From a virus: DNA of 64,000 bases. The stretch is taken from IMG/VR virus record IMGVR_UViG_3300042290_000544; one strand, given 5' to 3'. A model generated the notes under the pieces. It did no database searches, had not been told where the DNA came from, and saw nothing but the letters and a program-made list of their open reading frames with translations. Shown here piece after piece: positions 1 to 64,000 of the stretch (the stretch's first letter is position 1; every line of letters begins with the position of its first letter). The translations under genes were made by a program, and so were the position numbers.

Positions 1-31
1 ATGAATTTATTTTTTCATTGGGTCCTTTAAG

Positions 32-107
32 TGGTGGACCAGACAGGGATCGAACCTGCGACCGTCTGCTTGCAAAGCAGCCTCTCTACCAACTGAGATA
101 CTAGCCC
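32..107 (-). tRNA. trnA: tRNA-Ala(TGC)
   Basis: Cloverleaf GGGCTAG...CTGGTCC-A-CCA, anticodon loop TT-TGC-AA. Confidence 0.95.
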
Positions 108-114
108 GAATTAA

Positions 115-780
115 TTAGAACTTGAGGGTAACAGCCGAACGGAGACCAACCGTGGTCTTATCGAGATTGCCGTCCTGGAGGACAACAAAACCGGCTGATA
201 GGACCTTCCATGAAGCATCAAGTGAACCGCCGTAGTAGGCATTGGTGTATTTGATTTCCTTGACGGTGCGTGGGAAAACATCATTTGCGTCGGTATAACC
301 AGCAAATACTGTACCCGTGAGACCGAAGTCGCCAGCAAACTTGGCAGTTTGTGCAAACTTAGCTTCAACATTGGAGAGGTCGGATTCAACATCATAGCGT
401 CCGGTAACGGTCACTGGACCCTTACCAACGGTAACGAATGGACGGAAGTGTCCATTTGAATCCTTACCCGGACGATTCTTCATTGCATACTCGGTACCAA
501 CTTTTACGTCGGCAAGAGTTGAGACGAATGTATAACCGCCAAGGAATTTGAACTGGTAGAAATCGACAGAATCAATACCATTGAGATGGGTATCTGCCGA
601 TGCTCCGACATTGAAACTGCCGATTGAGTAGTCGACTGCGGTAACAGCCGAACCCTTCGTATCAGTGACTTTGCCGAAGTCAATTCCTTTTTCTTGGTAT
701 CCAACCGAAACCGTGCCGCCAGCAAAGGCAGACGCAACAGCAAGAACCGAGATGAGTGTGAGTTTGATTAGTTTATTCAT
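115..780 (-). CDS. Outer-membrane beta-barrel protein (porin-like) with signal peptide
   Basis: Signal peptide ending AFA, alternating beta-strand pattern, C-terminal ...TLKF; TATAAATA directly upstream. Confidence 0.75.
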   Translation of the reverse strand: MNKLIKLTLISVLAVASAFAGGTVSVGYQEKGIDFGKVTDTKGSAVTAVDYSIGSFNVGASADTHLNGIDSVDFYQFKFLGGYTFVSTLADVKVGTEYAMKNRPGKDSNGHFRPFVTVGKGPVTVTGRYDVESDLSNVEAKFAQTAKFAGDFGLTGTVFAGYTDANDVFPRTVKEIKYTNAYYGGSLDASWKVLSAGFVVLQDGNLDKTTVGLRSAVTLKF

Positions 781-787
781 ACGTTAT

Positions 788-795
788 TATTTATA
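788..795 (-). promoter_or_regulatory. T4-type late promoter TATAAATA
   Basis: Exact gp55 consensus just upstream of the beta-barrel ATG. Confidence 0.7.
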
Positions 796-809
796 TTTCC
801 TATCCAAAG

Positions 810-904
810 TGGACCGCGTGTAGGGCTCGAACCTACATCTTCAGTTTCGTTCAGGGTGTACTTGACCTGTAACACTGAAATCTTATCCTTTAGACGAACG
901 CGGT
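810..904 (-). ncRNA. tRNA-like RNA with ~21-nt insertion in the anticodon loop (Arg-TCG-like if removed)
   Basis: Acceptor ACCGCGT/ACGCGGT+CCA, D arm, T arm GTAGG-TTCGAGC-CCTAC; stem TCAGT/ACTGA encloses 28 nt. Confidence 0.75.
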
Positions 905-1077
905 TTATGCTTTACTTTGCCGTATTCCATAGCCTCATATTCGATCAATAATAGATCACATCCGATTCGCTACTTAGCCGATGGACTTTATTTAAAGACC
1001 GCGGATACGCATAATATCCGCGTGAGGTTCAGTACCTGGAATCTTTTGAGAATGACTGTAAAAGAACTATGATAGAA

Positions 1078-1110
1078 CTATATCTCAACGCCGTCAAAAG
1101 TAAACAACAA
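1078..1110 (-). promoter_or_regulatory. T4-type early promoter
   Basis: GTTTAC-N17-TATAGT followed by a boxA-like GTTCTTTTA. Confidence 0.65.
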
Positions 1111-1113
1111 AGT

Positions 1114-1350
1114 TCACTTTTTCTGCAATTCAATAAGTCTATCTAAAATGTAAAGAGCCATTTGAAAGTTTCCACAGTCAATGGCCGCAATTAGTTCTTT
1201 TTTCAAATTCCACGCCTTTTCAGCATCGGTCCACGCATCCATGCTATATGCAAGAGAGTTTGGCGTCAATGGAGAGTTTCTCGCATACGCATTGGCAACC
1301 GTCTTCATGGACGGATTCATTGCCATTGGTTGTATCGGTGCTATCTCCAT
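1114..1350 (-). CDS. Hypothetical protein (78 aa)
   Basis: ORF between tRNAs; AATAAATA upstream; contains a TVANAY motif like those in the putative internal proteins. Confidence 0.55.
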   Translation of the reverse strand: MEIAPIQPMAMNPSMKTVANAYARNSPLTPNSLAYSMDAWTDAEKAWNLKKELIAAIDCGNFQMALYILDRLIELQKK

Positions 1351-1382
1351 CTATCTATTTATTATTTTGTAACATTTAGAAG

Positions 1383-1459
1383 TGGTGCTCATTGTAGGAC
1401 TCGAACCTACGACCCTCTCGGTGTAAGCGAGATGCTCTAACCAACTGAGCTAAACGAGC
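1383..1459 (-). tRNA. trnV: tRNA-Val(TAC)
   Basis: Cloverleaf, loop CT-TAC-AC, CCA end. Confidence 0.95.
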
Positions 1460-1463
1460 AAAA

Positions 1464-1541
1464 TGGTTCACTATGGAACTGGAAGCCGTGTTCCTCCTTT
1501 TTGCCGGCATGGCAAACTGCTCTCCGTTGAGCTATTAGTGA
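1464..1541 (-). ncRNA. Degenerate tRNA-like RNA with CCA end
   Basis: TCACTA/TAGTGA acceptor + ACCA and normal D arm; abnormal anticodon loop (CATGCCG) and 10-nt T loop. Confidence 0.6.
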
Positions 1542-1544
1542 AAA

Positions 1545-1915
1545 TGGTGGACCTGAGGGGAGTTGAACCCCTGTGTTCAATAATTTTTCCGATAATTTTC
1601 TACAAGCTTAGTACTACTTAACTGTCGCCATGATACCGTAATACTGTATCATGATTGTTTTGGTGAGGATACACATCTTGTACACCACTTCAAGACGGTC
1701 TCGCTTTTTATGACGAGTGTAACACTTAGCGAGAATCTGTGTTATCTACTCGATCACAGTTTTTAGGCTGCGAGTGGCATTTCTTCGGCGAAACCGAAGA
1801 AATTGCTGAGGGCTTTATTAATGCCGTTTAACTTTTTACCAGTTTTTAAAAGGTATCCGGAGAACCTTGCTTGCTTACTATAAGTCTATTACTGAGTCGA
1901 ATCCAGTACAGGCCC
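1545..1915 (-). ncRNA. ssrA: tmRNA; tag (A)GINKALSNFFGFAEEMPLAA* at 1763-1825
   Basis: 5' GGGCCTG-TACTGGATTCGAC with G3:U; 3' T arm + CAGGTCCACCA; tag ORF ends in LAA. Confidence 0.93.
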
Positions 1916-1936
1916 ATAAATTTAAAAGAACGAAAT

Positions 1937-2010
1937 TGGATGCTGGGGATGGAATTGAACCATCAGCTCCGCGTTATGAGCGCGACGAGTTACCGTTACT
2001 CTACCCGGCA
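1937..2010 (-). tRNA. trnM: tRNA-Met(CAT)
   Basis: Loop CT-CAT-AA, CCA end; one acceptor mismatch. Confidence 0.85.
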
Positions 2011-2021
2011 GGAAAATGAAT

Positions 2022-2266
2022 TTGGGAGGATTAATGATTACCTCCATCGTCCTAGTGTTTTCAGTTATTCAGTCATATGGTGCCGTCGCACCTTAATAGT
2101 CCGCTTGTCATTGTATTTCATGCTTACAAGACTATACCTCTGGTTGCTTAGGTTGGCCGACCCAAGTTTTCAGCGTAGTACCTTACCTACTTACACATTG
2201 TAGAACTGAGTGATGTTCTTCACACCACCCATGCGTTAGCCCCATTAGAAAGGCTTATTCCGCCAC
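2022..2266 (-). ncRNA. Putative ~245-nt structured ncRNA of unknown family
   Basis: No credible ORF; multiple hairpins; ends in GGAGG-TAATCATTAAT-CCTCC; preceded by a boxA-like site. Confidence 0.5.
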
Positions 2267-2292
2267 AAAAATTAAAAAAGAACAAAAATTAG

Positions 2293-2427
2293 TGGGACCG
2301 TGGATTAATGCCACGCACCGGTCTGTCCCGTAACCTGCTGGTAGAACTTGTATCCAGCCAAGGCATTGGTTTAAAGAGTGACAATGCTTCCTCTCCAGGG
2401 TGTCGGGCAGTTTAAGTGCACCGACAA
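2293..2427 (-). ncRNA. Run of GC-rich hairpins (putative small RNAs)
   Basis: GTCGG..CTTAAAC..CCGAC; GCATTG..CTCTTTAAAC..CAATGC; GCTGG/CCAGC; GGGAC..GTCCC. Confidence 0.4.
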
Positions 2428-2431
2428 AATT

Positions 2432-2554
2432 TCTCTCATTCCGGCAACGTCAGCATACAGTCCCGACCAGTGCCTATTCCACTATTATCGAGATTCTACA
2501 ACTGTTGCAGACCGTGGTGACAATAGGTTCGTGAAACCAGTTGCAGAATGAGAG
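2432..2554 (-). ncRNA. Rod-shaped RNA with central bubble (~123 nt)
   Basis: CTCTCATTC-TGCAAC pairs with GTTGC-CG-GAATGAGAG; inner CCTATT/AATAGG and TCTGCAA/TTGTAGA stems. Confidence 0.55.
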
Positions 2555-2643
2555 TCCAAGGAGATCAAGCCTTGGAAAGTTTTTAGAAAGAACAAAACCG
2601 AATTGTAACGAGTGAGCCTCTATTCGTGGCTTTATATAAAAAG

Positions 2644-2817
2644 TCAAGATTTAAAGAATGCCGTTAGTAAAGTTCCGAAAAAGCAAACAACATTACCAAC
2701 AAGCAAAGAGATAGAATATTTGTTCCAGCTCCGCATAAAGCCTGGGCGGTCCACGATGACTTTCCAGAAGGTGAATAACCAACCAGCGAAGAACAACAAA
2801 GTTAATATTAGTTTCAT
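2644..2817 (-). CDS. Small two-helix membrane protein (57 aa, MKLILTLLFFAGWLFTFW...)
   Basis: Hand-translated ORF below the track cutoff; two hydrophobic segments. Confidence 0.6.
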   Translation of the reverse strand: MKLILTLLFFAGWLFTFWKVIVDRPGFMRSWNKYSISLLVGNVVCFFGTLLTAFFKS

Positions 2818-2861
2818 AAAAGTAATAGTGAAGGGAATTTATAAAGAAAGTCAAGAAAAAA

Positions 2862-2934
2862 TGTCCACGGAGTCGAACCGTTTTTCACATAATATGATTA
2901 TGGGCCACCACCTTCTAGCTAGAAAGGCTGGACA
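2862..2934 (-). ncRNA. Degenerate tRNA-like element
   Basis: TGTCCA/TGGACA closing stem, T arm ACGG-TTCGACT-CCGT, CATAA-TCATA-TTATG arm; no CCA. Confidence 0.5.
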
Positions 2935-2942
2935 AAAATGAA

Positions 2943-3040
2943 TCAAGTAGATGTTCGGTGTATTTGTCAATTTCCGCACCGTAGCCAATCAGCCCTAGAC
3001 ATATTAGGCGATTATTTTCATTAAACGGGTATCTACTTGA
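2943..3040 (-). ncRNA. End-paired structured RNA (~98 nt)
   Basis: 10-bp closing stem TCAAGTAGAT/ATCTACTTGA plus internal hairpins. Confidence 0.5.
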
Positions 3041-3047
3041 AATTGAA

Positions 3048-3114
3048 TCAGTGGTGAAGTTGCAGCAATTTATCTTCACTTTACATATACCTGCTTGGAT
3101 AGTATCCTCACTGA
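3048..3114 (-). ncRNA. End-paired structured RNA (~67 nt)
   Basis: TCAGTG/CACTGA closing stem, inner GTGAAG/CTTCAC. Confidence 0.4.
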
Positions 3115-3123
3115 AAATTAGAT

Positions 3124-3238
3124 AGAATCGTATAGGCCGTGAAGATTTCAAGAGTCTTTGGGTCTTGCCATCCGTCGCACCCTGCGAAGTCCAATTAGGC
3201 CGAAAGAGCGGCATTTTTGTAACCTCTGATACGATTCT
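3124..3238 (-). ncRNA. End-paired structured RNA (~115 nt)
   Basis: 10-bp closing stem AGAATCGTAT/ATACGATTCT; directly after a boxA-like site. Confidence 0.5.
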
Positions 3239-3243
3239 AAAAG

Positions 3244-3255
3244 TTTTTAAAGAAC
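3244..3255 (-). promoter_or_regulatory. boxA-like antitermination site GTTCTTTAAAAA (one of ~9 in the RNA island)
   Basis: Matches rrn boxA consensus GYTCTTTAA; similar sites near 1060, 1925, 2275, 2585, 3430, 3585, 3675 and 7720. Confidence 0.55.
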
Positions 3256-3342
3256 AAAAATTGGTGGACTTTATCGTTGCCCGACGACGGTGGATTTATA
3301 CCACAGGCTCCGTACTGATTACCGTTTGCCATTTTTTCAAAT

Positions 3343-3419
3343 TGGTGCCTCCTCCGAGATTCGAACTCGGAACCCACTGATTAAAAGTCAGCAGCTCTGA
3401 ACCGTTGAGCTAAGGAGGC
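3343..3419 (-). tRNA. trnK: tRNA-Lys(TTT)
   Basis: Loop CT-TTT-AA, CCA end. Confidence 0.95.
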
Positions 3420-3454
3420 GTAAATTGTAAATGAACGAAATTAATTATGGTACA

Positions 3455-3490
3455 ATCATACACATATTCATTTAAAAGTAAACAACAAAA
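3455..3490 (-). promoter_or_regulatory. T4-type early promoter
   Basis: GTTTAC-N17-TATGAT with TG extension. Confidence 0.7.
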
Positions 3491-3566
3491 TGGTGCCCCC
3501 GAGGGAATTCGAATCCCTGTATGCACCGTGAAAGGGTGATGTCCTAGGCCACTAGACGACGGGGGC
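3491..3566 (-). tRNA. trnE: tRNA-Glu(TTC)
   Basis: Loop CT-TTC-AC, CCA end. Confidence 0.95.
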
Positions 3567-3595
3567 AATAAAAATGTGTTTTAAAAGAACAAAAG

Positions 3596-3670
3596 TGGTG
3601 CCCCGAGAGGGAATCGAACCCCCATTAACCGCTTAGAAGGCGGTGGTCCTATCCGTTGAACGACCGAGGC
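3596..3670 (-). tRNA. trnR: tRNA-Arg(TCT)
   Basis: Loop CT-TCT-AA, CCA end. Confidence 0.95.
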
Positions 3671-3724
3671 ATTAAAAAGAACTAAAACCGAGACACTTGA
3701 AGTGTTGCTCAATTTCATAATACA

Positions 3725-3800
3725 ATCATACATCAATGTCGGTCAAAGTAAAACAAATAATGCAACTTCGACTGTGTTTAAGTTGTTGATGGTCAACAAC
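3725..3800 (-). promoter_or_regulatory. Early promoter with upstream palindrome
   Basis: TTTTAC-N17-TATGAT preceded by GTTGTTGA-CCA-TCAACAAC. Confidence 0.6.
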
Positions 3801-3808
3801 CGCACAAA

Positions 3809-4303
3809 TTAATGGATAATGACTCTACATTTTTTTGAGGAATCTGATTTTAGAAGTGTGTCCCAGGACTTTCTCCAGCGTTTGTAATTCGTGGGGCAAA
3901 AGCTACCCTCTGGAATTTTCTGGTGGGTATCAGATTCAACACTATCCTTCTTCATGGAATCAAACCCCCACATATGAATCTCCGTGTAACCGTTCTGCAT
4001 TAACCAGAACACTCCACGATGCCCAGTGGATTCACCAGCCCTCAGTTGATGATGCATTACATCTCGAATCTCGGGAGCCGGATTGCATTGAGTCGCAATC
4101 TTTTTAATTGCATTCGGGATGATGACGGGAAAATTCAACTTCAGTTTATTGTTATGGATGTGGTTGATCACCACCTTGTCCATAATGAAGGTCGCCTTGA
4201 GCGGCAACGCAGGGTCCGACAGGTTACATCCAAAGATGTCACCCTGAGGCGTATTGATAAAATCCTTTCGAGAAGGACCGTTTCCGAGAATATGTGCAAT
4301 CAT
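3809..4303 (-). CDS. Rossmann-like protein of the sialyltransferase/MptE-like group (GNGPS motif)
   Basis: N-terminal ILGNGPSR; STG...IHMWGFD motifs. Confidence 0.6.
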   Translation of the reverse strand: MIAHILGNGPSRKDFINTPQGDIFGCNLSDPALPLKATFIMDKVVINHIHNNKLKLNFPVIIPNAIKKIATQCNPAPEIRDVMHHQLRAGESTGHRGVFWLMQNGYTEIHMWGFDSMKKDSVESDTHQKIPEGSFCPTNYKRWRKSWDTLLKSDSSKKCRVIIH

Positions 4304-4307
4304 AGAG

Positions 4308-4382
4308 TGGAGCGGAAGAAGGGACTCGAACCCTCAACATCTTCGTTGGCAACGAAGTGCTCGACCATTGAGCTACTTCCGC
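4308..4382 (-). tRNA. trnG: tRNA-Gly(GCC)
   Basis: Loop TT-GCC-AA, U73, CCA. Confidence 0.95.
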
Positions 4383-4394
4383 AAATTGTTTAAG

Positions 4395-4470
4395 TGGAGC
4401 TTCCAATCAGGGTTGAACTGATGACCTCGTCCTTACCAAGAACGTGCTCTACCAGCTGAGCTATGGAAGC
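4395..4470 (-). tRNA. trnT: tRNA-Thr(GGT)
   Basis: Loop TT-GGT-AA, CCA. Confidence 0.95.
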
Positions 4471-4495
4471 GTTTGGTATATGTATACATGATAAA

Positions 4496-4572
4496 TGGTG
4501 CCTCAGGTGGGAGTCGAACCCACAAAATTTAGATTCTAAATCTAACACGTATGCCAATTCCGTCACCGAGGC
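4496..4572 (-). tRNA. trnL: tRNA-Leu(TAG), short variable loop
   Basis: Loop TT-TAG-AA, CCA. Confidence 0.9.
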
Positions 4573-4580
4573 TAAAAAAG

Positions 4581-4657
4581 TGGTGCTCGGAGAGAGATTC
4601 GAACTCTCAGCAGCTACTCCCTCAAAGTAGTGTGTTTACCAATTTCACCATCCGAGC
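4581..4657 (-). tRNA. trnL: tRNA-Leu(GAG), short variable loop
   Basis: Loop TT-GAG-GG, CCA. Confidence 0.9.
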
Positions 4658-4668
4658 AAAAAGTTATA

Positions 4669-4746
4669 TGGTACCCACGGTGGGAGTCGAACCCACAGTT
4701 GAACAGATTTTAAGTCTGTTGTGTCTACCAATTCCACCACGAGGGC
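4669..4746 (-). tRNA. trnL: tRNA-Leu(TAA), short variable loop
   Basis: Loop CT-TAA-AA, CCA. Confidence 0.9.
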
Positions 4747-4757
4747 ATAACATAAAA

Positions 4758-4831
4758 TGGCTCCCCAACTAGGGTTCGAACCTAGACTAGGTGAGTCAAA
4801 GTCACCTGTGCTACCATTACACAATCGGGGA
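4758..4831 (-). tRNA. trnQ: tRNA-Gln(TTG)
   Basis: Loop CT-TTG-AC, G73, CCA. Confidence 0.95.
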
Positions 4832-4835
4832 AAAG

Positions 4836-4912
4836 TGGTGGACCCGGTGGGATTTTAACCCACGATCTAGGGATTATGAGTCCCTTGCTTTAGGACGCTA
4901 AGCTACAAGTCC
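4836..4912 (-). tRNA. tRNA with CAT anticodon, probably Ile2 (lysidine type)
   Basis: Loop CT-CAT-AA; GGAC acceptor and body resemble Ile2; T loop TTAAAAT. Confidence 0.8.
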
Positions 4913-4919
4913 TCGAAAT

Positions 4920-4994
4920 TGGCTGGCAAAGTAGGACTCGAACCTACAACCCTCGCATTAACAGTGCGATGCTCTGCCATTGAGCTATATGCCA
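4920..4994 (-). tRNA. trnN: tRNA-Asn(GTT)
   Basis: Loop CT-GTT-AA, G73, CCA. Confidence 0.95.
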
Positions 4995-4998
4995 AAAG

Positions 4999-5076
4999 TG
5001 GTCCGAGCGGCGGGATTTGAACCCACAGTCTTCTGCTCCCAAAGCAGACGCGATAGCCAAGTTACGCTACGCTCGG
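4999..5076 (-). tRNA. trnP: tRNA-Pro(TGG)
   Basis: Loop TT-TGG-GA, CCA. Confidence 0.95.
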
Positions 5077-5083
5077 ATGAAAT

Positions 5084-5161
5084 TGGTGGTGCCGGAGGGA
5101 GTTGAACCCTCACGCTATTCCGGGTAAGAACCGGATGCCCGTCCACTGTGGCTTCAGCACC
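5084..5161 (-). tRNA. trnK: tRNA-Lys(CTT), atypical D arm
   Basis: TCCGG-TT-CTT-AC-CCGGA, CCA; A at position 8. Confidence 0.8.
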
Positions 5162-5171
5162 GAAAATAATT

Positions 5172-5255
5172 AACGTCCGACCGATGGGTTTGCACCACGA
5201 GAGGTTCCTGAGTCAACTGTACCTCTTTGCTATCGACTTTAACGTATCGGACGTT
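5172..5255 (-). ncRNA. tRNA-sized end-paired RNA with T-loop-like hairpin
   Basis: AACGTCCGA/TCGGACGTT closing stem, GAGGT/ACCTC arm, TGG-TGCAAAC-CCA. Confidence 0.55.
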
Positions 5256-5283
5256 TAATTCCGGTAATTAATCGGAATCAAAA

Positions 5284-5361
5284 TGGCGGGATGGACGGGA
5301 CTCGAACCCGCGACCTTCTGCGTGACAGGCAGACGCTCTAAACCAGCTGAGCTACCACCCC
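5284..5361 (-). tRNA. trnD: tRNA-Asp(GTC)
   Basis: Loop CT-GTC-AC, G73, CCA. Confidence 0.95.
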
Positions 5362-5507
5362 TAAAGTTTCACACAGCCATTATTGTCATTGATATAAATC
5401 GAGAGGACTACTGTGTATGTTAAATTATTTGAATAGATGTAGCTTTGCTTTATATGACTACACTCCAGCGAGTTTCTTATTTACGCATAAGCTCCAACAC
5501 GTTTAAT

Positions 5508-5828
5508 GTTTCCCAATAAACGTACTGTTATGAACTCAGAGGCTTTTCGTTACTTCCATGTTTTTCCGCTGACGGTTAGACCCCGTGCTCGTACCGAAGA
5601 TGGAAACAATCTTCTACATTCCGAGCTGCTATTCAAAATTGGATCCTTCTGCCATACAAGTCTTCCAGAACATTTCCAGAAGATGAATGCACTTGTATGC
5701 GTTACACTCTTAAACCCCCTAAAGGAACGCAACCTTTTACACAGGTATAAGATTGCCCAGTTTCTTAGCAACATGGAGCTTTACCTTAGCGCCGGCGAAT
5801 GTAACGGTCTGCATAAACACAGAAGAAA
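5508..5828 (-). ncRNA. Putative ~320-nt multi-domain structured RNA
   Basis: Long-range pairs CGTTAC/GTAACG and TCCATGTT/AACATGGA; inner CATACAAGT/ACTTGTATG, GCTCG/CGAGC; no credible ORF. Confidence 0.55.
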
Positions 5829-5832
5829 TTAA

Positions 5833-5899
5833 TTTGATAGTTGATTCCGTACCCAAGACTATTAAAGCTGTCCTCATTAAGGGTGTGCTAACTATCAAA
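5833..5899 (-). ncRNA. End-paired structured RNA (~67 nt)
   Basis: TTTGATAGTT/AACTATCAAA closing stem. Confidence 0.45.
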
Positions 5900-5901
5900 A
5901 T

Positions 5902-6013
5902 TGGATTGCGGGCTGGACTCGATACCAGCTGACAGCGCCAAATATCCGCGACTTAGCGGGGTCCCTTGCTGCCGTGGACTCGGAAGGCTGCGTGTCCTTC
6001 CACGCCGCCGCAA
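5902..6013 (-). ncRNA. tRNA mimic with anticodon arm replaced by a ~55-nt branched domain
   Basis: TTGCGG/CCGCAA-T-CCA, D-like arm GCGTG-GAAGGA-CACGC, T arm GCTGG-TATCGAGT-CCAGC. Confidence 0.75.
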
Positions 6014-6019
6014 ATTGAA

Positions 6020-6079
6020 TGCGATTGTGACCGCTTATCAGGTCACTACAAGCGTGGAGACTAAGATCCCTCTATCGCA
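6020..6079 (-). ncRNA. Three-way-junction small RNA (~60 nt)
   Basis: TGCGAT/ATCGCA closing stem; GTGACC-TGATAAGC-GGTCAC hairpin. Confidence 0.45.
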
Positions 6080-6082
6080 AAT

Positions 6083-6157
6083 TGGCACGGACGGAGGGAA
6101 TCGCACCCTCATAAGGCAGTTTTGGAGACTGCTGCACTACTAATGTACCACGTCCGT
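6083..6157 (-). tRNA. trnW: tRNA-Trp(CCA)
   Basis: Loop CT-CCA-AA, G73, CCA. Confidence 0.9.
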
Positions 6158-6166
6158 AAAAATAAA

Positions 6167-6244
6167 TGGGGCGATCAACGGGGCTTGAACCCGTAACCCC
6201 GAAAATCACAATCTCGTGCTCTGGCCAATTGAGCTATGATCGCC
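6167..6244 (-). tRNA. trnH: tRNA-His(GTG)
   Basis: Loop TT-GTG-AT, encoded G-1:C73, CCA. Confidence 0.93.
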
Positions 6245-6249
6245 GTAAA

Positions 6250-6326
6250 TGGAGCGCCAGACAGGACTCGAACCTGCATGTAACTGTTTTGCAAACAGAA
6301 GTTTAGCCTTTCAACAACACTGGCGC
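6250..6326 (-). tRNA. trnC: tRNA-Cys(GCA)
   Basis: Loop TT-GCA-AA, U73, CCA; weak D stem. Confidence 0.85.
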
Positions 6327-6332
6327 CTAAAA

Positions 6333-6408
6333 TGGTAGTAGCGGTGGGAATTGAACCCACATAAAAGAGCTTATGAAACTCTTGCCTTGACCAATCGACC
6401 TCGCTACT
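6333..6408 (-). tRNA. trnM: tRNA-Met(CAT)
   Basis: Loop TT-CAT-AA, CCA. Confidence 0.85.
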
Positions 6409-6417
6409 GTAAATTAA

Positions 6418-6528
6418 TTATTCGGTCGGAACTTCAATCGAAGGTCTTATCGACCCGCGCGGCTCACTAGGCCGTCCTACGTCGTTAAGTGTGTACGACA
6501 ACACGGACTTTTACCGTTAACCGAATAA
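6418..6528 (-). ncRNA. End-paired multibranch RNA (~111 nt)
   Basis: TTATTCGGT/ACCGAATAA closing stem; GTCGT/ACGAC, CGGC/GCCG, GGTC/GACC hairpins. Confidence 0.55.
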
Positions 6529-6530
6529 AT

Positions 6531-6632
6531 TTTTGCTAAGATAAAAAATTAGTTACTTCTGTAATTATCCGTTAATCGCTACCCTGATGCGGTAGAGTTT
6601 TCACTGACGCCTTACCGTCCCGATATGCAAAA
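6531..6632 (-). ncRNA. Possible structured RNA (~100 nt)
   Basis: TTTTGC/GCAAAA ends, CTACC/GGTAG hairpin; non-coding spacer between tRNAs. Confidence 0.3.
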
Positions 6633-6634
6633 AA

Positions 6635-6710
6635 TGGTGGGAGCTTCTGGTAACGATCCAGATTCTTGCCGTCTTCAGCGGCACGTGAGCACCTGCTTCA
6701 CCAAACTCCC
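6635..6710 (-). tRNA. trnF: tRNA-Phe(GAA), atypical T loop
   Basis: TGCCG-CT-GAA-GA-CGGCA, CCA; T loop ATCGTTA. Confidence 0.85.
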
Positions 6711-6719
6711 GTAAATGAA

Positions 6720-6804
6720 TTTGTCGTCTCACATGGAGATAAGTTTTTCCTGTTTGAGATTAAAACTACTTGCGGCCTATCAGTCCGCGTTTTTCGTTGA
6801 CAAA
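6720..6804 (-). ncRNA. Cloverleaf-like RNA lacking tRNA consensus
   Basis: TTTGTC/GACAAA closing stem with three hairpins (GCGG/CCGC, AGTTTT/AAAACT, TCTC/GAGA). Confidence 0.45.
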
Positions 6805-6806
6805 AG

Positions 6807-6882
6807 TGGTAGACCCGGAAGGATTCGAACCTTCAATACAACGTTCGTAGCGTTGCGTGATAATCCGTTTCACTACGGGTCT
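6807..6882 (-). tRNA. trnR: tRNA-Arg(ACG)
   Basis: Loop CT-ACG-AA, CCA. Confidence 0.93.
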
Positions 6883-6889
6883 ATAAAAA

Positions 6890-6986
6890 TGAGTAGTACC
6901 GATTGTTCCGAGCACGGTTACCTGTTGTTCAACATACTGAATGATAACACCGACTCCTGTTTTACGAACAACTGGATTTCTACTCA
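6890..6986 (-). ncRNA. End-paired structured RNA (~97 nt)
   Basis: TGAGTAG/CTACTCA closing stem; TTGTTC/GAACAA inner stem. Confidence 0.5.
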
Positions 6987-6989
6987 AAA

Positions 6990-7075
6990 TGGTGGGCACG
7001 CTTGGACTCGAACCAAGGGTTATCCGAAGAGGGGACATTTACAGTGTCCTGCAATAGCCGCTATGCGACGCGCCC
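6990..7075 (-). tRNA. trnY: tRNA-Tyr(GTA)
   Basis: Loop CT-GTA-AA, long variable arm, CCA. Confidence 0.95.
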
Positions 7076-7081
7076 GAAAAA

Positions 7082-7157
7082 TGGAGCGGTAGACAGGGAT
7101 CGAACCTGCGACATCAAGTTTGGAAAACTCGCTCTCTACCAACTGAGATACTACCGC
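7082..7157 (-). tRNA. trnG: tRNA-Gly(TCC)
   Basis: Loop TT-TCC-AA, U73, CCA. Confidence 0.95.
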
Positions 7158-7162
7158 AAAAA

Positions 7163-7239
7163 TGGTGGTCCAGGTCGGATTCGAACCAACGACCCCCGCC
7201 TTATCAAGACGATGCTCTAACCAACTGAGCTACTAGACC
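7163..7239 (-). tRNA. trnI: tRNA-Ile(GAT)
   Basis: Loop TT-GAT-AA, CCA. Confidence 0.95.
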
Positions 7240-7244
7240 GAAAA

Positions 7245-7334
7245 TGGCGGAAATAGAAGGATTCGAACCTTCGGGGCTTTTGAGGACCCGAGACTTTAGC
7301 AAAGTCTTGCCTTAAACCACTCGGCCATATTTCC
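7245..7334 (-). tRNA. trnS: tRNA-Ser(GCT)
   Basis: Loop TT-GCT-AA, long variable arm, CCA. Confidence 0.95.
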
Positions 7335-7341
7335 TAAAATT

Positions 7342-7428
7342 AGGAAGGGGTGGGATTCGAACCCACGGTCGTTTTTAGGCGACTCAAGTTTTCAAGACTA
7401 GCGCCTTAAACCACTCAGCCACCCTTCC
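7342..7428 (-). tRNA. trnS: tRNA-Ser(TGA), CCA not encoded
   Basis: Loop CT-TGA-AA, long variable arm. Confidence 0.92.
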
Positions 7429-7437
7429 GTAAAATAA

Positions 7438-7509
7438 CAGTAGTTACATTGGGTTGTAACCTTCCCCAGACTCAACAGGTTTGGAGTTCTTCTGTGGAAG
7501 AACTTACTG
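7438..7509 (-). ncRNA. Cloverleaf RNA without tRNA consensus bases
   Basis: CAGTA/TACTG; AGTTCTTC-CACA-GAAGAACT; CCAAAC-CTGTTGA-GTCTGG; GTTACA-ACCCAA-TGTAAC. Confidence 0.55.
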
Positions 7510-7513
7510 AAAA

Positions 7514-7588
7514 TGGAGCCCCCGATGGGATTTGAACCCGCAACCGCTTGTTTACAAAACAAGTGCTCTACCATTGAGCTACAAGGGC
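7514..7588 (-). tRNA. trnT: tRNA-Thr(TGT)
   Basis: Loop TT-TGT-AA, CCA. Confidence 0.95.
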
Positions 7589-7597
7589 AAACTAACA

Positions 7598-7662
7598 TCC
7601 CACCATGCACCTAGAAGCATTGCTGCTTTCACGGATGAACCCGACATTCAGTGCAGGTAGGA
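7598..7662 (-). ncRNA. Three-way-junction small RNA (~65 nt)
   Basis: TCCTACC-TGCAC/GTGCA-T-GGTGGGA stem; AAGCA-GCAA-TGCTT GNRA hairpin. Confidence 0.5.
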
Positions 7663-7821
7663 AAAATTGCCCGGCTGTTATTTAAAGACGTCCGGGGCTC
7701 GTCTGTTTTTATTTGAAAAAAGAACTAATTTTACCCCTCTCAGCCTTTGCTGGTTTGGATACCCTTTGTCGGTCGTTTGGACTCCTTAAAGCCGGAGTCT
7801 GGCAGTGAAATTGAAAGTGAT

Positions 7822-7854
7822 AAAAAAACCTCTGAGCTTTATGGCCCAGAGGTT
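7822..7854 (-). terminator. Intrinsic terminator of the tRNA-array attenuator
   Basis: AACCTCTGGGC-CATAAA-GCTCAGAGG followed by a T7 run. Confidence 0.85.
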
Positions 7855-7897
7855 AAAGATAATTTCGATTTTAGATCGACCTTATTTTTAACCCCTG
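7847..7897 (-). promoter_or_regulatory. Antiterminator overlapping the leader stop codon and the terminator 5' arm
   Basis: CAGGGGTTAAAAATAA (7882-7897) pairs with TTATCTTTAACCTCTG (7847-7862) at 15 of 16 positions, one G:U. Confidence 0.8.
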
Positions 7898-7980
7898 TAA
7901 CCTGTTCCGCGTACGGACCAGAACAAGCCACAGCTATGTGGATATTGTTCTGTATTTGATTTAATCTGTACTGAAAGCAT
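7888..7980 (-). CDS. Leader peptide MLSVQIKSNTEQYPHSCGLFWSVRGTGYRG (30 aa)
   Basis: Hand-translated; lies between promoter and terminator; 18 amino acids and 26 distinct codons. Confidence 0.75.
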   Translation of the reverse strand: MLSVQIKSNTEQYPHSCGLFWSVRGTGYRG

Positions 7981-7998
7981 TTGAAGTGTTTGTTGATT

Positions 7999-8045
7999 TA
8001 TTTATAAGACAATCATACCCTATTTCCATCAAAAGTAAACAACAA
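7999..8045 (-). promoter_or_regulatory. Tandem early (GTTTAC-N17-TATGAT) and late (TATAAATA) promoters of the tRNA array
   Basis: Both consensus elements are present upstream of the leader ATG. Confidence 0.75.
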
Positions 8046-8057
8046 AAGCACTTATTT

Positions 8058-8378
8058 TTAAAGTAATTGAAGCCATCCATTGATCGTCCAAACCTTCAAG
8101 ACGCCTTCTTCCTCATCATGCCACACCGCCCCGACGATCACATTGGGTGTAACTACAGACGATACCACAGTTAGCTCCGTAGGTTTATCAAGATATGGAT
8201 TGCTCATTGCCGGTGACAACAACCCCGTCATGGTCCGGGGTATCGCAATCTTTCGTACATCGTATGGACGATCCAGATCTTTATAATACGGATACGATTG
8301 AGCACGATAAGAAACCTTAAATTCTGCCGGCGGTGGCTTTGGAAGATGCTTGGCTAGATTGTCAATTAACGAACTCAT
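8058..8378 (-). CDS. Hypothetical protein
   Basis: ORF coupled (ATGA overlap) to the HNH gene. Confidence 0.6.
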   Translation of the reverse strand: MSSLIDNLAKHLPKPPPAEFKVSYRAQSYPYYKDLDRPYDVRKIAIPRTMTGLLSPAMSNPYLDKPTELTVVSSVVTPNVIVGAVWHDEEEGVLKVWTINGWLQLL

Positions 8379-9091
8379 TGTAGATAAAGATATGGCTTCC
8401 ATTCCTCGCGGATACCCATATCCTCGGGAATTTGAACACCGATTCGGATACGGTTCTTTGGAACCACTTCCTTGCCATTGATGTCGAAGTATGGAAAAAT
8501 GTTGTCCTTGGCAGCATTACAGTCGCGGCAGGCAAGAACAAGGTTGAACCCGTCATTGGTACCACCCTTCGACTTGGGATGCACGTGATCCTTGGTGGCA
8601 ACGCAGAAAGGTATCTTTTTGAGGCAGTACTGACAGGTGCCCTTATAGATGCTGTAAAGACTCCGAAGTGAGGTTTGCTGACCACGACGAACAGTATGTC
8701 CGAAGTGAGTAGTGCAGACGACGATGGTCGGAATTGCCCATTGCTTTTCTTCACCGCTGATACGGTCGGGAGCCGAACGTAAACAGGGCTGATTAGAAAA
8801 TAGTTCTATGGTGTTCTTCGACCAAGAATAGCCGTCATTGTCTTCACGACCGTCCCATGGAATTGTGTTACCACTGGCGTCAATACCGTGAGCCCTACCA
8901 TTCATCATATGACGCATGCACGCACGCGCAGTAAAGAAGGCATAGGCTTGGTACGAACCGTCAAGCACCAAGGTGGTCCGTGCGGTTGCATCAACGGGCG
9001 TCAATACATTAACCTGTAATTGATTTAACAACTGAAGAGAAGCCTTTTCGTGGGACATTGTATTTGCGAGCGTTAGAGTAGGATTCACCAT
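8375..9091 (-). CDS. HNH endonuclease (McrA-like); start uncertain
   Basis: TLVLD..Y N-terminal motif; CQYC...DHVHPKSKGG...NLVLACRDCN. Confidence 0.85.
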   Translation of the reverse strand: MVNPTLTLANTMSHEKASLQLLNQLQVNVLTPVDATARTTLVLDGSYQAYAFFTARACMRHMMNGRAHGIDASGNTIPWDGREDNDGYSWSKNTIELFSNQPCLRSAPDRISGEEKQWAIPTIVVCTTHFGHTVRRGQQTSLRSLYSIYKGTCQYCLKKIPFCVATKDHVHPKSKGGTNDGFNLVLACRDCNAAKDNIFPYFDINGKEVVPKNRIRIGVQIPEDMGIREEWKPYLYLQ

Positions 9092-9233
9092 TGAGCACTT
9101 GGCAGTGGCCAGCGGTTTTGTGGTCCCAGATCATGATACCAAAGCGGTTGACCTTGGTCTCACGTGGGACGAAGTTAGGGTCGGGTAGGATACCAGACCG
9201 AATAAGACTTTGAATGATTTTGTCGTTGGACAT
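9009..9233 (-). CDS. Hypothetical protein (MSNDKII...)
   Basis: Starts 1 nt after the upstream stop; overlaps the longest HNH start. Confidence 0.45.
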   Translation of the reverse strand: MSNDKIIQSLIRSGILPDPNFVPRETKVNRFGIMIWDHKTAGHCQVLNGESYSNARKYNVPRKGFSSVVKSITG

Positions 9234-9234
9234 T

Positions 9235-9429
9235 TTAGTAAGTGGTAAAACAAACACCCCAAGCGGGCGCGTTTTCATCTTTTTTAAGACCTGGATAACC
9301 TGGATAAACAGGATGGGTACGCGCAATTGTATCATAGTTAGCATACTCAGAATTGTAGACTACTGCTTCGACGTCTCCATGTTTGGCCTTAACAGCATTG
9401 AGTTCGTTAATTAATTCGGAGATTTTCAT
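9235..9429 (-). CDS. Hypothetical protein
   Basis: MKISELINEL...HGDVE N-terminus typical of small phage proteins. Confidence 0.65.
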   Translation of the reverse strand: MKISELINELNAVKAKHGDVEAVVYNSEYANYDTIARTHPVYPGYPGLKKDENAPAWGVCFTTY

Positions 9430-9467
9430 ATTTAAGAAAGTAGCAGAGTTTTTATAAATGTCGAGAC

Positions 9468-9629
9468 TTATTTTTTCTTTTTAAACAAAATGTTATGGAT
9501 CGCATTTATGTCGTCGGCTGAAATTTCGTCGGTTTTGAGAAATGAAGCGAACACATTTCGGATGTCTCTTTTCATTGCGTCAAGTTCGATCCACTCTGCA
9601 ATGTCAATGTTTTTTTGATTTGGTTTCAT
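9468..9629 (-). CDS. Hypothetical protein (53 aa, MKPNQKNIDIAEW...)
   Basis: Hand-translated ORF filling the gap. Confidence 0.55.
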   Translation of the reverse strand: MKPNQKNIDIAEWIELDAMKRDIRNVFASFLKTDEISADDINAIHNILFKKKK

Positions 9630-9789
9630 TTTTCAAACTTTGAATTTTTGCCTTCACTTGGTCAATTCTTTTTTTCGTAGCTTCGATTTTTTCTTGGCTT
9701 GGGTTTACGTCGGTCAACAGATAACGAAGATTTGTTTCGTTCCAAGTCAATTCAAATTCCGCATTTCTTAAATCGGTGTTGTGTTTCAT
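9604..9789 (-). CDS. Hypothetical coiled-coil protein
   Basis: ORF track; fits the gene run. Confidence 0.55.
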   Translation of the reverse strand: MKHNTDLRNAEFELTWNETNLRYLLTDVNPSQEKIEATKKRIDQVKAKIQSLKNETKSKKH

Positions 9790-9818
9790 TTGTAGAATTT
9801 ATGATTTTCGATTGTTTG

Positions 9819-9983
9819 TTACTTCTTTTCCTTTTCGAGAATCTCCTTCAATTCCTTGGCGAAATCAAGGACAAAGTATTCATCCAATCCAAGATCGCCC
9901 TTACACCAATGATCCCCACCGAGGCGCTTTGCGTGCTTATTGAAAAGCTTATCCACTAGTTCTTGAAATTCGTCGTTGGTCAT
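9819..9983 (-). CDS. Hypothetical protein (54 aa, MTNDEFQELV...)
   Basis: Hand-translated; directly downstream of a promoter cassette. Confidence 0.65.
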   Translation of the reverse strand: MTNDEFQELVDKLFNKHAKRLGGDHWCKGDLGLDEYFVLDFAKELKEILEKEKK

Positions 9984-10080
9984 TATGATATAATCCTACA
10001 CTAAATTGGCTAAAAGTAAATCAATTAGATTGTCCTAAGTTGTTGATTAGTAATGTCAATGTTTTTTTGTTTTGGTTTCA

Positions 10081-10419
10081 TTAGCTTTCTTCCCATTTGC
10101 CAATCGTGCGGAGAAAAGCCTCGGCGCGTTGCGCGGAGGTTGCGAAATGACCGCCATTCCCATCGTCTAGGGCATCAGCGTAATCCCTGCGCTGTTGCGC
10201 GCTTCTAAGAACTAAATTCTCCGCCTTGTGCATAGCATTGAGGTCGTTGAGGTAGTTGGGGATGTCATGCTTGAACACTAAAAGCCCACTAGGATTCATA
10301 ACCCAAGTTTCCCAAGCACGGGAAACCCAGCCTTCTTTCTTGGCTAGGCAGTCGGGGTGATCGTGCATCTTCCATCCACACGCTTCCGCAATGGCTATTC
10401 TTTGTTTTTCAGGTTTCAT
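10081..10419 (-). CDS. Hypothetical phage protein (IAEACGW...PNYLNDLNAMH)
   Basis: ORF behind a promoter cassette. Confidence 0.7.
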   Translation of the reverse strand: MKPEKQRIAIAEACGWKMHDHPDCLAKKEGWVSRAWETWVMNPSGLLVFKHDIPNYLNDLNAMHKAENLVLRSAQQRRDYADALDDGNGGHFATSAQRAEAFLRTIGKWEES

Positions 10420-10491
10420 TATGATGTAATCCTACACTAAATTGGCTAAAAGTAAATCAATTAGATTGTCCTAAGTTGTTGATTAGTAATG

Positions 10492-10662
10492 TTACCATCC
10501 AACAATGCAGCTATCATATTGACCAAAATAGAAAACTCTACCAGTGCTGACAAGTGCTGCGGTTCTGGTCGACTTCTTCTTAAAGATGGCGCCGCTGGAA
10601 ATAAAGTGCTCGCCGATTGTAACGGTACGGAATGTGAGGTTAAGTTTGGTCGTGTTTTTCAT
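10492..10662 (-). CDS. Hypothetical protein (56 aa, MKNTTKLNLTF...)
   Basis: Hand-translated; lies exactly between two cassettes. Confidence 0.65.
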   Translation of the reverse strand: MKNTTKLNLTFRTVTIGEHFISSGAIFKKKSTRTAALVSTGRVFYFGQYDSCIVGW

Positions 10663-10728
10663 TATGATGTAATCCTACACTAAATTGGCTAAAAGTAAAT
10701 CAATTAGATTGTCCTAAGTTGTTGATTA

Positions 10729-10974
10729 TCACTTGTTGTCCAACTTGTTCATGGTCACCCATTTAGCACGGTTGATCATGTAACGGACCCGAAGTTCGTT
10801 TTCGGAGTCACCCATAAGATGTTGAACATCAGAGAGAAGGGACATCACAAGGTCCTGAGCCGAGACACGGTATTCCGTGGCTCTTTCGTACCAAACATCA
10901 ATGTTCGTGACGCCGAACTGTTCCATGTCGGTAACAGTTGATTCATACTTTTTGAAGGTTGGGTTGTTTAACAT
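10729..10974 (-). CDS. Hypothetical protein
   Basis: ORF behind a divergent cassette copy (10981-11040). Confidence 0.65.
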   Translation of the reverse strand: MLNNPTFKKYESTVTDMEQFGVTNIDVWYERATEYRVSAQDLVMSLLSDVQHLMGDSENELRVRYMINRAKWVTMNKLDNK

Positions 10975-11060
10975 GCTACCATCCTACAACAAACCTTCAA
11001 AAAGTAAATCACTTAGAATTACCTAAGTGATTGACCCTCAACATTAGCTAAAAATAGTGC

Positions 11061-11669
11061 TTATTTTGCAGTCTTTTTTCGCTTATTTTGAAGGGCTTTC
11101 TTCCGTTTATTGAGACGGTTGACCACTTCCTCTCCACCCATCCAAATATCCTTATTGTCCAAAATTGCTTGAATTTCATCGGGATTCAAGAAATTGGAAT
11201 AGATTTCATTAAGGAGACTCTCCGACCACTTACGTTCGTGTTTAATCTGGTCGATCATCTCTCCGCCCTTACCGATTGTCCCACCGGAATAGTTGTGAAA
11301 CATAAACATTGAGTGAGCCGAGATTTCAAATTCATCTGCCATAAGAAAAACAATTGTGGCTGCCGACATACAGGCGCCTTCAACGGAGACCATTACGGGA
11401 GCCTTACACTCACGAATGACACGCATGAATTGAATTGCCGACCAGAGGTCGCCGCCGCAGGAGTTGATGTAAATCTTGATGAAGTCGTTCGCGGGACAGT
11501 GCCGCATCTGGTTGAACCATTCGGTGTATTTCGAGGCTTCTTCGATTTCACCCACAAGATAATACTCATGTAAATGTGCAATGGCTTTATCAGTAAAAGA
11601 AGTGGTTTGCTTCTTTTCAACATTTAGCATATCGAGCAATGGATTACCAAGTTTAGGTTCATTCATCAT
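11061..11669 (-). CDS. clpP: ClpP-family protease
   Basis: IYINSCGG, GACMSAAT (Ser), MFHNYS (His), KDIWM (Asp). Confidence 0.85.
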   Translation of the reverse strand: MMNEPKLGNPLLDMLNVEKKQTTSFTDKAIAHLHEYYLVGEIEEASKYTEWFNQMRHCPANDFIKIYINSCGGDLWSAIQFMRVIRECKAPVMVSVEGACMSAATIVFLMADEFEISAHSMFMFHNYSGGTIGKGGEMIDQIKHERKWSESLLNEIYSNFLNPDEIQAILDNKDIWMGGEEVVNRLNKRKKALQNKRKKTAK

Positions 11670-11680
11670 AATTGTTTTAT

Positions 11681-12361
11681 TTATACCCGTCCGAAGATTC
11701 TCATCCGAGTGTATTCTGCAATTGTTTCGCGGAGAGGTTTTACCCAGTTATCACGGTGTTCCTTAAATACCCGTGGTTCGTTCTCATCAATGGCCATAAT
11801 GGTCACAATGTTGGTAATAGGAATCCCAGTGCGCTCCTCGAACATAATCGCGTAGGATGTTTCCTGCATGAAGTAACTGTGAATGTCTTCCTTCTCCTTC
11901 ACTCTCTTGGATGTTTTAATGTCAATAATCGACAGCACACTATCAAACTCTGCAATAAGATCAACTCTTCCTGCAAGACCCAGATGATCGGAATACAGAG
12001 GACACTCTTGAAGTACTATGTTATTGACTCTCTTCTCGAGGATGGGTTTAATCGTACCAAAGGTATGCCATAGATGCGGCATATATTTCTTTGGATCCAA
12101 TGTCTCATTATTCAGATAACGTTCTGCCATCTTATGGACATCTTCACCGCGAGCAGCAGCCCTACGAGAAATACGGTTGGCTTCTTCTTCACCGACACGT
12201 TTGCGCCATGCAAGAATGTCATTCTTACTCAGTATCCCAAGGACCGTAGTGACGGATGGGTACTTGGTACCTTTCGGCGTCATGTATGTGCGCCCTGTTT
12301 CTAGGGTCTCACATACTAGGTCTTTATATCCTAGATCAATGGGTTTATGCGTAAAAATCAT
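11681..12361 (-). CDS. PD-(D/E)XK exonuclease of T4-like phages
   Basis: YPSVTTVL, RG..VH, AGRVD, IIDIKTS, YFMQ..Y. Confidence 0.85.
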   Translation of the reverse strand: MIFTHKPIDLGYKDLVCETLETGRTYMTPKGTKYPSVTTVLGILSKNDILAWRKRVGEEEANRISRRAAARGEDVHKMAERYLNNETLDPKKYMPHLWHTFGTIKPILEKRVNNIVLQECPLYSDHLGLAGRVDLIAEFDSVLSIIDIKTSKRVKEKEDIHSYFMQETSYAIMFEERTGIPITNIVTIMAIDENEPRVFKEHRDNWVKPLRETIAEYTRMRIFGRV

Positions 12362-12540
12362 TTAGTATCTTCGTATTCTTCGTAGCTCTTGAAAACCTCT
12401 TCGGCATCAATGGGACCGCTCAAACGGAAGTCCTCTTCGTCCTCATTCGTATGAGTAGGACGAGCATTTTTCTTTTTGTTCTGGCGACGAAAATTACGAT
12501 CGAATTTGTCCGATTCGTCAGATTTGCCTTTGTTGTACAT
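12358..12540 (-). CDS. Small charged hypothetical protein
   Basis: Fills the gap between phoH and the exonuclease. Confidence 0.6.
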   Translation of the reverse strand: MYNKGKSDESDKFDRNFRRQNKKKNARPTHTNEDEEDFRLSGPIDAEEVFKSYEEYEDTK

Positions 12541-12545
12541 ATTGC

Positions 12546-13268
12546 TTATTTTTCTTTGCGAAGGAGTTCTTTTGTCATGATATAGTCTCGTACGATTCCG
12601 GATCGCACGATGTCCTGCCAGCCGAACTCGGACTGATGGAAGTATTTCATCTGAGAAATGATTTTCATAAAGTCGACGATACCGCTCTTGTCCTTGGATT
12701 TCTCAAGGTCGGATTGGTAATAGTCGCCGCACATAATGAATCGGCAGTCCTCACCCAATCGAGTAATGATCGAATCAAGTTCATGGAATGTGAGGTTCTG
12801 CATTTCATCCACAATCACAATAGACTTGCGCAGAGTGATACCACGAATAAATGAGGTTGTGAGGAATTCCACGGTACCCTTGGCCACCAGTTTATTCCAT
12901 GCCAGTTTATCACCAAACAGTTCCGCAAGGATACTAATGTAGGGTGTAAGATATGTTGCTTCCTTTTCGGAACGGTCGCCCGGAAGGAAACCAATGTCAC
13001 GTGTCGGAACAACCGAACGAACAATAATGATTTTCTCGTAGGGAGATTCACCCTTCATTACCTCCTCAAGTGCAAGGTACATTGCCATAAAGGTCTTACC
13101 CGTACCCGCTGCACCAGAAAGGCATAGATGATTCTTTTTCTTGTACGCAGCAAACACTTTCTTTTGAGTCAGAGTCAACGGTTCAACAACCCTTAGATTG
13201 TTGTAGGAAATCAAAGGAATTACCGTTGACGGTTGTTTGTTTTTCTGTTTGTTTTTCAGTTTGGCCAT
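12546..13268 (-). CDS. phoH: PhoH-family ATPase
   Basis: GAAGTGKT, IGFLPG, FIRG.TL, VDEMQN, ITRLGE, GDYYQSD. Confidence 0.92.
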   Translation of the reverse strand: MAKLKNKQKNKQPSTVIPLISYNNLRVVEPLTLTQKKVFAAYKKKNHLCLSGAAGTGKTFMAMYLALEEVMKGESPYEKIIIVRSVVPTRDIGFLPGDRSEKEATYLTPYISILAELFGDKLAWNKLVAKGTVEFLTTSFIRGITLRKSIVIVDEMQNLTFHELDSIITRLGEDCRFIMCGDYYQSDLEKSKDKSGIVDFMKIISQMKYFHQSEFGWQDIVRSGIVRDYIMTKELLRKEK

Positions 13269-13272
13269 GAGA

Positions 13273-13533
13273 TTATTTTGTTTTGATGGAATTCTTGCGA
13301 CCCGAACCCTTCTTAATTCTCTGTTGTATTTCCTTCCAGCCATTTCCGGCACGGTTGTACATATCCTTAAAACCAGAATAGCTCACTTTCACTGCGGTGA
13401 CTCCGCGGGACACGGCACCAATCTTATGGCAGGATGGGCATTCGGCGGTCGTGGGCTTATCGCGGTCATCAATAGGAGTCATTTGGGTGAACTCGTGTCC
13501 ACATTCTTTACAGTGATAGTCGTAGTTTGGCAT
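13273..13533 (-). CDS. FmdB-family zinc-ribbon protein
   Basis: MPNYDYHCKECGHEF...CPSC. Confidence 0.85.
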   Translation of the reverse strand: MPNYDYHCKECGHEFTQMTPIDDRDKPTTAECPSCHKIGAVSRGVTAVKVSYSGFKDMYNRAGNGWKEIQQRIKKGSGRKNSIKTK

Positions 13534-13534
13534 A

Positions 13535-14110
13535 TTAGGTAACAATGAACCATTCTGGAACATTGCGGTTTGACCAGGTCATTTTAAACCGATCCTGCTT
13601 GGTCTGATAGAACTCACGGTATGAACGCACGGGATCATCGGGGTGCATACATTGAGGAAAGGATTTCATGGCAAGTTTAAACTGCGTCATGGGACCGCTG
13701 GGAATGGAAGTTGGTGGGTCAATAAGGTCTTCGAGTAACAGTTTTTCCGTATTGTGGACCTTGCCGTAACGATGAGTGTATTCGGTGCACAGAGCATCGA
13801 AGTGCTGGTGATGCCATTCGTAGTTGGCAATACTTTCCATGGTCCATATTGTGCACGGATGGTGCATATGAACGGCTTTGTAGAACTTGGCGTCTTTTTC
13901 TGCATTCGGAAGCAGCCATTCCTTACCCTTGCGCCAACGAGCGGGAAGAGAACCGGCAACATATTTCTTGGTCTCGCGCATTGTACCATCGAGCAAACGA
14001 TGTGCAGTGCAGAGCATCTGCGCCGATTCGACAATCATTTTGACGACGTGCTTATCGCATTGCAGCTGAGCCGCAATGACAGGGTCACGGTCTAAAACAA
14101 AGATATTCAT
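13535..14110 (-). CDS. Pyrimidine-dimer DNA glycosylase (DenV)-related protein
   Basis: MNIFVLD..P..AAQ..CDKHVVKMIVESAQML..AH, HPCT.W. Confidence 0.75.
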   Translation of the reverse strand: MNIFVLDRDPVIAAQLQCDKHVVKMIVESAQMLCTAHRLLDGTMRETKKYVAGSLPARWRKGKEWLLPNAEKDAKFYKAVHMHHPCTIWTMESIANYEWHHQHFDALCTEYTHRYGKVHNTEKLLLEDLIDPPTSIPSGPMTQFKLAMKSFPQCMHPDDPVRSYREFYQTKQDRFKMTWSNRNVPEWFIVT

Positions 14111-14157
14111 AATGTAGTGTATATCCTATACGGATACGGTCAAATGTAAACCATTAA

Positions 14158-14364
14158 TTATGCCGCTTGCATAATCTCTTCTGATTGGAGAGATTCAATT
14201 ACTTCCTTGATAAACTGTTGCTTCTTTTGCATACCGGTAATGGATAGGGTATTTCCTTCTTTTTGCAATCTCTGGATATAATAGTCTAGATCAGTATAAT
14301 CTTGCTTGAGTCTTTCCAGTTGTGAAGCGATCATGTGTTTTTTGGTTTGTTTACTACCCGACAT
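14158..14364 (-). CDS. Hypothetical coiled-coil protein (ends in MQAA)
   Basis: ORF track. Confidence 0.6.
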   Translation of the reverse strand: MSGSKQTKKHMIASQLERLKQDYTDLDYYIQRLQKEGNTLSITGMQKKQQFIKEVIESLQSEEIMQAA

Positions 14365-14400
14365 GATATAGAAGACGCAATTGCGCCTTTCAAGAAAGTG

Positions 14401-14832
14401 TTAGAGCTCAATGAGTTTTGGCCAAACTTCTTGGACCAAAGCCTTAGTGAGACCTTTGTATTTGCCCGCAAACTTCTTATCCTTTACGGCAAGCAGAATC
14501 TCTGCATCCTTTGGATGGATACCTTCAAGCACTTGAAGAAATATACGTTCACGCTTGACCGGCATTAATTTGTCTCCCTGACCCTTCTTTACAAAGTAGG
14601 TCATCATCTTGGTCTGGCGGAGAAGTGATGTCGGAGTGAGACCTTCCTTTGATACATTTGATTTGTATTCGGGGACTCCTGGAGGAAGATTAAATTCAAT
14701 GAAATCATCATAGGCGGCACGGAGAATATCCCTGAGACCAAGTGAGTCATACTTTTTGAGGACATTAATTTTCTCCACTCTCGTTGGAGCAGCGGCAGCC
14801 TTTTCAAGGATTTCGTAGATTTCTAGTTTCAT
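14401..14832 (-). CDS. Conserved T4-like hypothetical protein downstream of rnh
   Basis: LPPG.P.Y...KRE.IF.Q.LEGIHP.DAE.L...KDK pattern. Confidence 0.75.
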   Translation of the reverse strand: MKLEIYEILEKAAAAPTRVEKINVLKKYDSLGLRDILRAAYDDFIEFNLPPGVPEYKSNVSKEGLTPTSLLRQTKMMTYFVKKGQGDKLMPVKRERIFLQVLEGIHPKDAEILLAVKDKKFAGKYKGLTKALVQEVWPKLIEL

Positions 14833-15674
14833 AGTGAATTAAATTCCTCTGCACATTCAATAAGTTGAGTGCATCGTTTTGATATAAGATAGTTTAGGAC
14901 GTTTGAATTGGGTTTCACCGATTCAAAGGTATTTATAATAAGCGCCTTCTTGTCCCGAGGTACTTTGTTTAGGTCAATAAGAGCTTGGTTACGCTGGAAG
15001 TTACGGTAGGTCGCTTCGTCCATTACCTTATCAAGGTTATCATAAGAAGCAATCCATTGCTCGATTTTCTTGGTAGAAATAGGCTTCTGACGAATCTTAT
15101 CGACAAACGTATTGTCGGGAGAAAGGACATTGGGAATACCATCGCCACTGTCTCCACGCATAATATGCTCGTAAAGATAATTAAAAGGCTTGTTTTCCTT
15201 CACAAAGGCTTTCGTCATAGGGGAGAATTGACGAACATTGGGGTACCGCTGGAGCTGAATAAAATCCTTGTCGGCAGAAATGATCATGACGGGCCCGCGC
15301 TCGAGGTACCAATGATTTTCGGTTAAGGTACCAATGATGTCATCGGCTTCGATATTCTGGATATGAACCACTTTGTAGGGAAGGTGTTCCTTGACCTCGT
15401 CACGAACCACACTCAGGATGCGGAAGAATTCATTCCAATCAAGCCCACTGGCGTCACGGCTGGTCTTACGGCTGGCTTTGTATTGCGGAAAGATTTCCTT
15501 GCGCCATGAACCACCGTCACACGCAAGAACCATTGTACCGTATTCCTTGCGGTATTTAAGGTTGTACATCCGCAAAGAGTTTAGGATCATGTGGCGTACC
15601 ATATCCTCGGAGACGGTAACTTTTTGTGCAAAGATGTTGGAAATGGCAATGCCGGAATAGTCGATGAGTATCAT
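14829..15674 (-). CDS. rnh: T4-type RNase H / 5'-3' exonuclease
   Basis: ILID, YKASR, EADDII, ISADKDF.QL, GDSGDGIPN. Confidence 0.93.
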   Translation of the reverse strand: MILIDYSGIAISNIFAQKVTVSEDMVRHMILNSLRMYNLKYRKEYGTMVLACDGGSWRKEIFPQYKASRKTSRDASGLDWNEFFRILSVVRDEVKEHLPYKVVHIQNIEADDIIGTLTENHWYLERGPVMIISADKDFIQLQRYPNVRQFSPMTKAFVKENKPFNYLYEHIMRGDSGDGIPNVLSPDNTFVDKIRQKPISTKKIEQWIASYDNLDKVMDEATYRNFQRNQALIDLNKVPRDKKALIINTFESVKPNSNVLNYLISKRCTQLIECAEEFNSL

Positions 15675-15734
15675 TATGAATCAATCATACCATATTACGG
15701 CTCCTTGTAAACCATAAAATTCATCTATTTGATG

Positions 15735-15779
15735 GTTTACATTTAACCTGTAACCGTTATAATGAATCTCTATTCAACT
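15735..15779 (+). promoter_or_regulatory. Orphan plus-strand promoter with conserved 24-nt element (copy 1)
   Basis: GTTTAC-N17-TATAAT; GTTATAATGAATCTCTATTCAACT identical to 61468-61491. Confidence 0.65.
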
Positions 15780-16204
15780 GTATTAACCAATAAGGACTTA
15801 CGGTACTTTGTGAGTTGAACACGAGTCACTCTTACACGAATCTGGTCATTGTAGTACTCGTCGGAGAGAATGGCATTTCTTTCCACCTGTTCCTTCATTT
15901 CTAAATAGGAACACTCGCTCTTGCTGGTGCATAGGTGCAGAATAATCCTACGGAAATTTATTTTGCCTATTTCATCTAAATCCTTTTGAAGTGCATTGCT
16001 GGAACCATAATAGGTCTTCCAGTCCGACTCAACAAGGATGCGCTTCTTTTTCTTCTTGACCGTTTTAAAGCCCTTAAAGAAAAAGAGTTTCTTTCCGACG
16101 TACTTACGACCATTCACGAGGTTCTCTATTAAATAGACGAACCCGTAAATTTTTTTTGGGTCTAATTCAATTGGTTCAAACGGAGAGTCATGATGAAGCC
16201 ACAT
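15770..16204 (-). CDS. GIY-YIG endonuclease-family protein
   Basis: YGFVYLI.N..NGRKYVGKK...W..YYGS...E...YYN. Confidence 0.85.
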   Translation of the reverse strand: MWLHHDSPFEPIELDPKKIYGFVYLIENLVNGRKYVGKKLFFFKGFKTVKKKKKRILVESDWKTYYGSSNALQKDLDEIGKINFRRIILHLCTSKSECSYLEMKEQVERNAILSDEYYNDQIRVRVTRVQLTKYRKSLLVNTVE

Positions 16205-16217
16205 AATGGCTTATTTA

Positions 16218-16400
16218 TCATTCCTCGTCGATGTCGCCTTCTTCGCTGCAATGATTGCCGCACATTGGGCAATACTCGGGATAGTTCTCTACCGAAGTAT
16301 CCTCCTCACCTTCATCCACATCAGGATCGATAATCTCCTCTATGAATGAAATGGTGGAGGTGCAACCGCAGCAATAGCAATTAATTTGTACTTTAGGCAT
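16218..16400 (-). CDS. Small acidic Cys4 zinc-ribbon/rubredoxin-like protein
   Basis: CYCC...CPMCG; translationally coupled to nrdA. Confidence 0.65.
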   Translation of the reverse strand: MPKVQINCYCCGCTSTISFIEEIIDPDVDEGEEDTSVENYPEYCPMCGNHCSEEGDIDEE

Positions 16401-18058
16401 TAGGCTTCGCAGGACGCGCAGTTAAGTAGGTTACGACCAAGCTCCTGAGCCGGGTGCGTTCCACGTTGGTAATAGAGTGTCTTAATCTTGTTCTCCCAGG
16501 CGTAGATCATAAGCTGATTTACTTCCTTCGGAGAGGTCTTTGGATGGACCATAAGGTTCAAGGACTGACCTTGATCAATGTATTTCTGGCGAGCAGAGGC
16601 TTGGATAATAATTTCCTTTTGAGAAATCTCACCGAATGTCTTGAAGACTTCTTTTTCCTCATTCGTGAGGAACTTTAGATGAAGTACCGAACCACCATGG
16701 GTCAGGATTGACTTCCATGTATCCTCATCGTTTCTATCGTGCTTCTTGAGCACGTCCTTGAGATATGGATTCTTATAGGTAAAGGAACCCTTGGCCAATT
16801 TCTTTACGAAGTAATTAGAATTCAATGGCTCAATTGACGGAGAAACCTGACCCAGAATAAAGCTGGATGAAGTGGTCGGAGCCACGGCAAGCGTGGTCAC
16901 ATTACGGCGACCGGTACCCTTCAAGAGTTCCGGCTCACCAAACTTTGCACCAAGCTCCAGAGTGGCTTTATCGGCACGTTCACGAATGACGCGCCAGATG
17001 CCCGTATTGAGCAGTTTGGCTTCAATGGATTCAAAACCGATGGACTTGGACTGTAGCAATGAGTGCCAGCCAAGAACACCAAGACCCAATGCGCGTTGAT
17101 TCTTTGCAAACTGGTGCGGAGCCTCCATAAACTTCATATCTGAAGTCTTATCCACGAACTCTTGGTTCACGGAATCAAGGAAGTAGATCATTGTCTCAAC
17201 GGCATCGGTCTCCTTAATTTCTTCCCAATGTAGGAGATTCAGAGAGGAAAGGACGCAGACGAATGACTCATCCTCATTGGATGAAAGACAGATTTCGGAA
17301 CAAAGATTGCTTGAATTAATCTTGCGCTTCTTTTCTTTGTAAATTGCAGGAGCTCCTTTATTGACGGTATCCGTAAAGAAGATGTAGGGATAACCAGTCT
17401 CAAAGCGTTTCTTAATGACATTCGTCCATGTCTCACGTTTATCCTTATCACCGGCAATCATGGACTCCATCCACTTGTCTGTAATGGTAATACCAATTGA
17501 CATATTCTGAATGGCATGACCGTCCGAACGAATCTGAAGGAATTCTGCCACATCTGGATGCTCGATTGGTAGATACGCAGCAAAGGAACCACGACGGGCG
17601 GAACCCTGTGAGATGACTTCGGCAATGGTATCAAACAGTTCCATGAAATGAACGGGACCCGAAGATTCACCGCCGACAGAGATGGGAGTACCGCGAGCAC
17701 GAAGGTCTCCGAAGTAACCCGAGGTACCTCCGCCATGCTTCGACATAATACCAACTTCTGCGGCCTTATTCAGGATGACTTCCATCTTGTCGCCAATATG
17801 GGAATTGAAGCAGGAGACTGGAAGACCGCGGTCATTACCATAGTTGGTCCATACCGGAGTGGAAAGTGAATAGAATCCACGTGCCATATAGTCCTCGAAC
17901 TTATCGGCAAAACCTTCAATATCCAACAGTTTCTCTGCACGGTCGGCAATCTGACGAATACGCTTTTCCGGAGTCATTCCTTCCTTCAGGTATCCTCTTT
18001 CAAGGAACTGACGCGAGTGCGTGTTTAGCCAATAGTATTTTTCTTGCGTGGAACTCAT
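16400..18058 (-). CDS. nrdA: Ribonucleotide reductase class I alpha subunit (no ATP cone)
   Basis: PVSCF, SNLCSEI, APTTSSS, TLYY, C-terminal CASC. Confidence 0.95.
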   Translation of the reverse strand: MSSTQEKYYWLNTHSRQFLERGYLKEGMTPEKRIRQIADRAEKLLDIEGFADKFEDYMARGFYSLSTPVWTNYGNDRGLPVSCFNSHIGDKMEVILNKAAEVGIMSKHGGGTSGYFGDLRARGTPISVGGESSGPVHFMELFDTIAEVISQGSARRGSFAAYLPIEHPDVAEFLQIRSDGHAIQNMSIGITITDKWMESMIAGDKDKRETWTNVIKKRFETGYPYIFFTDTVNKGAPAIYKEKKRKINSSNLCSEICLSSNEDESFVCVLSSLNLLHWEEIKETDAVETMIYFLDSVNQEFVDKTSDMKFMEAPHQFAKNQRALGLGVLGWHSLLQSKSIGFESIEAKLLNTGIWRVIRERADKATLELGAKFGEPELLKGTGRRNVTTLAVAPTTSSSFILGQVSPSIEPLNSNYFVKKLAKGSFTYKNPYLKDVLKKHDRNDEDTWKSILTHGGSVLHLKFLTNEEKEVFKTFGEISQKEIIIQASARQKYIDQGQSLNLMVHPKTSPKEVNQLMIYAWENKIKTLYYQRGTHPAQELGRNLLNCASCEA

Positions 18059-18060
18059 AA

Positions 18061-19032
18061 TTAAAATAGATCAGATTGATTGAAGCTCTGCCCCTTCTTG
18101 GAGTATTCAATAGGACGTGAATGGAAGAAGTCGGTCATATTGTTACCGAGAATCTGTTCATCGAACCAAAGTGTTTTCTTAACCATTTCCTTATTGACAT
18201 CAAACAGCTTTTCAAAGCCAATCTGGACGAGGGATTCATTCATACGGTTCTTAATGAACTCTCGGAGAATGGGTGTGTTGAGACTTTCAACGCTATAACC
18301 ATTCATAATCCAATCAATGATCTTGCACTCATATTCAATGGCAAGGAGTGATTCAGAAATGATTTTCTCTTTGAGTTCGGCATCGAATAACTCGGGGTGC
18401 TCGTCGCGGATCGTATTAATGAGCTTAATGCCGATCATGGCATGGAGGTTCTCTTCACGAGAAGTATATTCCACTTGCTTATTGGTATCCTTAAGGAGAT
18501 TGCGGAAACGACCAAAGTAGCTAATAGTGTAGAACTGACTAAAAAGAGCAATGTTCTCAACGAACAGTGTGAACAGAATCAGCGAATAAACGAACTGTTT
18601 TTTCTTGTCGGGAGTAAATGGCTGGAGGTACTTACGAAGGTAGGTAACACGACCGCGAATAATGTCCTCTTGAAGAATACGATCGAACGAATCATCAATA
18701 CCTAAAACATCCAGGAGGCGTTCGTACGCATCACCATGGACAACTTCGGAGTTGGCCATTACATAACCGAGGTCGGTGATTGTAGGATGCGGAAGATTTT
18801 CACCCACCTTGGCCCAGAACTTCTTGACTGAAATCTCAAGCTGTCCGATGGTAGAAAGGGCACGAACAATAATCTCGCGTTCCTGAGGAGTCAGAGTGAC
18901 TTTGTAGTCCTGAATATCACTTTGAAAATTGAATTCTCTATGGGTCCAAAAACCATTTTGCATTGCCTCAATGTAGTCCTGCGTCCAAGGATAGTAGTCG
19001 GGTTTCCGGGAGATTTGTTCTTCAAAAATCAT
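18061..19032 (-). CDS. nrdB: Ribonucleotide reductase class I beta subunit
   Basis: FW...E, EVVH..AY, VEN..LFS.F, EENLH, NNMTDFF. Confidence 0.95.
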   Translation of the reverse strand: MIFEEQISRKPDYYPWTQDYIEAMQNGFWTHREFNFQSDIQDYKVTLTPQEREIIVRALSTIGQLEISVKKFWAKVGENLPHPTITDLGYVMANSEVVHGDAYERLLDVLGIDDSFDRILQEDIIRGRVTYLRKYLQPFTPDKKKQFVYSLILFTLFVENIALFSQFYTISYFGRFRNLLKDTNKQVEYTSREENLHAMIGIKLINTIRDEHPELFDAELKEKIISESLLAIEYECKIIDWIMNGYSVESLNTPILREFIKNRMNESLVQIGFEKLFDVNKEMVKKTLWFDEQILGNNMTDFFHSRPIEYSKKGQSFNQSDLF

Positions 19033-19179
19033 AAGTCGTTAAAGTTTTGTTGTTGGGTTAATTAATTTGAATGTTGGTACAACAGTATATTGCCTACCCC
19101 TATTTGTAAACATCAAAATACGTTTAAGGTAGGTTATGTATATCATAACGCACCTTAGACCACAAGCTATTTTTTCTTT

Positions 19180-19485
19180 TTAGCGTCGGCGGATTGCTCT
19201 CAGAGCTCCGTTATCCGAATTACGAAGAACAATCACATGGTTGGGATTCTTCTTGGCGTATTCATAAATGCTGGTATGACCTTCGTTTTGCATATCAAGG
19301 TACTTTGACCAGTGTTCAAACTTAACCTTACCCTTTTCAAATTTATTGAACAATTTTGAATCAACATTGAACGCTTTGTATTTGCGGCGCATAAGCCCAC
19401 CCGATGTCGGTGGCATTGCCATGGTGGAACTATCTCCCGTTACATTTGCCGCAACTCCGCCTTCGTCTTCTTTAATGTTGCTCAC
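19180..19485 (-). CDS. Hypothetical protein
   Basis: ORF in the late gene run; IKE near the N-terminus. Confidence 0.65.
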   Translation of the reverse strand: MSNIKEDEGGVAANVTGDSSTMAMPPTSGGLMRRKYKAFNVDSKLFNKFEKGKVKFEHWSKYLDMQNEGHTSIYEYAKKNPNHVIVLRNSDNGALRAIRRR

Positions 19486-19832
19486 AGCTTTTTAATGTTG
19501 TGGTTCGTTCCGTGGAAACCTTTACCCGATGCCGTACGGTTTACTTCAAACTTATCGCCGGTAGTTTTATGTTGGTATACGCTGGTACCAGAACCACCAA
19601 ATCCAGTGCGCACATGATTTACGCTATATGTTGAATGAAAGTGTTCGGCGTCCTTTTCATGTTTCGGAGTCGGAGCCGAAGTGGAATGATCACCCTTATG
19701 TCCGGCAACATAGTGCTTTGCAAACTCGGCAGACGCGGCATCGTGTTCAACGCGATTGTCCTTATCAAGGTTGTAACCCTCGGCGATTTCGTTGTACTGT
19801 TGAACTAGTGATTGTAAAAGTTTTGTTTCCAT
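19482..19832 (-). CDS. His-rich putative internal virion protein
   Basis: SLVQQYNEIAE N-terminus followed by a His-rich domain. Confidence 0.6.
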   Translation of the reverse strand: METKLLQSLVQQYNEIAEGYNLDKDNRVEHDAASAEFAKHYVAGHKGDHSTSAPTPKHEKDAEHFHSTYSVNHVRTGFGGSGTSVYQHKTTGDKFEVNRTASGKGFHGTNHNIKKL

Positions 19833-19833
19833 G

Positions 19834-20202
19834 TTAGATTTTTCTGAGAATTGAAACTACGTATTCATCTACTGGTACCTCGATCTTATCCGCTTCAGGA
19901 AGATAGTTGAGATAAACAAGAAATGTCTTTAGAACGGGCCATAACTCCTTTTCGATCTTGTAAAAGATCATCCGGTTTGCGGCTTCGATTCCGAAGACAT
20001 TATAGATAACAATGATGTGGTTGAGAACGAGCCTTTCCTGAACGATACCCGACTGCTGATATTTTCTTAGCAGTCTCTTGATATACTTGAACCTTGATAG
20101 GTCATCATAAAACTCATCAACGTCGAGACATTGTGGGTTGTCATAATTCTTTGCCGCGAACAACAAAAAATTCTCTTCATTTAGTTCTTCAAATACTTTC
20201 AT
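19834..20202 (-). CDS. Conserved T4-like hypothetical protein
   Basis: F.ELNEENF.LFA.K.YDNP.C....EF..DL.RFKY.KRL. Confidence 0.8.
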   Translation of the reverse strand: MKVFEELNEENFLLFAAKNYDNPQCLDVDEFYDDLSRFKYIKRLLRKYQQSGIVQERLVLNHIIVIYNVFGIEAANRMIFYKIEKELWPVLKTFLVYLNYLPEADKIEVPVDEYVVSILRKI

Positions 20203-20233
20203 CGTGTTTATTTATCACGATGAAAGGTGAGAT

Positions 20234-20641
20234 TTAAAGAGCAAGATGTTTTGCCAGTTTTGAGACCAACTGAGATTTCTTTTCCTTACCCGTGAGGATG
20301 ACTCCCGCATTTTTTGCCATAACCTGAAGTTCAAGTTTGGACATTTTTGTGAGGTCGGCTTTTGATACAGATTTGACACTGGGTGCTGGAGCTTCGGGTA
20401 CTGGATCCAACGCTTCGTCAAGAACTACTGGAGCATCGTCACACTTGAATTCTTCGTCGTATGTAAAATCCGATGTCTGTTTGCACCCACATTTGTTAGG
20501 GCAATCTGAATCCCCTGGGGTGCAAACTTTCACCGGTTCATTCTTTTCATCCAGCTTGTAATAATAGGATGCTGGTTCATCCTTGAAAAGATTAGTAATA
20601 CCTTTCCAACAATCTTTAATTGATTCAATCACGTTTTTCAT
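20234..20641 (-). CDS. Hypothetical protein with C-terminal HeH/Rho-N-like motif
   Basis: L.KMSKLEL...AK..GV.L.....KSQLV. Confidence 0.6.
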   Translation of the reverse strand: MKNVIESIKDCWKGITNLFKDEPASYYYKLDEKNEPVKVCTPGDSDCPNKCGCKQTSDFTYDEEFKCDDAPVVLDEALDPVPEAPAPSVKSVSKADLTKMSKLELQVMAKNAGVILTGKEKKSQLVSKLAKHLAL

Positions 20642-20662
20642 ATCTTTTATTTTGTGGTTATG

Positions 20663-22726
20663 TTATTCCGAGTGGATTACTTTATGCGGTGAACCGTGGC
20701 CAATACGATCCCCGTGAAATAATTCAACACGGTGAGGTCCTTTTGCATATTCTTTTGCTTTTTTTAGTATATTAGAGTGCGATCCGCGTACAACGGTCTT
20801 ATTGCTCATTCCAACCTCATCATACGATCCGTCGGAATTTTTACGAGTTACAATTGCTGTCATGCCCTCATTTGTCATCGCATTTTCATGGATATCAGCG
20901 TAGTCATTATGCTGTTTAGAAATAGCTAAGTGTTTATGGCTCATTTTATTCTCAGCATCGCTTGATGAAGCGGCAGTGTGCATATGCACTAAATCATGAA
21001 GATTTGCTGCGTGGCTGTGTGCTTTCTTAGAGCCAAGCCTATGAGCCAAAGTACTAGCAGTATTTGCTGCATGTACTAGAGCTTTAAGATGGTCTGTGTC
21101 GACTGCATCAATCGGACGAACATCTTCATTTGTCATTACGGGAGCTGTAATAACTTTGACCTTTGGAAGAGCAGCAGATGAATTGGCTGCGGCTGGTTTA
21201 TCAGCTGGGCTTACCTTATCACCACCGTCCTGAGCAGCGCCTGGAACACCATCTTTGATTTCTGTTTCATCATCGGCGTCATCTTTCATCTTCTGTGTTG
21301 CAGGATCCATGACTTCCGGACCCGCTTCTGCATCAGCCGCGGTACCTTCCTCAACTGATTTCTTTCCGTAGTGTTTTGCTGCTGCATCGCTTGCCTCTCT
21401 GTCTTGATCCGCCGAAACAAGATGAAGCATATGATGGTTGTACATACTCCGATGGAATTCATGATGGATATTAGCTGCGCCTCGAACCATCGGATCGTGG
21501 TGTTGGTGAGCGTACACGCGGTAGTGTTCTGCTGCTAGATGGTGAGCATGCTGAGCATCCTCATGATGCGTGTCCGACCCGGACGAATGAGCCAGGGCGG
21601 TTAACTCATTTGCTTTGTTCGTGAGGTTATGTGCATGAGGATCTCCTGCAACATTTTCATTAACCATTTCGGTATCTGAAAAATTAGTGGATTCATTAAA
21701 ACTATGCCAGTGATTCATATCATGCGAATCTTGCGGAAATCCATGATGAGGAATACCGTGTTTATTTCGAAGAGAACGCATCTTAGAAAGTTTATTATCG
21801 ATTACCTTGCGTGAAGGGTTTTGTGCATAAGACACTGCATTATGAAGTCTGCTATGAGCCATCATATCAGCTTTATGTTCGGCTCCGTGTTTCTTTTCAA
21901 CGTGCTTTTCAATAGCTTTCTTTTTACTGTGTGCACGGTCGTCATCGGCCATATAACCACCAGAAGCAGCATCAGCATGACGGCCATGAAGGTGCCAAAT
22001 GGAATGTGTGTTGGCAGCTTCATTAATAGATTCATTCTCATTGACCATTGCAGCGTATGTTGCAGCAACGGAAGCAATGGTTTGTTCACCCGTCATTTTT
22101 GGCTTCTCATCTTCGTTTTCATCTTCGCCCTTGTTATCGGCGTCATGGTCGCTTGGACCACCCATGTTGTCTGCATCGGGTTCTGGATGTTCTTCTTCGG
22201 AATCTTCTTCCTTTTCTTCGCCGCGAAGTTTCTTGAGGTCTTCACCATCAATTTTACCGTTCTTATTCACATCAAGCTTGTGTTGATTTCCGACAAGCTT
22301 TTCGGCCATTTCTGCACGTTTGTCGCCTGGTGCTTCGGAAGCAGAAATTCTCTGCATTTCTTCTGCATCCTTTTCTTTTTCATCGTGATTGTCCATCTTG
22401 ATCTCTTCTGCATCCTCTTCCTTGACTTCGGAAGGAACCTCATCGGATGCTTGCTTTAATGCATTTTCTGTATCCATGTCCTGAATCTTTTTGGACTTGT
22501 TGTCGTCTTCTTTATTGGTTTCTTCTTTAACAGTGATACCGTATCTCTTACCATCAAATTTAACAATGGACTTATTGGCCTTACGGGCTTCGGTTACGGC
22601 TTGAACAAATGCTGGTACACTTTCTTCGGTAATGGAAGCTGGTACCCACTTTGGACGGGCAACTGCTTGTGGAGGATTTACCATCTTGCGATAGGCATCG
22701 GCGATAATCTGAGTGATTGTTGACAT
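20663..22726 (-). CDS. Large acidic/His-rich putative internal head polyprotein
   Basis: EF-hand-like DVNKNGKIDGED; His-rich modules delimited by xNE/xEE sites. Confidence 0.65.
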   Translation of the reverse strand: MSTITQIIADAYRKMVNPPQAVARPKWVPASITEESVPAFVQAVTEARKANKSIVKFDGKRYGITVKEETNKEDDNKSKKIQDMDTENALKQASDEVPSEVKEEDAEEIKMDNHDEKEKDAEEMQRISASEAPGDKRAEMAEKLVGNQHKLDVNKNGKIDGEDLKKLRGEEKEEDSEEEHPEPDADNMGGPSDHDADNKGEDENEDEKPKMTGEQTIASVAATYAAMVNENESINEAANTHSIWHLHGRHADAASGGYMADDDRAHSKKKAIEKHVEKKHGAEHKADMMAHSRLHNAVSYAQNPSRKVIDNKLSKMRSLRNKHGIPHHGFPQDSHDMNHWHSFNESTNFSDTEMVNENVAGDPHAHNLTNKANELTALAHSSGSDTHHEDAQHAHHLAAEHYRVYAHQHHDPMVRGAANIHHEFHRSMYNHHMLHLVSADQDREASDAAAKHYGKKSVEEGTAADAEAGPEVMDPATQKMKDDADDETEIKDGVPGAAQDGGDKVSPADKPAAANSSAALPKVKVITAPVMTNEDVRPIDAVDTDHLKALVHAANTASTLAHRLGSKKAHSHAANLHDLVHMHTAASSSDAENKMSHKHLAISKQHNDYADIHENAMTNEGMTAIVTRKNSDGSYDEVGMSNKTVVRGSHSNILKKAKEYAKGPHRVELFHGDRIGHGSPHKVIHSE

Positions 22727-22756
22727 ATTTTTAACTATTGATTGTTGGAGAGTCTA

Positions 22757-23194
22757 TTAGCAATTCCATTTGCGTAGGGCAAGAGCCTTACGTGTGGGTC
22801 TACCTTTTTTATCCTTCATGGGACCTTTGACGCCGCTCATTCTGGCGCAAAAACTCTTACGGCGACCTGCAGCTTTGCTACCCGGTTTTAGCTTGCTCGG
22901 CTTTGTTGTGACGGGCGCCTTTAGATTGCTGCCAGTCTCTCTATTGTATGCGTCACGACCTTTTTGAGTGAGACCACCAGTAGAACTTTTATGGCCTTTG
23001 GCGTCGATTGCAGCCTCGAAGAGTTCGGTATCATCTACCGATTCAAAATCTTCCCAGATGACTTCAGGATCTACGTTGTTCTTTTCGGCAAGGTCCATTA
23101 CCATTTCCTCAATGGTATCAAATTGTTCATCAAGAACAATCATCTGTTTGTAGGATTCTGCGACGGATAAAATGGTGTTTGGAAGTTGAGCCAT
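22757..23194 (-). CDS. Conserved phage protein (GGLT.KGR..YNRETGSNLK.P...RRKSFCARM)
   Basis: Recognisable basic domain after an acidic leader ending LFE. Confidence 0.75.
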   Translation of the reverse strand: MAQLPNTILSVAESYKQMIVLDEQFDTIEEMVMDLAEKNNVDPEVIWEDFESVDDTELFEAAIDAKGHKSSTGGLTQKGRDAYNRETGSNLKAPVTTKPSKLKPGSKAAGRRKSFCARMSGVKGPMKDKKGRPTRKALALRKWNC

Positions 23195-23213
23195 GGGAAA
23201 CTATATTTATATT

Positions 23214-23504
23214 TTATTTGCGAGCAAACCACATACCGATGACGGTTGCACCGATTGCCGACATTCCGATCCAGAAGAATCGGTTAATAAAGGATAGACC
23301 TGATGCCGTCTCGCTGGTGTTTCTTTCTACCTGGAGTAGGCGTTCCTCAAATTTGAGCATTTTCTCCATAAGGAACTTCTTGTCATTTTCGAGTTGAATC
23401 AGTTTTTCTTCGGCACGGGCCAATGAAATAATTGCCTCGGCAAGCTTGTCGATCTTCGACTCAATCCGATCAAGTCGTTGTTGGGTTTCTACTGTTTTAG
23501 TCAT
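23214..23504 (-). CDS. Coiled-coil protein with C-terminal membrane anchor
   Basis: Heptad pattern plus hydrophobic C-terminus. Confidence 0.65.
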   Translation of the reverse strand: MTKTVETQQRLDRIESKIDKLAEAIISLARAEEKLIQLENDKKFLMEKMLKFEERLLQVERNTSETASGLSFINRFFWIGMSAIGATVIGMWFARK

Positions 23505-24895
23505 TATGATTTATTGGCAACGTTATATTTGACTTTTCTGAAGATGCTTTCATCTGAACTAATGGCTCCAATAAGGTTCTGGAGCAATTCAAAGAGAACG
23601 TCTTTTTCAGCAGTTGTTGTAACCGGAATTTTGTTATCCAGTTTCTTAATCGCACGTGTAACAGTATTTAGTTTAAGGCGGTCAAGGAGACCAAGACGGA
23701 CAAGCATCTGCATATGGGCAAGTTCCTTTGCATCGTTATTAGAAGCAACATCCTCATTTACCTGCTCGGTGGCATATTCCTTCTCTGCTTCCGGTTGGTC
23801 GTCGTAGAGGTCCTGAGTGTACTCAACATATGAATGAACGTCATCCATTTGATCACGCGCACTTGTAATTTTTGCTTGGATCCAGGCTTCCAGTTCATCC
23901 TCATCATCCATTGAATCGGCAAGGTCCTTGGCCATATCGGCAATCTTAAGGAGCTGTCCCTTGGCCATAATGATTTCCTCTTGATCGTCGTCATGCTCGG
24001 CTTCCTCATTTACTGAACCTTCGCCAGCCTTCAGCTTGCTTACCATATCTAAATGGAATTTCTGAGCAGCAGTATCACCACGTTTACCGGCATTCACTGC
24101 CATCTGTGAATGTTTTGTGATTTTAAGGTTTAGTTTCTCATCGGCTGCTTCGGCTGCCATTTCCACGGCTTCCTTGAGCCCCTGTTTCACAAGGCGATGT
24201 GCCATAAACTTGTGAAGTGTTGACGAACGATTATGGCTTTTTGCCATAGCCTCAAGTGGCTTCAATTCGCTTGCTTCACCACCCGATTTAATATGGGCCG
24301 CAATCTTCTTTTCATACGCCGATGCAGCTTTTGCGTGTGCATCGGAAGCGCGGACGTGCGTTGAGATTGACGGGTTCAGTTTGGCTTTCTGAGAGAACTT
24401 AGCAGCCTTGACTCCGTGTGCCGATTCATCAAGACTTTCCTCGGTGCCTTCTTTAACACCTTCTTTTGGTACGCAGTTTGGAACCTTTCTGCCATTCTTC
24501 ATCTTCATTCCGATTGCTTCATAACCCTTCCAGCACGCATTTTCAAGGTCCTCTTCCATACGAGTGACGGGCTTCTTTGCATTTTCTGCATCCCGGTTTT
24601 TGGCAACTTCAAACTTAGCATCCATGTGTTTATGGAACGCATCATTGTCACCGGCAGCCTTTGCTGCTTGAGCTGCTGCGTGATGCTTGGCCATATCTTC
24701 GGCTGAACCTTCTTTTACAAGATTCTTGTAGAGCCCACCCGGACCAGCTAAACTCTTTTTCTTGGCTGGCTTCTTCCATTTAGAATCAAATTCTGATTTG
24801 GACATTGCACCTGCATTGACGCGTGCCATGTCTGAGCTCTTTTTCTTTGAGGCTTCTTCTAAGTTAGATTCGCGGATTTGTTTGATGCTTTTCAT
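23504..24895 (-). CDS. Modular putative internal virion protein
   Basis: MKSIKQIRE start; CWKGY...GRKVPNCVP motif; LEAWIQAKIT motif; many xxE sites. Confidence 0.7.
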   Translation of the reverse strand: MKSIKQIRESNLEEASKKKSSDMARVNAGAMSKSEFDSKWKKPAKKKSLAGPGGLYKNLVKEGSAEDMAKHHAAAQAAKAAGDNDAFHKHMDAKFEVAKNRDAENAKKPVTRMEEDLENACWKGYEAIGMKMKNGRKVPNCVPKEGVKEGTEESLDESAHGVKAAKFSQKAKLNPSISTHVRASDAHAKAASAYEKKIAAHIKSGGEASELKPLEAMAKSHNRSSTLHKFMAHRLVKQGLKEAVEMAAEAADEKLNLKITKHSQMAVNAGKRGDTAAQKFHLDMVSKLKAGEGSVNEEAEHDDDQEEIIMAKGQLLKIADMAKDLADSMDDEDELEAWIQAKITSARDQMDDVHSYVEYTQDLYDDQPEAEKEYATEQVNEDVASNNDAKELAHMQMLVRLGLLDRLKLNTVTRAIKKLDNKIPVTTTAEKDVLFELLQNLIGAISSDESIFRKVKYNVANKS

Positions 24896-25797
24896 GATTG
24901 TTTACGGAATTTGCTTAATGGAATACCTTGACTCGATGGTATTCTAATTTTTGGTTGATAGATTGGAAATGCTTTTTCTTCTAATTTCTGGTCTTCCTGA
25001 ATGATGACCTTTTTCTCGACAAGCTCCACGGCATTCAGCCATTTACGGACCTTCTTGCCATCCGTGAGTTCGACAATAAGATAATTGGATCCACAGTGAG
25101 TAATCTTGCCAACCTCTTCGGATTCCTTAATGACAACATCGTCGCCAATTTCAAAGAGTTCTCCAGACACATATGCTTCTCTACGGTCGCCAACGGATTC
25201 CAGCTGGATGTGTTTACGGAAGTTGCGTGATTCCTTGAGGCCAAGCCCATTACGGACGGCATTAAAATAATCTTCGCATTCCGCAAAGTCGGCTGGAAGC
25301 CCCTTTGAAAAGGTCTCAAGGTCATTTGCAATCGCAGCAGCACGTAATTTTGATTCCGAAAGGATATTGTTGCATTCTGTTGCCGCAACAACCTTGACGC
25401 CACCTTTAAAGGTAAATGCAAAACCATTATAGCTATCGAGGAGTGCTTGGTACTCAACCACTCTGTCGGCAGGAGCAACCATGGTGGCACCAGTAAATCC
25501 TTGTTCAAACAGTTTTGTGCAGATGGCAAGAGGACCATCAACATCATCGCTCATAATGTTCCGAGCATATTTCGGAGACATTTTGCGCATCCACTTCACC
25601 TTTTCTTCAAGCTTGAGCGGATTGTTCTTTTGGTCATCGACATGAGAAGTATAGATGCGATATGTTTTACCGTTCGCAATCTTTGCTACATTCTCAATGA
25701 GGTCTTCACTCTCGATCGTGGGCGGATTAAATTTGCCAAAGGTAAAAACAACTTCCTTTGTCACCGACTCACTTACAAATTGTATAAAGGACTTCAT
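24892..25797 (-). CDS. Cytidylyltransferase-like protein with degenerate HxGH motif
   Basis: FTFGKFNPPTIESE, KNNPL, SESKLR; C-terminal SH3-like domain. Confidence 0.75.
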   Translation of the reverse strand: MKSFIQFVSESVTKEVVFTFGKFNPPTIESEDLIENVAKIANGKTYRIYTSHVDDQKNNPLKLEEKVKWMRKMSPKYARNIMSDDVDGPLAICTKLFEQGFTGATMVAPADRVVEYQALLDSYNGFAFTFKGGVKVVAATECNNILSESKLRAAAIANDLETFSKGLPADFAECEDYFNAVRNGLGLKESRNFRKHIQLESVGDRREAYVSGELFEIGDDVVIKESEEVGKITHCGSNYLIVELTDGKKVRKWLNAVELVEKKVIIQEDQKLEEKAFPIYQPKIRIPSSQGIPLSKFRKQS

Positions 25798-25799
25798 TA

Positions 25800-26252
25800 T
25801 TACTTAGAAGGCTTCTTTTTCAGACGGTTCCGCTTTTTTTCACGATCCTTATCCGCTAAACCGTGGAGAGTTTTAATAATCGCTAGCTCGCGGCTTCTTC
25901 CAACACTTACGTTATCCGTTTCTTCTTCGAGACCAAAGTGTTTTGCAACATGTCTATCGCCGTGGCGGTAGCGAAGAATATCACCGATCATTGCTCTTTT
26001 ACCACCAACCTCAGCTGGAGTGTATTTTGAATGAACCCTACCTAGTGTTCCCTGATGAATCTTATGGACTTCATCGGTGGATTTGCTCTTTAGGTTCTCG
26101 TGATCTTTCTTGATGTCGGCCTGTCTACGGGTATCAAGAGCATCATTCTCTTCATCCATAGGACGGCGCTTACGCTTCATTGCGTTAAGGTCCTGCTGTT
26201 CTGATTCGCCGCCGGTATACTGTACTGGAGTAAAGTCTTTAAAGCTTAACAT
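25800..26252 (-). CDS. Hypothetical protein, MLSFKDF start
   Basis: Capsid-targeting-like start; TATAAATA ~65 nt upstream. Confidence 0.65.
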   Translation of the reverse strand: MLSFKDFTPVQYTGGESEQQDLNAMKRKRRPMDEENDALDTRRQADIKKDHENLKSKSTDEVHKIHQGTLGRVHSKYTPAEVGGKRAMIGDILRYRHGDRHVAKHFGLEEETDNVSVGRSRELAIIKTLHGLADKDREKKRNRLKKKPSK

Positions 26253-26357
26253 GATAGTTTCGAGTTTCCCATAGGTAACAATGGAATTACTGTTACCCGT
26301 TTATGTAGAATACTATTTATACATTGTCAATGCTTTCGGTTTTATAAATATACCTGC

Positions 26358-26663
26358 ATGAAATACACTACACTTCTTATCCTTGCAGTTATTACTGCTC
26401 TCCTCACCGGTTGCGGAACTGTTGATTCGGCGTACCAATCCACAAAGGGTATTGGTTCTGCTGCTATCGGCGGCGTAGGCAATATCGTCGGCAATGGCGC
26501 GTCGGATGCTTCCAAGACTCTTGGAGTCGCTTCTGAAGCCACCGGCAAAGTTGTTTCTGGCGCGGGTAGAGTTGTTGGCGGCGGTCTCGATCTTATTGGC
26601 GGCGTCGTAAAAGGCACCTCCGACATTATTGCTCCTTCGACACCAGCTCCAAAACAGTACTAA
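26358..26663 (+). CDS. Gly-rich lipoprotein
   Basis: Lipobox LLTGC; GxxxG-like repeats; TATAAATA at 26343-26350. Confidence 0.8.
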   Translation: MKYTTLLILAVITALLTGCGTVDSAYQSTKGIGSAAIGGVGNIVGNGASDASKTLGVASEATGKVVSGAGRVVGGGLDLIGGVVKGTSDIIAPSTPAPKQY

Positions 26664-26711
26664 TCGTTTAGGTAAATCTTAACAACATTGACCCCGGGAG
26701 CAATCTCGGGG

Positions 26712-27419
26712 TTATTTGTTTTCGTAAAAGCCGCGGTACAATTCGGTTTCTTCGGCTCCGATATTCTTTCTGAGGAATTCAAGTGCTGGGTCTCGGGTAC
26801 CGTCGATACGATTGTGTCCGTTACCGTAACCACCACTGACTCCATACATACCTTTGATTCCGATAAGAGTTCTCTCGAAATCTTTGGGTTCATGGATCTT
26901 TTTACTTGCCTTCTTTATGTTCCAGAGGCGAACATCAACAAATGGGCACGTATCTTTTAAGATATTGGGCATCTCGTGGAATAGATTGCGATTAAACGAG
27001 CTCTGACAGAGACTGCAATGGGTCATATTGCTATGGATCGACCACGTTCTTTTAAGCACATTGTAATAAAGAGCGCGACCCTCTCCGACTAGATCGTAGG
27101 TGCCCGAATTAAACCAGCCTATTGTTTTTTCAAGATAGTCCTTGGAATACCAGTCATCGTCCTCGATAATGACCACGGCATCTCCCGTAATCATTTCCTG
27201 ATGCTCAAATAGATTCCTTAACTTTAACACCAAACTCTGTTTTCCCTTGGTCTCGGGCGTATGGATATGCTGCTGACCGAGTGTGCAATTGACGGGCATT
27301 GTGCTATCGTCCAAGACAATCCATTGATGGTAAGGCACCGTCTGTCGAGCCATAAATCTTTCACAGAGTTTAAATGCTTCTTGACGGTTGCATGTGGGAG
27401 TCACGAGAGTAAGTTTCAT
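26712..27419 (-). CDS. Glycosyltransferase (GT-A fold, family 2-like)
   Basis: LVTPT..R, WIVLDD, IIEDDDWY. Confidence 0.8.
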   Translation of the reverse strand: MKLTLVTPTCNRQEAFKLCERFMARQTVPYHQWIVLDDSTMPVNCTLGQQHIHTPETKGKQSLVLKLRNLFEHQEMITGDAVVIIEDDDWYSKDYLEKTIGWFNSGTYDLVGEGRALYYNVLKRTWSIHSNMTHCSLCQSSFNRNLFHEMPNILKDTCPFVDVRLWNIKKASKKIHEPKDFERTLIGIKGMYGVSGGYGNGHNRIDGTRDPALEFLRKNIGAEETELYRGFYENK

Positions 27420-27449
27420 AAATGGTTATTTATTATAAATAGAACATCC

Positions 27450-28673
27450 ATGTTTGAACTACTTTCACTCCAATCTGTTGCCGATACGTACATCGATATG
27501 TTGTCGGAAGCAACGAATCCCAATCAGCTGACTCATATTCATCATCCGGAAGACCGACCGTTAATGCACGGCTCACAGGGATTTGAACATGCACACGCGG
27601 CTCTCATGCATGCGCACGAGCATATGAAGGCGAAGAAACATAGTTCCGACCTTACCATGAAGTATGACGGTTCTCCGTCATTGGTCTTCGGACATCATCC
27701 AGTCACCAAGAAATTCTTTGTTGCGACCAAGTCGGCTTTCAATAAGAATCCAAAATTAAACTATTCTGATTCCGACATTGAAAAGCATCATGGTCATGCT
27801 CCGGGCTTGGTCGGTAAGTTGAAACATGCTCTGAAGCATCTTCCAAAGGTTGCTCCAAAACAAGGCGTCTATCAAGGCGACCTCATGCACACCCGTGAAG
27901 ATCATAAACTGCATGAAGCAGTCTCATTCACTCCCAACACTATTACCTACACGGCACGCGGAGATGAAGAAAAAAAGGTAAAGAAATCTCATGTCGGTAT
28001 CGTAGTGCACCAACAGTATCATCCGCATCCGAATAAGCCGGGCGTCGAGCATATGTCGGTGAGCCCGCATCCCGACACCCACAATTTTAAACAGCATCCC
28101 GACGTTCATCTCAAGACTGCCGAACACGATACAAGTAAAGTTGAATACGGTAAATCGGATCAAAGTGCGTTCCATAAACATATGGGAGCAGCCAAGGCAA
28201 TTCACGACAAGCACGGCGCCTCAATGTACAAAGCAACCGCGCGGCACCAGGGCGAGGCAGGACATCTTTCAACGTACATTAATCAGACCGTCCGTACCGG
28301 CGAGACGCCAAATGCACAGGGCTTCCAAAAGCATCTTATGGGTCATCATGCCAAACTGGCATCAAAGGTAAAGACTCCGGCTGCAGTTGCAAGACACCAC
28401 GCAACCGGCGCCGAACATGTCTCCCACGTGTCGAAACACGCTGGACACTACAATAATCTTCTTTCAATGCACAGTCATCTGGCTGCCGCAAAGAATACCC
28501 TTGTAAAGAACCTTGAGACCCATGAAGGCGGTCTGGAGCATCATATCGATGGTGCCAAGTCGAAGCCCGAAGGTTTTGTCGTGAATCACAAATTCAAGGG
28601 TAAGACTCATCCGACCAAACTGGTGAATCGTGCCGAATTTGCAAAAGCAAACTTTGCCAAAGTAAGAGGATGA
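27450..28673 (+). CDS. His-rich ATP-dependent ligase-like nucleotidyltransferase
   Basis: Motifs KYDG (I), QGDL (III), EGFVV (IV), KLVNR (V); TATAAATA at 27434-27441. Confidence 0.7.
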   Translation: MFELLSLQSVADTYIDMLSEATNPNQLTHIHHPEDRPLMHGSQGFEHAHAALMHAHEHMKAKKHSSDLTMKYDGSPSLVFGHHPVTKKFFVATKSAFNKNPKLNYSDSDIEKHHGHAPGLVGKLKHALKHLPKVAPKQGVYQGDLMHTREDHKLHEAVSFTPNTITYTARGDEEKKVKKSHVGIVVHQQYHPHPNKPGVEHMSVSPHPDTHNFKQHPDVHLKTAEHDTSKVEYGKSDQSAFHKHMGAAKAIHDKHGASMYKATARHQGEAGHLSTYINQTVRTGETPNAQGFQKHLMGHHAKLASKVKTPAAVARHHATGAEHVSHVSKHAGHYNNLLSMHSHLAAAKNTLVKNLETHEGGLEHHIDGAKSKPEGFVVNHKFKGKTHPTKLVNRAEFAKANFAKVRG

Positions 28674-29293
28674 AATCATTCCTTGAGTTTTTAGCCGAAG
28701 CAGGTGAACACGGAACACTTCATTCATTTGATGTGGACGAAACTCTATTCAAGACAAATGCAAAGGTGCACGTGATGCACGGAAATAAGCACGTTACATC
28801 CCTAAGCAATTCGGAATACAATACTCATAAATTGTCTCCTGGTCACCACTACGATTATAGCGAATTTCAAGATTCTAAAAAGTTTCATGATGAATCGCAT
28901 CCCATCCATAAGATGTTGGCCAAGGTAAAGGCGATTCATAATAACATTAGGAACTCTCCGCAGCATAAGATCATTATCAATACCGCCAGAGGCGATATGA
29001 ATGATAAGGAAAAGTACCTTGCTAAATTTAAAAAGCACGGTCTACCGATTCATGATATTCACGTAAACCGAGCAGGTAATGACAAGACTCCAGGTAGCGT
29101 TGCAGAAAGGAAAGCACGTGTAATCGACCATCATATCGCTCAACATAAATTTAAGAGTGTGCATGTGTACGACGACGACACTAAGAATTTAGATCACTCT
29201 TTAGCTTTGGGTAAAAAGCATCCTAATACAAAAATTCACGCATGGCACGTGCAGCACAACGGAAGTATTAAGGCGTATCACGGAGCACAATAA
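28670..29293 (+). CDS. HAD-superfamily phosphatase
   Basis: FDVDETL, NTARG, K, YDDD..NL; MKSFLEFLAE start. Confidence 0.8.
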   Translation: MKSFLEFLAEAGEHGTLHSFDVDETLFKTNAKVHVMHGNKHVTSLSNSEYNTHKLSPGHHYDYSEFQDSKKFHDESHPIHKMLAKVKAIHNNIRNSPQHKIIINTARGDMNDKEKYLAKFKKHGLPIHDIHVNRAGNDKTPGSVAERKARVIDHHIAQHKFKSVHVYDDDTKNLDHSLALGKKHPNTKIHAWHVQHNGSIKAYHGAQ

Positions 29294-29295
29294 TT

Positions 29296-29916
29296 ATGCT
29301 ATCATTCAAACAATTTGTCACTGAAGCCGCAGCAGCCGATTCGCACCATGTATTGGCATTCGGTCGTATGAATCCTATTACCAACGGACACGAGACTGTG
29401 GTGAATAAGGTCCACGAAATTGCAAAGAAGCATAATGCCGGACACACCGTTGTGGTGTCTCACTCGCAGGACGCAAAGAAGAATCCGCTCACAGGCGCAC
29501 AGAAAGTAAAGCACGCCAAGCACGCTTTCCCGGGTACTAATGTTGTTGCTTCCAGTAAGGAAAGCCCAACGATTCTGCATCACGCGGCTCATCTATCCGA
29601 CAAAGGTGTAAAGCATCTACACGTGATTGTCGGTTCCGACCGCGCCAAGGAGATGCACGGTTTACTCCACAAGTACAATGGAAAGCCATCGGCTGGTGGA
29701 CACAAGGGTTACAATTTTAAATCCATTACTGTACATTCTGCCGGACAACGTGATCCGGATGCAGAAGGTGTGAGTGGTATTTCAGCAAGCAAGATGCGCG
29801 CTCATGCTGCCGAGGGTAACAAGAAAGCCTTCCATGCAGGAGCACCCTCAAAAATGTCGGCTGATCATAAGGACGCCATGTACCACGATGTCCGTAAGGG
29901 AATGGGTATTGGTTAA
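29296..29916 (+). CDS. Cytidylyltransferase/NMNAT-like nucleotidyltransferase
   Basis: FGRMNPITNGH, VGSDR, RDPDAEG...SASKMR; MLSFKQFVTE start. Confidence 0.85.
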   Translation: MLSFKQFVTEAAAADSHHVLAFGRMNPITNGHETVVNKVHEIAKKHNAGHTVVVSHSQDAKKNPLTGAQKVKHAKHAFPGTNVVASSKESPTILHHAAHLSDKGVKHLHVIVGSDRAKEMHGLLHKYNGKPSAGGHKGYNFKSITVHSAGQRDPDAEGVSGISASKMRAHAAEGNKKAFHAGAPSKMSADHKDAMYHDVRKGMGIG

Positions 29917-30821
29917 AGCTGAGTTTTAAATGTTCTGCCGCCAGAGGGGTAAATCGAAACTCTGGCTCCTTTAATATCAAATTGGCTTCTATCGCCTTTA
30001 TAAATCATTGCAAGTACAGGATCAAATCCGCCAGACGGTATATCGCCATGATAATGAACATGTCCGGTTGCAGTTAATCTAAAAACACCATTGGATAATT
30101 GTTCAAGACCCGGGTCGCCTTGTAATAAAACATCTACTTTATTTTCATTAATACCGCCCGTATCATAATTGACGCCGAATACCGACATCATTTTTAGATT
30201 TTTATCTTTTATCGGCATATACGCGGATTCACCGTTAGGCATTTGTTCACCGTATAATGCCTTGCATTTTACAGCAAATTGTTTAACCTCTGGATGAGCA
30301 GCAATTCTGTCTTCCGTAACTCCGCCCCATTGTTGAAAGTCTCTTGGGGTCGAACCTTTTTTATGTGAAATATGCACAAGAGGTCTACCATTTGAGTCAG
30401 CTAAATGGAAATCACTTTTTGGTGTTCCATTTGTTTTAGCGACCTTACAGACTCCTTTAACAATTCTGTTTTTTAATTTAACAGTGATTGGACCGCCATT
30501 CGCCGTAACGGCGTTCAATACAGCAGTGGTTAATTTATTAATTGCATCCAGTTCGACATCAAGCCCGCCTGTTCTACCGTCGGCTTTAACGTAGATTTTT
30601 ACATCTCCGACTATCACACCACCAATCGATGAGCCACTTAGATTTTTATTTACTTTTGCTCCTAAATTAGAAAGTGTCGTTGCAATATCTTCTAATTTTG
30701 CAATTCTATCACCGTTTACCATTACGGTTATTTTTGTACTGGTTACGTCCTTAACTTTAAATTTTTTCTTTTTAAGGATTTCAGCTATATCTTTTCCGGT
30801 AATTTTTAGGTCTTTAGCCAT
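29913..30821 (-). CDS. Putative PD-(D/E)XK nuclease-like protein
   Basis: E...TPKSDF...ISHKK; TATAAATA upstream. Confidence 0.5.
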   Translation of the reverse strand: MAKDLKITGKDIAEILKKKKFKVKDVTSTKITVMVNGDRIAKLEDIATTLSNLGAKVNKNLSGSSIGGVIVGDVKIYVKADGRTGGLDVELDAINKLTTAVLNAVTANGGPITVKLKNRIVKGVCKVAKTNGTPKSDFHLADSNGRPLVHISHKKGSTPRDFQQWGGVTEDRIAAHPEVKQFAVKCKALYGEQMPNGESAYMPIKDKNLKMMSVFGVNYDTGGINENKVDVLLQGDPGLEQLSNGVFRLTATGHVHYHGDIPSGGFDPVLAMIYKGDRSQFDIKGARVSIYPSGGRTFKTQL

Positions 30822-30839
30822 AGTACCTATATTTATAGG

Positions 30840-31319
30840 TCAATAGTCTGGGTCCTTAGAGTACCACGGTTTCTTGTTGTACCGCTTGTCGGTCACAAAC
30901 ATTTCGTAGAGACCCACCTCGCGCCCATACGCATCAATTTCCCACGGTAGTTCCCAATAACTACCGACATTGACGTGGTATTCTTTTCCCTTCCACTTAA
31001 CGATAAAGCAATTGTCGGTATCGCACATTTCTCGTTTCACAAACTGTTTGACGTGGACGCACTCGTGAGCCAGTGCCCGTAGGACGCCGTGCATTTTCAT
31101 GCTGGAATCAATTGTGATATTGAATTCTCGCGGCTTATCCCTGTCATCCTCCCAGATACAATCTGCTTTCAGCCCATCCTTCTTAAAGAGACCCTTACGC
31201 AGTTTGATCAGTAGCATGACTGAGTACGCTGGGATGAGGTCCTTGAGGTAATTGTTGGCGGCTTCTTTGACCAGCTTCTTTTGTAGCTTGGTACCGCCGG
31301 AGACGATGATTTCATTCAT
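30840..31319 (-). CDS. Zinc metallopeptidase-like protein
   Basis: LAHECVHVKQ...Y...PWEIDA. Confidence 0.75.
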   Translation of the reverse strand: MNEIIVSGGTKLQKKLVKEAANNYLKDLIPAYSVMLLIKLRKGLFKKDGLKADCIWEDDRDKPREFNITIDSSMKMHGVLRALAHECVHVKQFVKREMCDTDNCFIVKWKGKEYHVNVGSYWELPWEIDAYGREVGLYEMFVTDKRYNKKPWYSKDPDY

Positions 31320-31834
31320 GGTAATGGTTTCCAGTTGATGGGAGACTTGGAATTGACGCGGAATACGGCATACGTTCGACTAAAGAATTCCTTGGCGGTA
31401 ATGCGTTCGGTGTGATAGACCCCTTGGTCCACTGTATGGAATATGATGTAGTCCTCCTCCGAGGTGACTATGACGATGGCGGCATGAACCATATCCCTAT
31501 TCACATTTCCGGGTACTCTTGCAGCAAGCTCGTCGGGTATTAGACCGATCCAGAAATAAGGCATACCGAAGTCCACATTGCAGTCAATGACATCGAGCCC
31601 CTTTGAGACCACATAGATGCACTGGAGTTTGGCAGTTGGCATCCGTTTGTTCCATGCTTCTATCGAAGCAAAGAATGTGGGAGCCGTTCGCCTATCCGGA
31701 ACTAATTTCTGCACCCATTCCTTATAGGATACCGGTGCATCCATAAGGCCCGAAAGAGTCTGATAGGTGAGCGGTACACAGTCGTTGGCCCGTAGCGAAC
31801 CAATAAGGAGTAGGATGCAGAGGGGGAGTCTCAT
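31316..31834 (-). CDS. Secreted protein, possible papain-like Cys/His peptidase
   Basis: Signal peptide, NDC near the mature N-terminus, HAAIV. Confidence 0.45.
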   Translation of the reverse strand: MRLPLCILLLIGSLRANDCVPLTYQTLSGLMDAPVSYKEWVQKLVPDRRTAPTFFASIEAWNKRMPTAKLQCIYVVSKGLDVIDCNVDFGMPYFWIGLIPDELAARVPGNVNRDMVHAAIVIVTSEEDYIIFHTVDQGVYHTERITAKEFFSRTYAVFRVNSKSPINWKPLP

Positions 31835-32097
31835 ATTCCGTGTTCTTTACGCCAAAGGCCAAACAGACTTTGCGAGTCGAGCGGACTACAACCAATTCGA
31901 TCGGGCATGCAAAGATCGATCCAGATACGAATATCCTCGGGAGTCATCTTCTCGTATGGTGAAAAGTCACAAAAGACGGTAGTACCGTTTTCATGAACGA
32001 AATCGTGCCAGAGTTTAGTGCAGTCACCATCGTCATGGCAGATCCATGGTTGGTACGACCAGCCCACGTGGCTATAAGTTTCAGTTGCGGTAATCAT
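31831..32097 (-). CDS. Hypothetical protein
   Basis: ORF track, start trimmed. Confidence 0.6.
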   Translation of the reverse strand: MITATETYSHVGWSYQPWICHDDGDCTKLWHDFVHENGTTVFCDFSPYEKMTPEDIRIWIDLCMPDRIGCSPLDSQSLFGLWRKEHGI

Positions 32098-32098
32098 T

Positions 32099-32419
32099 TT
32101 AGTACCGTCCTTCGTTTGTGTAATTTGCTCCGAAAAGGCGAGTGCCAACTTCGGGTGGCATCCAGACGCTCAATTGATTAAACGAAAGACTACCCTTATA
32201 GTCCCAGATAGCGCACGGCATATCACGAGGACCCGCCATTGGAATGTCGCAAGGAACTGTCGCTTTAAACCGCCATTCGACCGTCACCTTACCGTCTCCA
32301 GCATCGAGCGACTCGGTAGCGGAAAATCCGAGTATTTTGTTCACTTCGTCGATCGAGACGTTAGTGAGAGTACCCGTGCGATGGGAAGGATAGAATTCAT
32401 GTGTTTGTTTAATTTTCAT
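32099..32419 (-). CDS. Hypothetical protein (DGKVTVEW...IWDYK)
   Basis: Motif typical of small phage early proteins. Confidence 0.65.
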   Translation of the reverse strand: MKIKQTHEFYPSHRTGTLTNVSIDEVNKILGFSATESLDAGDGKVTVEWRFKATVPCDIPMAGPRDMPCAIWDYKGSLSFNQLSVWMPPEVGTRLFGANYTNEGRY

Positions 32420-32428
32420 ATATGATGT

Positions 32429-32695
32429 TTATAATTCTACCGCAATAAGATTATCCAATGTTTTGTAGTTGCTATAATCTTTTTCATAATCGCTTTCTTC
32501 ATCGTTCCAGATAAAAGTGAGTAGAACATATTCGGACAATCCTTCGTCAAAGTAAATGTGCATTTGACGACCCTTATCATTATACCATTCTTTATCCTCA
32601 CCGACCCAATGAAATCCAAGGCGTCTCAATTTTTCTTGTTGTTCTGGAGTATAGCGATTTAGATAAGACGTTTCTTCGAATTGTTTCTGGTCCAT
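32429..32695 (-). CDS. Hypothetical protein
   Basis: ORF track, start trimmed. Confidence 0.6.
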   Translation of the reverse strand: MDQKQFEETSYLNRYTPEQQEKLRRLGFHWVGEDKEWYNDKGRQMHIYFDEGLSEYVLLTFIWNDEESDYEKDYSNYKTLDNLIAVEL

Positions 32696-32699
32696 AATC

Positions 32700-32903
32700 T
32701 TATTCCTCGTTGCTGTTGATAAAGTTGTCGACATTGTACTTTGTCATCTCTGAGAGGACCGAATCGCGTTCACGATCACCGACCTGGATAACTCCAAGGG
32801 CGAGAGCCTCATGCTTAGCCTTGAGGGATTTGCGGAGCTTAGCGATAACCGCAGCTTTGTTGACTTGGAATTTTCCGTTTGGAAGTTTCTTGGTTAATTT
32901 CAT
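32700..32903 (-). CDS. Hypothetical protein
   Basis: Behind a promoter cassette at 32912-32970. Confidence 0.6.
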   Translation of the reverse strand: MKLTKKLPNGKFQVNKAAVIAKLRKSLKAKHEALALGVIQVGDRERDSVLSEMTKYNVDNFINSNEE

Positions 32904-32987
32904 AAGATAATAGTACTAAATCCTGGGTAAAAGTAAATCAAAACGATTTGCCTAAGTGATTGATGATCAATAGGGGTTAAAAATACT

Positions 32988-33341
32988 TCAAGGTTTAGTG
33001 ACAATCTGAGCGTATTCCTCACCGTTTTTAGAGAGAATGTACTTTCCATCAACGAGCCGGGCTTCATAGCTGGTCGTTAGCGCAGCCGGGCTAAATTCGC
33101 CTTTTGGCATGCTGAAGGAAGCAACCGACTGCTCTTTTGTTTGTTTTGCCTTCACGGGCTTAGTCGATGCGCTAGCAGAACCTATGCGTTTGCCTTTTTT
33201 AGACCTGAAGGTCTTTTCAAGCAGCTCTAGCGAACCAGCCTTTTCGATACGCATGGAGATGTAATCCCAGCCGCGGTAGGTAACCAGCTCGCCGGTCACG
33301 GTGCATTTCAAAGTAAGCTTTTTGATAGGTGTGTTATTCAT
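32988..33341 (-). CDS. Hypothetical protein
   Basis: Behind a cassette copy at 33340-33412. Confidence 0.65.
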   Translation of the reverse strand: MNNTPIKKLTLKCTVTGELVTYRGWDYISMRIEKAGSLELLEKTFRSKKGKRIGSASASTKPVKAKQTKEQSVASFSMPKGEFSPAALTTSYEARLVDGKYILSKNGEEYAQIVTKP

Positions 33342-33412
33342 TATGGTACAATCCTACAACATTCCGACTAAAAGTAAATCAAATAGATTGTCCTAAGTTG
33401 TTGATTAGTAAT
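33340..33412 (-). repeat. Dispersed copy of the early-promoter cassette
   Basis: Near-identical to the 10-kb copies. Confidence 0.8.
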
Positions 33413-33527
33413 AACCCGACAAAATACTTTGAACTTTCATAAGTCGTTGATAACCAATATAAACTAAATGACTGGCTACCAATTGCTTAGTAGCCAGCCG
33501 ATTTAATGAACAAAAATCTCGAAGCAA

Positions 33528-33797
33528 TTACTTGCTGATCTGATACAACTTGGCAGCCGGACCACGGGAACCCTTGGCCTTAGGCGCATCACCGACAACG
33601 GTGGCGTTTTTCTTTACGTACTCCGAGACGTACCAGTGGTTGATACCAATAGCATTAACGGCTTCCTTAAGGGTGAACGGCGTGGCTGGAAAGTTAAACT
33701 TCGTGACCAAAGACATAGCCTCCGGCTTCTTGACTCCGCGGCGAGGAGTGTTGGTGGTAGCGGTAGTATTGGAACTAGCGGTGTTATTCGTATTCAT
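33528..33797 (-). CDS. Small basic putative DNA-binding protein
   Basis: FTLKE...SRGPAAKLY; own promoter and downstream hairpin. Confidence 0.55.
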   Translation of the reverse strand: MNTNNTASSNTTATTNTPRRGVKKPEAMSLVTKFNFPATPFTLKEAVNAIGINHWYVSEYVKKNATVVGDAPKAKGSRGPAAKLYQISK

Positions 33798-33934
33798 ATA
33801 TTGCGTTTTGTGTTTATTGTTATTTGATGAGTGTTTGTTGTTTCTCAATCGATACCAATAACAATAAACAAAAATGGTTCAAAGTAAATAATAAAATGCT
33901 GAAATTGATTGCGTAAAAACTAAGTGATTGATCT

Positions 33935-34627
33935 TTAAGCATTTACGGAAAATTCGGTAATCATCGGAAAGATGGGAGCCAAAGCAAGAGCCATATTCTG
34001 AGCCACTTCCATGTGCTCCTTCTGAGTACCATTGCCCGAACGTACCTCAATGTAATGGATGAAGCTGCGGAGCGTTCCGGAGATGTAAAGACGGGAGACC
34101 GTGTTACCTTCTGGTAGAATAGAACGAGCTTGCTCTTTAGCAATACCACGTTCCAGTGCAGCTTTATAAGTTGCTGATGCTAAATCAATTACTTCTTGCT
34201 GTTTGATTTCCCACCACAATTTTGTGGCATCATCTGCGGTATCCAAGGAATTCTGGCGGTTCTTATCATCCTGGAGACGCGCCTCACGCGTTACGAAGTC
34301 CAACTCCTTCACGGGGTCGGCATAGCGTTGGCTAAACTCCTGGAAGGAGAATGAGCGATGGCGGAGAATCTGGCGGGCAATATCTCGGGTCGTATTGACT
34401 TCGACGCAGGCAGACACCATCTCCAAAGGAGACCAATGCTTGTTGCGAATAAGATACCGAATGAGTTTGTCGGAAGTCTCGGTATTGAACTGATTCTTTG
34501 GATTCGAGACTCTTGCACAAAATGCAATAAGATCCTGAAGATCCATACTGAAATTTTCAATTCCAATGGGTTTCATCCCATCTGCCATCTTGGAGTGGCT
34601 GATTAGTTTAACTTTTTTGGTTATCAT
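33935..34627 (-). CDS. thyX: Flavin-dependent thymidylate synthase
   Basis: HWSPLE, RHRSFSFQEFSQRY, EQAR..LP, TQKEH. Confidence 0.95.
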   Translation of the reverse strand: MITKKVKLISHSKMADGMKPIGIENFSMDLQDLIAFCARVSNPKNQFNTETSDKLIRYLIRNKHWSPLEMVSACVEVNTTRDIARQILRHRSFSFQEFSQRYADPVKELDFVTREARLQDDKNRQNSLDTADDATKLWWEIKQQEVIDLASATYKAALERGIAKEQARSILPEGNTVSRLYISGTLRSFIHYIEVRSGNGTQKEHMEVAQNMALALAPIFPMITEFSVNA

Positions 34628-35051
34628 GATTGATTTTATGTGTGAGATAGTACCCAAGCATTTTTACGTTTTTCTGAGTAAATTCAAATTCATCACTGTA
34701 AATGCCACCATTCCGCTGAATAAACTCTTCAGAAAAACCCTCCTTGAGCATACGGTTAACCATACCTCTGTTGAGAATGTAGGCACAAGAAGTCTTTTTT
34801 CCAAAATTAGGAAATATCATTATAGTACCAAAATCAGAATCGATTTTGGCTTTGGCAGCAATAAGTGTTTGACCTGAATTAATTGCAGTATCGAAATCAA
34901 TGGATACCTTAATGTCCTTATTTTGCAGTTGCGCAGAATGGATAATGTCGTGAGCAAACTCCAAGACACATTCATTGGTATGAACGTCGGTCTTGTGCTC
35001 GGAATAGTCTGGTTTGTTTTTTTCCTGTTCGTTATCGTCGTCGGCAAGCAT
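34608..35051 (-). CDS. Hypothetical protein
   Basis: ORF track, start trimmed. Confidence 0.55.
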   Translation of the reverse strand: MLADDDNEQEKNKPDYSEHKTDVHTNECVLEFAHDIIHSAQLQNKDIKVSIDFDTAINSGQTLIAAKAKIDSDFGTIMIFPNFGKKTSCAYILNRGMVNRMLKEGFSEEFIQRNGGIYSDEFEFTQKNVKMLGYYLTHKINHDNQKS

Positions 35052-35052
35052 A

Positions 35053-35736
35053 TTATGTCCAAAGGAGTCTGCGGTTTTTAACAACCCATTCGCATACCTG
35101 AGTGTCGGCTTCAACCAACTTCTCTTCTAATTCAGTGACTTTATTATACCGGTCCATCTTATTCTGAGCAAGATCGCTCATCATAAGAGGAACATCTTCC
35201 CACGCTTTTTCTATTTCCTTTAGAATTTCTTGCCGACCCTTGGTCGCATAAGCATGACACTCCTTTAATTGAGCCGCGAAGGTTTTAACTTTCTCCGAAT
35301 AGTCAAATAGAGTTTGGTCAAAGCACTTCTCACGGTCAACATACTCGATGACGCATTGCAGACAGAATTCTACAATGATGCAATCAAGATCGCGATACTC
35401 CCGAGTGAAAACCTTATCGCGCATTTCGGCGCGCGGATGATGAATGTAGGGCTTTATCTTCCGTTTGATTCTTTTGCAACTTGTTTCAATGTCCCAAAAG
35501 AATCCAGCAACGGTATCGCGAAAGAAGTATTGCACCGGATATTCCTTTTTAACATACGCATCAAATTTTTCCCACTCGCCTACAAGGTCCTTTCCGGCAC
35601 TGAGTGCATAGGGTTTGATGTAAAGAGGGAATGGCCAATACCACACAATCAGTTCTCTGGATTGCCGCGGCATCGCTTTGTATTCGTCAACGGTATGAAC
35701 CATGACGCAGTGTTTGTAAGGATTGTCGTTAAACAT
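35053..35736 (-). CDS. Hypothetical protein
   Basis: ORF track; ends R..LWT. Confidence 0.65.
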   Translation of the reverse strand: MFNDNPYKHCVMVHTVDEYKAMPRQSRELIVWYWPFPLYIKPYALSAGKDLVGEWEKFDAYVKKEYPVQYFFRDTVAGFFWDIETSCKRIKRKIKPYIHHPRAEMRDKVFTREYRDLDCIIVEFCLQCVIEYVDREKCFDQTLFDYSEKVKTFAAQLKECHAYATKGRQEILKEIEKAWEDVPLMMSDLAQNKMDRYNKVTELEEKLVEADTQVCEWVVKNRRLLWT

Positions 35737-36439
35737 AAGTGTAGACCTGTGCAATGTGTTCGGTTAGATCGAAGGCAATCGGCTTATTAATAGGTACATA
35801 CTGTTCGTTGCAGATTGAAGCATTAATGTGTAATACATCCTCTGGAGAATAAGCGTAACCGTACGCAGCGTGAATATGACCGCAAACATGAGCTTTAAGA
35901 TTTGGTAGTTTTTGAATTGTTTGTAACAGATTGCTGCATCCGACTTTTTCATTCACCCAAGGCATTTTGTAATTGGGGCATTCATCCACAAAACCATATG
36001 CGGGTCCGTGAGTGACGAGCACCTGAATATCCTTTGGAATAAGGTCCCAGTGTTTCTGGATAGCATCACCACGTCTGCGGTTGAATGCCCAGCCAAAGAA
36101 CTCTGGTTGTACCGGAGAACCCCAGAACTTAACTCCTTCAATTGTGGCACCAGAATCATTTAGATAATGGAAACCTTCCGAGACGGGAAGCATTGCCTTA
36201 ATGGCACTTTCACTACTGGGATAGTCGAGATGACCCGGGTCCATAAAAATATCATGGTTGCCCGCAATAATGACGCGATGCTTGTAGGGAAGTGCATTGA
36301 ACCAGCCGAGGGCCCGAAGGGATTCCTCCATGGAACCGCGGTTACAGAAATCCCCGGCATGTACAATAACATCGGCTTCTGGTAAATCACCCAGGGCTTT
36401 GTGTAGCCCGTGGGTATCTGATATGCAGAGGATTCTCAT
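35729..36439 (-). CDS. Calcineurin-like metallophosphoesterase
   Basis: ISDTH, HAGD, AGNHD, THGP, CGHIH. Confidence 0.9.
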   Translation of the reverse strand: MRILCISDTHGLHKALGDLPEADVIVHAGDFCNRGSMEESLRALGWFNALPYKHRVIIAGNHDIFMDPGHLDYPSSESAIKAMLPVSEGFHYLNDSGATIEGVKFWGSPVQPEFFGWAFNRRRGDAIQKHWDLIPKDIQVLVTHGPAYGFVDECPNYKMPWVNEKVGCSNLLQTIQKLPNLKAHVCGHIHAAYGYAYSPEDVLHINASICNEQYVPINKPIAFDLTEHIAQVYTYV

Positions 36440-36443
36440 GTGT

Positions 36444-36632
36444 TTAATCTTTCTTCACGGTAACTCTTGCGGCAAATACTCCGGAAATAACCATTGTGGC
36501 ACACCAGGTGCTAAATGTAAACGGGATGGTAAGACCGAATAGAAGATTGAGCGACCAGATGATGGCAATTGGATAAAATATAATGAATGCAATTGCAAAT
36601 GCAATTACAAGAGCAATAAGGAATTCTTTCAT
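36444..36632 (-). CDS. Small membrane protein
   Basis: Hydrophobic; P...IWSLN.LF. Confidence 0.7.
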   Translation of the reverse strand: MKEFLIALVIAFAIAFIIFYPIAIIWSLNLLFGLTIPFTFSTWCATMVISGVFAARVTVKKD

Positions 36633-36633
36633 G

Positions 36634-36909
36634 TTAGGCGACGGCTGGAGTTTCTTCGGTCTTGGCTGAGCGGCGGTCGGTATTGCTGCCTTCCATGGCA
36701 AGGAGGAAATAACGAATTGTTGAGCGATCAACGCGGAATTGATTCTTGTCCTTATAGTCGGCAAGCTCGCGGGCAGATGCCGAGGACTTTAGCTTTGGAG
36801 GCTGTCCTGGAATCTTTCTAAGTCCTCGGTAAGACTTAATCGCTTCGGTTAACTTTTTCAGTTTCCGACGATATGAATACGAGTTGGTGCGTTTGTCAGT
36901 ATGGTTCAT
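36634..36909 (-). CDS. Basic hypothetical protein
   Basis: Coupled to neighbouring genes. Confidence 0.55.
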   Translation of the reverse strand: MNHTDKRTNSYSYRRKLKKLTEAIKSYRGLRKIPGQPPKLKSSASARELADYKDKNQFRVDRSTIRYFLLAMEGSNTDRRSAKTEETPAVA

Positions 36910-37484
36910 GGCAGTTTATAGGAAATTGTGTGAAGGAAAGAACCTGTTTTGTAAAGGGTAATGGATAATTTACGGCGAACCCAGCGGTAGGGCGATGTGT
37001 GGAAAATAAAGCGGTTGTACCAACGAGAATTCTCGTATTCTCGGTCTGCATGCCATTTGCGCTCTTGCTCTTTTCTGTCGGCGCTGGGCACTTTTTTAAA
37101 CTCAAAAAGTTCGGTAGATTGAACCTTACCGTCAATGAGTACAACTTTAAATTCAATAGAACAGTCCCAAAGACCAAGCACATCATGACGGTAGTCATAC
37201 ATGTAAATAGTTTCAGTGATTTTTTGAAGTTCAAGATATGGTTCCGTACGTTTGAGGGAACCAATACGGTCCAACCAATTTTTAGAGTTGGCATCACCTT
37301 CGACCCATTTCTCACTCTTGTATTTTTCAAGAAAGAAATTACCGTCTTGAACAACATAGTTGCCCAAGCAGCAGTGAAGGTCCTTGGTCTGAAAGGACCA
37401 GTTGTTTTTATCGAGACCAAACTCCTTCATCTCTTCCGAGAAAGGTAATTTGTCGCCCCATTGAATTGTATCGAACATTCCCAT
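36906..37484 (-). CDS. Conserved phage protein (MGMFD...FQTKDL)
   Basis: Recognisable N-terminal motif; early promoter upstream. Confidence 0.7.
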   Translation of the reverse strand: MGMFDTIQWGDKLPFSEEMKEFGLDKNNWSFQTKDLHCCLGNYVVQDGNFFLEKYKSEKWVEGDANSKNWLDRIGSLKRTEPYLELQKITETIYMYDYRHDVLGLWDCSIEFKVVLIDGKVQSTELFEFKKVPSADRKEQERKWHADREYENSRWYNRFIFHTSPYRWVRRKLSITLYKTGSFLHTISYKLP

Positions 37485-37535
37485 ATTGTAGTTCCTATAT
37501 TACATTGTTGTACCGCAAAGTAAACAACAAAATGC

Positions 37536-37781
37536 TTACAGTTTGAAATTAAGTTGGTCTCTAATTGTTTGCACGAAGACCCTACCAGCTTCGGAAGCCG
37601 ATTCAAGATCGGGAGCAATTACATTGCCATTTCGCTCAATTCTAAGTATTTCTTTGCCTCCCACGTTAAAGTCAAGAACGGAATCGGTAATCTGAGTGCC
37701 CACCAAAAGTTCAGAAAGGGGGCTAAAGTTAATCGGATTGAAGCTGGGTTCAATGTCTTTGAATTCTGTTTGTGTTTCCAT
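37536..37781 (-). CDS. Hypothetical protein
   Basis: ORF after the helicase. Confidence 0.55.
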   Translation of the reverse strand: METQTEFKDIEPSFNPINFSPLSELLVGTQITDSVLDFNVGGKEILRIERNGNVIAPDLESASEAGRVFVQTIRDQLNFKL

Positions 37782-37785
37782 AGTA

Positions 37786-39180
37786 TTACATTTTGAATCC
37801 ACTGAAGTCACGTTTCGGAGTCACGCCGAATGATGGCACCGAAGGGCTGGCTTGGCGGAAGGTTGGTTCTTTAGTAAGAGTTTGTGCTTTGTTTTCGACA
37901 TCGTACAACCGCATTTTGGCACGGTCGACACCGATGATGAATTTTTTGTTTTTAGTTGGGTCGTTGTAACGATTCTTTAGTTGTTTCACGAGGAGCTGAT
38001 TCATTTTCTCCAGTTCCTCGGTTGAGATCAATGCAAACATTAAGTCGGCGGTAGCCGGGAGACCGAACGATTCCGAAGTGTCGGTAAGTTCAACATCGCT
38101 GTTACCGAAACCCGAGCGGGTCGTCTGAGTCGCAGAGAAGATGGGAACATCAAACTCCACGGCAAGCCCACGGATTTCTTCGGCAATGGCTTTAATAAAC
38201 GAATAGGTGTTGACGGAACCGCCGACACCCTTCATACGAGCCGATGCACAGATATTAAGATAGTCGATAAAGATGGCATCGGCCTTAAAGTCCTTCTTAA
38301 GTTTCAGTTCATTCAGGAGAGCACGAAAGTGTCCTGCATGGGCGGAAGCGGTCGGATATTCTTTTACAATAAGGGTACCCTTTGTCTTTGCGGCAATCTT
38401 CTGGATTTTAGATTCATAAAGATCCTTTGGCATATTTGCCAACTGATCAATCGGAACATTCATTAGATTGGCATCAATACGTTCGGCAATGCGTTCTTCC
38501 GACATTTCAAGTGTAATGTAAAGCACATTTCTGCCCTGAGTAAGGAACGAAGAAGCCACATGACACATGAATAGAGATTTACCCACGCCCGTACCCGCAA
38601 GACAGATATTAAGAGTCTTCCGAGGCACACCATTCTTTGTAATGGTATTGAACATCTCCAGATCAAATGGAGTACGGTCTTCAACCTTATGATAGAAATC
38701 AAAGCGGTCGTCAGCATTACCAATGTAGTCGTGACCAACAGAATTATCAAAATTGATTCCTAATGCCTTTTGTAGAATATCGGGAATTGCATCTTGGGAG
38801 GTTTCTTTTTTCTTACCGTCAATGATGGAAATAGATTCCATGATTGCCAGAAATACCGCGCGGTCCTTACACCATTTTTCGGTATGTTCCAGCAACCATT
38901 GATCCTGGACAACGGGGTTCTCCTTGAGTGAATCAATAAGTTTAACAGTGTTGTCATACTGCTCCTCACTGATGTCGGTATTTCTGTTTACTAGATCAAT
39001 GTTGAGTGTCGTCTGAGTCGGCAACTTATTGTACTTCTCGATGAAATCAACGATGAGTTTATAGACGGACTTATGTGACCCCTCAAAGTATTCGCGTTTA
39101 ATGAATGGTAGTACCTTGCGGCAATACCCTTCATCATTCACTAACTTCTGAAGAATCGTTGTTTGTAGATTGTTTGTCAT
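37786..39180 (-). CDS. 41: Replicative DNA helicase (T4 gp41)
   Basis: AGTGVGKS, ITLEM.EE, IDYLNIC, SATQTTR, SESFGLP. Confidence 0.95.
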   Translation of the reverse strand: MTNNLQTTILQKLVNDEGYCRKVLPFIKREYFEGSHKSVYKLIVDFIEKYNKLPTQTTLNIDLVNRNTDISEEQYDNTVKLIDSLKENPVVQDQWLLEHTEKWCKDRAVFLAIMESISIIDGKKKETSQDAIPDILQKALGINFDNSVGHDYIGNADDRFDFYHKVEDRTPFDLEMFNTITKNGVPRKTLNICLAGTGVGKSLFMCHVASSFLTQGRNVLYITLEMSEERIAERIDANLMNVPIDQLANMPKDLYESKIQKIAAKTKGTLIVKEYPTASAHAGHFRALLNELKLKKDFKADAIFIDYLNICASARMKGVGGSVNTYSFIKAIAEEIRGLAVEFDVPIFSATQTTRSGFGNSDVELTDTSESFGLPATADLMFALISTEELEKMNQLLVKQLKNRYNDPTKNKKFIIGVDRAKMRLYDVENKAQTLTKEPTFRQASPSVPSFGVTPKRDFSGFKM

Positions 39181-39499
39181 TAGACCCTACTTTATAGTTT
39201 CCCGTGTCGAAGGCATTTTGAATGATGTGACTTAGAATGTCACCAAGGTGATTGTTGAAATCGGCAGACATTTCCAGTTCATCAATATCATGAACGTCTG
39301 GAGCTTCGTCTACTTTGAATTGAAAAGAGAGAGTGGCCGATTCTTTGTCTTCGTTTACCTTTAAGGAAACCTTTCCGTAAGTAACAACGACGCCCGACCA
39401 TGGGCCACTCTTTAACTTAACCGAATACAATTCGGAAGTTGGCTTTTCAACGAAAGCGTAATCTGTATCTGTAATTTTAGGATTCATCGGCTTCATCAT
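39134..39499 (-). CDS. Conserved hypothetical protein between uvsX and 41
   Basis: Position and G....YGKV motif. Confidence 0.65.
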   Translation of the reverse strand: MMKPMNPKITDTDYAFVEKPTSELYSVKLKSGPWSGVVVTYGKVSLKVNEDKESATLSFQFKVDEAPDVHDIDELEMSADFNNHLGDILSHIIQNAFDTGNYKVGSNDKQSTNNDSSEVSE

Positions 39500-40526
39500 C
39501 TACGATTGAGGTGAGACCACTTTGACCTTCGCCGCCTAGGGTATAGCGAGTACGGATGTAATCTTTAAATTCTTTCGAGTCAAGAATGTCTTTCCAGAAT
39601 TCCTTCGTGTAGGTATCTTTCTCACGGTACTTGGCGGTGTCACCTTTCTTTTGGTACCAACCCTGGGTCGGTTTAGTGACAAAGCCGCCATCAAGAGAAA
39701 CCTCAAGGAGACCAGAGTATTTCTCAACGCCGTTGGCAAAAGAAACAGAAATCGGAACCTTGGACTTTTCTTTTACAAAGCGAGACTTGTCAACGTTGAT
39801 CACAAAGTGGTAACCTTGGAGACCGTCATCATCCTTGTCTTGTTGGCGGCCGAGAATCCAGACCGTGTTTGCCGAGTAATAGAGACCGGTACCACCAGAA
39901 AGAACATCCTTGGGATACATGTCCTGCGTCTTGTAGGTGTGACCGATGGCAACAATCGGAATGTCCTTCATTGAAAGATGCGGGGTTACCATACGGAACA
40001 GGCTCTTGAAAGCCTTGGCACGAGTCATATCGGCAACCGATTTCTCATTCATGGCATCCTCAACTTCCTTCTTGGAAGCAAGGTTACCGACCGAGTCAAT
40101 CATGATGATGACCTTGTCGCTTTTCTCAATTCCATCAAGCTGTTTCATAATGTCGAATTTAAGGTCTTCGACATTCATGATGGGGCAGTGGAGCACGCGG
40201 CTGGTATCAATGCCAAAGGTCTTGAAGTAAGCCTGAGGCGAACCAAATTCAGAATCATAGAATAGTACGATTGAATCAGGATGCTTTCTCATATACGCCG
40301 CAACCATGATGAGGGCAAATGAGGTCTTGAAGTGTTTAGATGGACCGGCAAGGACGGTAAGACCGGAAGTGAGACCCTTGTCGAGGTCACCCGAAAGGGC
40401 AACATTGATCATAGGAACATCGGTCGGAACACTGTTGTCGCCTTGATTGAAAAACTTGGATTCATCCAAGGTAGACGAGCTATCAATGCGGGAATTCTTT
40501 TTTAGTTTAGCGAGTAATGATGACAT
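39477..40526 (-). CDS. uvsX: RecA-like recombinase
   Basis: AGPSKHFKT, YDSEFG, IDSVGNLASKKE, DMTRAK. Confidence 0.95.
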   Translation of the reverse strand: MSSLLAKLKKNSRIDSSSTLDESKFFNQGDNSVPTDVPMINVALSGDLDKGLTSGLTVLAGPSKHFKTSFALIMVAAYMRKHPDSIVLFYDSEFGSPQAYFKTFGIDTSRVLHCPIMNVEDLKFDIMKQLDGIEKSDKVIIMIDSVGNLASKKEVEDAMNEKSVADMTRAKAFKSLFRMVTPHLSMKDIPIVAIGHTYKTQDMYPKDVLSGGTGLYYSANTVWILGRQQDKDDDGLQGYHFVINVDKSRFVKEKSKVPISVSFANGVEKYSGLLEVSLDGGFVTKPTQGWYQKKGDTAKYREKDTYTKEFWKDILDSKEFKDYIRTRYTLGGEGQSGLTSIVDDEADES

Positions 40527-40565
40527 AATAGAAATATACTATAGTTGATTGATCCTGTACATCTT

Positions 40566-41564
40566 TTAATGATTCCAGTGAGGATAAAATTCTCTGGATA
40601 AATGAACAGATTGTGGCTTTTCCATATAGGCAAAGTCCAGTTCCTCTTTGTGATTCATTAGCGTTGAAACCCATTTAAATACACAAACGTTTCCTTTAAC
40701 GTTTTCCTCCAGCTCCCTAACAAAGAGCTTTCGAATTTCGTTGCGCTCATTCCAGCTCCCGTAAAATGGAGCGTCTTTATAATACCCAGTCTTTGGTAGT
40801 TTACGAGATTCGTTTTCGATTGGAAGCGGTTCCCAGATTGTAACCTTTGCATTACCTTTCTCAGACAGATCTTGGCATTGCTTTACGTATTCCGCAACAA
40901 GAGCCTTCGTAGCTTTAATTGGATCCGGCTGGCGAAGTAAATGGTGGCGAATATCGATGTTGCCAAAATAAACTTCAAATTCAGAATATGCCAACGTATT
41001 ATCCGGAACAAATGATTCAAGACCCATATTAAGTGCACCGTGCAAGGTCTTGAAGGGAACCGAATTAACTTTCCATCCGGGCCGATACATAGAAATTGCG
41101 TGAGAATCGCCAAATGCGAGTTTAGTACTCAGGAATTGATTATTCGGATTGATAACTGTTGCAAATGTTTCAATCTGTGCCAAGTTAGTCCAGTCGACAC
41201 TCTTCCAATCCGGGTGTGATGCTGGTTCCTTATCAACCCGGGGTTTAATCATCTCAGAGTATTTCGGGAAATCAATCACGAGAGAAAAAACTTTACCAGT
41301 GAATTTAGATAGACGGACAATCTGATCGATCGATCCATACTGCTTTACACCGCCAAACAAATTCACCGTACCGCCCCAATCATTACCATGGTAAACGGCA
41401 ATACATTCAAAGTCATTGTAATCTTCGATCTTACCGCCATAATTGACAGTAACGTCGTGGCCAGAGTGCCTTAATTGATCAGCATAGATTGCAGCCTGCG
41501 CCGCGCGGTGAGACGAAATACGCTCCGAGATTGGAGCCATTGGAGTTGTAATTAAAACTTTCAT
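40566..41564 (-). CDS. Hypothetical enzyme of the DNA-modification cluster (SGNH-like GDSH motif)
   Basis: FGDSH, FGNIDIRHH, SVHL; coupled to the PLP enzyme gene. Confidence 0.55.
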   Translation of the reverse strand: MKVLITTPMAPISERISSHRAAQAAIYADQLRHSGHDVTVNYGGKIEDYNDFECIAVYHGNDWGGTVNLFGGVKQYGSIDQIVRLSKFTGKVFSLVIDFPKYSEMIKPRVDKEPASHPDWKSVDWTNLAQIETFATVINPNNQFLSTKLAFGDSHAISMYRPGWKVNSVPFKTLHGALNMGLESFVPDNTLAYSEFEVYFGNIDIRHHLLRQPDPIKATKALVAEYVKQCQDLSEKGNAKVTIWEPLPIENESRKLPKTGYYKDAPFYGSWNERNEIRKLFVRELEENVKGNVCVFKWVSTLMNHKEELDFAYMEKPQSVHLSREFYPHWNH

Positions 41565-42451
41565 AATTCTGTCAATTGTTCATCTTTCTTCCATTTTCTA
41601 TAAGAATCCGTTCTATCTATAATTGATGCATCTTTTAAAACCGGATCGGTTCCAACATTCCACATTAAAATCTTTTTGCCCGTATTTTTTGGAATATACT
41701 TCCAAACTTTGGCATCATACGTGACCACTGTTGGAAATGGCGGTACGTTTTCTGGCTTTTCAGGAGTTTGAAAATCTAGAGGTTCGCTAATCACGGTGGC
41801 ACGACCCAGTTCACCTTCTTTAAGATTACGAGCTACGGCAATACATGTAAATTTAGCATTGGGCCAGGCAATTTGAAGAGCTCGGGTCAATACGCCAGTA
41901 GAAATAGCAACATAGACTTCATCCGGTTCTGGCAATTTAGATGCAGCATGAATGATCCCGGCCGTTGCATACTCATGCCTTAGTCCTAATGGAACAAAAA
42001 ATGCATTATTGTCTTTTGCCCACTTTTCAGCAAGGCGATTTAAATTTGGCATTGCCGCAATACGTTCAAAGATCGCAGTTGCTCCACGTTCAATGCAACA
42101 TGCCTGATGCACTGAAATCTTTTTGGAAGACGGCATAAAAAGAGTAACCTTTTTATTAATTCGGTTTGCCGTATCGCAAATCGACACTCCCGCGAGTCCA
42201 ACTCGAGGCTGAGAATATACGATATGATCCGATTTGATTTTTGCAACAAGCAAATCTCCAGCTCTTGTTTTCGTTCCTACGATGAGGTCGTCTCGAACCA
42301 CTTGAACACCCTCGTGTTCAATAATGACTGGATCCGGATTATACGGAGTCCACCCTTCGCAAAGGGAAAGGTAATAATCCTTGGCTTCTTTCCAGGACAT
42401 TAATCCAACATCTTTATTTAAACCGTCTATGACATGAGTATCGTGCGACAT
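41561..42451 (-). CDS. PLP-dependent enzyme (fold type II-like)
   Basis: VVRDD...GTKTR (Lys), VPLG, ISTGVL, YDAK.W, WNVG. Confidence 0.75.
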   Translation of the reverse strand: MSHDTHVIDGLNKDVGLMSWKEAKDYYLSLCEGWTPYNPDPVIIEHEGVQVVRDDLIVGTKTRAGDLLVAKIKSDHIVYSQPRVGLAGVSICDTANRINKKVTLFMPSSKKISVHQACCIERGATAIFERIAAMPNLNRLAEKWAKDNNAFFVPLGLRHEYATAGIIHAASKLPEPDEVYVAISTGVLTRALQIAWPNAKFTCIAVARNLKEGELGRATVISEPLDFQTPEKPENVPPFPTVVTYDAKVWKYIPKNTGKKILMWNVGTDPVLKDASIIDRTDSYRKWKKDEQLTEL

Positions 42452-42452
42452 A

Positions 42453-43613
42453 TTATTTTAAGGTTTTGCAGAGCTCTTTATATTTTTCTACAGTGACTCC
42501 GGCACGGCTAATGACATAATCATCTGATGGATGCACGTCAAGATCGTTAAATGACTTAATGAGACCCAGCTCGAGCATTGGTTTCTGGCGGCCGTACGGA
42601 TGATCGTGAATCTGATGTGATGACCAAAGATTATCTCTGTCAAGATGGTTGTATGCCGCACCTGGGCGGACGTAATTTTCAACCCAACGAATAAAGTCAC
42701 AGCACACATCTTCTGCGTTATATGGGAATGCTCCAGTATCAGATTGAATCTTCTCCATGACAAGATCGAGAAAAGCCTCAGTCTTCATTTTTTTCGTCGG
42801 CGTCGCGAGATAAGAAATGCACTCAATGGCATTGGTACCGTAATAGAATGGAGTATCTCGGTGAACATATTGGGGAAACCAGTCAGCAACGTCAGCAACA
42901 ACTGCTGCATATTGGAAAGCGAACCTGCGCATTCCGTTTGCTTGATTCCAGCTCAACATGAATTCGCCAATTTCGCGAAGTGTCTTCTTGTTTCCTGCAA
43001 CTAAGAAATCTGCAAGTTCAGTGGCCAAACGTGGAGCAAATTCGCAGAGGTAGTAATCGCCACCACGTTTATAACCTGCTGGTGGTTTTGGAAATGCAGG
43101 AAACTGGTATCCAACTGAAGTGTAAAACGGAGACTTCTCGGTCTTTACGATTTCAGTCATCTCTGGAATTGAAGAAGCAGTATGAAGCTTGAACAATAAC
43201 GTATTATGGTAACCGGATGGTTTCGTCGCATAATTGATGGCAGAACCTGTTACGCGGTGAAGAATGAATACGTACATCCATTCTGCAAGAGAGAACTTCT
43301 TTCCGTTCCAGCTTGTCGCCACAGTCTTACGTTGGGCAGTATGGTTTCCTGATGACATCTTCATCCAATAGGGATGATGTGCATTCCAACCATAAAAGCA
43401 ATCATTCACGATCTGTGAGAATCCAGCAAATTTACGTTCAACCACATCGTAGAGCTCGACATTTTCAAGCAAAGCATCACCCATTTTCGACTCAGCATGG
43501 GTTAACATCCCATAAGGAGGCTTGGATGAAACGTTGCATTTTTCCTGTTGATCCTTTGCTAATTGATAATAGCGAAGGAATTCATCGTAATAGTGTGTAG
43601 TTGAGAGTCCCAT
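42453..43613 (-). CDS. Putative amino-acid:DNA transferase (aGPT-Pplase-like, HhH-glycosylase fold)
   Basis: FQYAAVVAD, YGTNA, EDVCCDFIRW resemble family motifs; cluster context. Confidence 0.55.
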   Translation of the reverse strand: MGLSTTHYYDEFLRYYQLAKDQQEKCNVSSKPPYGMLTHAESKMGDALLENVELYDVVERKFAGFSQIVNDCFYGWNAHHPYWMKMSSGNHTAQRKTVATSWNGKKFSLAEWMYVFILHRVTGSAINYATKPSGYHNTLLFKLHTASSIPEMTEIVKTEKSPFYTSVGYQFPAFPKPPAGYKRGGDYYLCEFAPRLATELADFLVAGNKKTLREIGEFMLSWNQANGMRRFAFQYAAVVADVADWFPQYVHRDTPFYYGTNAIECISYLATPTKKMKTEAFLDLVMEKIQSDTGAFPYNAEDVCCDFIRWVENYVRPGAAYNHLDRDNLWSSHQIHDHPYGRQKPMLELGLIKSFNDLDVHPSDDYVISRAGVTVEKYKELCKTLK

Positions 43614-43616
43614 AAA

Positions 43617-44063
43617 TTATTCGAATTTGACAAATTCCCAGGTAATACCTGCTTCAGCGAACATCTGCTGAGTTAGATTCCACGAGTCTTGCCACGTTGC
43701 AGGTATTTCCTGGTATGGCATAACAATGTTTTTAATTCCAACTTGGATGATGCCTTTTGCACATTCAGAGCAAACTGGCAATCCATGTACAAACAAAATG
43801 GATCCATCGAGCGAGACGCCACTATAACTTGCGTTATAGATGGCATTCATTTCCGCATGGACCACATATTTGTACTTCGTCGGACGATCAGCATACCGAT
43901 CCGGCGTATCTTGGATTCCGCGTGGGAAACCATTATACCCCTGAGCTAGTACCTGCCCCTTTGGCCCAATAATCACACAGCCGATTTTAGTGGAAGGATC
44001 TTTCGACCATCCAGCAATCTCGCGTGCCAATTTAAGGTAACGACCTTTCCACTTATTATCCAT
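43617..44063 (-). CDS. cd: dCMP deaminase
   Basis: SKDPST, GYNG.PRG, HAEMNA, PVCSECAK. Confidence 0.92.
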   Translation of the reverse strand: MDNKWKGRYLKLAREIAGWSKDPSTKIGCVIIGPKGQVLAQGYNGFPRGIQDTPDRYADRPTKYKYVVHAEMNAIYNASYSGVSLDGSILFVHGLPVCSECAKGIIQVGIKNIVMPYQEIPATWQDSWNLTQQMFAEAGITWEFVKFE

Positions 44064-44733
44064 TAATAAGTGCGAAGTGCCGTTCATAGACGTGGAGCGA
44101 GCCGACGTGCCAGATGAGGTCTCCCATTTCATAATTATTTTCTCCGAGTGTGTTTAGATCTTGCAGAAGTCGGGTTTGTACTACGTGTTGCCAGGCACGA
44201 TCATTTTTATAACCGAAGACGACATCGTTGCTTCGCATTTGAACGATGGCGTGAAGTTTATTGGCTCGAATAAAATACTGCACAGCATTCGTGCACATGA
44301 AATCGGAACAACCATCTTCGCAATAATGCCGGTGCATCTCTGGCCGAGTGTAAATCATTATAGCTCTGCGACTATTTGGATTTGCGATAAGCTCATTTCG
44401 CGCAGAATTAAATTGTTTATGATTGGTTTCTGAGTAGATGCACCAACCGTAGTTTGAGTTAATCCGGCCATCTTTTGTTGCGACTTGTTTCCAGATCTTA
44501 GGAGCACCGCCAGGAATATCATTGACGTTCAGAGACTGGGAATCATACCATTGAAGTTCAGCATTGATGTACTCGTAATTAAGTTTGCCAAAGATGGATT
44601 CTTCATCTGCAAAAAATGATGCGCCACACAACTCGAGGGTTTTAACGCCGCTCTTGTCTGTCACATAGGCACCGTTCGCTAGAGCATCTTTAAAATGCTG
44701 ACGAATATCATTAACTCTGGGTAGTGTCATCAT
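44056..44733 (-). CDS. 42: dCMP hydroxymethylase (T4 gp42-like thymidylate synthase homolog)
   Basis: INSNYGW, SDFMCTN.VQY.IR, MRSNDVVFGYKND (Asp specificity residue), GSLHVYERHF. Confidence 0.8.
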   Translation of the reverse strand: MMTLPRVNDIRQHFKDALANGAYVTDKSGVKTLELCGASFFADEESIFGKLNYEYINAELQWYDSQSLNVNDIPGGAPKIWKQVATKDGRINSNYGWCIYSETNHKQFNSARNELIANPNSRRAIMIYTRPEMHRHYCEDGCSDFMCTNAVQYFIRANKLHAIVQMRSNDVVFGYKNDRAWQHVVQTRLLQDLNTLGENNYEMGDLIWHVGSLHVYERHFALING

Positions 44734-45073
44734 TGCGAGTAGAAGAAATTTTGCGGTTAAGGAAGTCGCGGTCTTTGGATTGTCCGTCAATGCCGCCGCG
44801 GCAGAATGAAACAAAGAAAGACGAATAGTTGATTAGATCTTTTGCAGAATCTTGGAGAGACTCGAAGTTAGGAGCATAGCTAGGATCAAATTCCATTGCC
44901 TCAAGAACACTACGCATGCGCAGTACTTTTGTGTTCATGACGTCAAGGATTGACGCAGCCCCGCGGGGGTAATAATCAGCCTGCCGAATAGTGCTATTCG
45001 CATTCTGGTAATCATTGGACTTTTTGAGTTGCAGATCTGCACACTCTTGGAGGACTTTGATGGATTCTTTCAT
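44711..45073 (-). CDS. Nucleotide-modification-associated alpha-helical protein
   Basis: KKSNDY...K..R...ESL.DS..DLINY. Confidence 0.7.
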   Translation of the reverse strand: MKESIKVLQECADLQLKKSNDYQNANSTIRQADYYPRGAASILDVMNTKVLRMRSVLEAMEFDPSYAPNFESLQDSAKDLINYSSFFVSFCRGGIDGQSKDRDFLNRKISSTRNDDTTQS

Positions 45074-45114
45074 AATAAAGAGACAATTATACGCTAGTTA
45101 TAGTAGTTTGTAAA

Positions 45115-45558
45115 TCACAATTTTTTAGTTAATTTAGGACGTTCGCCATCCCAACCCGTGCCATTCCAGTTCCATATTCCATAGAATTCGTACTCGTCAG
45201 AATCTAAAGGATTTAGGAAAATGTAAATTCGCCTTGCCACCGGAATACCTCGGGCAATTTTATCTTCCATTCCTTCCAATACGCCCCTCCGATTTGCAGC
45301 GCAGGTTATAACTTTCACATCGATTGGCGTGATGCCATCAGGCTCATACAGATCTCTGTATTTTCGATCGTCATCCACGTAACCTTGCGACATGAGCCAG
45401 AGCTCAGCGTAATGACCACGTAGGCATTGTTTCAAAATTTCATTAAACGTACGATTCTGATGCACTGCAGGACTCGGATCCTCATGGATCCGTTTTGCTT
45501 CCTTGAAGGCGCGGGAATATAACGACTGTTGGTCGATATCGGATTTCTTAAAAGTCAT
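45115..45558 (-). CDS. Hypothetical protein, possible PD-(D/E)XK fold
   Basis: G..AE...D...IDVK. Confidence 0.5.
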   Translation of the reverse strand: MTFKKSDIDQQSLYSRAFKEAKRIHEDPSPAVHQNRTFNEILKQCLRGHYAELWLMSQGYVDDDRKYRDLYEPDGITPIDVKVITCAANRRGVLEGMEDKIARGIPVARRIYIFLNPLDSDEYEFYGIWNWNGTGWDGERPKLTKKL

Positions 45559-45986
45559 AGTTTTTGATATTTGCGGGCTGAACTTAAAGCTTGCATTTCT
45601 GACAAAAGACTAGGTTCGTCAATTTCGTGGAGGAGTTTCATGTCCGCAATATTGTAACATACCGACACTCGCTTGAGTCCTTCGCGATCCTCGCCGCCCA
45701 CGTATTCCATATCATATTTTGATTTATTGGTGCACTCGTAGACGCGAATATACTTCGAATCGTCATAATCGATAAAAATGAGTTTAGCCGTGTCTGTGAT
45801 GCATTCAACAGTTCCCTTTGAGTTTGGATTGACCGTCATGCAATTGCCAAAGGTTTTGCTCGTATGCCGATTCTGAATTCTCACATCGTAATCAGTCCGT
45901 AGTTGCCGAGTTGAAAGATTTGCCACTTTTCCAAAAAGATTTAAACCCAGAAGGTGAAGCTTTTTGCTTTTGATTGTATGATTCAT
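45555..45986 (-). CDS. Hypothetical protein
   Basis: Behind a promoter cassette at 45990-46055. Confidence 0.6.
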   Translation of the reverse strand: MNHTIKSKKLHLLGLNLFGKVANLSTRQLRTDYDVRIQNRHTSKTFGNCMTVNPNSKGTVECITDTAKLIFIDYDDSKYIRVYECTNKSKYDMEYVGGEDREGLKRVSVCYNIADMKLLHEIDEPSLLSEMQALSSARKYQKL

Positions 45987-46074
45987 ACTGATATCCTACA
46001 TCAATCTCTCAGAAAGTAAAACAATAAGAATGTCCTAAGTTATTGATTATCAATGCTTCTTAAATGGTTGCCTA

Positions 46075-47025
46075 TCAAAGCATTACACTCTTGTAGGCAA
46101 ACTCAATGGCACGTTCAGCTTCCGCGTTTAACGGCCGTTTCTGATAAAGCCTAGAGGTATCGCTATCAAGACTACGGATCATTTCCGCAATCTGCGATGC
46201 AGTGATCGGGTATTTTCGCTTTACTGCATTGCACGCAATACTCGACATGATTTTGTAGATCATGCGGTATCTTCCAGAGCCATCAATCGATGAGATTGCC
46301 TTATACTCGTTGATCAACTTTTTATTCACGAAAGGACAATCTGTGTAGGATGACCAACTCACCGCAGTATTGTTCATCTCTCCTTTTCGATAATTTAGAA
46401 TTTCTTTCTGAATATTAGGCGGAAGCTTATCAATGAAACTCCGAGATGGTTTTTCGCTGAACGGATGCAGCGCCATAATCTGATCTGGATCCATGACCTC
46501 GCCAGACCGAGCCATAATGAAATTATCAGCATGGGGGTACTGAGCGGGCACGTAATACATCCGGCTCAGATCCTTGGTCTGCTCATCCGCCATAGAATTA
46601 AAATGCTTATTCAGAGCATACCAAAAATGACGAATCTTATCCGGAGGTACTTCCTTGTTCAATTGGAAGACGATTCGAAACTTCTTTTTGTCTGGGCGAG
46701 ATGACGCAGTCGAATAACAAATATGGTTGTACTGAGAATATACCTTCACTGCATCTGCAAAAGAGCATTCATATTCATCTACGTCTAATGCAGCCCAGCC
46801 ACCCCAGGACGTCACATTGGCATTAGATCTTGTTCCACCTTTGGCATAGACGGCAGGGGAAATGAGAGAAGATGATTTCTTCGTCTCGCCCTTTTTAGCC
46901 TTATAGCCGGGCAATCTTGAAAGCGTAAAAAGCAACTTTTCGAAGTCGGCCCAAGATTTACAGACTACTAACTTGTCCGTCTTATTGTCAAAGACGGAAT
47001 TAAATACTGTAAGTGAATAGTTCAA
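46075..47025 (-). CDS. Primase-polymerase (AEP)-like protein
   Basis: SPA.Y, R...NV, ALDVD, YSTAS, KFRIVF, KDLSRMYY.P. Confidence 0.65.
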   Translation of the reverse strand: MNYSLTVFNSVFDNKTDKLVVCKSWADFEKLLFTLSRLPGYKAKKGETKKSSSLISPAVYAKGGTRSNANVTSWGGWAALDVDEYECSFADAVKVYSQYNHICYSTASSRPDKKKFRIVFQLNKEVPPDKIRHFWYALNKHFNSMADEQTKDLSRMYYVPAQYPHADNFIMARSGEVMDPDQIMALHPFSEKPSRSFIDKLPPNIQKEILNYRKGEMNNTAVSWSSYTDCPFVNKKLINEYKAISSIDGSGRYRMIYKIMSSIACNAVKRKYPITASQIAEMIRSLDSDTSRLYQKRPLNAEAERAIEFAYKSVML

Positions 47026-47426
47026 TCTGTGAAAATGGGTCCAAGCAATCCTACGTTATCTGCATGAGATGGCGCAGTCCAACCTTGAGGCTTGATTAGA
47101 TCTGGAAGACCTAATGGATTTGGCCGAGACTCTTTCACTCCTACTTGTTTAGTGATGTTGGCTTCATATACTGCAGCCCAGGCTTTTTCAGAATCAACGT
47201 CAAAGGCGTCAAGCGTACCGATTGCAACAACGCAAAGATCAATGAGCGCATCAACCACATCATCGGCGTTGTCTGCCTTTTTCATTTCATCGAGTTCTTC
47301 TTGCAAGAATTTAATGCGAAACTCTAGGAAAGCTTTAAGCTTTTCTTTGTCGAATTCACGTACAATTGGATTTACTCCAAATTTGCGATGCATATATTCA
47401 ATGTCATGTACCCAATTAGTTTTCAT
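47022..47426 (-). CDS. MazG-like NTP pyrophosphohydrolase
   Basis: LQEELDE, VDALIDL, V..AN..K, DLIKP.GW. Confidence 0.8.
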   Translation of the reverse strand: MKTNWVHDIEYMHRKFGVNPIVREFDKEKLKAFLEFRIKFLQEELDEMKKADNADDVVDALIDLCVVAIGTLDAFDVDSEKAWAAVYEANITKQVGVKESRPNPLGLPDLIKPQGWTAPSHADNVGLLGPIFTD

Positions 47427-47464
47427 AAGTTAATAATAATTTAGCTGACGTTTATTGTAAACAC

Positions 47465-49990
47465 TTAAGTGAAGAATTCTTCAAGATTCGAGGTTTTTTC
47501 CATGGTCCATCCAATAGAATCAAAGATAATAGATAAAGGATCCAGGAAGGTTTTCTGAAATTGAAGATCGTGATCAATATATCTATGCAGACCTAATTCT
47601 TTTGGGAGACCATCTACGAAAGAAATTACATTTTCTTGCATCGGGTTTGGAGTTTTGAGATAGATGAATTTGATTTTATCACCGCTACGAATTAGCTGAT
47701 GCTTTTTTTGAAGGCTGCGCTTCACGATCTGATCGTTAAAAAGCAAGCATCCGCGAACATGGATCGGAGTTCCTTTCTTGTAAATTCCGCCTTCCGCCCT
47801 GTTCGAATATCCCGAAACATCCGATGCTCCACGGGGGAATGCAATCTCTTCTGGAGGTAATGAAATAAAGTTTTCGCGGATTTTAACAATTTCAAGTTGA
47901 GCTTCAGCTTCAGATTTTGTCATAATGACCTCGAACATTTTCTTTAACCCATCACGGCATACTGCCGGAGTTGAAGATTTTACTGCTTCGATTCCCATGA
48001 TCTTAATCTTAGGTTTGGAGTATTGAACACCTTCATTGTTGTGAACATTCAGGATATATCGTTTCTTTGCTGTCCAAATACCACGATCCGCAATTGCCTC
48101 GCGTTTCATTCCCATACGATTTGTTGGACAGAACATGGTCTTCGACAACAGCTCATATGATGCGGTTAGCATAGGCTCGATAGCCTTTGCACAAAATTCA
48201 TCCAAGAACTTAACGGGATTCTTAGGAGCAAAGCTTTGAACGATTGGATCCATTGAAACATACAATGAGTCAGTATCGATAGCGATAACGTAATCTTTGT
48301 CTTTCGATTTAAGAGTCTTATTTAGGAAACGATTTACTTCCTTTTCAGCCCAGCGGATTGCTAATTGGCCCGATAGAGTTGTCGCCTCGGCAATTCGCAT
48401 ATCGAAATACCGAAAGTACTGATTGCCCAGGGCGCCGTAGAGTGAGTTGAGAAGAATTTTAACTGCAATCTGTTGATTCTCGAGGCGAGAGATTTCTCGT
48501 TCGCATCTAAAATACTCAACCTTGTTACCCTTGTCGATAGTCTCGAGCCGCTTCTTTTCCTGAAGCATGGCTTTCTTTAGGATAACACGCTTGTCATAGA
48601 TCTCAGTAATGATTCGAGGGATTACACCGACTTTGTCCGTACGAAAATGGACGCCATTTGCAGCCATGATGGTTCCGGGCATATGAGGTTCAAATGGCAC
48701 ATCATTCAGGATTACATCGGGTGAAATACCTGGAGTCGTCTCAGACGTGATCGTCTCGGGTGACATGTTGTATTGGATGATGAGATTCGGATACAGAGAA
48801 TTTAAGTCGAATGAACAAACCCAATTATGTAGACCCACTTTTGGTTCTTTCACATAACCGCCCGGATAATCAGCCTTAAAGTTTTTAACAGATGGGGGGA
48901 TCGCAATTGCCTTACGAGCAAGATCTCGATAGATAATCGAATCCCAGATTGCCGTAGTTCCAAGCGTATCGTTATAATTTACACCGCCGATGTAGGCGAG
49001 AGTGAGAACTAAAGTAATGAGACCTAGTTTGTCTTCGAGACGATCCACGATCTCAACGTCTTTGATGTTGTAATCCACGAAGGTTTGATAGTTCTCTTCG
49101 TAAAGATTGTGCAGAGAACCATATTCTTCGTAGGACAGTTTTCCATCTCCAAGAACAACGTGTGCAATATGGCCCAACTTATAGGACTCCTGATTGCCAT
49201 ACGTGTGAGTCGTAAACTTTTTAAACAGATCCATGTAGTCCAGCTGAGCGATGCCGGTAATCTCGTAGATCTTCATCGGACGACCTTTAATCACGGTCTC
49301 TTTAGGTTCTACTTTGCCAAAAGGCGAAAGTAGATTTACGGTCCCCTGACCACATATTGAAATGATTCGATTCACGATATATGGAATATCGAAGCCGCGG
49401 CTATTCCACCCCGTGATAATGTCAGGATTGTTTTTTGGCATGGCGAACCAAGTTACAAAATCTAACATCATCGTTCGCTCATCGACGAATTGACGGTATT
49501 CGACTTGAGAATGAATTAGCTTTTTATCAGCATCATACGGTTTTGTACCCCATACGTAATATACGTCATCAATGCTATTTTTAACCGTAATGGTAATAAT
49601 TTCGTGCAGCGCATCTTCGGGCTTTGGAAAGCCGTCATTCGACATTACCTCGATGTCAAGCGTGGAAACATTAATGACATTGCGATCGAAGTGGATTTCA
49701 TCCGGAAAACGCTCTTGAATAAATTGAGCAACATAGCGAGTATTTCCATAGATCTTAAAGGATTCAAGGTTCTCGTAAGGAGCCATGAATTCTTTAGCAT
49801 CTTTCATCGAATCAAACTTCATAGGCTCAACCGGAGTGCCATCCAGCGCAGTCCAGATGGTTTTCTCATGCTTTGAAGGGAGATACATGGTGGGCTTGAA
49901 CTTCACACGTTCGGTTACGCGCTTACCGTTATTATAACCTCGGTAAAGGATATGCGAACCCCATCTGCTCACATTAGTATAGAATTTCAT
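47465..49990 (-). CDS. 43: Family B DNA polymerase (T4 gp43)
   Basis: DIEV exonuclease, FDLNSLYP, KILLNSLYGA, DTDS, KKRY. Confidence 0.97.
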   Translation of the reverse strand: MKFYTNVSRWGSHILYRGYNNGKRVTERVKFKPTMYLPSKHEKTIWTALDGTPVEPMKFDSMKDAKEFMAPYENLESFKIYGNTRYVAQFIQERFPDEIHFDRNVINVSTLDIEVMSNDGFPKPEDALHEIITITVKNSIDDVYYVWGTKPYDADKKLIHSQVEYRQFVDERTMMLDFVTWFAMPKNNPDIITGWNSRGFDIPYIVNRIISICGQGTVNLLSPFGKVEPKETVIKGRPMKIYEITGIAQLDYMDLFKKFTTHTYGNQESYKLGHIAHVVLGDGKLSYEEYGSLHNLYEENYQTFVDYNIKDVEIVDRLEDKLGLITLVLTLAYIGGVNYNDTLGTTAIWDSIIYRDLARKAIAIPPSVKNFKADYPGGYVKEPKVGLHNWVCSFDLNSLYPNLIIQYNMSPETITSETTPGISPDVILNDVPFEPHMPGTIMAANGVHFRTDKVGVIPRIITEIYDKRVILKKAMLQEKKRLETIDKGNKVEYFRCEREISRLENQQIAVKILLNSLYGALGNQYFRYFDMRIAEATTLSGQLAIRWAEKEVNRFLNKTLKSKDKDYVIAIDTDSLYVSMDPIVQSFAPKNPVKFLDEFCAKAIEPMLTASYELLSKTMFCPTNRMGMKREAIADRGIWTAKKRYILNVHNNEGVQYSKPKIKIMGIEAVKSSTPAVCRDGLKKMFEVIMTKSEAEAQLEIVKIRENFISLPPEEIAFPRGASDVSGYSNRAEGGIYKKGTPIHVRGCLLFNDQIVKRSLQKKHQLIRSGDKIKFIYLKTPNPMQENVISFVDGLPKELGLHRYIDHDLQFQKTFLDPLSIIFDSIGWTMEKTSNLEEFFT

Positions 49991-50024
49991 ATTACAATCC
50001 TATCATGTTGTGCGGGTTTGTAAA

Positions 50025-50057
50025 TAAAAAAGAGTGGTGACTGTAAAGCCACCACTC
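50025..50057 (-). terminator. Intrinsic terminator after hsp20
   Basis: GAGTGGTGGC-TTTACA-GTCACCACTC-TTTTTT. Confidence 0.8.
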
Positions 50058-50081
50058 GTACAAGGATCAACTAAGAGTTAA

Positions 50082-50501
50082 TTAGTCCTGAATAAAGGTC
50101 GAGCCAATCTCAATCTTCTTTGGGCGTTCTGATTCTGGAACAACCTTAGTGAGCGGAATCGAAAGAATTCCATTCTTAAGGTCGGCACCTTTTACCCGAA
50201 CGTATTCCGACAGCGTAAAAGTTCTGGTGAACTTACGGGTTGAAATACCCTTGTGATTATAGACGCGGGTGTCTTCCATTTCGCCGCTGACAGTAAGGAT
50301 CGAATCCTTTAGCTGAATGTCGAGGTCCTCCTTAGAGAATCCTGCAACGGCAATTTCCACCAAGAAATTATCGTCATCAAGATAGACGACATTGTGCGGT
50401 GGGTATGTATCCTCTCTTAAGGAGACTCTGTTGAGCTCGTTGAAGAGATGGTCGAAGCCTACAAAGGCCGACCGTGGGAACGTGTATGTATTTCCTGACA
50501 T
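50082..50501 (-). CDS. Small heat-shock protein Hsp20
   Basis: YPPHN, EIAVAGF, HKGIS.RKF.R.F.L, A.LKNGIL. Confidence 0.92.
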   Translation of the reverse strand: MSGNTYTFPRSAFVGFDHLFNELNRVSLREDTYPPHNVVYLDDDNFLVEIAVAGFSKEDLDIQLKDSILTVSGEMEDTRVYNHKGISTRKFTRTFTLSEYVRVKGADLKNGILSIPLTKVVPESERPKKIEIGSTFIQD

Positions 50502-50598
50502 GCTATTTTACCTCCAGTTATGCAAGGTTATGTAATCTCCGACAACCCCAGTTGGGCATTATCGGTCGATGGCGTAATTGCCATCAAATTTATTTATA
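50502..50598 (-). promoter_or_regulatory. Late promoter plus structured 5' UTR (ROSE-like thermometer candidate)
   Basis: TATAAATA, two hairpins, then ACCTT-G-CA pairing with TGGAGGT. Confidence 0.55.
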
Positions 50599-51063
50599 TC
50601 ACTTCGTGTTGCCGATATTGTACTTTGGGAGCAATTCCCAATTAGCTTTATCTCGGTACGGAATGATCTTAATCTGTCTGAGTGGTGCCTTATCCTTGGA
50701 CTGTTCCGAATTTACGATTGAAACCAGACCCCAATCCGAAAGAAGGGTGGCAATGGTATTCCGTCTTTGTAAATCATTTACATTTAGATTGGACGGCTTG
50801 CCATCAAGAAGAAACAGTTCTTTAAAATGCACAATGAAATACCGACCCTGCTTGTGTAGGATATGGCATGATTGGTATAGCTTGTTGGAAGACTTCCGAG
50901 AAGCAACACCAATACGGGTGAGTGTCTCACGAACCTTAAGGAAATCATCCGGCTCATTCAAGGTTATCTCAAGCATCATTGCAGGAGTCCATGCCACAGG
51001 GGTTTCGTCCACGACGGTCCCTTGGATAGGATCAATGCTTTGATTTGGTTGTTGAGCGTCCAC
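50599..51063 (-). CDS. regA: Translational repressor RegA
   Basis: PDDFLKVRETLTRIG, LYQSCHILHKQG.Y.IVHFKELF. Confidence 0.95.
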   Translation of the reverse strand: MDAQQPNQSIDPIQGTVVDETPVAWTPAMMLEITLNEPDDFLKVRETLTRIGVASRKSSNKLYQSCHILHKQGRYFIVHFKELFLLDGKPSNLNVNDLQRRNTIATLLSDWGLVSIVNSEQSKDKAPLRQIKIIPYRDKANWELLPKYNIGNTK

Positions 51064-51427
51064 CTTTAAATAGTCTTTGTTTAAGTTCGTTTAGTTGTTC
51101 GGAACTCAAAATTGTCAAAGCGGATCTAGCCTTTTCATTACTATATCCATAATGTTCTTTAACAATCAAGAGGTCTTCCGATTCAGTTGGTTTGAGCCAT
51201 TTGCTGAATCGTTTATTCCTACTAACTATATTTATAAGATATTCGTATTGGAGCCTCTTGTCCAAGTGATGATTTTGGTTCATCTCATTGGCAAAGCCCA
51301 CGGTATCCGCAAAGTATGAAAGACCTCGATTCACCATAAACGGAAGGTATTGCTTTTCGGCAATATCGTCGACCATGATATTGGTCTTGGTCATGTTGAT
51401 GGAATTAAGGTATTCAAACGGATTCAT
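51032..51427 (-). CDS. 62: Clamp-loader small subunit (gp62)
   Basis: Y.PFMVNR.LS, RFSKW.K, YGYS.EKA. Confidence 0.9.
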   Translation of the reverse strand: MNPFEYLNSINMTKTNIMVDDIAEKQYLPFMVNRGLSYFADTVGFANEMNQNHHLDKRLQYEYLINIVSRNKRFSKWLKPTESEDLLIVKEHYGYSNEKARSALTILSSEQLNELKQRLFKGGRSTTKSKH

Positions 51428-51428
51428 G

Positions 51429-52382
51429 TTATTGCTTCCATTCCGCACACGCCATAAGTTCGGTAATGCACGCCACAAGATTTAACTCATGGTCGGCAAC
51501 GAATGCGTCTTTGTATTGATAATTGGCAAGAATGACCACGATGTTGGGTATGCTGTCGGGATTGGCATGCTCGGTCATATTGTCGTAAATCTTGCGGAAG
51601 ATTGCCGCAGGTTCGGAATCAATGTTATTGACCACCCACGCACGACCAGCCTTGAAGTCCTTGTCCTTAAGAGCCTTGATTAACAGAGTAATGTTTGCAT
51701 CCGAAAGGTTTGCAAGGATACCCTTGTCAATCTTTCCAGAAACCGAATAGCGTTGGCACTCATTGAGCACTCGGCGCCAGTCGGGAGCAAAGCGGAGAAT
51801 GAGTTCGGCAACGACGGCTTGCTCATACTGAATACCTTCCGATTTAAGGATGAATTCAAGACGCTTCAGAAAAGCATTGGCAAGTGATGCCATTTGTTTC
51901 TTGGAAGTATTGAATTCAATTACGGCGCATCGGGAATGAAGTGGTTCAATGACGCGATTCTTAAAGTTACACGTAAGAATGAACCGACAGTTGTTGCTGA
52001 ATTCCTCAATGAAGCCGCGAAGCGCGGGCTGCGTGGAAGATGGATTCAGGTAATCTGCTTCATCTAGGATAATAACCTTGGGTCCTCTGGAGTGCAGAGA
52101 TACCGATGAGGCAAACTGGCGAATCTTGGTACGGAGAACATCAATACCAGATTCTTCCGAGCCGTTAATGATCATATAGTCAAGATCAAGCATGTTGCAC
52201 ATTGCGCGTGCAACTGTTGTTTTACCAAGACCAGCGGTACCAGTGAGCAGCATGTTCTGCATCTCACCAGACTCAACAATGCTCTTAAAGGTCTTTAGAA
52301 GACCCTCTGGAAGGATACAGTCATCAAGTATTTGAGGACGGTACTTTTCAACCCACAAAAATTCATTAGAGTTTGTTAACAT
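51429..52382 (-). CDS. 44: Clamp-loader ATPase (gp44)
   Basis: LWVEKYRP, GTAGLGKTT, LDEADY, PLHSRC. Confidence 0.95.
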   Translation of the reverse strand: MLTNSNEFLWVEKYRPQILDDCILPEGLLKTFKSIVESGEMQNMLLTGTAGLGKTTVARAMCNMLDLDYMIINGSEESGIDVLRTKIRQFASSVSLHSRGPKVIILDEADYLNPSSTQPALRGFIEEFSNNCRFILTCNFKNRVIEPLHSRCAVIEFNTSKKQMASLANAFLKRLEFILKSEGIQYEQAVVAELILRFAPDWRRVLNECQRYSVSGKIDKGILANLSDANITLLIKALKDKDFKAGRAWVVNNIDSEPAAIFRKIYDNMTEHANPDSIPNIVVILANYQYKDAFVADHELNLVACITELMACAEWKQ

Positions 52383-52391
52383 AGGGGTCTA

Positions 52392-52652
52392 TTATACACC
52401 AGTGACAATGGTCTTGTAAACCTCTTTAATCTCCGAAGTTTCATTTTCAAACTCAACCACATTCTGTTTGTGGTACATCATTGCGACCTTACGGAACGTC
52501 TTGGTCGGAAGTTTGTATTTGTCTTCCAGTGCTTTTAGAATCTCACGAATCTGTTCCTTTTGTGTTTGCATCTCCGACATAGCTTCAGAGATTTGATCAA
52601 GGGCGGTGAGGATGGCTTTGCGGTCTTCAGCCGAAGTGGGAATGTTGCTCAT
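52392..52652 (-). CDS. T4 DsbA-like dsDNA-binding protein
   Basis: Size and I...L..KY.LP...RK....YHKQ pattern. Confidence 0.6.
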   Translation of the reverse strand: MSNIPTSAEDRKAILTALDQISEAMSEMQTQKEQIREILKALEDKYKLPTKTFRKVAMMYHKQNVVEFENETSEIKEVYKTIVTGV

Positions 52653-52656
52653 AATA

Positions 52657-52692
52657 AAAAAGTGGTGGGTTCTTTAATGACTGCCCACCAAA
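52657..52692 (-). terminator. Terminator-like hairpin
   Basis: TGGTGGG-N14-CCCACCA-CTTTTTT. Confidence 0.55.
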
Positions 52693-52714
52693 AGTCCGTA
52701 CGGAGTTAGAACAA

Positions 52715-52951
52715 TTACGCTTGAGCCGGAGCTTCTTGCTTTGGCTCTTCAGTTGGCTTCGGAGTGCTTGCCTTTACAAAGGCTTCAAAGCGACTGCGGA
52801 GTGCACCGATTGCGGTGAGTTCTGGACCTTCAAAGGCTCCACGACGGGAGACGATGTCGATCATTTGAACCACTGCGGCAAGGTCATTAAGACCAAGTTG
52901 CGGAGCGGCTGCTGGTTGTTGTTGTTCTGGTATTACTTTGCTGTTGTCCAT
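52715..52951 (-). CDS. Conserved small hypothetical protein
   Basis: L...DL.....IDI.S.RGAF...EL..IG. Confidence 0.75.
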   Translation of the reverse strand: MDNSKVIPEQQQPAAAPQLGLNDLAAVVQMIDIVSRRGAFEGPELTAIGALRSRFEAFVKASTPKPTEEPKQEAPAQA

Positions 52952-52976
52952 ATATGTTTCCTAGGTTATCGACTCC

Positions 52977-53645
52977 TTAAGCGAACGTCGAAGTTTTTTC
53001 CAGAGCAATCCAATACTCCACCGGGAGTGTGGTATGCTTTAGATGAGAGATCAATTTAGAACTAATCTCTACCGTGTAGTCACCAGAAACCATTTTCAGG
53101 TTGGAGATGACCATGATGAATGAGAAAACCTCTTTGCAAGCATTGTTCTCATCAACCACGATGGAGTATTTATTCGCAGAGGCATTCTTTGCATCGGTAA
53201 GATTTACAATAATTTTGCCATTTTCGCCCTTGATTTCAATGTTGGCGTGTCCGAGGACTGCTGACGCCTTACGAATCTTGTTGAGGGTGTCTTCGGAAAG
53301 AATGAAGGTGACTTCTGGATTCGGCATGGTTACCTGCTTGGACGGAGCCGTAAGAAGGTCCATGGAAGCATAGAAGTACCGAATGGAAGTCTTTCCATCC
53401 TTAATTGTAATCGAATCGTCGCTGAATGACAACTCTGGATCGTCTACAAGAGTGAGTGTGGAAAGGAATTCATTCAGGTCATAGATACCAAATTCCTGAG
53501 GAAAGGTCTCGGCGACTGTGGCGGATGCCATGATGTTCTTGGCTTCCGCGATTGTAGCAATAGAACTGCCAGCCTTGAATACCATATTCGGATTAATTCC
53601 GGCAAAGTTTTTAAGGAGCTTGATTGTATTTTCTGATAGTTTCAT
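52977..53645 (-). CDS. 45: Sliding clamp (gp45)
   Basis: MKLS..T..LLKNFA.IN, FGIYDLNEFL, YWIALE. Confidence 0.95.
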   Translation of the reverse strand: MKLSENTIKLLKNFAGINPNMVFKAGSSIATIAEAKNIMASATVAETFPQEFGIYDLNEFLSTLTLVDDPELSFSDDSITIKDGKTSIRYFYASMDLLTAPSKQVTMPNPEVTFILSEDTLNKIRKASAVLGHANIEIKGENGKIIVNLTDAKNASANKYSIVVDENNACKEVFSFIMVISNLKMVSGDYTVEISSKLISHLKHTTLPVEYWIALEKTSTFA

Positions 53646-53648
53646 AAC

Positions 53649-53975
53649 TTAAAAAGCTGTGGCTGCGTGTCCCGTATCATGTTCGTAAAGGAAAAAGAGG
53701 CACGCGGCTGCGTGTCCCAGGTGATGTCGGCCTGTTTCAAGATCGAAACGCTCACCACGTTTCCATGCCCAGAGATGGCGTTGGAGTGCATCGAAATACC
53801 GACGTTCGGCTTCTGGTACATGTCTCCAATTTTCTCGGGCATATTTCTTGGCTCCGATGGTAAGAACCTGCGCCAGTTCCTCAAGCGCAAACGGCGGAAT
53901 CAAACCGTATTCCGGCTTGTCCGAATCATATTTGAGACCTTCGAGGGGAGACTGTTGCTCGATTTGTTGTTCCAT
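53649..53975 (-). CDS. dATP/dGTP diphosphohydrolase-domain protein
   Basis: G.KYD..KP, GAKKY..ENW, A..RH, D.ETG..HL.HA. Confidence 0.85.
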   Translation of the reverse strand: MEQQIEQQSPLEGLKYDSDKPEYGLIPPFALEELAQVLTIGAKKYARENWRHVPEAERRYFDALQRHLWAWKRGERFDLETGRHHLGHAAACLFFLYEHDTGHAATAF

Positions 53976-54030
53976 GGAAAAGGAAAAGGGCTGCAGGGTG
54001 TTGAGTCCTGCAGCCTCTGTAGTTCACTTA

Positions 54031-54261
54031 TTAGACGCTGGCAAGAGCCTTGGTATCGAGACGGTACTTATAGACCGTTTGACCTTGGGCATTCTTACGG
54101 CGGTTCGTGTAGATGGGGAGACCATCGTCACGAAGTTGAGCTACGACCGCAGATGGGTTCGCGATGCTGAGGCGCTTTGAGGCTTCGGCAATGGTAACCT
54201 CTGTGCCTTTGGCAAGAAGTTTAAACAGGCGAGCTTTCTGGGTGGATGTATTGCTATTCAT
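54031..54261 (-). CDS. Winged helix-turn-helix protein
   Basis: T..EA......N..A.V..LR..G..I.T...YRL. Confidence 0.7.
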   Translation of the reverse strand: MNSNTSTQKARLFKLLAKGTEVTIAEASKRLSIANPSAVVAQLRDDGLPIYTNRRKNAQGQTVYKYRLDTKALASV

Positions 54262-54381
54262 ATTATCTATCTTTCAGTTTGGTCCTATTGTTTTAGTTGC
54301 TTATGATTGAAGGGACCAATTCAACCATAAGAGAATCATATACTGTTGCTTGTGTTTGTAAACAACAAAGTGAATTTATTT

Positions 54382-55551
54382 TCAGGCCGCGGGTTGAGCG
54401 ACTTCTGGAGCCGGTACCACTGGAGTGGCTGCTGGAACTGGATTCACAGAAGCATCAATCTTGGAGTAAAGGTCGGCAAAGGCGATTTTGGTATCATCGT
54501 CGAACCGAGAGATACACATATTGATCGACTTGAGCCGGTCGCGGAAGATGGAGAAGGTGTGTGCAATATGGCACAGGCGACGAGTGGAAATCACTTCGTC
54601 AACACCGCCATCCGCAAACGTTTTGCGAATGACTTCCGACCAGGTTACAAGACGGTCGGCAAACTCTTCGTCAACGGCATTGTACTTTTCCATGTGCTTC
54701 ACAACGATTTTGCGTTCGGTGGCCAATGGTGGGTACGTCTGCTCGATGGTGCATACAAAGCGTTCCAGGAAGGCTTCGTCGATAACCGTAGCAGCCACAA
54801 ACCGACCATCCTCGGAACCCTTGCCCTTGGTATTTGCGGTAGCAATTACATTGAACCCGGGAGCCGGACGAATGACCTCGCCAGTCTTTTTGATCAGAAT
54901 GGGCTTACCTTCAAGGACGCCTTGGAGACACATGATTTTGTTGCTGGAACGGTCGATTTCGTCGACGAGAAGGATTGCACCACGTTCCATGGCCTTCACC
55001 ACGGGGCCCTTGGCAAACACAGTCTCGCCGTTAAGAAGGCGGAAGCCACCGATAAGATCGTCTTCGTCGGTTTCTGGTGAAATCTGAACACGAATGTACT
55101 CGCGGTCGGCAGCCGCGCAGGCTTGTTCGACCATCATGGTTTTGCCATTGCCCGACAGACCCGCAATAAAGATGGGATAGAATGACCGCGATTTAACCAC
55201 GGTGGAAATGTCGGAGAATTCACCCCAACGAATATAGGTGGGGTCGCTTTGCGGAACGTAGGCGTCGGTATTGACGATTGAATTTACAGAGGTCGCCAGT
55301 TTCATCGTGGCGGGAGCCGGAGTCATAGGAACCACTTGGGAAACGGTGGTCGACGTGGTAGGGCGAAGGAGAGTGGTATAGTCATACGTACCCTTGTGGA
55401 CGCGGTAGGCATCTGCAAAGATGTCGCTGTAGTTCTTATAGACGAAACCATGGGTTGCAGCCACGGCGTCGATGACTTTACGGCGGAACACCGTAACGTC
55501 GGGATGAAGCTCCTTAAGGGAAGCGAGGATAGTGAGGGATGCTGATTTCAT
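54382..55551 (-). CDS. MoxR/CobS-like AAA+ ATPase
   Basis: GLSGNGKT, ETDEDDLIGG, LVDEID, ATANTKG.G, EAFLERF, ISTRRL. Confidence 0.9.
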   Translation of the reverse strand: MKSASLTILASLKELHPDVTVFRRKVIDAVAATHGFVYKNYSDIFADAYRVHKGTYDYTTLLRPTTSTTVSQVVPMTPAPATMKLATSVNSIVNTDAYVPQSDPTYIRWGEFSDISTVVKSRSFYPIFIAGLSGNGKTMMVEQACAAADREYIRVQISPETDEDDLIGGFRLLNGETVFAKGPVVKAMERGAILLVDEIDRSSNKIMCLQGVLEGKPILIKKTGEVIRPAPGFNVIATANTKGKGSEDGRFVAATVIDEAFLERFVCTIEQTYPPLATERKIVVKHMEKYNAVDEEFADRLVTWSEVIRKTFADGGVDEVISTRRLCHIAHTFSIFRDRLKSINMCISRFDDDTKIAFADLYSKIDASVNPVPAATPVVPAPEVAQPAA

Positions 55552-55651
55552 AATATAGAAGGTCAATTAATTTGTTATAGTACTATCATACATTAAACCG
55601 TATGAAAGTAAATCACTTAGATTGTTCTAAGTTGTTGATAGTCAATAATCG

Positions 55652-57892
55652 TTAGGAAATTGTTTCGGCAAACTTAGAAACGAACACTCGATTTACTTGT
55701 TTTGACCTGGAGAATTCGGAGAAAGCCTTGGCCATCCTGGAGCGGGTCATGTCCGAAGTGATGTTGAAATCTTCGTCCTCGGTATCAAGGTCGGAGCCAG
55801 AAGCAACAACAAAGTATTGATCGTAACCGAAACCATTCTCAATGGCAACCGATTTGTTTTTCTTGTAGTCCTTGGACAGTTTGGTCTGCCAGAGGGTGTA
55901 GGCGGTATGATGGTCGGTCTTTTTTGGACGGCTTACAAGCGCATTAATTACATCCCGTTGGGCACTTGAAGTGTTGGAAGGAATGAAGAAACCAATGGTT
56001 TTAGTACCAGTGGTAATACGCAGATTTCTGATTAGCTCTGCGCTAAGGGCTTCACCGCGAGGAGATTTCACGCGGCGACCGTTGAGCGTAAAGTTAAGGT
56101 TGGTTTCATACCCAGCTTGCGAACGATTTTCATCATAAGATTTATTTAAAAATGTACGCATATGTTGCCCTTCGCCGTCGGTAAGGAATACCGTGGTCAT
56201 TTTCTGAACTTTATGTTTTTGTTTGAATTTGGTGACGAGGTCGTGCGCAGCAATAATGGTCTCATTCAGAGGGGTATTGCCAAGACGTTCGTATTTGGAT
56301 TGAACGTAATTGCTTTGGGTTTGTTCGAAGAGCCCGTGGAGGGCTTTTTGATATTGATTCTTGGACATTGAAGAGTTAATGAGGTCGAGAATGACAACAC
56401 TGTCGACAATGATTTCGCCGTCCTTACGACCACTATTTTGATCGTATGCATTTACATAAGGGCGCGAGTCGTTGTCGCCGGTAAAACCATAGACCTGGAA
56501 GGGGATACCAGTGGCTTTGCAGAACATGCTGAGATTGATCACGTGTTTCAGAACGTATTTGATCACCTCGTTCATCGAATAAGAGTAGTCGATGAACATC
56601 ATCATGCCATGGCTTTTTGCATTGGCCAATTGGGTTACACTCAGAAAAATGTCGTCGGTGACTTTGTAACCGTGTAGTTTGTTGACATTTAGGATGCCAG
56701 TCTGAGCCACGGTTGCGCGGTTATACTGATATGCGGCTTTGCGCATCTCGAATTCCTTACCCAGCACGCCAACAAACTTCTTGGTGCTCGCAATAAATTC
56801 GGCATATTCCTTGGAGTACGTTGGACGAGTACCACCGTAAATAGAAATTTGCTTTTGCCAAGCGGCATCGCGGTCGGCGGTAATGGTCTCATTTGAGATA
56901 ACCGTTGCAGCCAAATCGCGTTTTGATGGAGGGGTGCAATAGTTTGTAGTACGAACCGACTCGCTGGTATCGACAAGACTCTTGGCTTGTTTTTCAAAGT
57001 GAGAGTTGGTCGTAATTTCTGGAACGGTACCGTAGTGATTCGGGTCGAATTCCGACTTGGGAGCAGCATCTGCTTTTTGTTCGTTACCATTGGTGTCCTG
57101 GGTAGGAGCAGATTGATCCTTTGAGGGCTTGCCCATAAGGTCGTCGATGGCTTTTTCGATAGCATCCTTAAGGTCGGCATCACCGTCCTTGGATTTATCG
57201 TCGTTGCCAGCAGCGTCGGCTTGGTTTTCACCCGGCTCGCCTTGCATGGGCTCGCCTTGAGCCGAAGGGTCGGCTTCCCGCTGTTGGTTGCCGGGCTGTT
57301 CGGTTTTATTTGCACGCGGCTCGGTAGCTTTAGGATTCTCCTCGGCTTGAGCCTGAGCCAAATTTTGAAGCGCAATGGCAGCAGCCACAACGTCGTCCCA
57401 GGTCTGTACAGCCATCACCTGATTTACAACGGCTTGCTCATCCGAAGAAAAAGCAATGTTGATGGAAGAAGCCAATTTGGCTTTGAGATTGACACGGTCG
57501 CCGATGGCAAGAGCCTGAACGTCTTTGCCTTTGATGCCGAAGAAATCCTCGGTATTGAGCACGTCATAACCGCGGCGGAAGGAACCGACGAGGCCGGGAT
57601 ACGTGGCACGAATCATTTTCTCGATCCGCACATCCTCAACGATATTGAGGTAGTCCTTGCGGCAGGGAAGTTTGCCGTCCAAAGCATCGCGTGGAGTGTA
57701 AAGGGCGTGACCGACCTCGTGACCAACCAACAGATCGTACACATCCTTGCCTTTGTCTTTCCACACTGGAAGACCAAGCACGCGGTTTTTGACGTCGAAG
57801 AAAGCCGTCTGAAACTTGCCGTGTTGAACAGAAATGTTCTCCTTGGAAAGCAGGCGAGCCAGCATTGATTGTTGTTCTGATCCGTTATTCAT
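55652..57892 (-). CDS. Metallopeptidase-like/vWA partner of the MoxR ATPase
   Basis: GHEVGHAL, N..ED.RIE; IDYSYSM, TPL, LTDGE. Confidence 0.85.
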   Translation of the reverse strand: MNNGSEQQSMLARLLSKENISVQHGKFQTAFFDVKNRVLGLPVWKDKGKDVYDLLVGHEVGHALYTPRDALDGKLPCRKDYLNIVEDVRIEKMIRATYPGLVGSFRRGYDVLNTEDFFGIKGKDVQALAIGDRVNLKAKLASSINIAFSSDEQAVVNQVMAVQTWDDVVAAAIALQNLAQAQAEENPKATEPRANKTEQPGNQQREADPSAQGEPMQGEPGENQADAAGNDDKSKDGDADLKDAIEKAIDDLMGKPSKDQSAPTQDTNGNEQKADAAPKSEFDPNHYGTVPEITTNSHFEKQAKSLVDTSESVRTTNYCTPPSKRDLAATVISNETITADRDAAWQKQISIYGGTRPTYSKEYAEFIASTKKFVGVLGKEFEMRKAAYQYNRATVAQTGILNVNKLHGYKVTDDIFLSVTQLANAKSHGMMMFIDYSYSMNEVIKYVLKHVINLSMFCKATGIPFQVYGFTGDNDSRPYVNAYDQNSGRKDGEIIVDSVVILDLINSSMSKNQYQKALHGLFEQTQSNYVQSKYERLGNTPLNETIIAAHDLVTKFKQKHKVQKMTTVFLTDGEGQHMRTFLNKSYDENRSQAGYETNLNFTLNGRRVKSPRGEALSAELIRNLRITTGTKTIGFFIPSNTSSAQRDVINALVSRPKKTDHHTAYTLWQTKLSKDYKKNKSVAIENGFGYDQYFVVASGSDLDTEDEDFNITSDMTRSRMAKAFSEFSRSKQVNRVFVSKFAETIS

Positions 57893-57995
57893 TATGGTAC
57901 TACTATATGTTAAAAACACATAGAAGTAAAACAAATAATGACGGAATGGCGTACACTAAAACTAAGTGTAATACCATCAATAACTTATGCTTATT

Positions 57996-59705
57996 TTACT
58001 TACAGTGGCTAAAGTTCTTTTCCTTGTAGAACTCTAGTTTTGCGCTGAATTTACCGTCCAAAGCGTCGGTTTTGTGGCTGATAATGAAGACGTTCGTGTT
58101 GTCCTCAAGAGTCTTTAGAATCTTAATGAGGTTCTCCACACCATCGGAATCCATACTGGAATCGAAGGTTTCATCCAGAATCAATAGATTTGTGGAAATA
58201 GAGTTCTTCATACGGGCAATCTGGCGCCATGTGAAGAGAAGGGCAAGGTCGATCCGTTGTTTCTCGCCTTCCGAAAAGGAAGCATAGGAGAAGTCATCGC
58301 GGTGGCGTGAACGAATGGTCTCATTGAAGGCTTCATCAAGATTGAATGAAACAAAGAAGTCCAACACCTGAAGGTAGCCATTAATGAGCTTATTCATTAC
58401 CGGTAGATACTGACGAATGACCTTGGTCTTGATGCCCGTGTCCTTCAGCATTTCGGAGATGGCTTGATTGTAAGTACCTTCCTCATAATAACCGGCGCGG
58501 CGGTCATTCAGTTCACCCGAATTTGAATTTAAAGTAGAGAGCGCAGTTTCGGCAGAAGCAATGTCGGTATTCTTACTCTTGGCAGATTCAGCTTCCAATA
58601 GTTTGATTTGCTTCTGGATCGACGACACCGTCATATTGTTCGAAAGGATTATGTTATTCAGCTTTGAATAATCATTCAACTTTTCGGCAGTGGCATTAAT
58701 TCCATTGCTAACAGTATTCAACTCATTAATAAGATCATTTCTTGCCTGAGACAGTTCATCGTTCTTTAGTTTTACCTTACCCAGCTTTTCTTCCTTAAAT
58801 GCAGCATTGAGCACCTGAGAACACGTTGGGCAATTGTTGTTCTCCTCATAGAACTTGGCGTCACGGACCAATGCTTTAATCTTAGCTTCGATCTGGGTCT
58901 GATACGTCGCCAACTTATTCTTTGTGTTTGTAAGCCTGAGTGATTCTTTCTTTACGGTATCAATGTCGGTACCTATGGTCTTATTGATACCATCGTTTTC
59001 CGATATAAGTTCATCAATCTCCTTCTGAAGCTCTTGAATCTGTATCACATTCTTTGCGACATTCTCGGCATCAAGGTTCTTAAGATCACCAATGTACTTC
59101 TCCTGCATCTTAATCTTTTCACGAACAAGATCAATTTCATAGTTGGTGTTGGTGAGCAGTTCTCTTAGCTTGGCACTGCGCTCTTTAAGCACAATGTTCA
59201 TCTTGGTGAAGATGTTAATGTCCAATAGGTCCTCAATCACCTCTCTGCGCGCATTATTGGGTAGCTGCATGAAAGGAACAAAAGAAGATGAACCGAGTAC
59301 CACAATCTGGTGGAACGACTTATGGTTCAGCTTGAGAATGTTTTGCTCAAGGATTTTCTGGTAGTCACGACTATGTGACTCCTGGTTAATAAGGACGGTA
59401 TTCTGGTAGATTTCAAAGATACCAGGTTTTAGACCGCGGACAATACGGAAGGCAGTTGGACCGACATTAAACTCCACCTCAACGATACAGTCTCTATTGT
59501 TAATTGAATTGACCAACTGTGGCTTATTAATGTCGCGGTGAGGTTTACCAAAGAGCGCAAATGAGAGTGCGTCGAGGATCGTAGATTTACCCGAACCATT
59601 ATGCCCCACAATAAGCGTGGTGGGGCTTTTCAATAGGTCAATGCTGGTAAAGTAATCACCCGTCGAAAGGAAGTTTTTGTATTTAAGAGACTTGAAAACA
59701 ATCAT
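57996..59705 (-). CDS. 46: Recombination endonuclease ATPase subunit (gp46)
   Basis: GHNGSGKST, CPTC hook, FSEGEK, ILDE. Confidence 0.95.
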   Translation of the reverse strand: MIVFKSLKYKNFLSTGDYFTSIDLLKSPTTLIVGHNGSGKSTILDALSFALFGKPHRDINKPQLVNSINNRDCIVEVEFNVGPTAFRIVRGLKPGIFEIYQNTVLINQESHSRDYQKILEQNILKLNHKSFHQIVVLGSSSFVPFMQLPNNARREVIEDLLDINIFTKMNIVLKERSAKLRELLTNTNYEIDLVREKIKMQEKYIGDLKNLDAENVAKNVIQIQELQKEIDELISENDGINKTIGTDIDTVKKESLRLTNTKNKLATYQTQIEAKIKALVRDAKFYEENNNCPTCSQVLNAAFKEEKLGKVKLKNDELSQARNDLINELNTVSNGINATAEKLNDYSKLNNIILSNNMTVSSIQKQIKLLEAESAKSKNTDIASAETALSTLNSNSGELNDRRAGYYEEGTYNQAISEMLKDTGIKTKVIRQYLPVMNKLINGYLQVLDFFVSFNLDEAFNETIRSRHRDDFSYASFSEGEKQRIDLALLFTWRQIARMKNSISTNLLILDETFDSSMDSDGVENLIKILKTLEDNTNVFIISHKTDALDGKFSAKLEFYKEKNFSHCK

Positions 59706-60763
59706 ACTATTTCTAAATTTTGAGCTTCGGCGTAGAGTTCTCTTAGTTTTGACTTTAGCGCATCCTTATTGAGGGATGTTTCTGCTGCGTCGACATAAGT
59801 ATTTAACAACTCTCCGGTATCCGATATAGACTCTAACGCATCCTGCTCAACATTGGAAGCCAAAAATTCGTCAAAGTTTTCGGCAATCTTAATTTCATGA
59901 ATCGGACGCTTTTGAAGCCGATCAAGGAATCGGTCAAATTTAAAGAGGTCCTTCTTTGATTTAACCACGACCTTAACAAAGTGATGATCAAAGGTACTTA
60001 CATCGATACCATCAACATCATATTTCTCATCATACATGAACTTTGAGAAGATCGTGAGAGGGTTTCTCACTGGAGTAATTTCCCGGGTCTCCGTATCAAA
60101 TACATGGAAATACTTTGGGTCATCCACATCTGCCCACGTCATTTCAAACTGTGTACCGAGATAGTGGACATTGCCCTTGGTCGATTTAGTATGGTAATGT
60201 CCCGAAAGTACCGCTTCAAAGCGTTTAAATACATCGGCAGATTCACCGTGGGTCGCTTGTACACCAGGTTGCATATCAAAGCCCGCAAGTTCCAAGTGCG
60301 CACCCAGGATAGGAGCATCACAGGTCTGGATGAAATTCATTGACTCTGCATGGTTCTCTGGATTGATCCATGGAAGCATTGCAATCTTGCAGGAGCCATA
60401 CTGCATTACCCGTGGAGTCATAATGATATTGATGTTATTTACAAAGTAACCAAGGAGCTCTTTCAGTGAGCAAAGGTCATTCGTATTCTTGTACACCACA
60501 TCATGGTTACCAGGGATAATATCCATCATCATTCCCCGTGCGACCATAGGTTCCAGGAACGTCTTACGGTTATGGTTCAGCGCAGTAAAGTTAATGTACT
60601 TTCGATGATCATAGAAGTCACCAAGATGAAGAATCTGTTTAATGCCATTCTTGTCGCAATAAGGAAAGAACACTTCATTGTAGAATTTGGCAAAGTAGTC
60701 GAGAAAGATACCTGAAGCATTTCTGGCACCGGTGTGGCTATCATTTAGTACGGCTATTTTCAT
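59702..60763 (-). CDS. 47: Recombination endonuclease nuclease subunit (gp47)
   Basis: DSH.G, HLGD..D, PGNHD, SGHYH. Confidence 0.95.
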   Translation of the reverse strand: MKIAVLNDSHTGARNASGIFLDYFAKFYNEVFFPYCDKNGIKQILHLGDFYDHRKYINFTALNHNRKTFLEPMVARGMMMDIIPGNHDVVYKNTNDLCSLKELLGYFVNNINIIMTPRVMQYGSCKIAMLPWINPENHAESMNFIQTCDAPILGAHLELAGFDMQPGVQATHGESADVFKRFEAVLSGHYHTKSTKGNVHYLGTQFEMTWADVDDPKYFHVFDTETREITPVRNPLTIFSKFMYDEKYDVDGIDVSTFDHHFVKVVVKSKKDLFKFDRFLDRLQKRPIHEIKIAENFDEFLASNVEQDALESISDTGELLNTYVDAAETSLNKDALKSKLRELYAEAQNLEIV

Positions 60764-61356
60764 ACTTCGGGCATAAAGAATTCAAGTTCCGTCTTTTCCT
60801 TCTTTTTGAATTCCTTTACTGCTTTATCTACTGTTTTTACCTTATCGATTCTATTCTTGAGGACATCAATGAAACCCGTCTCCACACCATAAGTGAATTC
60901 GGAACCGTTCAAGCTCTCCGACATAAAATCGGTAATACCTGCATGCTCGATGTAACGAGTTTTAATGTCTTGCTGCTTCTTCTCCTTCATGATTCTACGG
61001 ATGAAAGCATAGTAATTGATCTGAGTAAAGTAGGCAAAGGCATTAGGAGAACCAGTGCGTGTGGCAGCCTCAATATTGTAATTCATGATGGCCTTAATGC
61101 AGTTCTCCACTCCGTCCATTACCATTTCCTCACGGTAGGTATAGTGGATAAAATTAGGTTTATGAGACAGACCCTCTGCAATACGGAGGAAGCAACGCCC
61201 TATGTATTCCGTGATGCGTGGTATCTCCGTGCCAGCCTCTTTGGCTTTTTTAACCGAGTTGACATAATCAACTACGTTCTGTGAGAACTCACGGTTGTTA
61301 ACGTAATGAATTCCTTCTCTTTTGGAGGGCTTTAAAGGCTTTGTAATAGTTTCCAT
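60760..61356 (-). CDS. 55: Late-transcription sigma factor (gp55)
   Basis: HYVNN.EF, IAEGLSHKPNF, MV.DG.ENC, NAFAYFTQI. Confidence 0.95.
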   Translation of the reverse strand: METITKPLKPSKREGIHYVNNREFSQNVVDYVNSVKKAKEAGTEIPRITEYIGRCFLRIAEGLSHKPNFIHYTYREEMVMDGVENCIKAIMNYNIEAATRTGSPNAFAYFTQINYYAFIRRIMKEKKQQDIKTRYIEHAGITDFMSESLNGSEFTYGVETGFIDVLKNRIDKVKTVDKAVKEFKKKEKTELEFFMPEV

Positions 61357-61446
61357 AATTTTACTTATTCATAACATTACACCATTAGTCGCATATTGTA
61401 AATAACAAAAGATTAAACATTTATAAAAGGTAAACGCAAATTTGTT

Positions 61447-61491
61447 GTTTACATCTCCAAATTCATTGTTATAATGAATCTCTATTCAACT
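61447..61491 (+). promoter_or_regulatory. Orphan plus-strand promoter with conserved 24-nt element (copy 2)
   Basis: GTTTAC-N17-TATAAT; same 24-mer as 15756-15779. Confidence 0.65.
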
Positions 61492-61500
61492 TAAGGGATA

Positions 61501-61890
61501 CTAGTTCTTATGCCGGTCTTGGTCCGAATTAAACTTAAAATTCAATTGGTCGAGCCAGGACTCCTCTTTCTTCTTACCTGTTGGCTCCGGAACTTCCTCA
61601 TTGTGTCTCTGCGCCACAATTCTTGCGTATTCTTCCTTGGTTGTTTCATCTGGAATTGCAGCACTTAGAATGTGCATCTTCCGAATCATATGGATTCTTG
61701 AGTCGGTCCCTTGAAACCATGGAGAATAATAGGTTAAAGCCTTAATGCCTTCCGGCGTAGAATTGCTGATAATGTTAATCTGAAGAGGGTCTCGAATAAG
61801 GATGTTTTCATCTTGATCAGAAAGAACCTGACAGAGAAGCGAATCGCCAGAGGTGAGCTTTAGAATCATACAAAGGTCATACATGCTCAT
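61501..61890 (-). CDS. Hypothetical protein (Sm-like fold candidate)
   Basis: ILKL.SGD.L.C...I..PL...PW. Confidence 0.65.
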   Translation of the reverse strand: MSMYDLCMILKLTSGDSLLCQVLSDQDENILIRDPLQINIISNSTPEGIKALTYYSPWFQGTDSRIHMIRKMHILSAAIPDETTKEEYARIVAQRHNEEVPEPTGKKKEESWLDQLNFKFNSDQDRHKN

Positions 61891-63410
61891 AGTGAGACCT
61901 CATAGATTTTATAATTGAACTTTTCTTTGGAGTATAGTTTAATTCTTTCAGCAGCATGATCCAGTGTGTAGTTACGAGACTTCTTCCAATGAAGGTCATC
62001 GGCAATATCAAATACCTTTGTGGCGACTCCATTATCGGACTTACGCAAGCCACGTCCGATGGACTGAAGCACACGAATCTGAGATTTTGAAGGAGAAGCA
62101 AACACGATGTTGTGTAGGTTTCTTATATTTATACCTGTGGAAAATGTACCCATGGAAGCCACAATGATTGCGTCCTTCTCACCTTCAGTAATGGCACGGA
62201 TGCGTTCACGCTCATCGGTATCCACACTTCCAGAAACAAAGAATAGCTTACGAGTGCGGCGTGGCATTTCATTCAGCCTTTCATTAATCATCTCATAGAG
62301 AGGCTTCCCATGTTTCTCAACATAGTTGTAAAGTACAAGAGTGTTACCTTCCTGAGCAAGAGCCAGGTTCCGAATGAATTTATTCCGAGCCTCATTTGCA
62401 ACAATAAAGTCAATTTCTGCTTGATAGTCGAACTGCTTTGCTGCTTGGCATACCTCATCACTGTATTTCAGTAACAGCACGGAAATGTCAAGGTCGGAAA
62501 GAGCATTCTGTTCAATAAGTTCCTTCGTGCTAGTTACCTTATAGACGGGACCAAAGAGACCTTCAAGGACCAACTTATGTGTCTGCGTCCCGTCCAGTGT
62601 ACCAGTGGTACCAATACGGAACTTTGCATCTCTGAGTTTCTCCATGATGGAAGCCAAAGACTTAGCTTTAAAGTTGTGCGCCTCGTCTCCCATCACCATA
62701 CCGTATGGCTCAAACCACGTGGCTTGCATCTTGTAGATGGACTGCCATGTAGTAATAATGACGCGTTGACTAATGTTGATTTTCTCCTTACCCGAATAGA
62801 TTCTATGGCAGGTTTCCTCGACGCTCCACGATTCTTCAAGTGTTGCGTAGTCGGCAAAGTCTTTGTACATCTGTTCCACAAGCGAAGTTGTAGGTACAAT
62901 TAGCAATACTTTCTTATTGTATTTAGAAAGGTACCAACGGATCAGCACATAGATAATGAGTGACTTACCAGAAGCCGTCGGGCTCAACAAAAGTGTCTTC
63001 CAATGGCGAAGCGCGTGTGCAATGGCTTCGACCTGGTAATCACGAGGCTCAATAGACTTACCGTGGGCATAGAGATTCAGGCTGGCAATAAATTCGGCAA
63101 GCTCATTTGGTTCGATGAGTTCCTGCGTATGAGGTAGCCCGTAGTAAGGATCATCAACATACTCAATCTCACACTTACGAGTCTCCGCAAACTCTTTGAT
63201 GTAAGGCAGAAGACCGCCGTAGATGGTCTTTAGGCGAGCGTCAAAAAGCCGAATCTTTCCGTCCCATATCTTATTTTTGTAGGCTGGCATGAACTTATAG
63301 CCAGGAACGAAAAAGGTAAAGAATTCGGATAACTCATTCGCGATTGATGGTTCGCACTCGATATGGATATACACCTCATTCTTTTTGCGGATTTTAAGAA
63401 TGTCGGACAT
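61887..63410 (-). CDS. uvsW: DNA helicase UvsW
   Basis: PRDYQ, SPTASGKS, DEAH, TGTL, STGINI, LQSIGR.LR. Confidence 0.95.
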   Translation of the reverse strand: MSDILKIRKKNEVYIHIECEPSIANELSEFFTFFVPGYKFMPAYKNKIWDGKIRLFDARLKTIYGGLLPYIKEFAETRKCEIEYVDDPYYGLPHTQELIEPNELAEFIASLNLYAHGKSIEPRDYQVEAIAHALRHWKTLLLSPTASGKSLIIYVLIRWYLSKYNKKVLLIVPTTSLVEQMYKDFADYATLEESWSVEETCHRIYSGKEKINISQRVIITTWQSIYKMQATWFEPYGMVMGDEAHNFKAKSLASIMEKLRDAKFRIGTTGTLDGTQTHKLVLEGLFGPVYKVTSTKELIEQNALSDLDISVLLLKYSDEVCQAAKQFDYQAEIDFIVANEARNKFIRNLALAQEGNTLVLYNYVEKHGKPLYEMINERLNEMPRRTRKLFFVSGSVDTDERERIRAITEGEKDAIIVASMGTFSTGINIRNLHNIVFASPSKSQIRVLQSIGRGLRKSDNGVATKVFDIADDLHWKKSRNYTLDHAAERIKLYSKEKFNYKIYEVSL

Positions 63411-63411
63411 A

Positions 63412-63858
63412 TTAACCTCCGGATGTGAAGCGCCGCCAATCAATCATGTTCTTGATATGGGTATGGCGCCAGCGGAGTGTACCCATGATTTCTTCAAGGG
63501 TTTCCACCAGTGTCTTAAGGTAAATGATTTTTTCTTCCGACTTCTGAAGTTCGGTATCCGAGTTAAAGTAATACTCAAGGTCCGACTTCATGATTTTAAG
63601 CCCATTGAATGGGTCATATGGCCAACCGCGGACGGTCATTTCTTCTTGCGTCATCTTGCCATTGAAGTAGAGCCATTTGTCCTTGAGAAGGATTTTCTGG
63701 TCAAGCTCTTTCTTCTTGAGTTGCAGCTTCGTGATTGAGATTAGCTCAAGGTACTTTGCGTGGACCTTAGCCGTCTTCTGCGAAGCCTCGTCGAGATTCA
63801 TTTCATCAATCTCGGCATCTTTCTTCCACATTACCAATAGGTCATCAAGGTTTATCAT
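63412..63858 (-). CDS. uvsY: Recombination mediator UvsY
   Basis: W..D..ID...L, H.KYL, IKN.IDW.RF..G. Confidence 0.9.
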   Translation of the reverse strand: MINLDDLLVMWKKDAEIDEMNLDEASQKTAKVHAKYLELISITKLQLKKKELDQKILLKDKWLYFNGKMTQEEMTVRGWPYDPFNGLKIMKSDLEYYFNSDTELQKSEEKIIYLKTLVETLEEIMGTLRWRHTHIKNMIDWRRFTSGG

Positions 63859-63886
63859 AATATAGTATTATTTATCCTATCCTAGA

Positions 63887-64000
63887 TCAGATGAATTCAA
63901 AGTAGGTATATCTAAATGAAGCATCAACACTCACATATTCGACATCGGTAGTCTGAGTATGAAATTCAATTGCACCGATGCTTGTGGGAAATGCATCAAC
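63887..64000 (-). CDS. Tail completion protein gp3-like, C-terminal fragment
   Basis: DAFPTSIGAIEF...EY...ASFRYTYFEF*; synteny with uvsY. Confidence 0.7.
   Translation of the reverse strand, partial: VDAFPTSIGAIEFHTQTTDVEYVSVDASFRYTYFEFI

Follow-up and report, generated by a model that had tools for sequence, protein, structure and literature searches.

A candidate ribosome-operated attenuator with an amino-acid-diverse leader ORF precedes the tRNA array of an uncultured T4-like phage

The tRNA array and the region that precedes it

The window, by which we mean the whole stretch of 64,000 nucleotides analysed (IMG/VR record IMGVR_UViG_3300042290_000544), is from an uncultured T4-like phage, with genes for PhoH, a ClpP-like protease (11061-11669), exonucleases and a T4-type DNA polymerase as T4-like marks. 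Since the closest cultured DNA polymerases, from the cyanophage-like T4 group, are only ~50% identical, there is no cultured model phage, and a search of annotated phages by DNA returned no match to the window. On the minus strand, between 7588 and 32, ARAGORN found 29 tRNA genes and a tmRNA, and the total was counted as 30 tRNAs plus the tmRNA by including a long tRNA-like match at 904-812 (minus strand; 41.6 bits in Rfam) that ARAGORN missed. The first block of 23 tRNA genes is without an internal consensus promoter of either phage type. Further promoter-like sites are found within the array at 3752, 3483, 1105 and 795, those at 3483 and 1105 being of the same sigma70/T4-early type as the promoter upstream of the leader (Table 1), and therefore the leader described below would be the sole control for the first 23 tRNAs only.

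The phage tmRNA (1545-1915, minus strand) encodes a tag ending in PLAA, and just 5' of tRNA-Met and the tmRNA lies a sequence that matches the manA RNA family weakly (2015-2287, minus strand; 22 bits against the curated 55). On its upstream side the array is adjoined by a gene for an HNH-family protein (8375-9091, minus strand) with a long conserved N-terminal part. This gene is found in the same place throughout the phage group, down to ~45% identity, a constancy that appears unlike a mobile homing nuclease, and the protein is possibly linked to the function of the tRNA array.

Table 1. Features of the tRNA array and its leader region in the window, in the direction of transcription.
Feature	Position	Strand	Remark
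Sigma70/T4-early-type promoter, GTTTAC-N17-TATGAT	8012-8040	-	predicted start ~8005; kept in relatives
T4-late-type promoter TATAAATA	7999-8006	-	sequence match
Leader ORF, 30 codons	7888-7980	-	no Shine-Dalgarno site
In-ORF hairpin, 8-bp outer and 5-bp inner stem	7919-7952	-	7952-7945 pairs 8/8 with 7926-7919
Antiterminator, 7897-7882 with 7862-7847	7847-7897	-	last codons and stop against overlap with terminator 5' arm
Intrinsic terminator, 11-pair stem 7854-7827 and U tract to 7822	7822-7854	-	from sequence
Conserved structured RNA, first element 3' of terminator	7721-7806	-	also where attenuator is absent
Small H-type pseudoknot, conserved, A-rich linker	7669-7703	-	just before first tRNA
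Three-way-junction RNA directly 5' of tRNA-Thr	7598-7662	-	some relatives only
Array block 1: 23 tRNA genes, Thr(UGU) to Gly(GCC)	4308-7588	-	ARAGORN
Remaining array: Arg-UCU, Glu, Lys-UUU, Met, tmRNA, Val, Ala	32-3670	-	own promoter-like sites

Read along the minus strand towards the array, promoters come first, followed by a 30-codon ORF with an internal hairpin, an antiterminator that includes the stop codon, and a terminator overlapping it. The individual parts had been put forward in the initial annotation and were reproduced here: both promoters were found, the hairpin within the ORF forms all eight of its pairs, and the end of the ORF pairs at 15 of 16 positions (one A.C mismatch, one G.U) with a segment overlapping the 5' arm of the terminator. 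Recounting the ORF likewise gave 18 amino acids (Ala and Asp absent), 26 distinct codons and 17 different residues in the 19 positions of codons 6-24, a stretch which is the best of 12 windows within the ORF. The leader ORF resembles most genes of the window in its lack of a Shine-Dalgarno site, which only six of the 41 long ORFs have. The leader folds well below dinucleotide shuffles (z = -5.9), its minimum-energy fold is the antiterminator form, and the hairpin within the ORF is a candidate pause or synchronising hairpin for RNA polymerase. Rfam returned no match for the leader (E up to 5), the classical leader families, T-box and riboswitches included. A T-box or metabolite riboswitch was rejected, there being no conserved aptamer and no specifier or T-box.

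The terminator had been described as lying upstream of the first tRNA, which holds; it is not directly upstream, but separated from tRNA-Thr by ~235 nt containing three further conserved RNA elements, none of which has a match in Rfam. The first (7806-7721) has two to three covarying stems joined by invariant linker words and heads the array in most relatives. In the pseudoknot, the linker resembles the late promoter core with one mismatch (7686-7679) and could be either a processing signal or an internal promoter that bypasses the attenuator. The third element is loosely hammerhead-like with the canonical core missing, and comes and goes among relatives; a 51-nt part of it also matches an unrelated longer contig from an RNA run.

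Conservation and predicted switching among relatives

Related loci were gathered via a pair of adjacent genes and an RNA word from the downstream region, and were searched for a terminator overlapped by an upstream hairpin, with reading frames ignored. Among the 46 non-identical loci in which a tRNA array accompanies the adjacent HNH-family gene, the switch precedes 38 arrays (36 at the threshold and two just below it). The eight arrays from which the module is absent are scattered on the tree, which means that it is dispensable. In most of these eight loci the promoter directly precedes the downstream RNA, and one of the phages is a near-twin of a module carrier. In a tree of the adjacent gene, three pairs of neighbours (L085/L128, L111/L230 and L265/L212) differ in that one has the complete leader-terminator cassette and the other cleanly lacks it, as judged from sequence a sign of repeated loss (or gain) of the module. 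The exact leader word had no match in viral contigs, and the terminator pattern revealed no new attenuator in viral contigs beyond this phage group. The antiterminator pattern matched 11 hairpins in bacterial genomes, none with a leader ORF or an overlapping terminator, so that this one narrow pattern provides no evidence for a host origin.

The position of the ORF upstream of the arrays, conservation of which had been suggested as a check, proved to be constant. In each of the 26 switches examined in detail there is a 21-35-codon ORF, which in one case begins with UUG, and the distance from its stop to the terminator arm is 25-36 nt. A TAAATA or TAAGTA core precedes the leader start by 5-18 nt in 25 of the 26. 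In 19 divergent leaders the two remaining frames contain 16 and 41 stops, and few of the ~10 chance hairpin matches away from arrays have such an ORF. In one relative (L214:2974-3054) the frame is shifted by a small deletion close to the leader's end, and its ORF nevertheless terminates within the same arm of the antiterminator. It could be argued that the ORF is incidental and that the locus encodes a constitutively terminated small RNA or a switch controlled by a protein or ligand, since the leader is so strongly structured and the array is rich in structured RNAs other than tRNAs. The open frame and the fixed stop-terminator distance in all 26 of these switches, the regular distance between the promoter core and the start, the frameshifted relative and the lack of a conserved aptamer, binding sequence or Rfam match all count against this, and we consider it very improbable.

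Stem covariation had been a further suggested check and was borne out for the terminator, where 99.6% of cells are paired in 24 sequences and two-sided (compensatory) changes occur at six of ten pairs. For the antiterminator, which is found in every lineage with differing sequences, the outcome is partial: its 34 two-sided cells are reached in none of 500 shuffles, but the alignment there is poor (71% paired) and its number of pairs with change, limited by that alignment, is reached in 127 of 500. The in-ORF hairpin is general, with a folding z that averages -3.1 over the 26 leaders (mononucleotide shuffles). The leader sequence upstream of the hairpins is not conserved. The first tRNA downstream of the terminator is Thr, Val, Tyr, Phe or Pro depending on the lineage, and in one lineage tRNA-Thr is only 21 nt away; this means that the tRNAs, rather than the intervening RNA, are the common target.

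The leader peptides themselves are mostly unalignable (mean pairwise z 0.24, with 9 of 171 pairs significant), and the position of Trp ranges from 4 to 26. Near-identical phages differ by many amino-acid changes in the leader, and single residues such as His, Glu and Lys are freely lost. Arrest peptides can be short and an in-frame Trp and Pro are near universal in these leaders, which would be in keeping with the peptide itself being the product, as a small protein or a nascent-chain arrest peptide. This is nevertheless extremely unlikely given that neither the order nor the position of residues is conserved and that near-identical phages differ so much.

Switching was modelled by equilibrium folding with the ribosome footprint imposed as unpaired bases. 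With the stop codon in the A site, the predicted probability of the terminator is 0.88-1.0 in 26 of 26 leaders. For the window, the model gives 0.00 when no ribosome is present; stalls at codons up to 25 mostly keep the value low, with an increase at codons 7-12, and from codon 26 it exceeds 0.5. The predicted switch is clear in the window and most lineages; four lineages do not switch at equilibrium, and in these the co-transcriptional order of folding may be relevant. Of the contigs assembled from RNA runs, one extends from 8009 through the terminator to 7624 and another from 7932 to 7824, with no cover of 8038-8365. These fit a promoter start, read-through and termination at the U tract, at most as a weak hint, and were given little weight since contig ends have other causes, such as breaks at variants.

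Amino-acid diversity and codon weighting of the leaders

Comparison of the window ORF with random 30-codon windows, suggested at the outset, gave only a marginal result (p = 0.04 for proteome windows, 0.07 for nucleotide shuffles and 0.08-0.09 for structure-preserving and local shuffles). The diversity is significant across relatives, not from the window leader alone. When 19 divergent leaders are pooled, the distinct residues sum to 318, despite the divergence of the peptides. Proteome windows gave 273.5, nucleotide shuffles 281, draws from the pooled composition of the leaders 273, structure-preserving shuffles 282.5 and local shuffles 282.6 (z 5.6-7.1 for these five nulls). N-termini of phage genes gave 275, other short ORFs 266, and all five alternative frames of the 19 leaders fell below 318. 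The excess remains when the window leader is left out (z 5.4), in 14 mutually unrelated leaders (z 5.4), without Trp (z 4.0) and without Ser, Thr, Gln and Asn (z 3.9); without Trp, Pro and Gln together z falls to 2.3. Another three leaders, identified afterwards, contain 18, 15 and 19 amino acids. Pro and Gln occur in 19 of 19 leaders and Trp in 18 of 19, against ~7 expected, and most residue counts are under-dispersed, that is, there is about one of each. Shared ancestry may contribute to these even counts, but the order of residues is not conserved.

These controls bear on the reading that the same attenuator is indifferent to codons and would report ribosome availability, initiation or elongation speed, the diversity being a by-product of RNA structure and drift. 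Translation shut-off, the stringent response and ribosome-targeting toxins are candidate inputs, and uORF attenuators of such geometry do respond to general stalling as well (whiB7, PMC10274678; toiL, PMC12121999). Read-through is also predicted for the window without translation, and the window leader by itself is within chance (p 0.04-0.09). However, the structure-preserving, local, alternative-frame and neutral-ORF controls are ~35-50 residues below the observed sum, and Trp is found far more often than the 7 leaders expected, which makes such a codon-indifferent attenuator quite unlikely.

The term "pan-codon", used in the initial annotation, is supported insofar as the pooled amino-acid diversity is above every null, but coverage is incomplete and the effect is one of amino acids. 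His reaches only 4 of the 19 leaders where 11.7 would be expected, Leu 11 against an expected 17.3, and Asp and Cys also 11 each; four leaders have only 14 amino acids, and Ala, lacking in the window leader, makes up 5% over the leaders. In the leaders of the 19 lineages, both His and Leu codons are under-represented against shuffles. Given the peptide, synonymous codons show only a slight excess of diversity (p 0.01-0.02). The diversity shows no clear concentration within the predicted sensing region, the value inside it being 271 against 266.6, and in four leaders the only Trp lies at or beyond the edge of that region. The claim that codons for different isoacceptors mirror the array had to be given up: in 14 of 26 leaders an amino acid is missing although the retrieved part of their own array includes its tRNA. 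The window leader, for example, is without Asp although tRNA-Asp sits in the first array block.

Some codons are weighted. Of all leader codons, 7.7% are ACA and 5.2% UCA, compared with 1.4% for either codon in phage genes and ~2.1% in N-termini, and the over-use relative to local shuffles has a z of 6.7 for ACA, 5.5 for UCA and 4.1 for UGG. ACA occurs 40 times in frame compared with 4 and 20 times out of frame. The excess of ACA and UCA may account for the deficit of His, as CAN then falls in the +1 frame. The tRNA that usually comes first in the arrays is Thr(UGU), and Ser(UGA) is often second. The same attenuator might therefore be tuned mainly to a few tRNAs, namely Thr(UGU) through ACA and Ser(UGA) through UCA, plus those for Trp, Pro and Gln, the rest of the leader being filler. 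The in-frame over-use of these codons and the usual place of the two tRNAs at the head of the array are in line with such tuning, as are the whiB7 leader, likewise diverse yet tuned to Ala (PMC10274678), and the finding that tRNA-Thr(UGU) is one of the main targets of the PARIS nuclease AriB (PMC12409363). We nevertheless regard it as unlikely. AAA, which corresponds to the other main target of AriB, is under-used in the leaders, the window leader has just two ACA and two UCA codons with no codon runs, most residues are evenly represented, and the excess of diversity withstands removal of Ser, Thr, Gln and Asn, or of Trp. Since close relatives gain and lose single residues, coverage has gaps and ACA and UCA are over-used, selection looks soft, apparently for about one of most residues with extra Thr and Ser.

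Proposed mechanism and relation to known regulators

At the level of sequence, the window and its relatives establish a promoter, a short ORF, an in-ORF hairpin, an antiterminator containing the stop codon, an overlapping terminator, fixed spacing and excess amino-acid diversity. It is very likely that these form a ribosome-read attenuator of one sensing type or another, whether broad in spectrum, tuned to a few tRNAs or indifferent to codons. We propose, with a probability of roughly two in three, that the module is a ribosome-operated transcription attenuator whose broad-spectrum leader would give transcription access to the tRNA genes once any sampled residue is decoded very slowly, with extra weight on Thr and Ser. 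The original reading of the locus as an attenuator is thus retained in its core, through the conserved terminator/antiterminator switch heading 38 of 46 arrays and the pooled diversity, but without complete coverage or mirroring of the array.

According to this proposal, the leader ORF would be translated from an AU-rich start without a Shine-Dalgarno site while RNA polymerase pauses at the in-ORF hairpin. With charged tRNAs plentiful, the ribosome would reach the last codons, the antiterminator would melt and transcription would end at 7822. If any of the sampled aminoacyl-tRNAs were short, or translation were blocked, the ribosome would lag and transcription would enter the tRNA genes. Shortage could come from starvation, as in dilute water, from exhaustion late in infection or from cleavage by a host tRNase, and the tRNA products would relieve it, giving negative feedback. 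Since there is about one codon per amino acid, the leader would be a detector of severe shortage; theory predicts a low sensitivity where regulatory codons make up only a minor part of the control region (PMC1183508), which would suit the detection of severe loss. The repeated ACA and UCA codons would place extra weight on tRNA-Thr(UGU) and tRNA-Ser(UGA), the two genes with which the array usually opens.

The proposed reasons for phage tRNA arrays are codon compensation, replacement of degraded host tRNAs and escape from tRNA-cutting defences (PMC10264068, PMC11555353, PMC12409363). A more tentative possibility is that the leader acts as a counter-defence alarm, having come under selection to include one or more codons for most of the tRNAs that host immunity can cut or inactivate, so that a stall caused by tRNA damage would bring in replacement tRNAs. 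If true, this would be an inducible, sensor-coupled anti-defence module made from RNA and a 30-codon ORF alone.

The module shares with the leader-peptide attenuator class a conserved short ORF and a terminator with a mutually exclusive antiterminator. In enterobacteria, the pheM leader precedes pheST. The enterobacterial leaders trpL, hisL, thrL, leuL, pheL, ilvGMEDA and ilvBN have a pause hairpin within the ORF, an overlapping antiterminator and a race between ribosome and polymerase (modelled in PMC1183508), to which the candidate pause hairpin, the antiterminator and the proposed race of the phage leaders correspond. They differ in having codon runs for one to three amino acids and biosynthesis or synthetase targets, whereas in the phage leaders most residues occur about once and the targets are structured RNAs and tRNA genes. 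Furthermore, the phage stop codon lies inside the 5' arm of the antiterminator, and without translation the window is predicted to give read-through and not super-attenuation. A classical amino-acid attenuator of the trp, his, thr, leu, phe or ilv kind was rejected on the lack of codon runs, the 18 amino acids in 30 codons and the moderate ACA/UCA excess.

The closest design is that of whiB7/wblC in mycobacteria and other Actinobacteria, in which efficient translation of a uORF leads to termination and a stall to the antiterminator, and in which the peptide is variable, covers most amino acids and over-weights one residue type, Ala there as opposed to Thr/Ser in the phage leaders. The M. smegmatis whiB7 uORF contains 19 of 20 amino acids (no Cys), with Ala over-weighted; knock-downs of tRNAs and synthetases induce it, and its single Trp codon confers Trp sensing (PMC10274678). 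The initial annotation knew of no description of its design; with a leader sensing nearly all amino acids published for whiB7 (PMC10274678), the sensing design is not new. Unlike whiB7, the phage leader has 21-35 codons and controls not a transcription factor but tRNA genes, a direct feedback on the sensed molecule. It is also not upstream of whiB7, not enriched in Ala and not on an actinobacterial chromosome, and the likeness is one of design, for which we do not claim homology.

Two further systems can be compared. The Anabaena trn operon of 26 tRNA genes is induced under translational stress via the repressor TrcR (PMC10272220), and is alike in that a large accessory tRNA array is turned on when translation is in trouble; it is plasmid-borne and controlled at initiation by a DNA-binding repressor, whereas a ribosome-read RNA switch is proposed for the phage. 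In the antibiotic-sensing uORFs toiL, vmlR, msrD and bmrB, stalling in a short uORF likewise permits downstream expression, but the targets are resistance or toxin-antitoxin protein genes, and their abstracts mention no selection for amino-acid coverage. In our literature search, outside which most subscription papers fell, no attenuator of the leader-peptide kind turned up either on a phage or upstream of tRNA genes, and tRNA genes are not named among the targets in a genome-wide survey of attenuators. The module therefore appears to be a known type of regulator in a new place, a phage and its tRNA genes, where it is conserved and statistically non-random.

At ~200 nt the cassette could be tested in a reporter without phage culture, and the sister phages L085 and L128, which differ in its presence, provide a natural comparison. 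If the proposal is true, the leader codons would spell out directly, and in a testable way, what the phage monitors, and ribosome-mediated attenuation would extend to viruses and to tRNA genes. If expression of the array is conditional on slow decoding, the phage tRNAs would be an on-demand repair kit.
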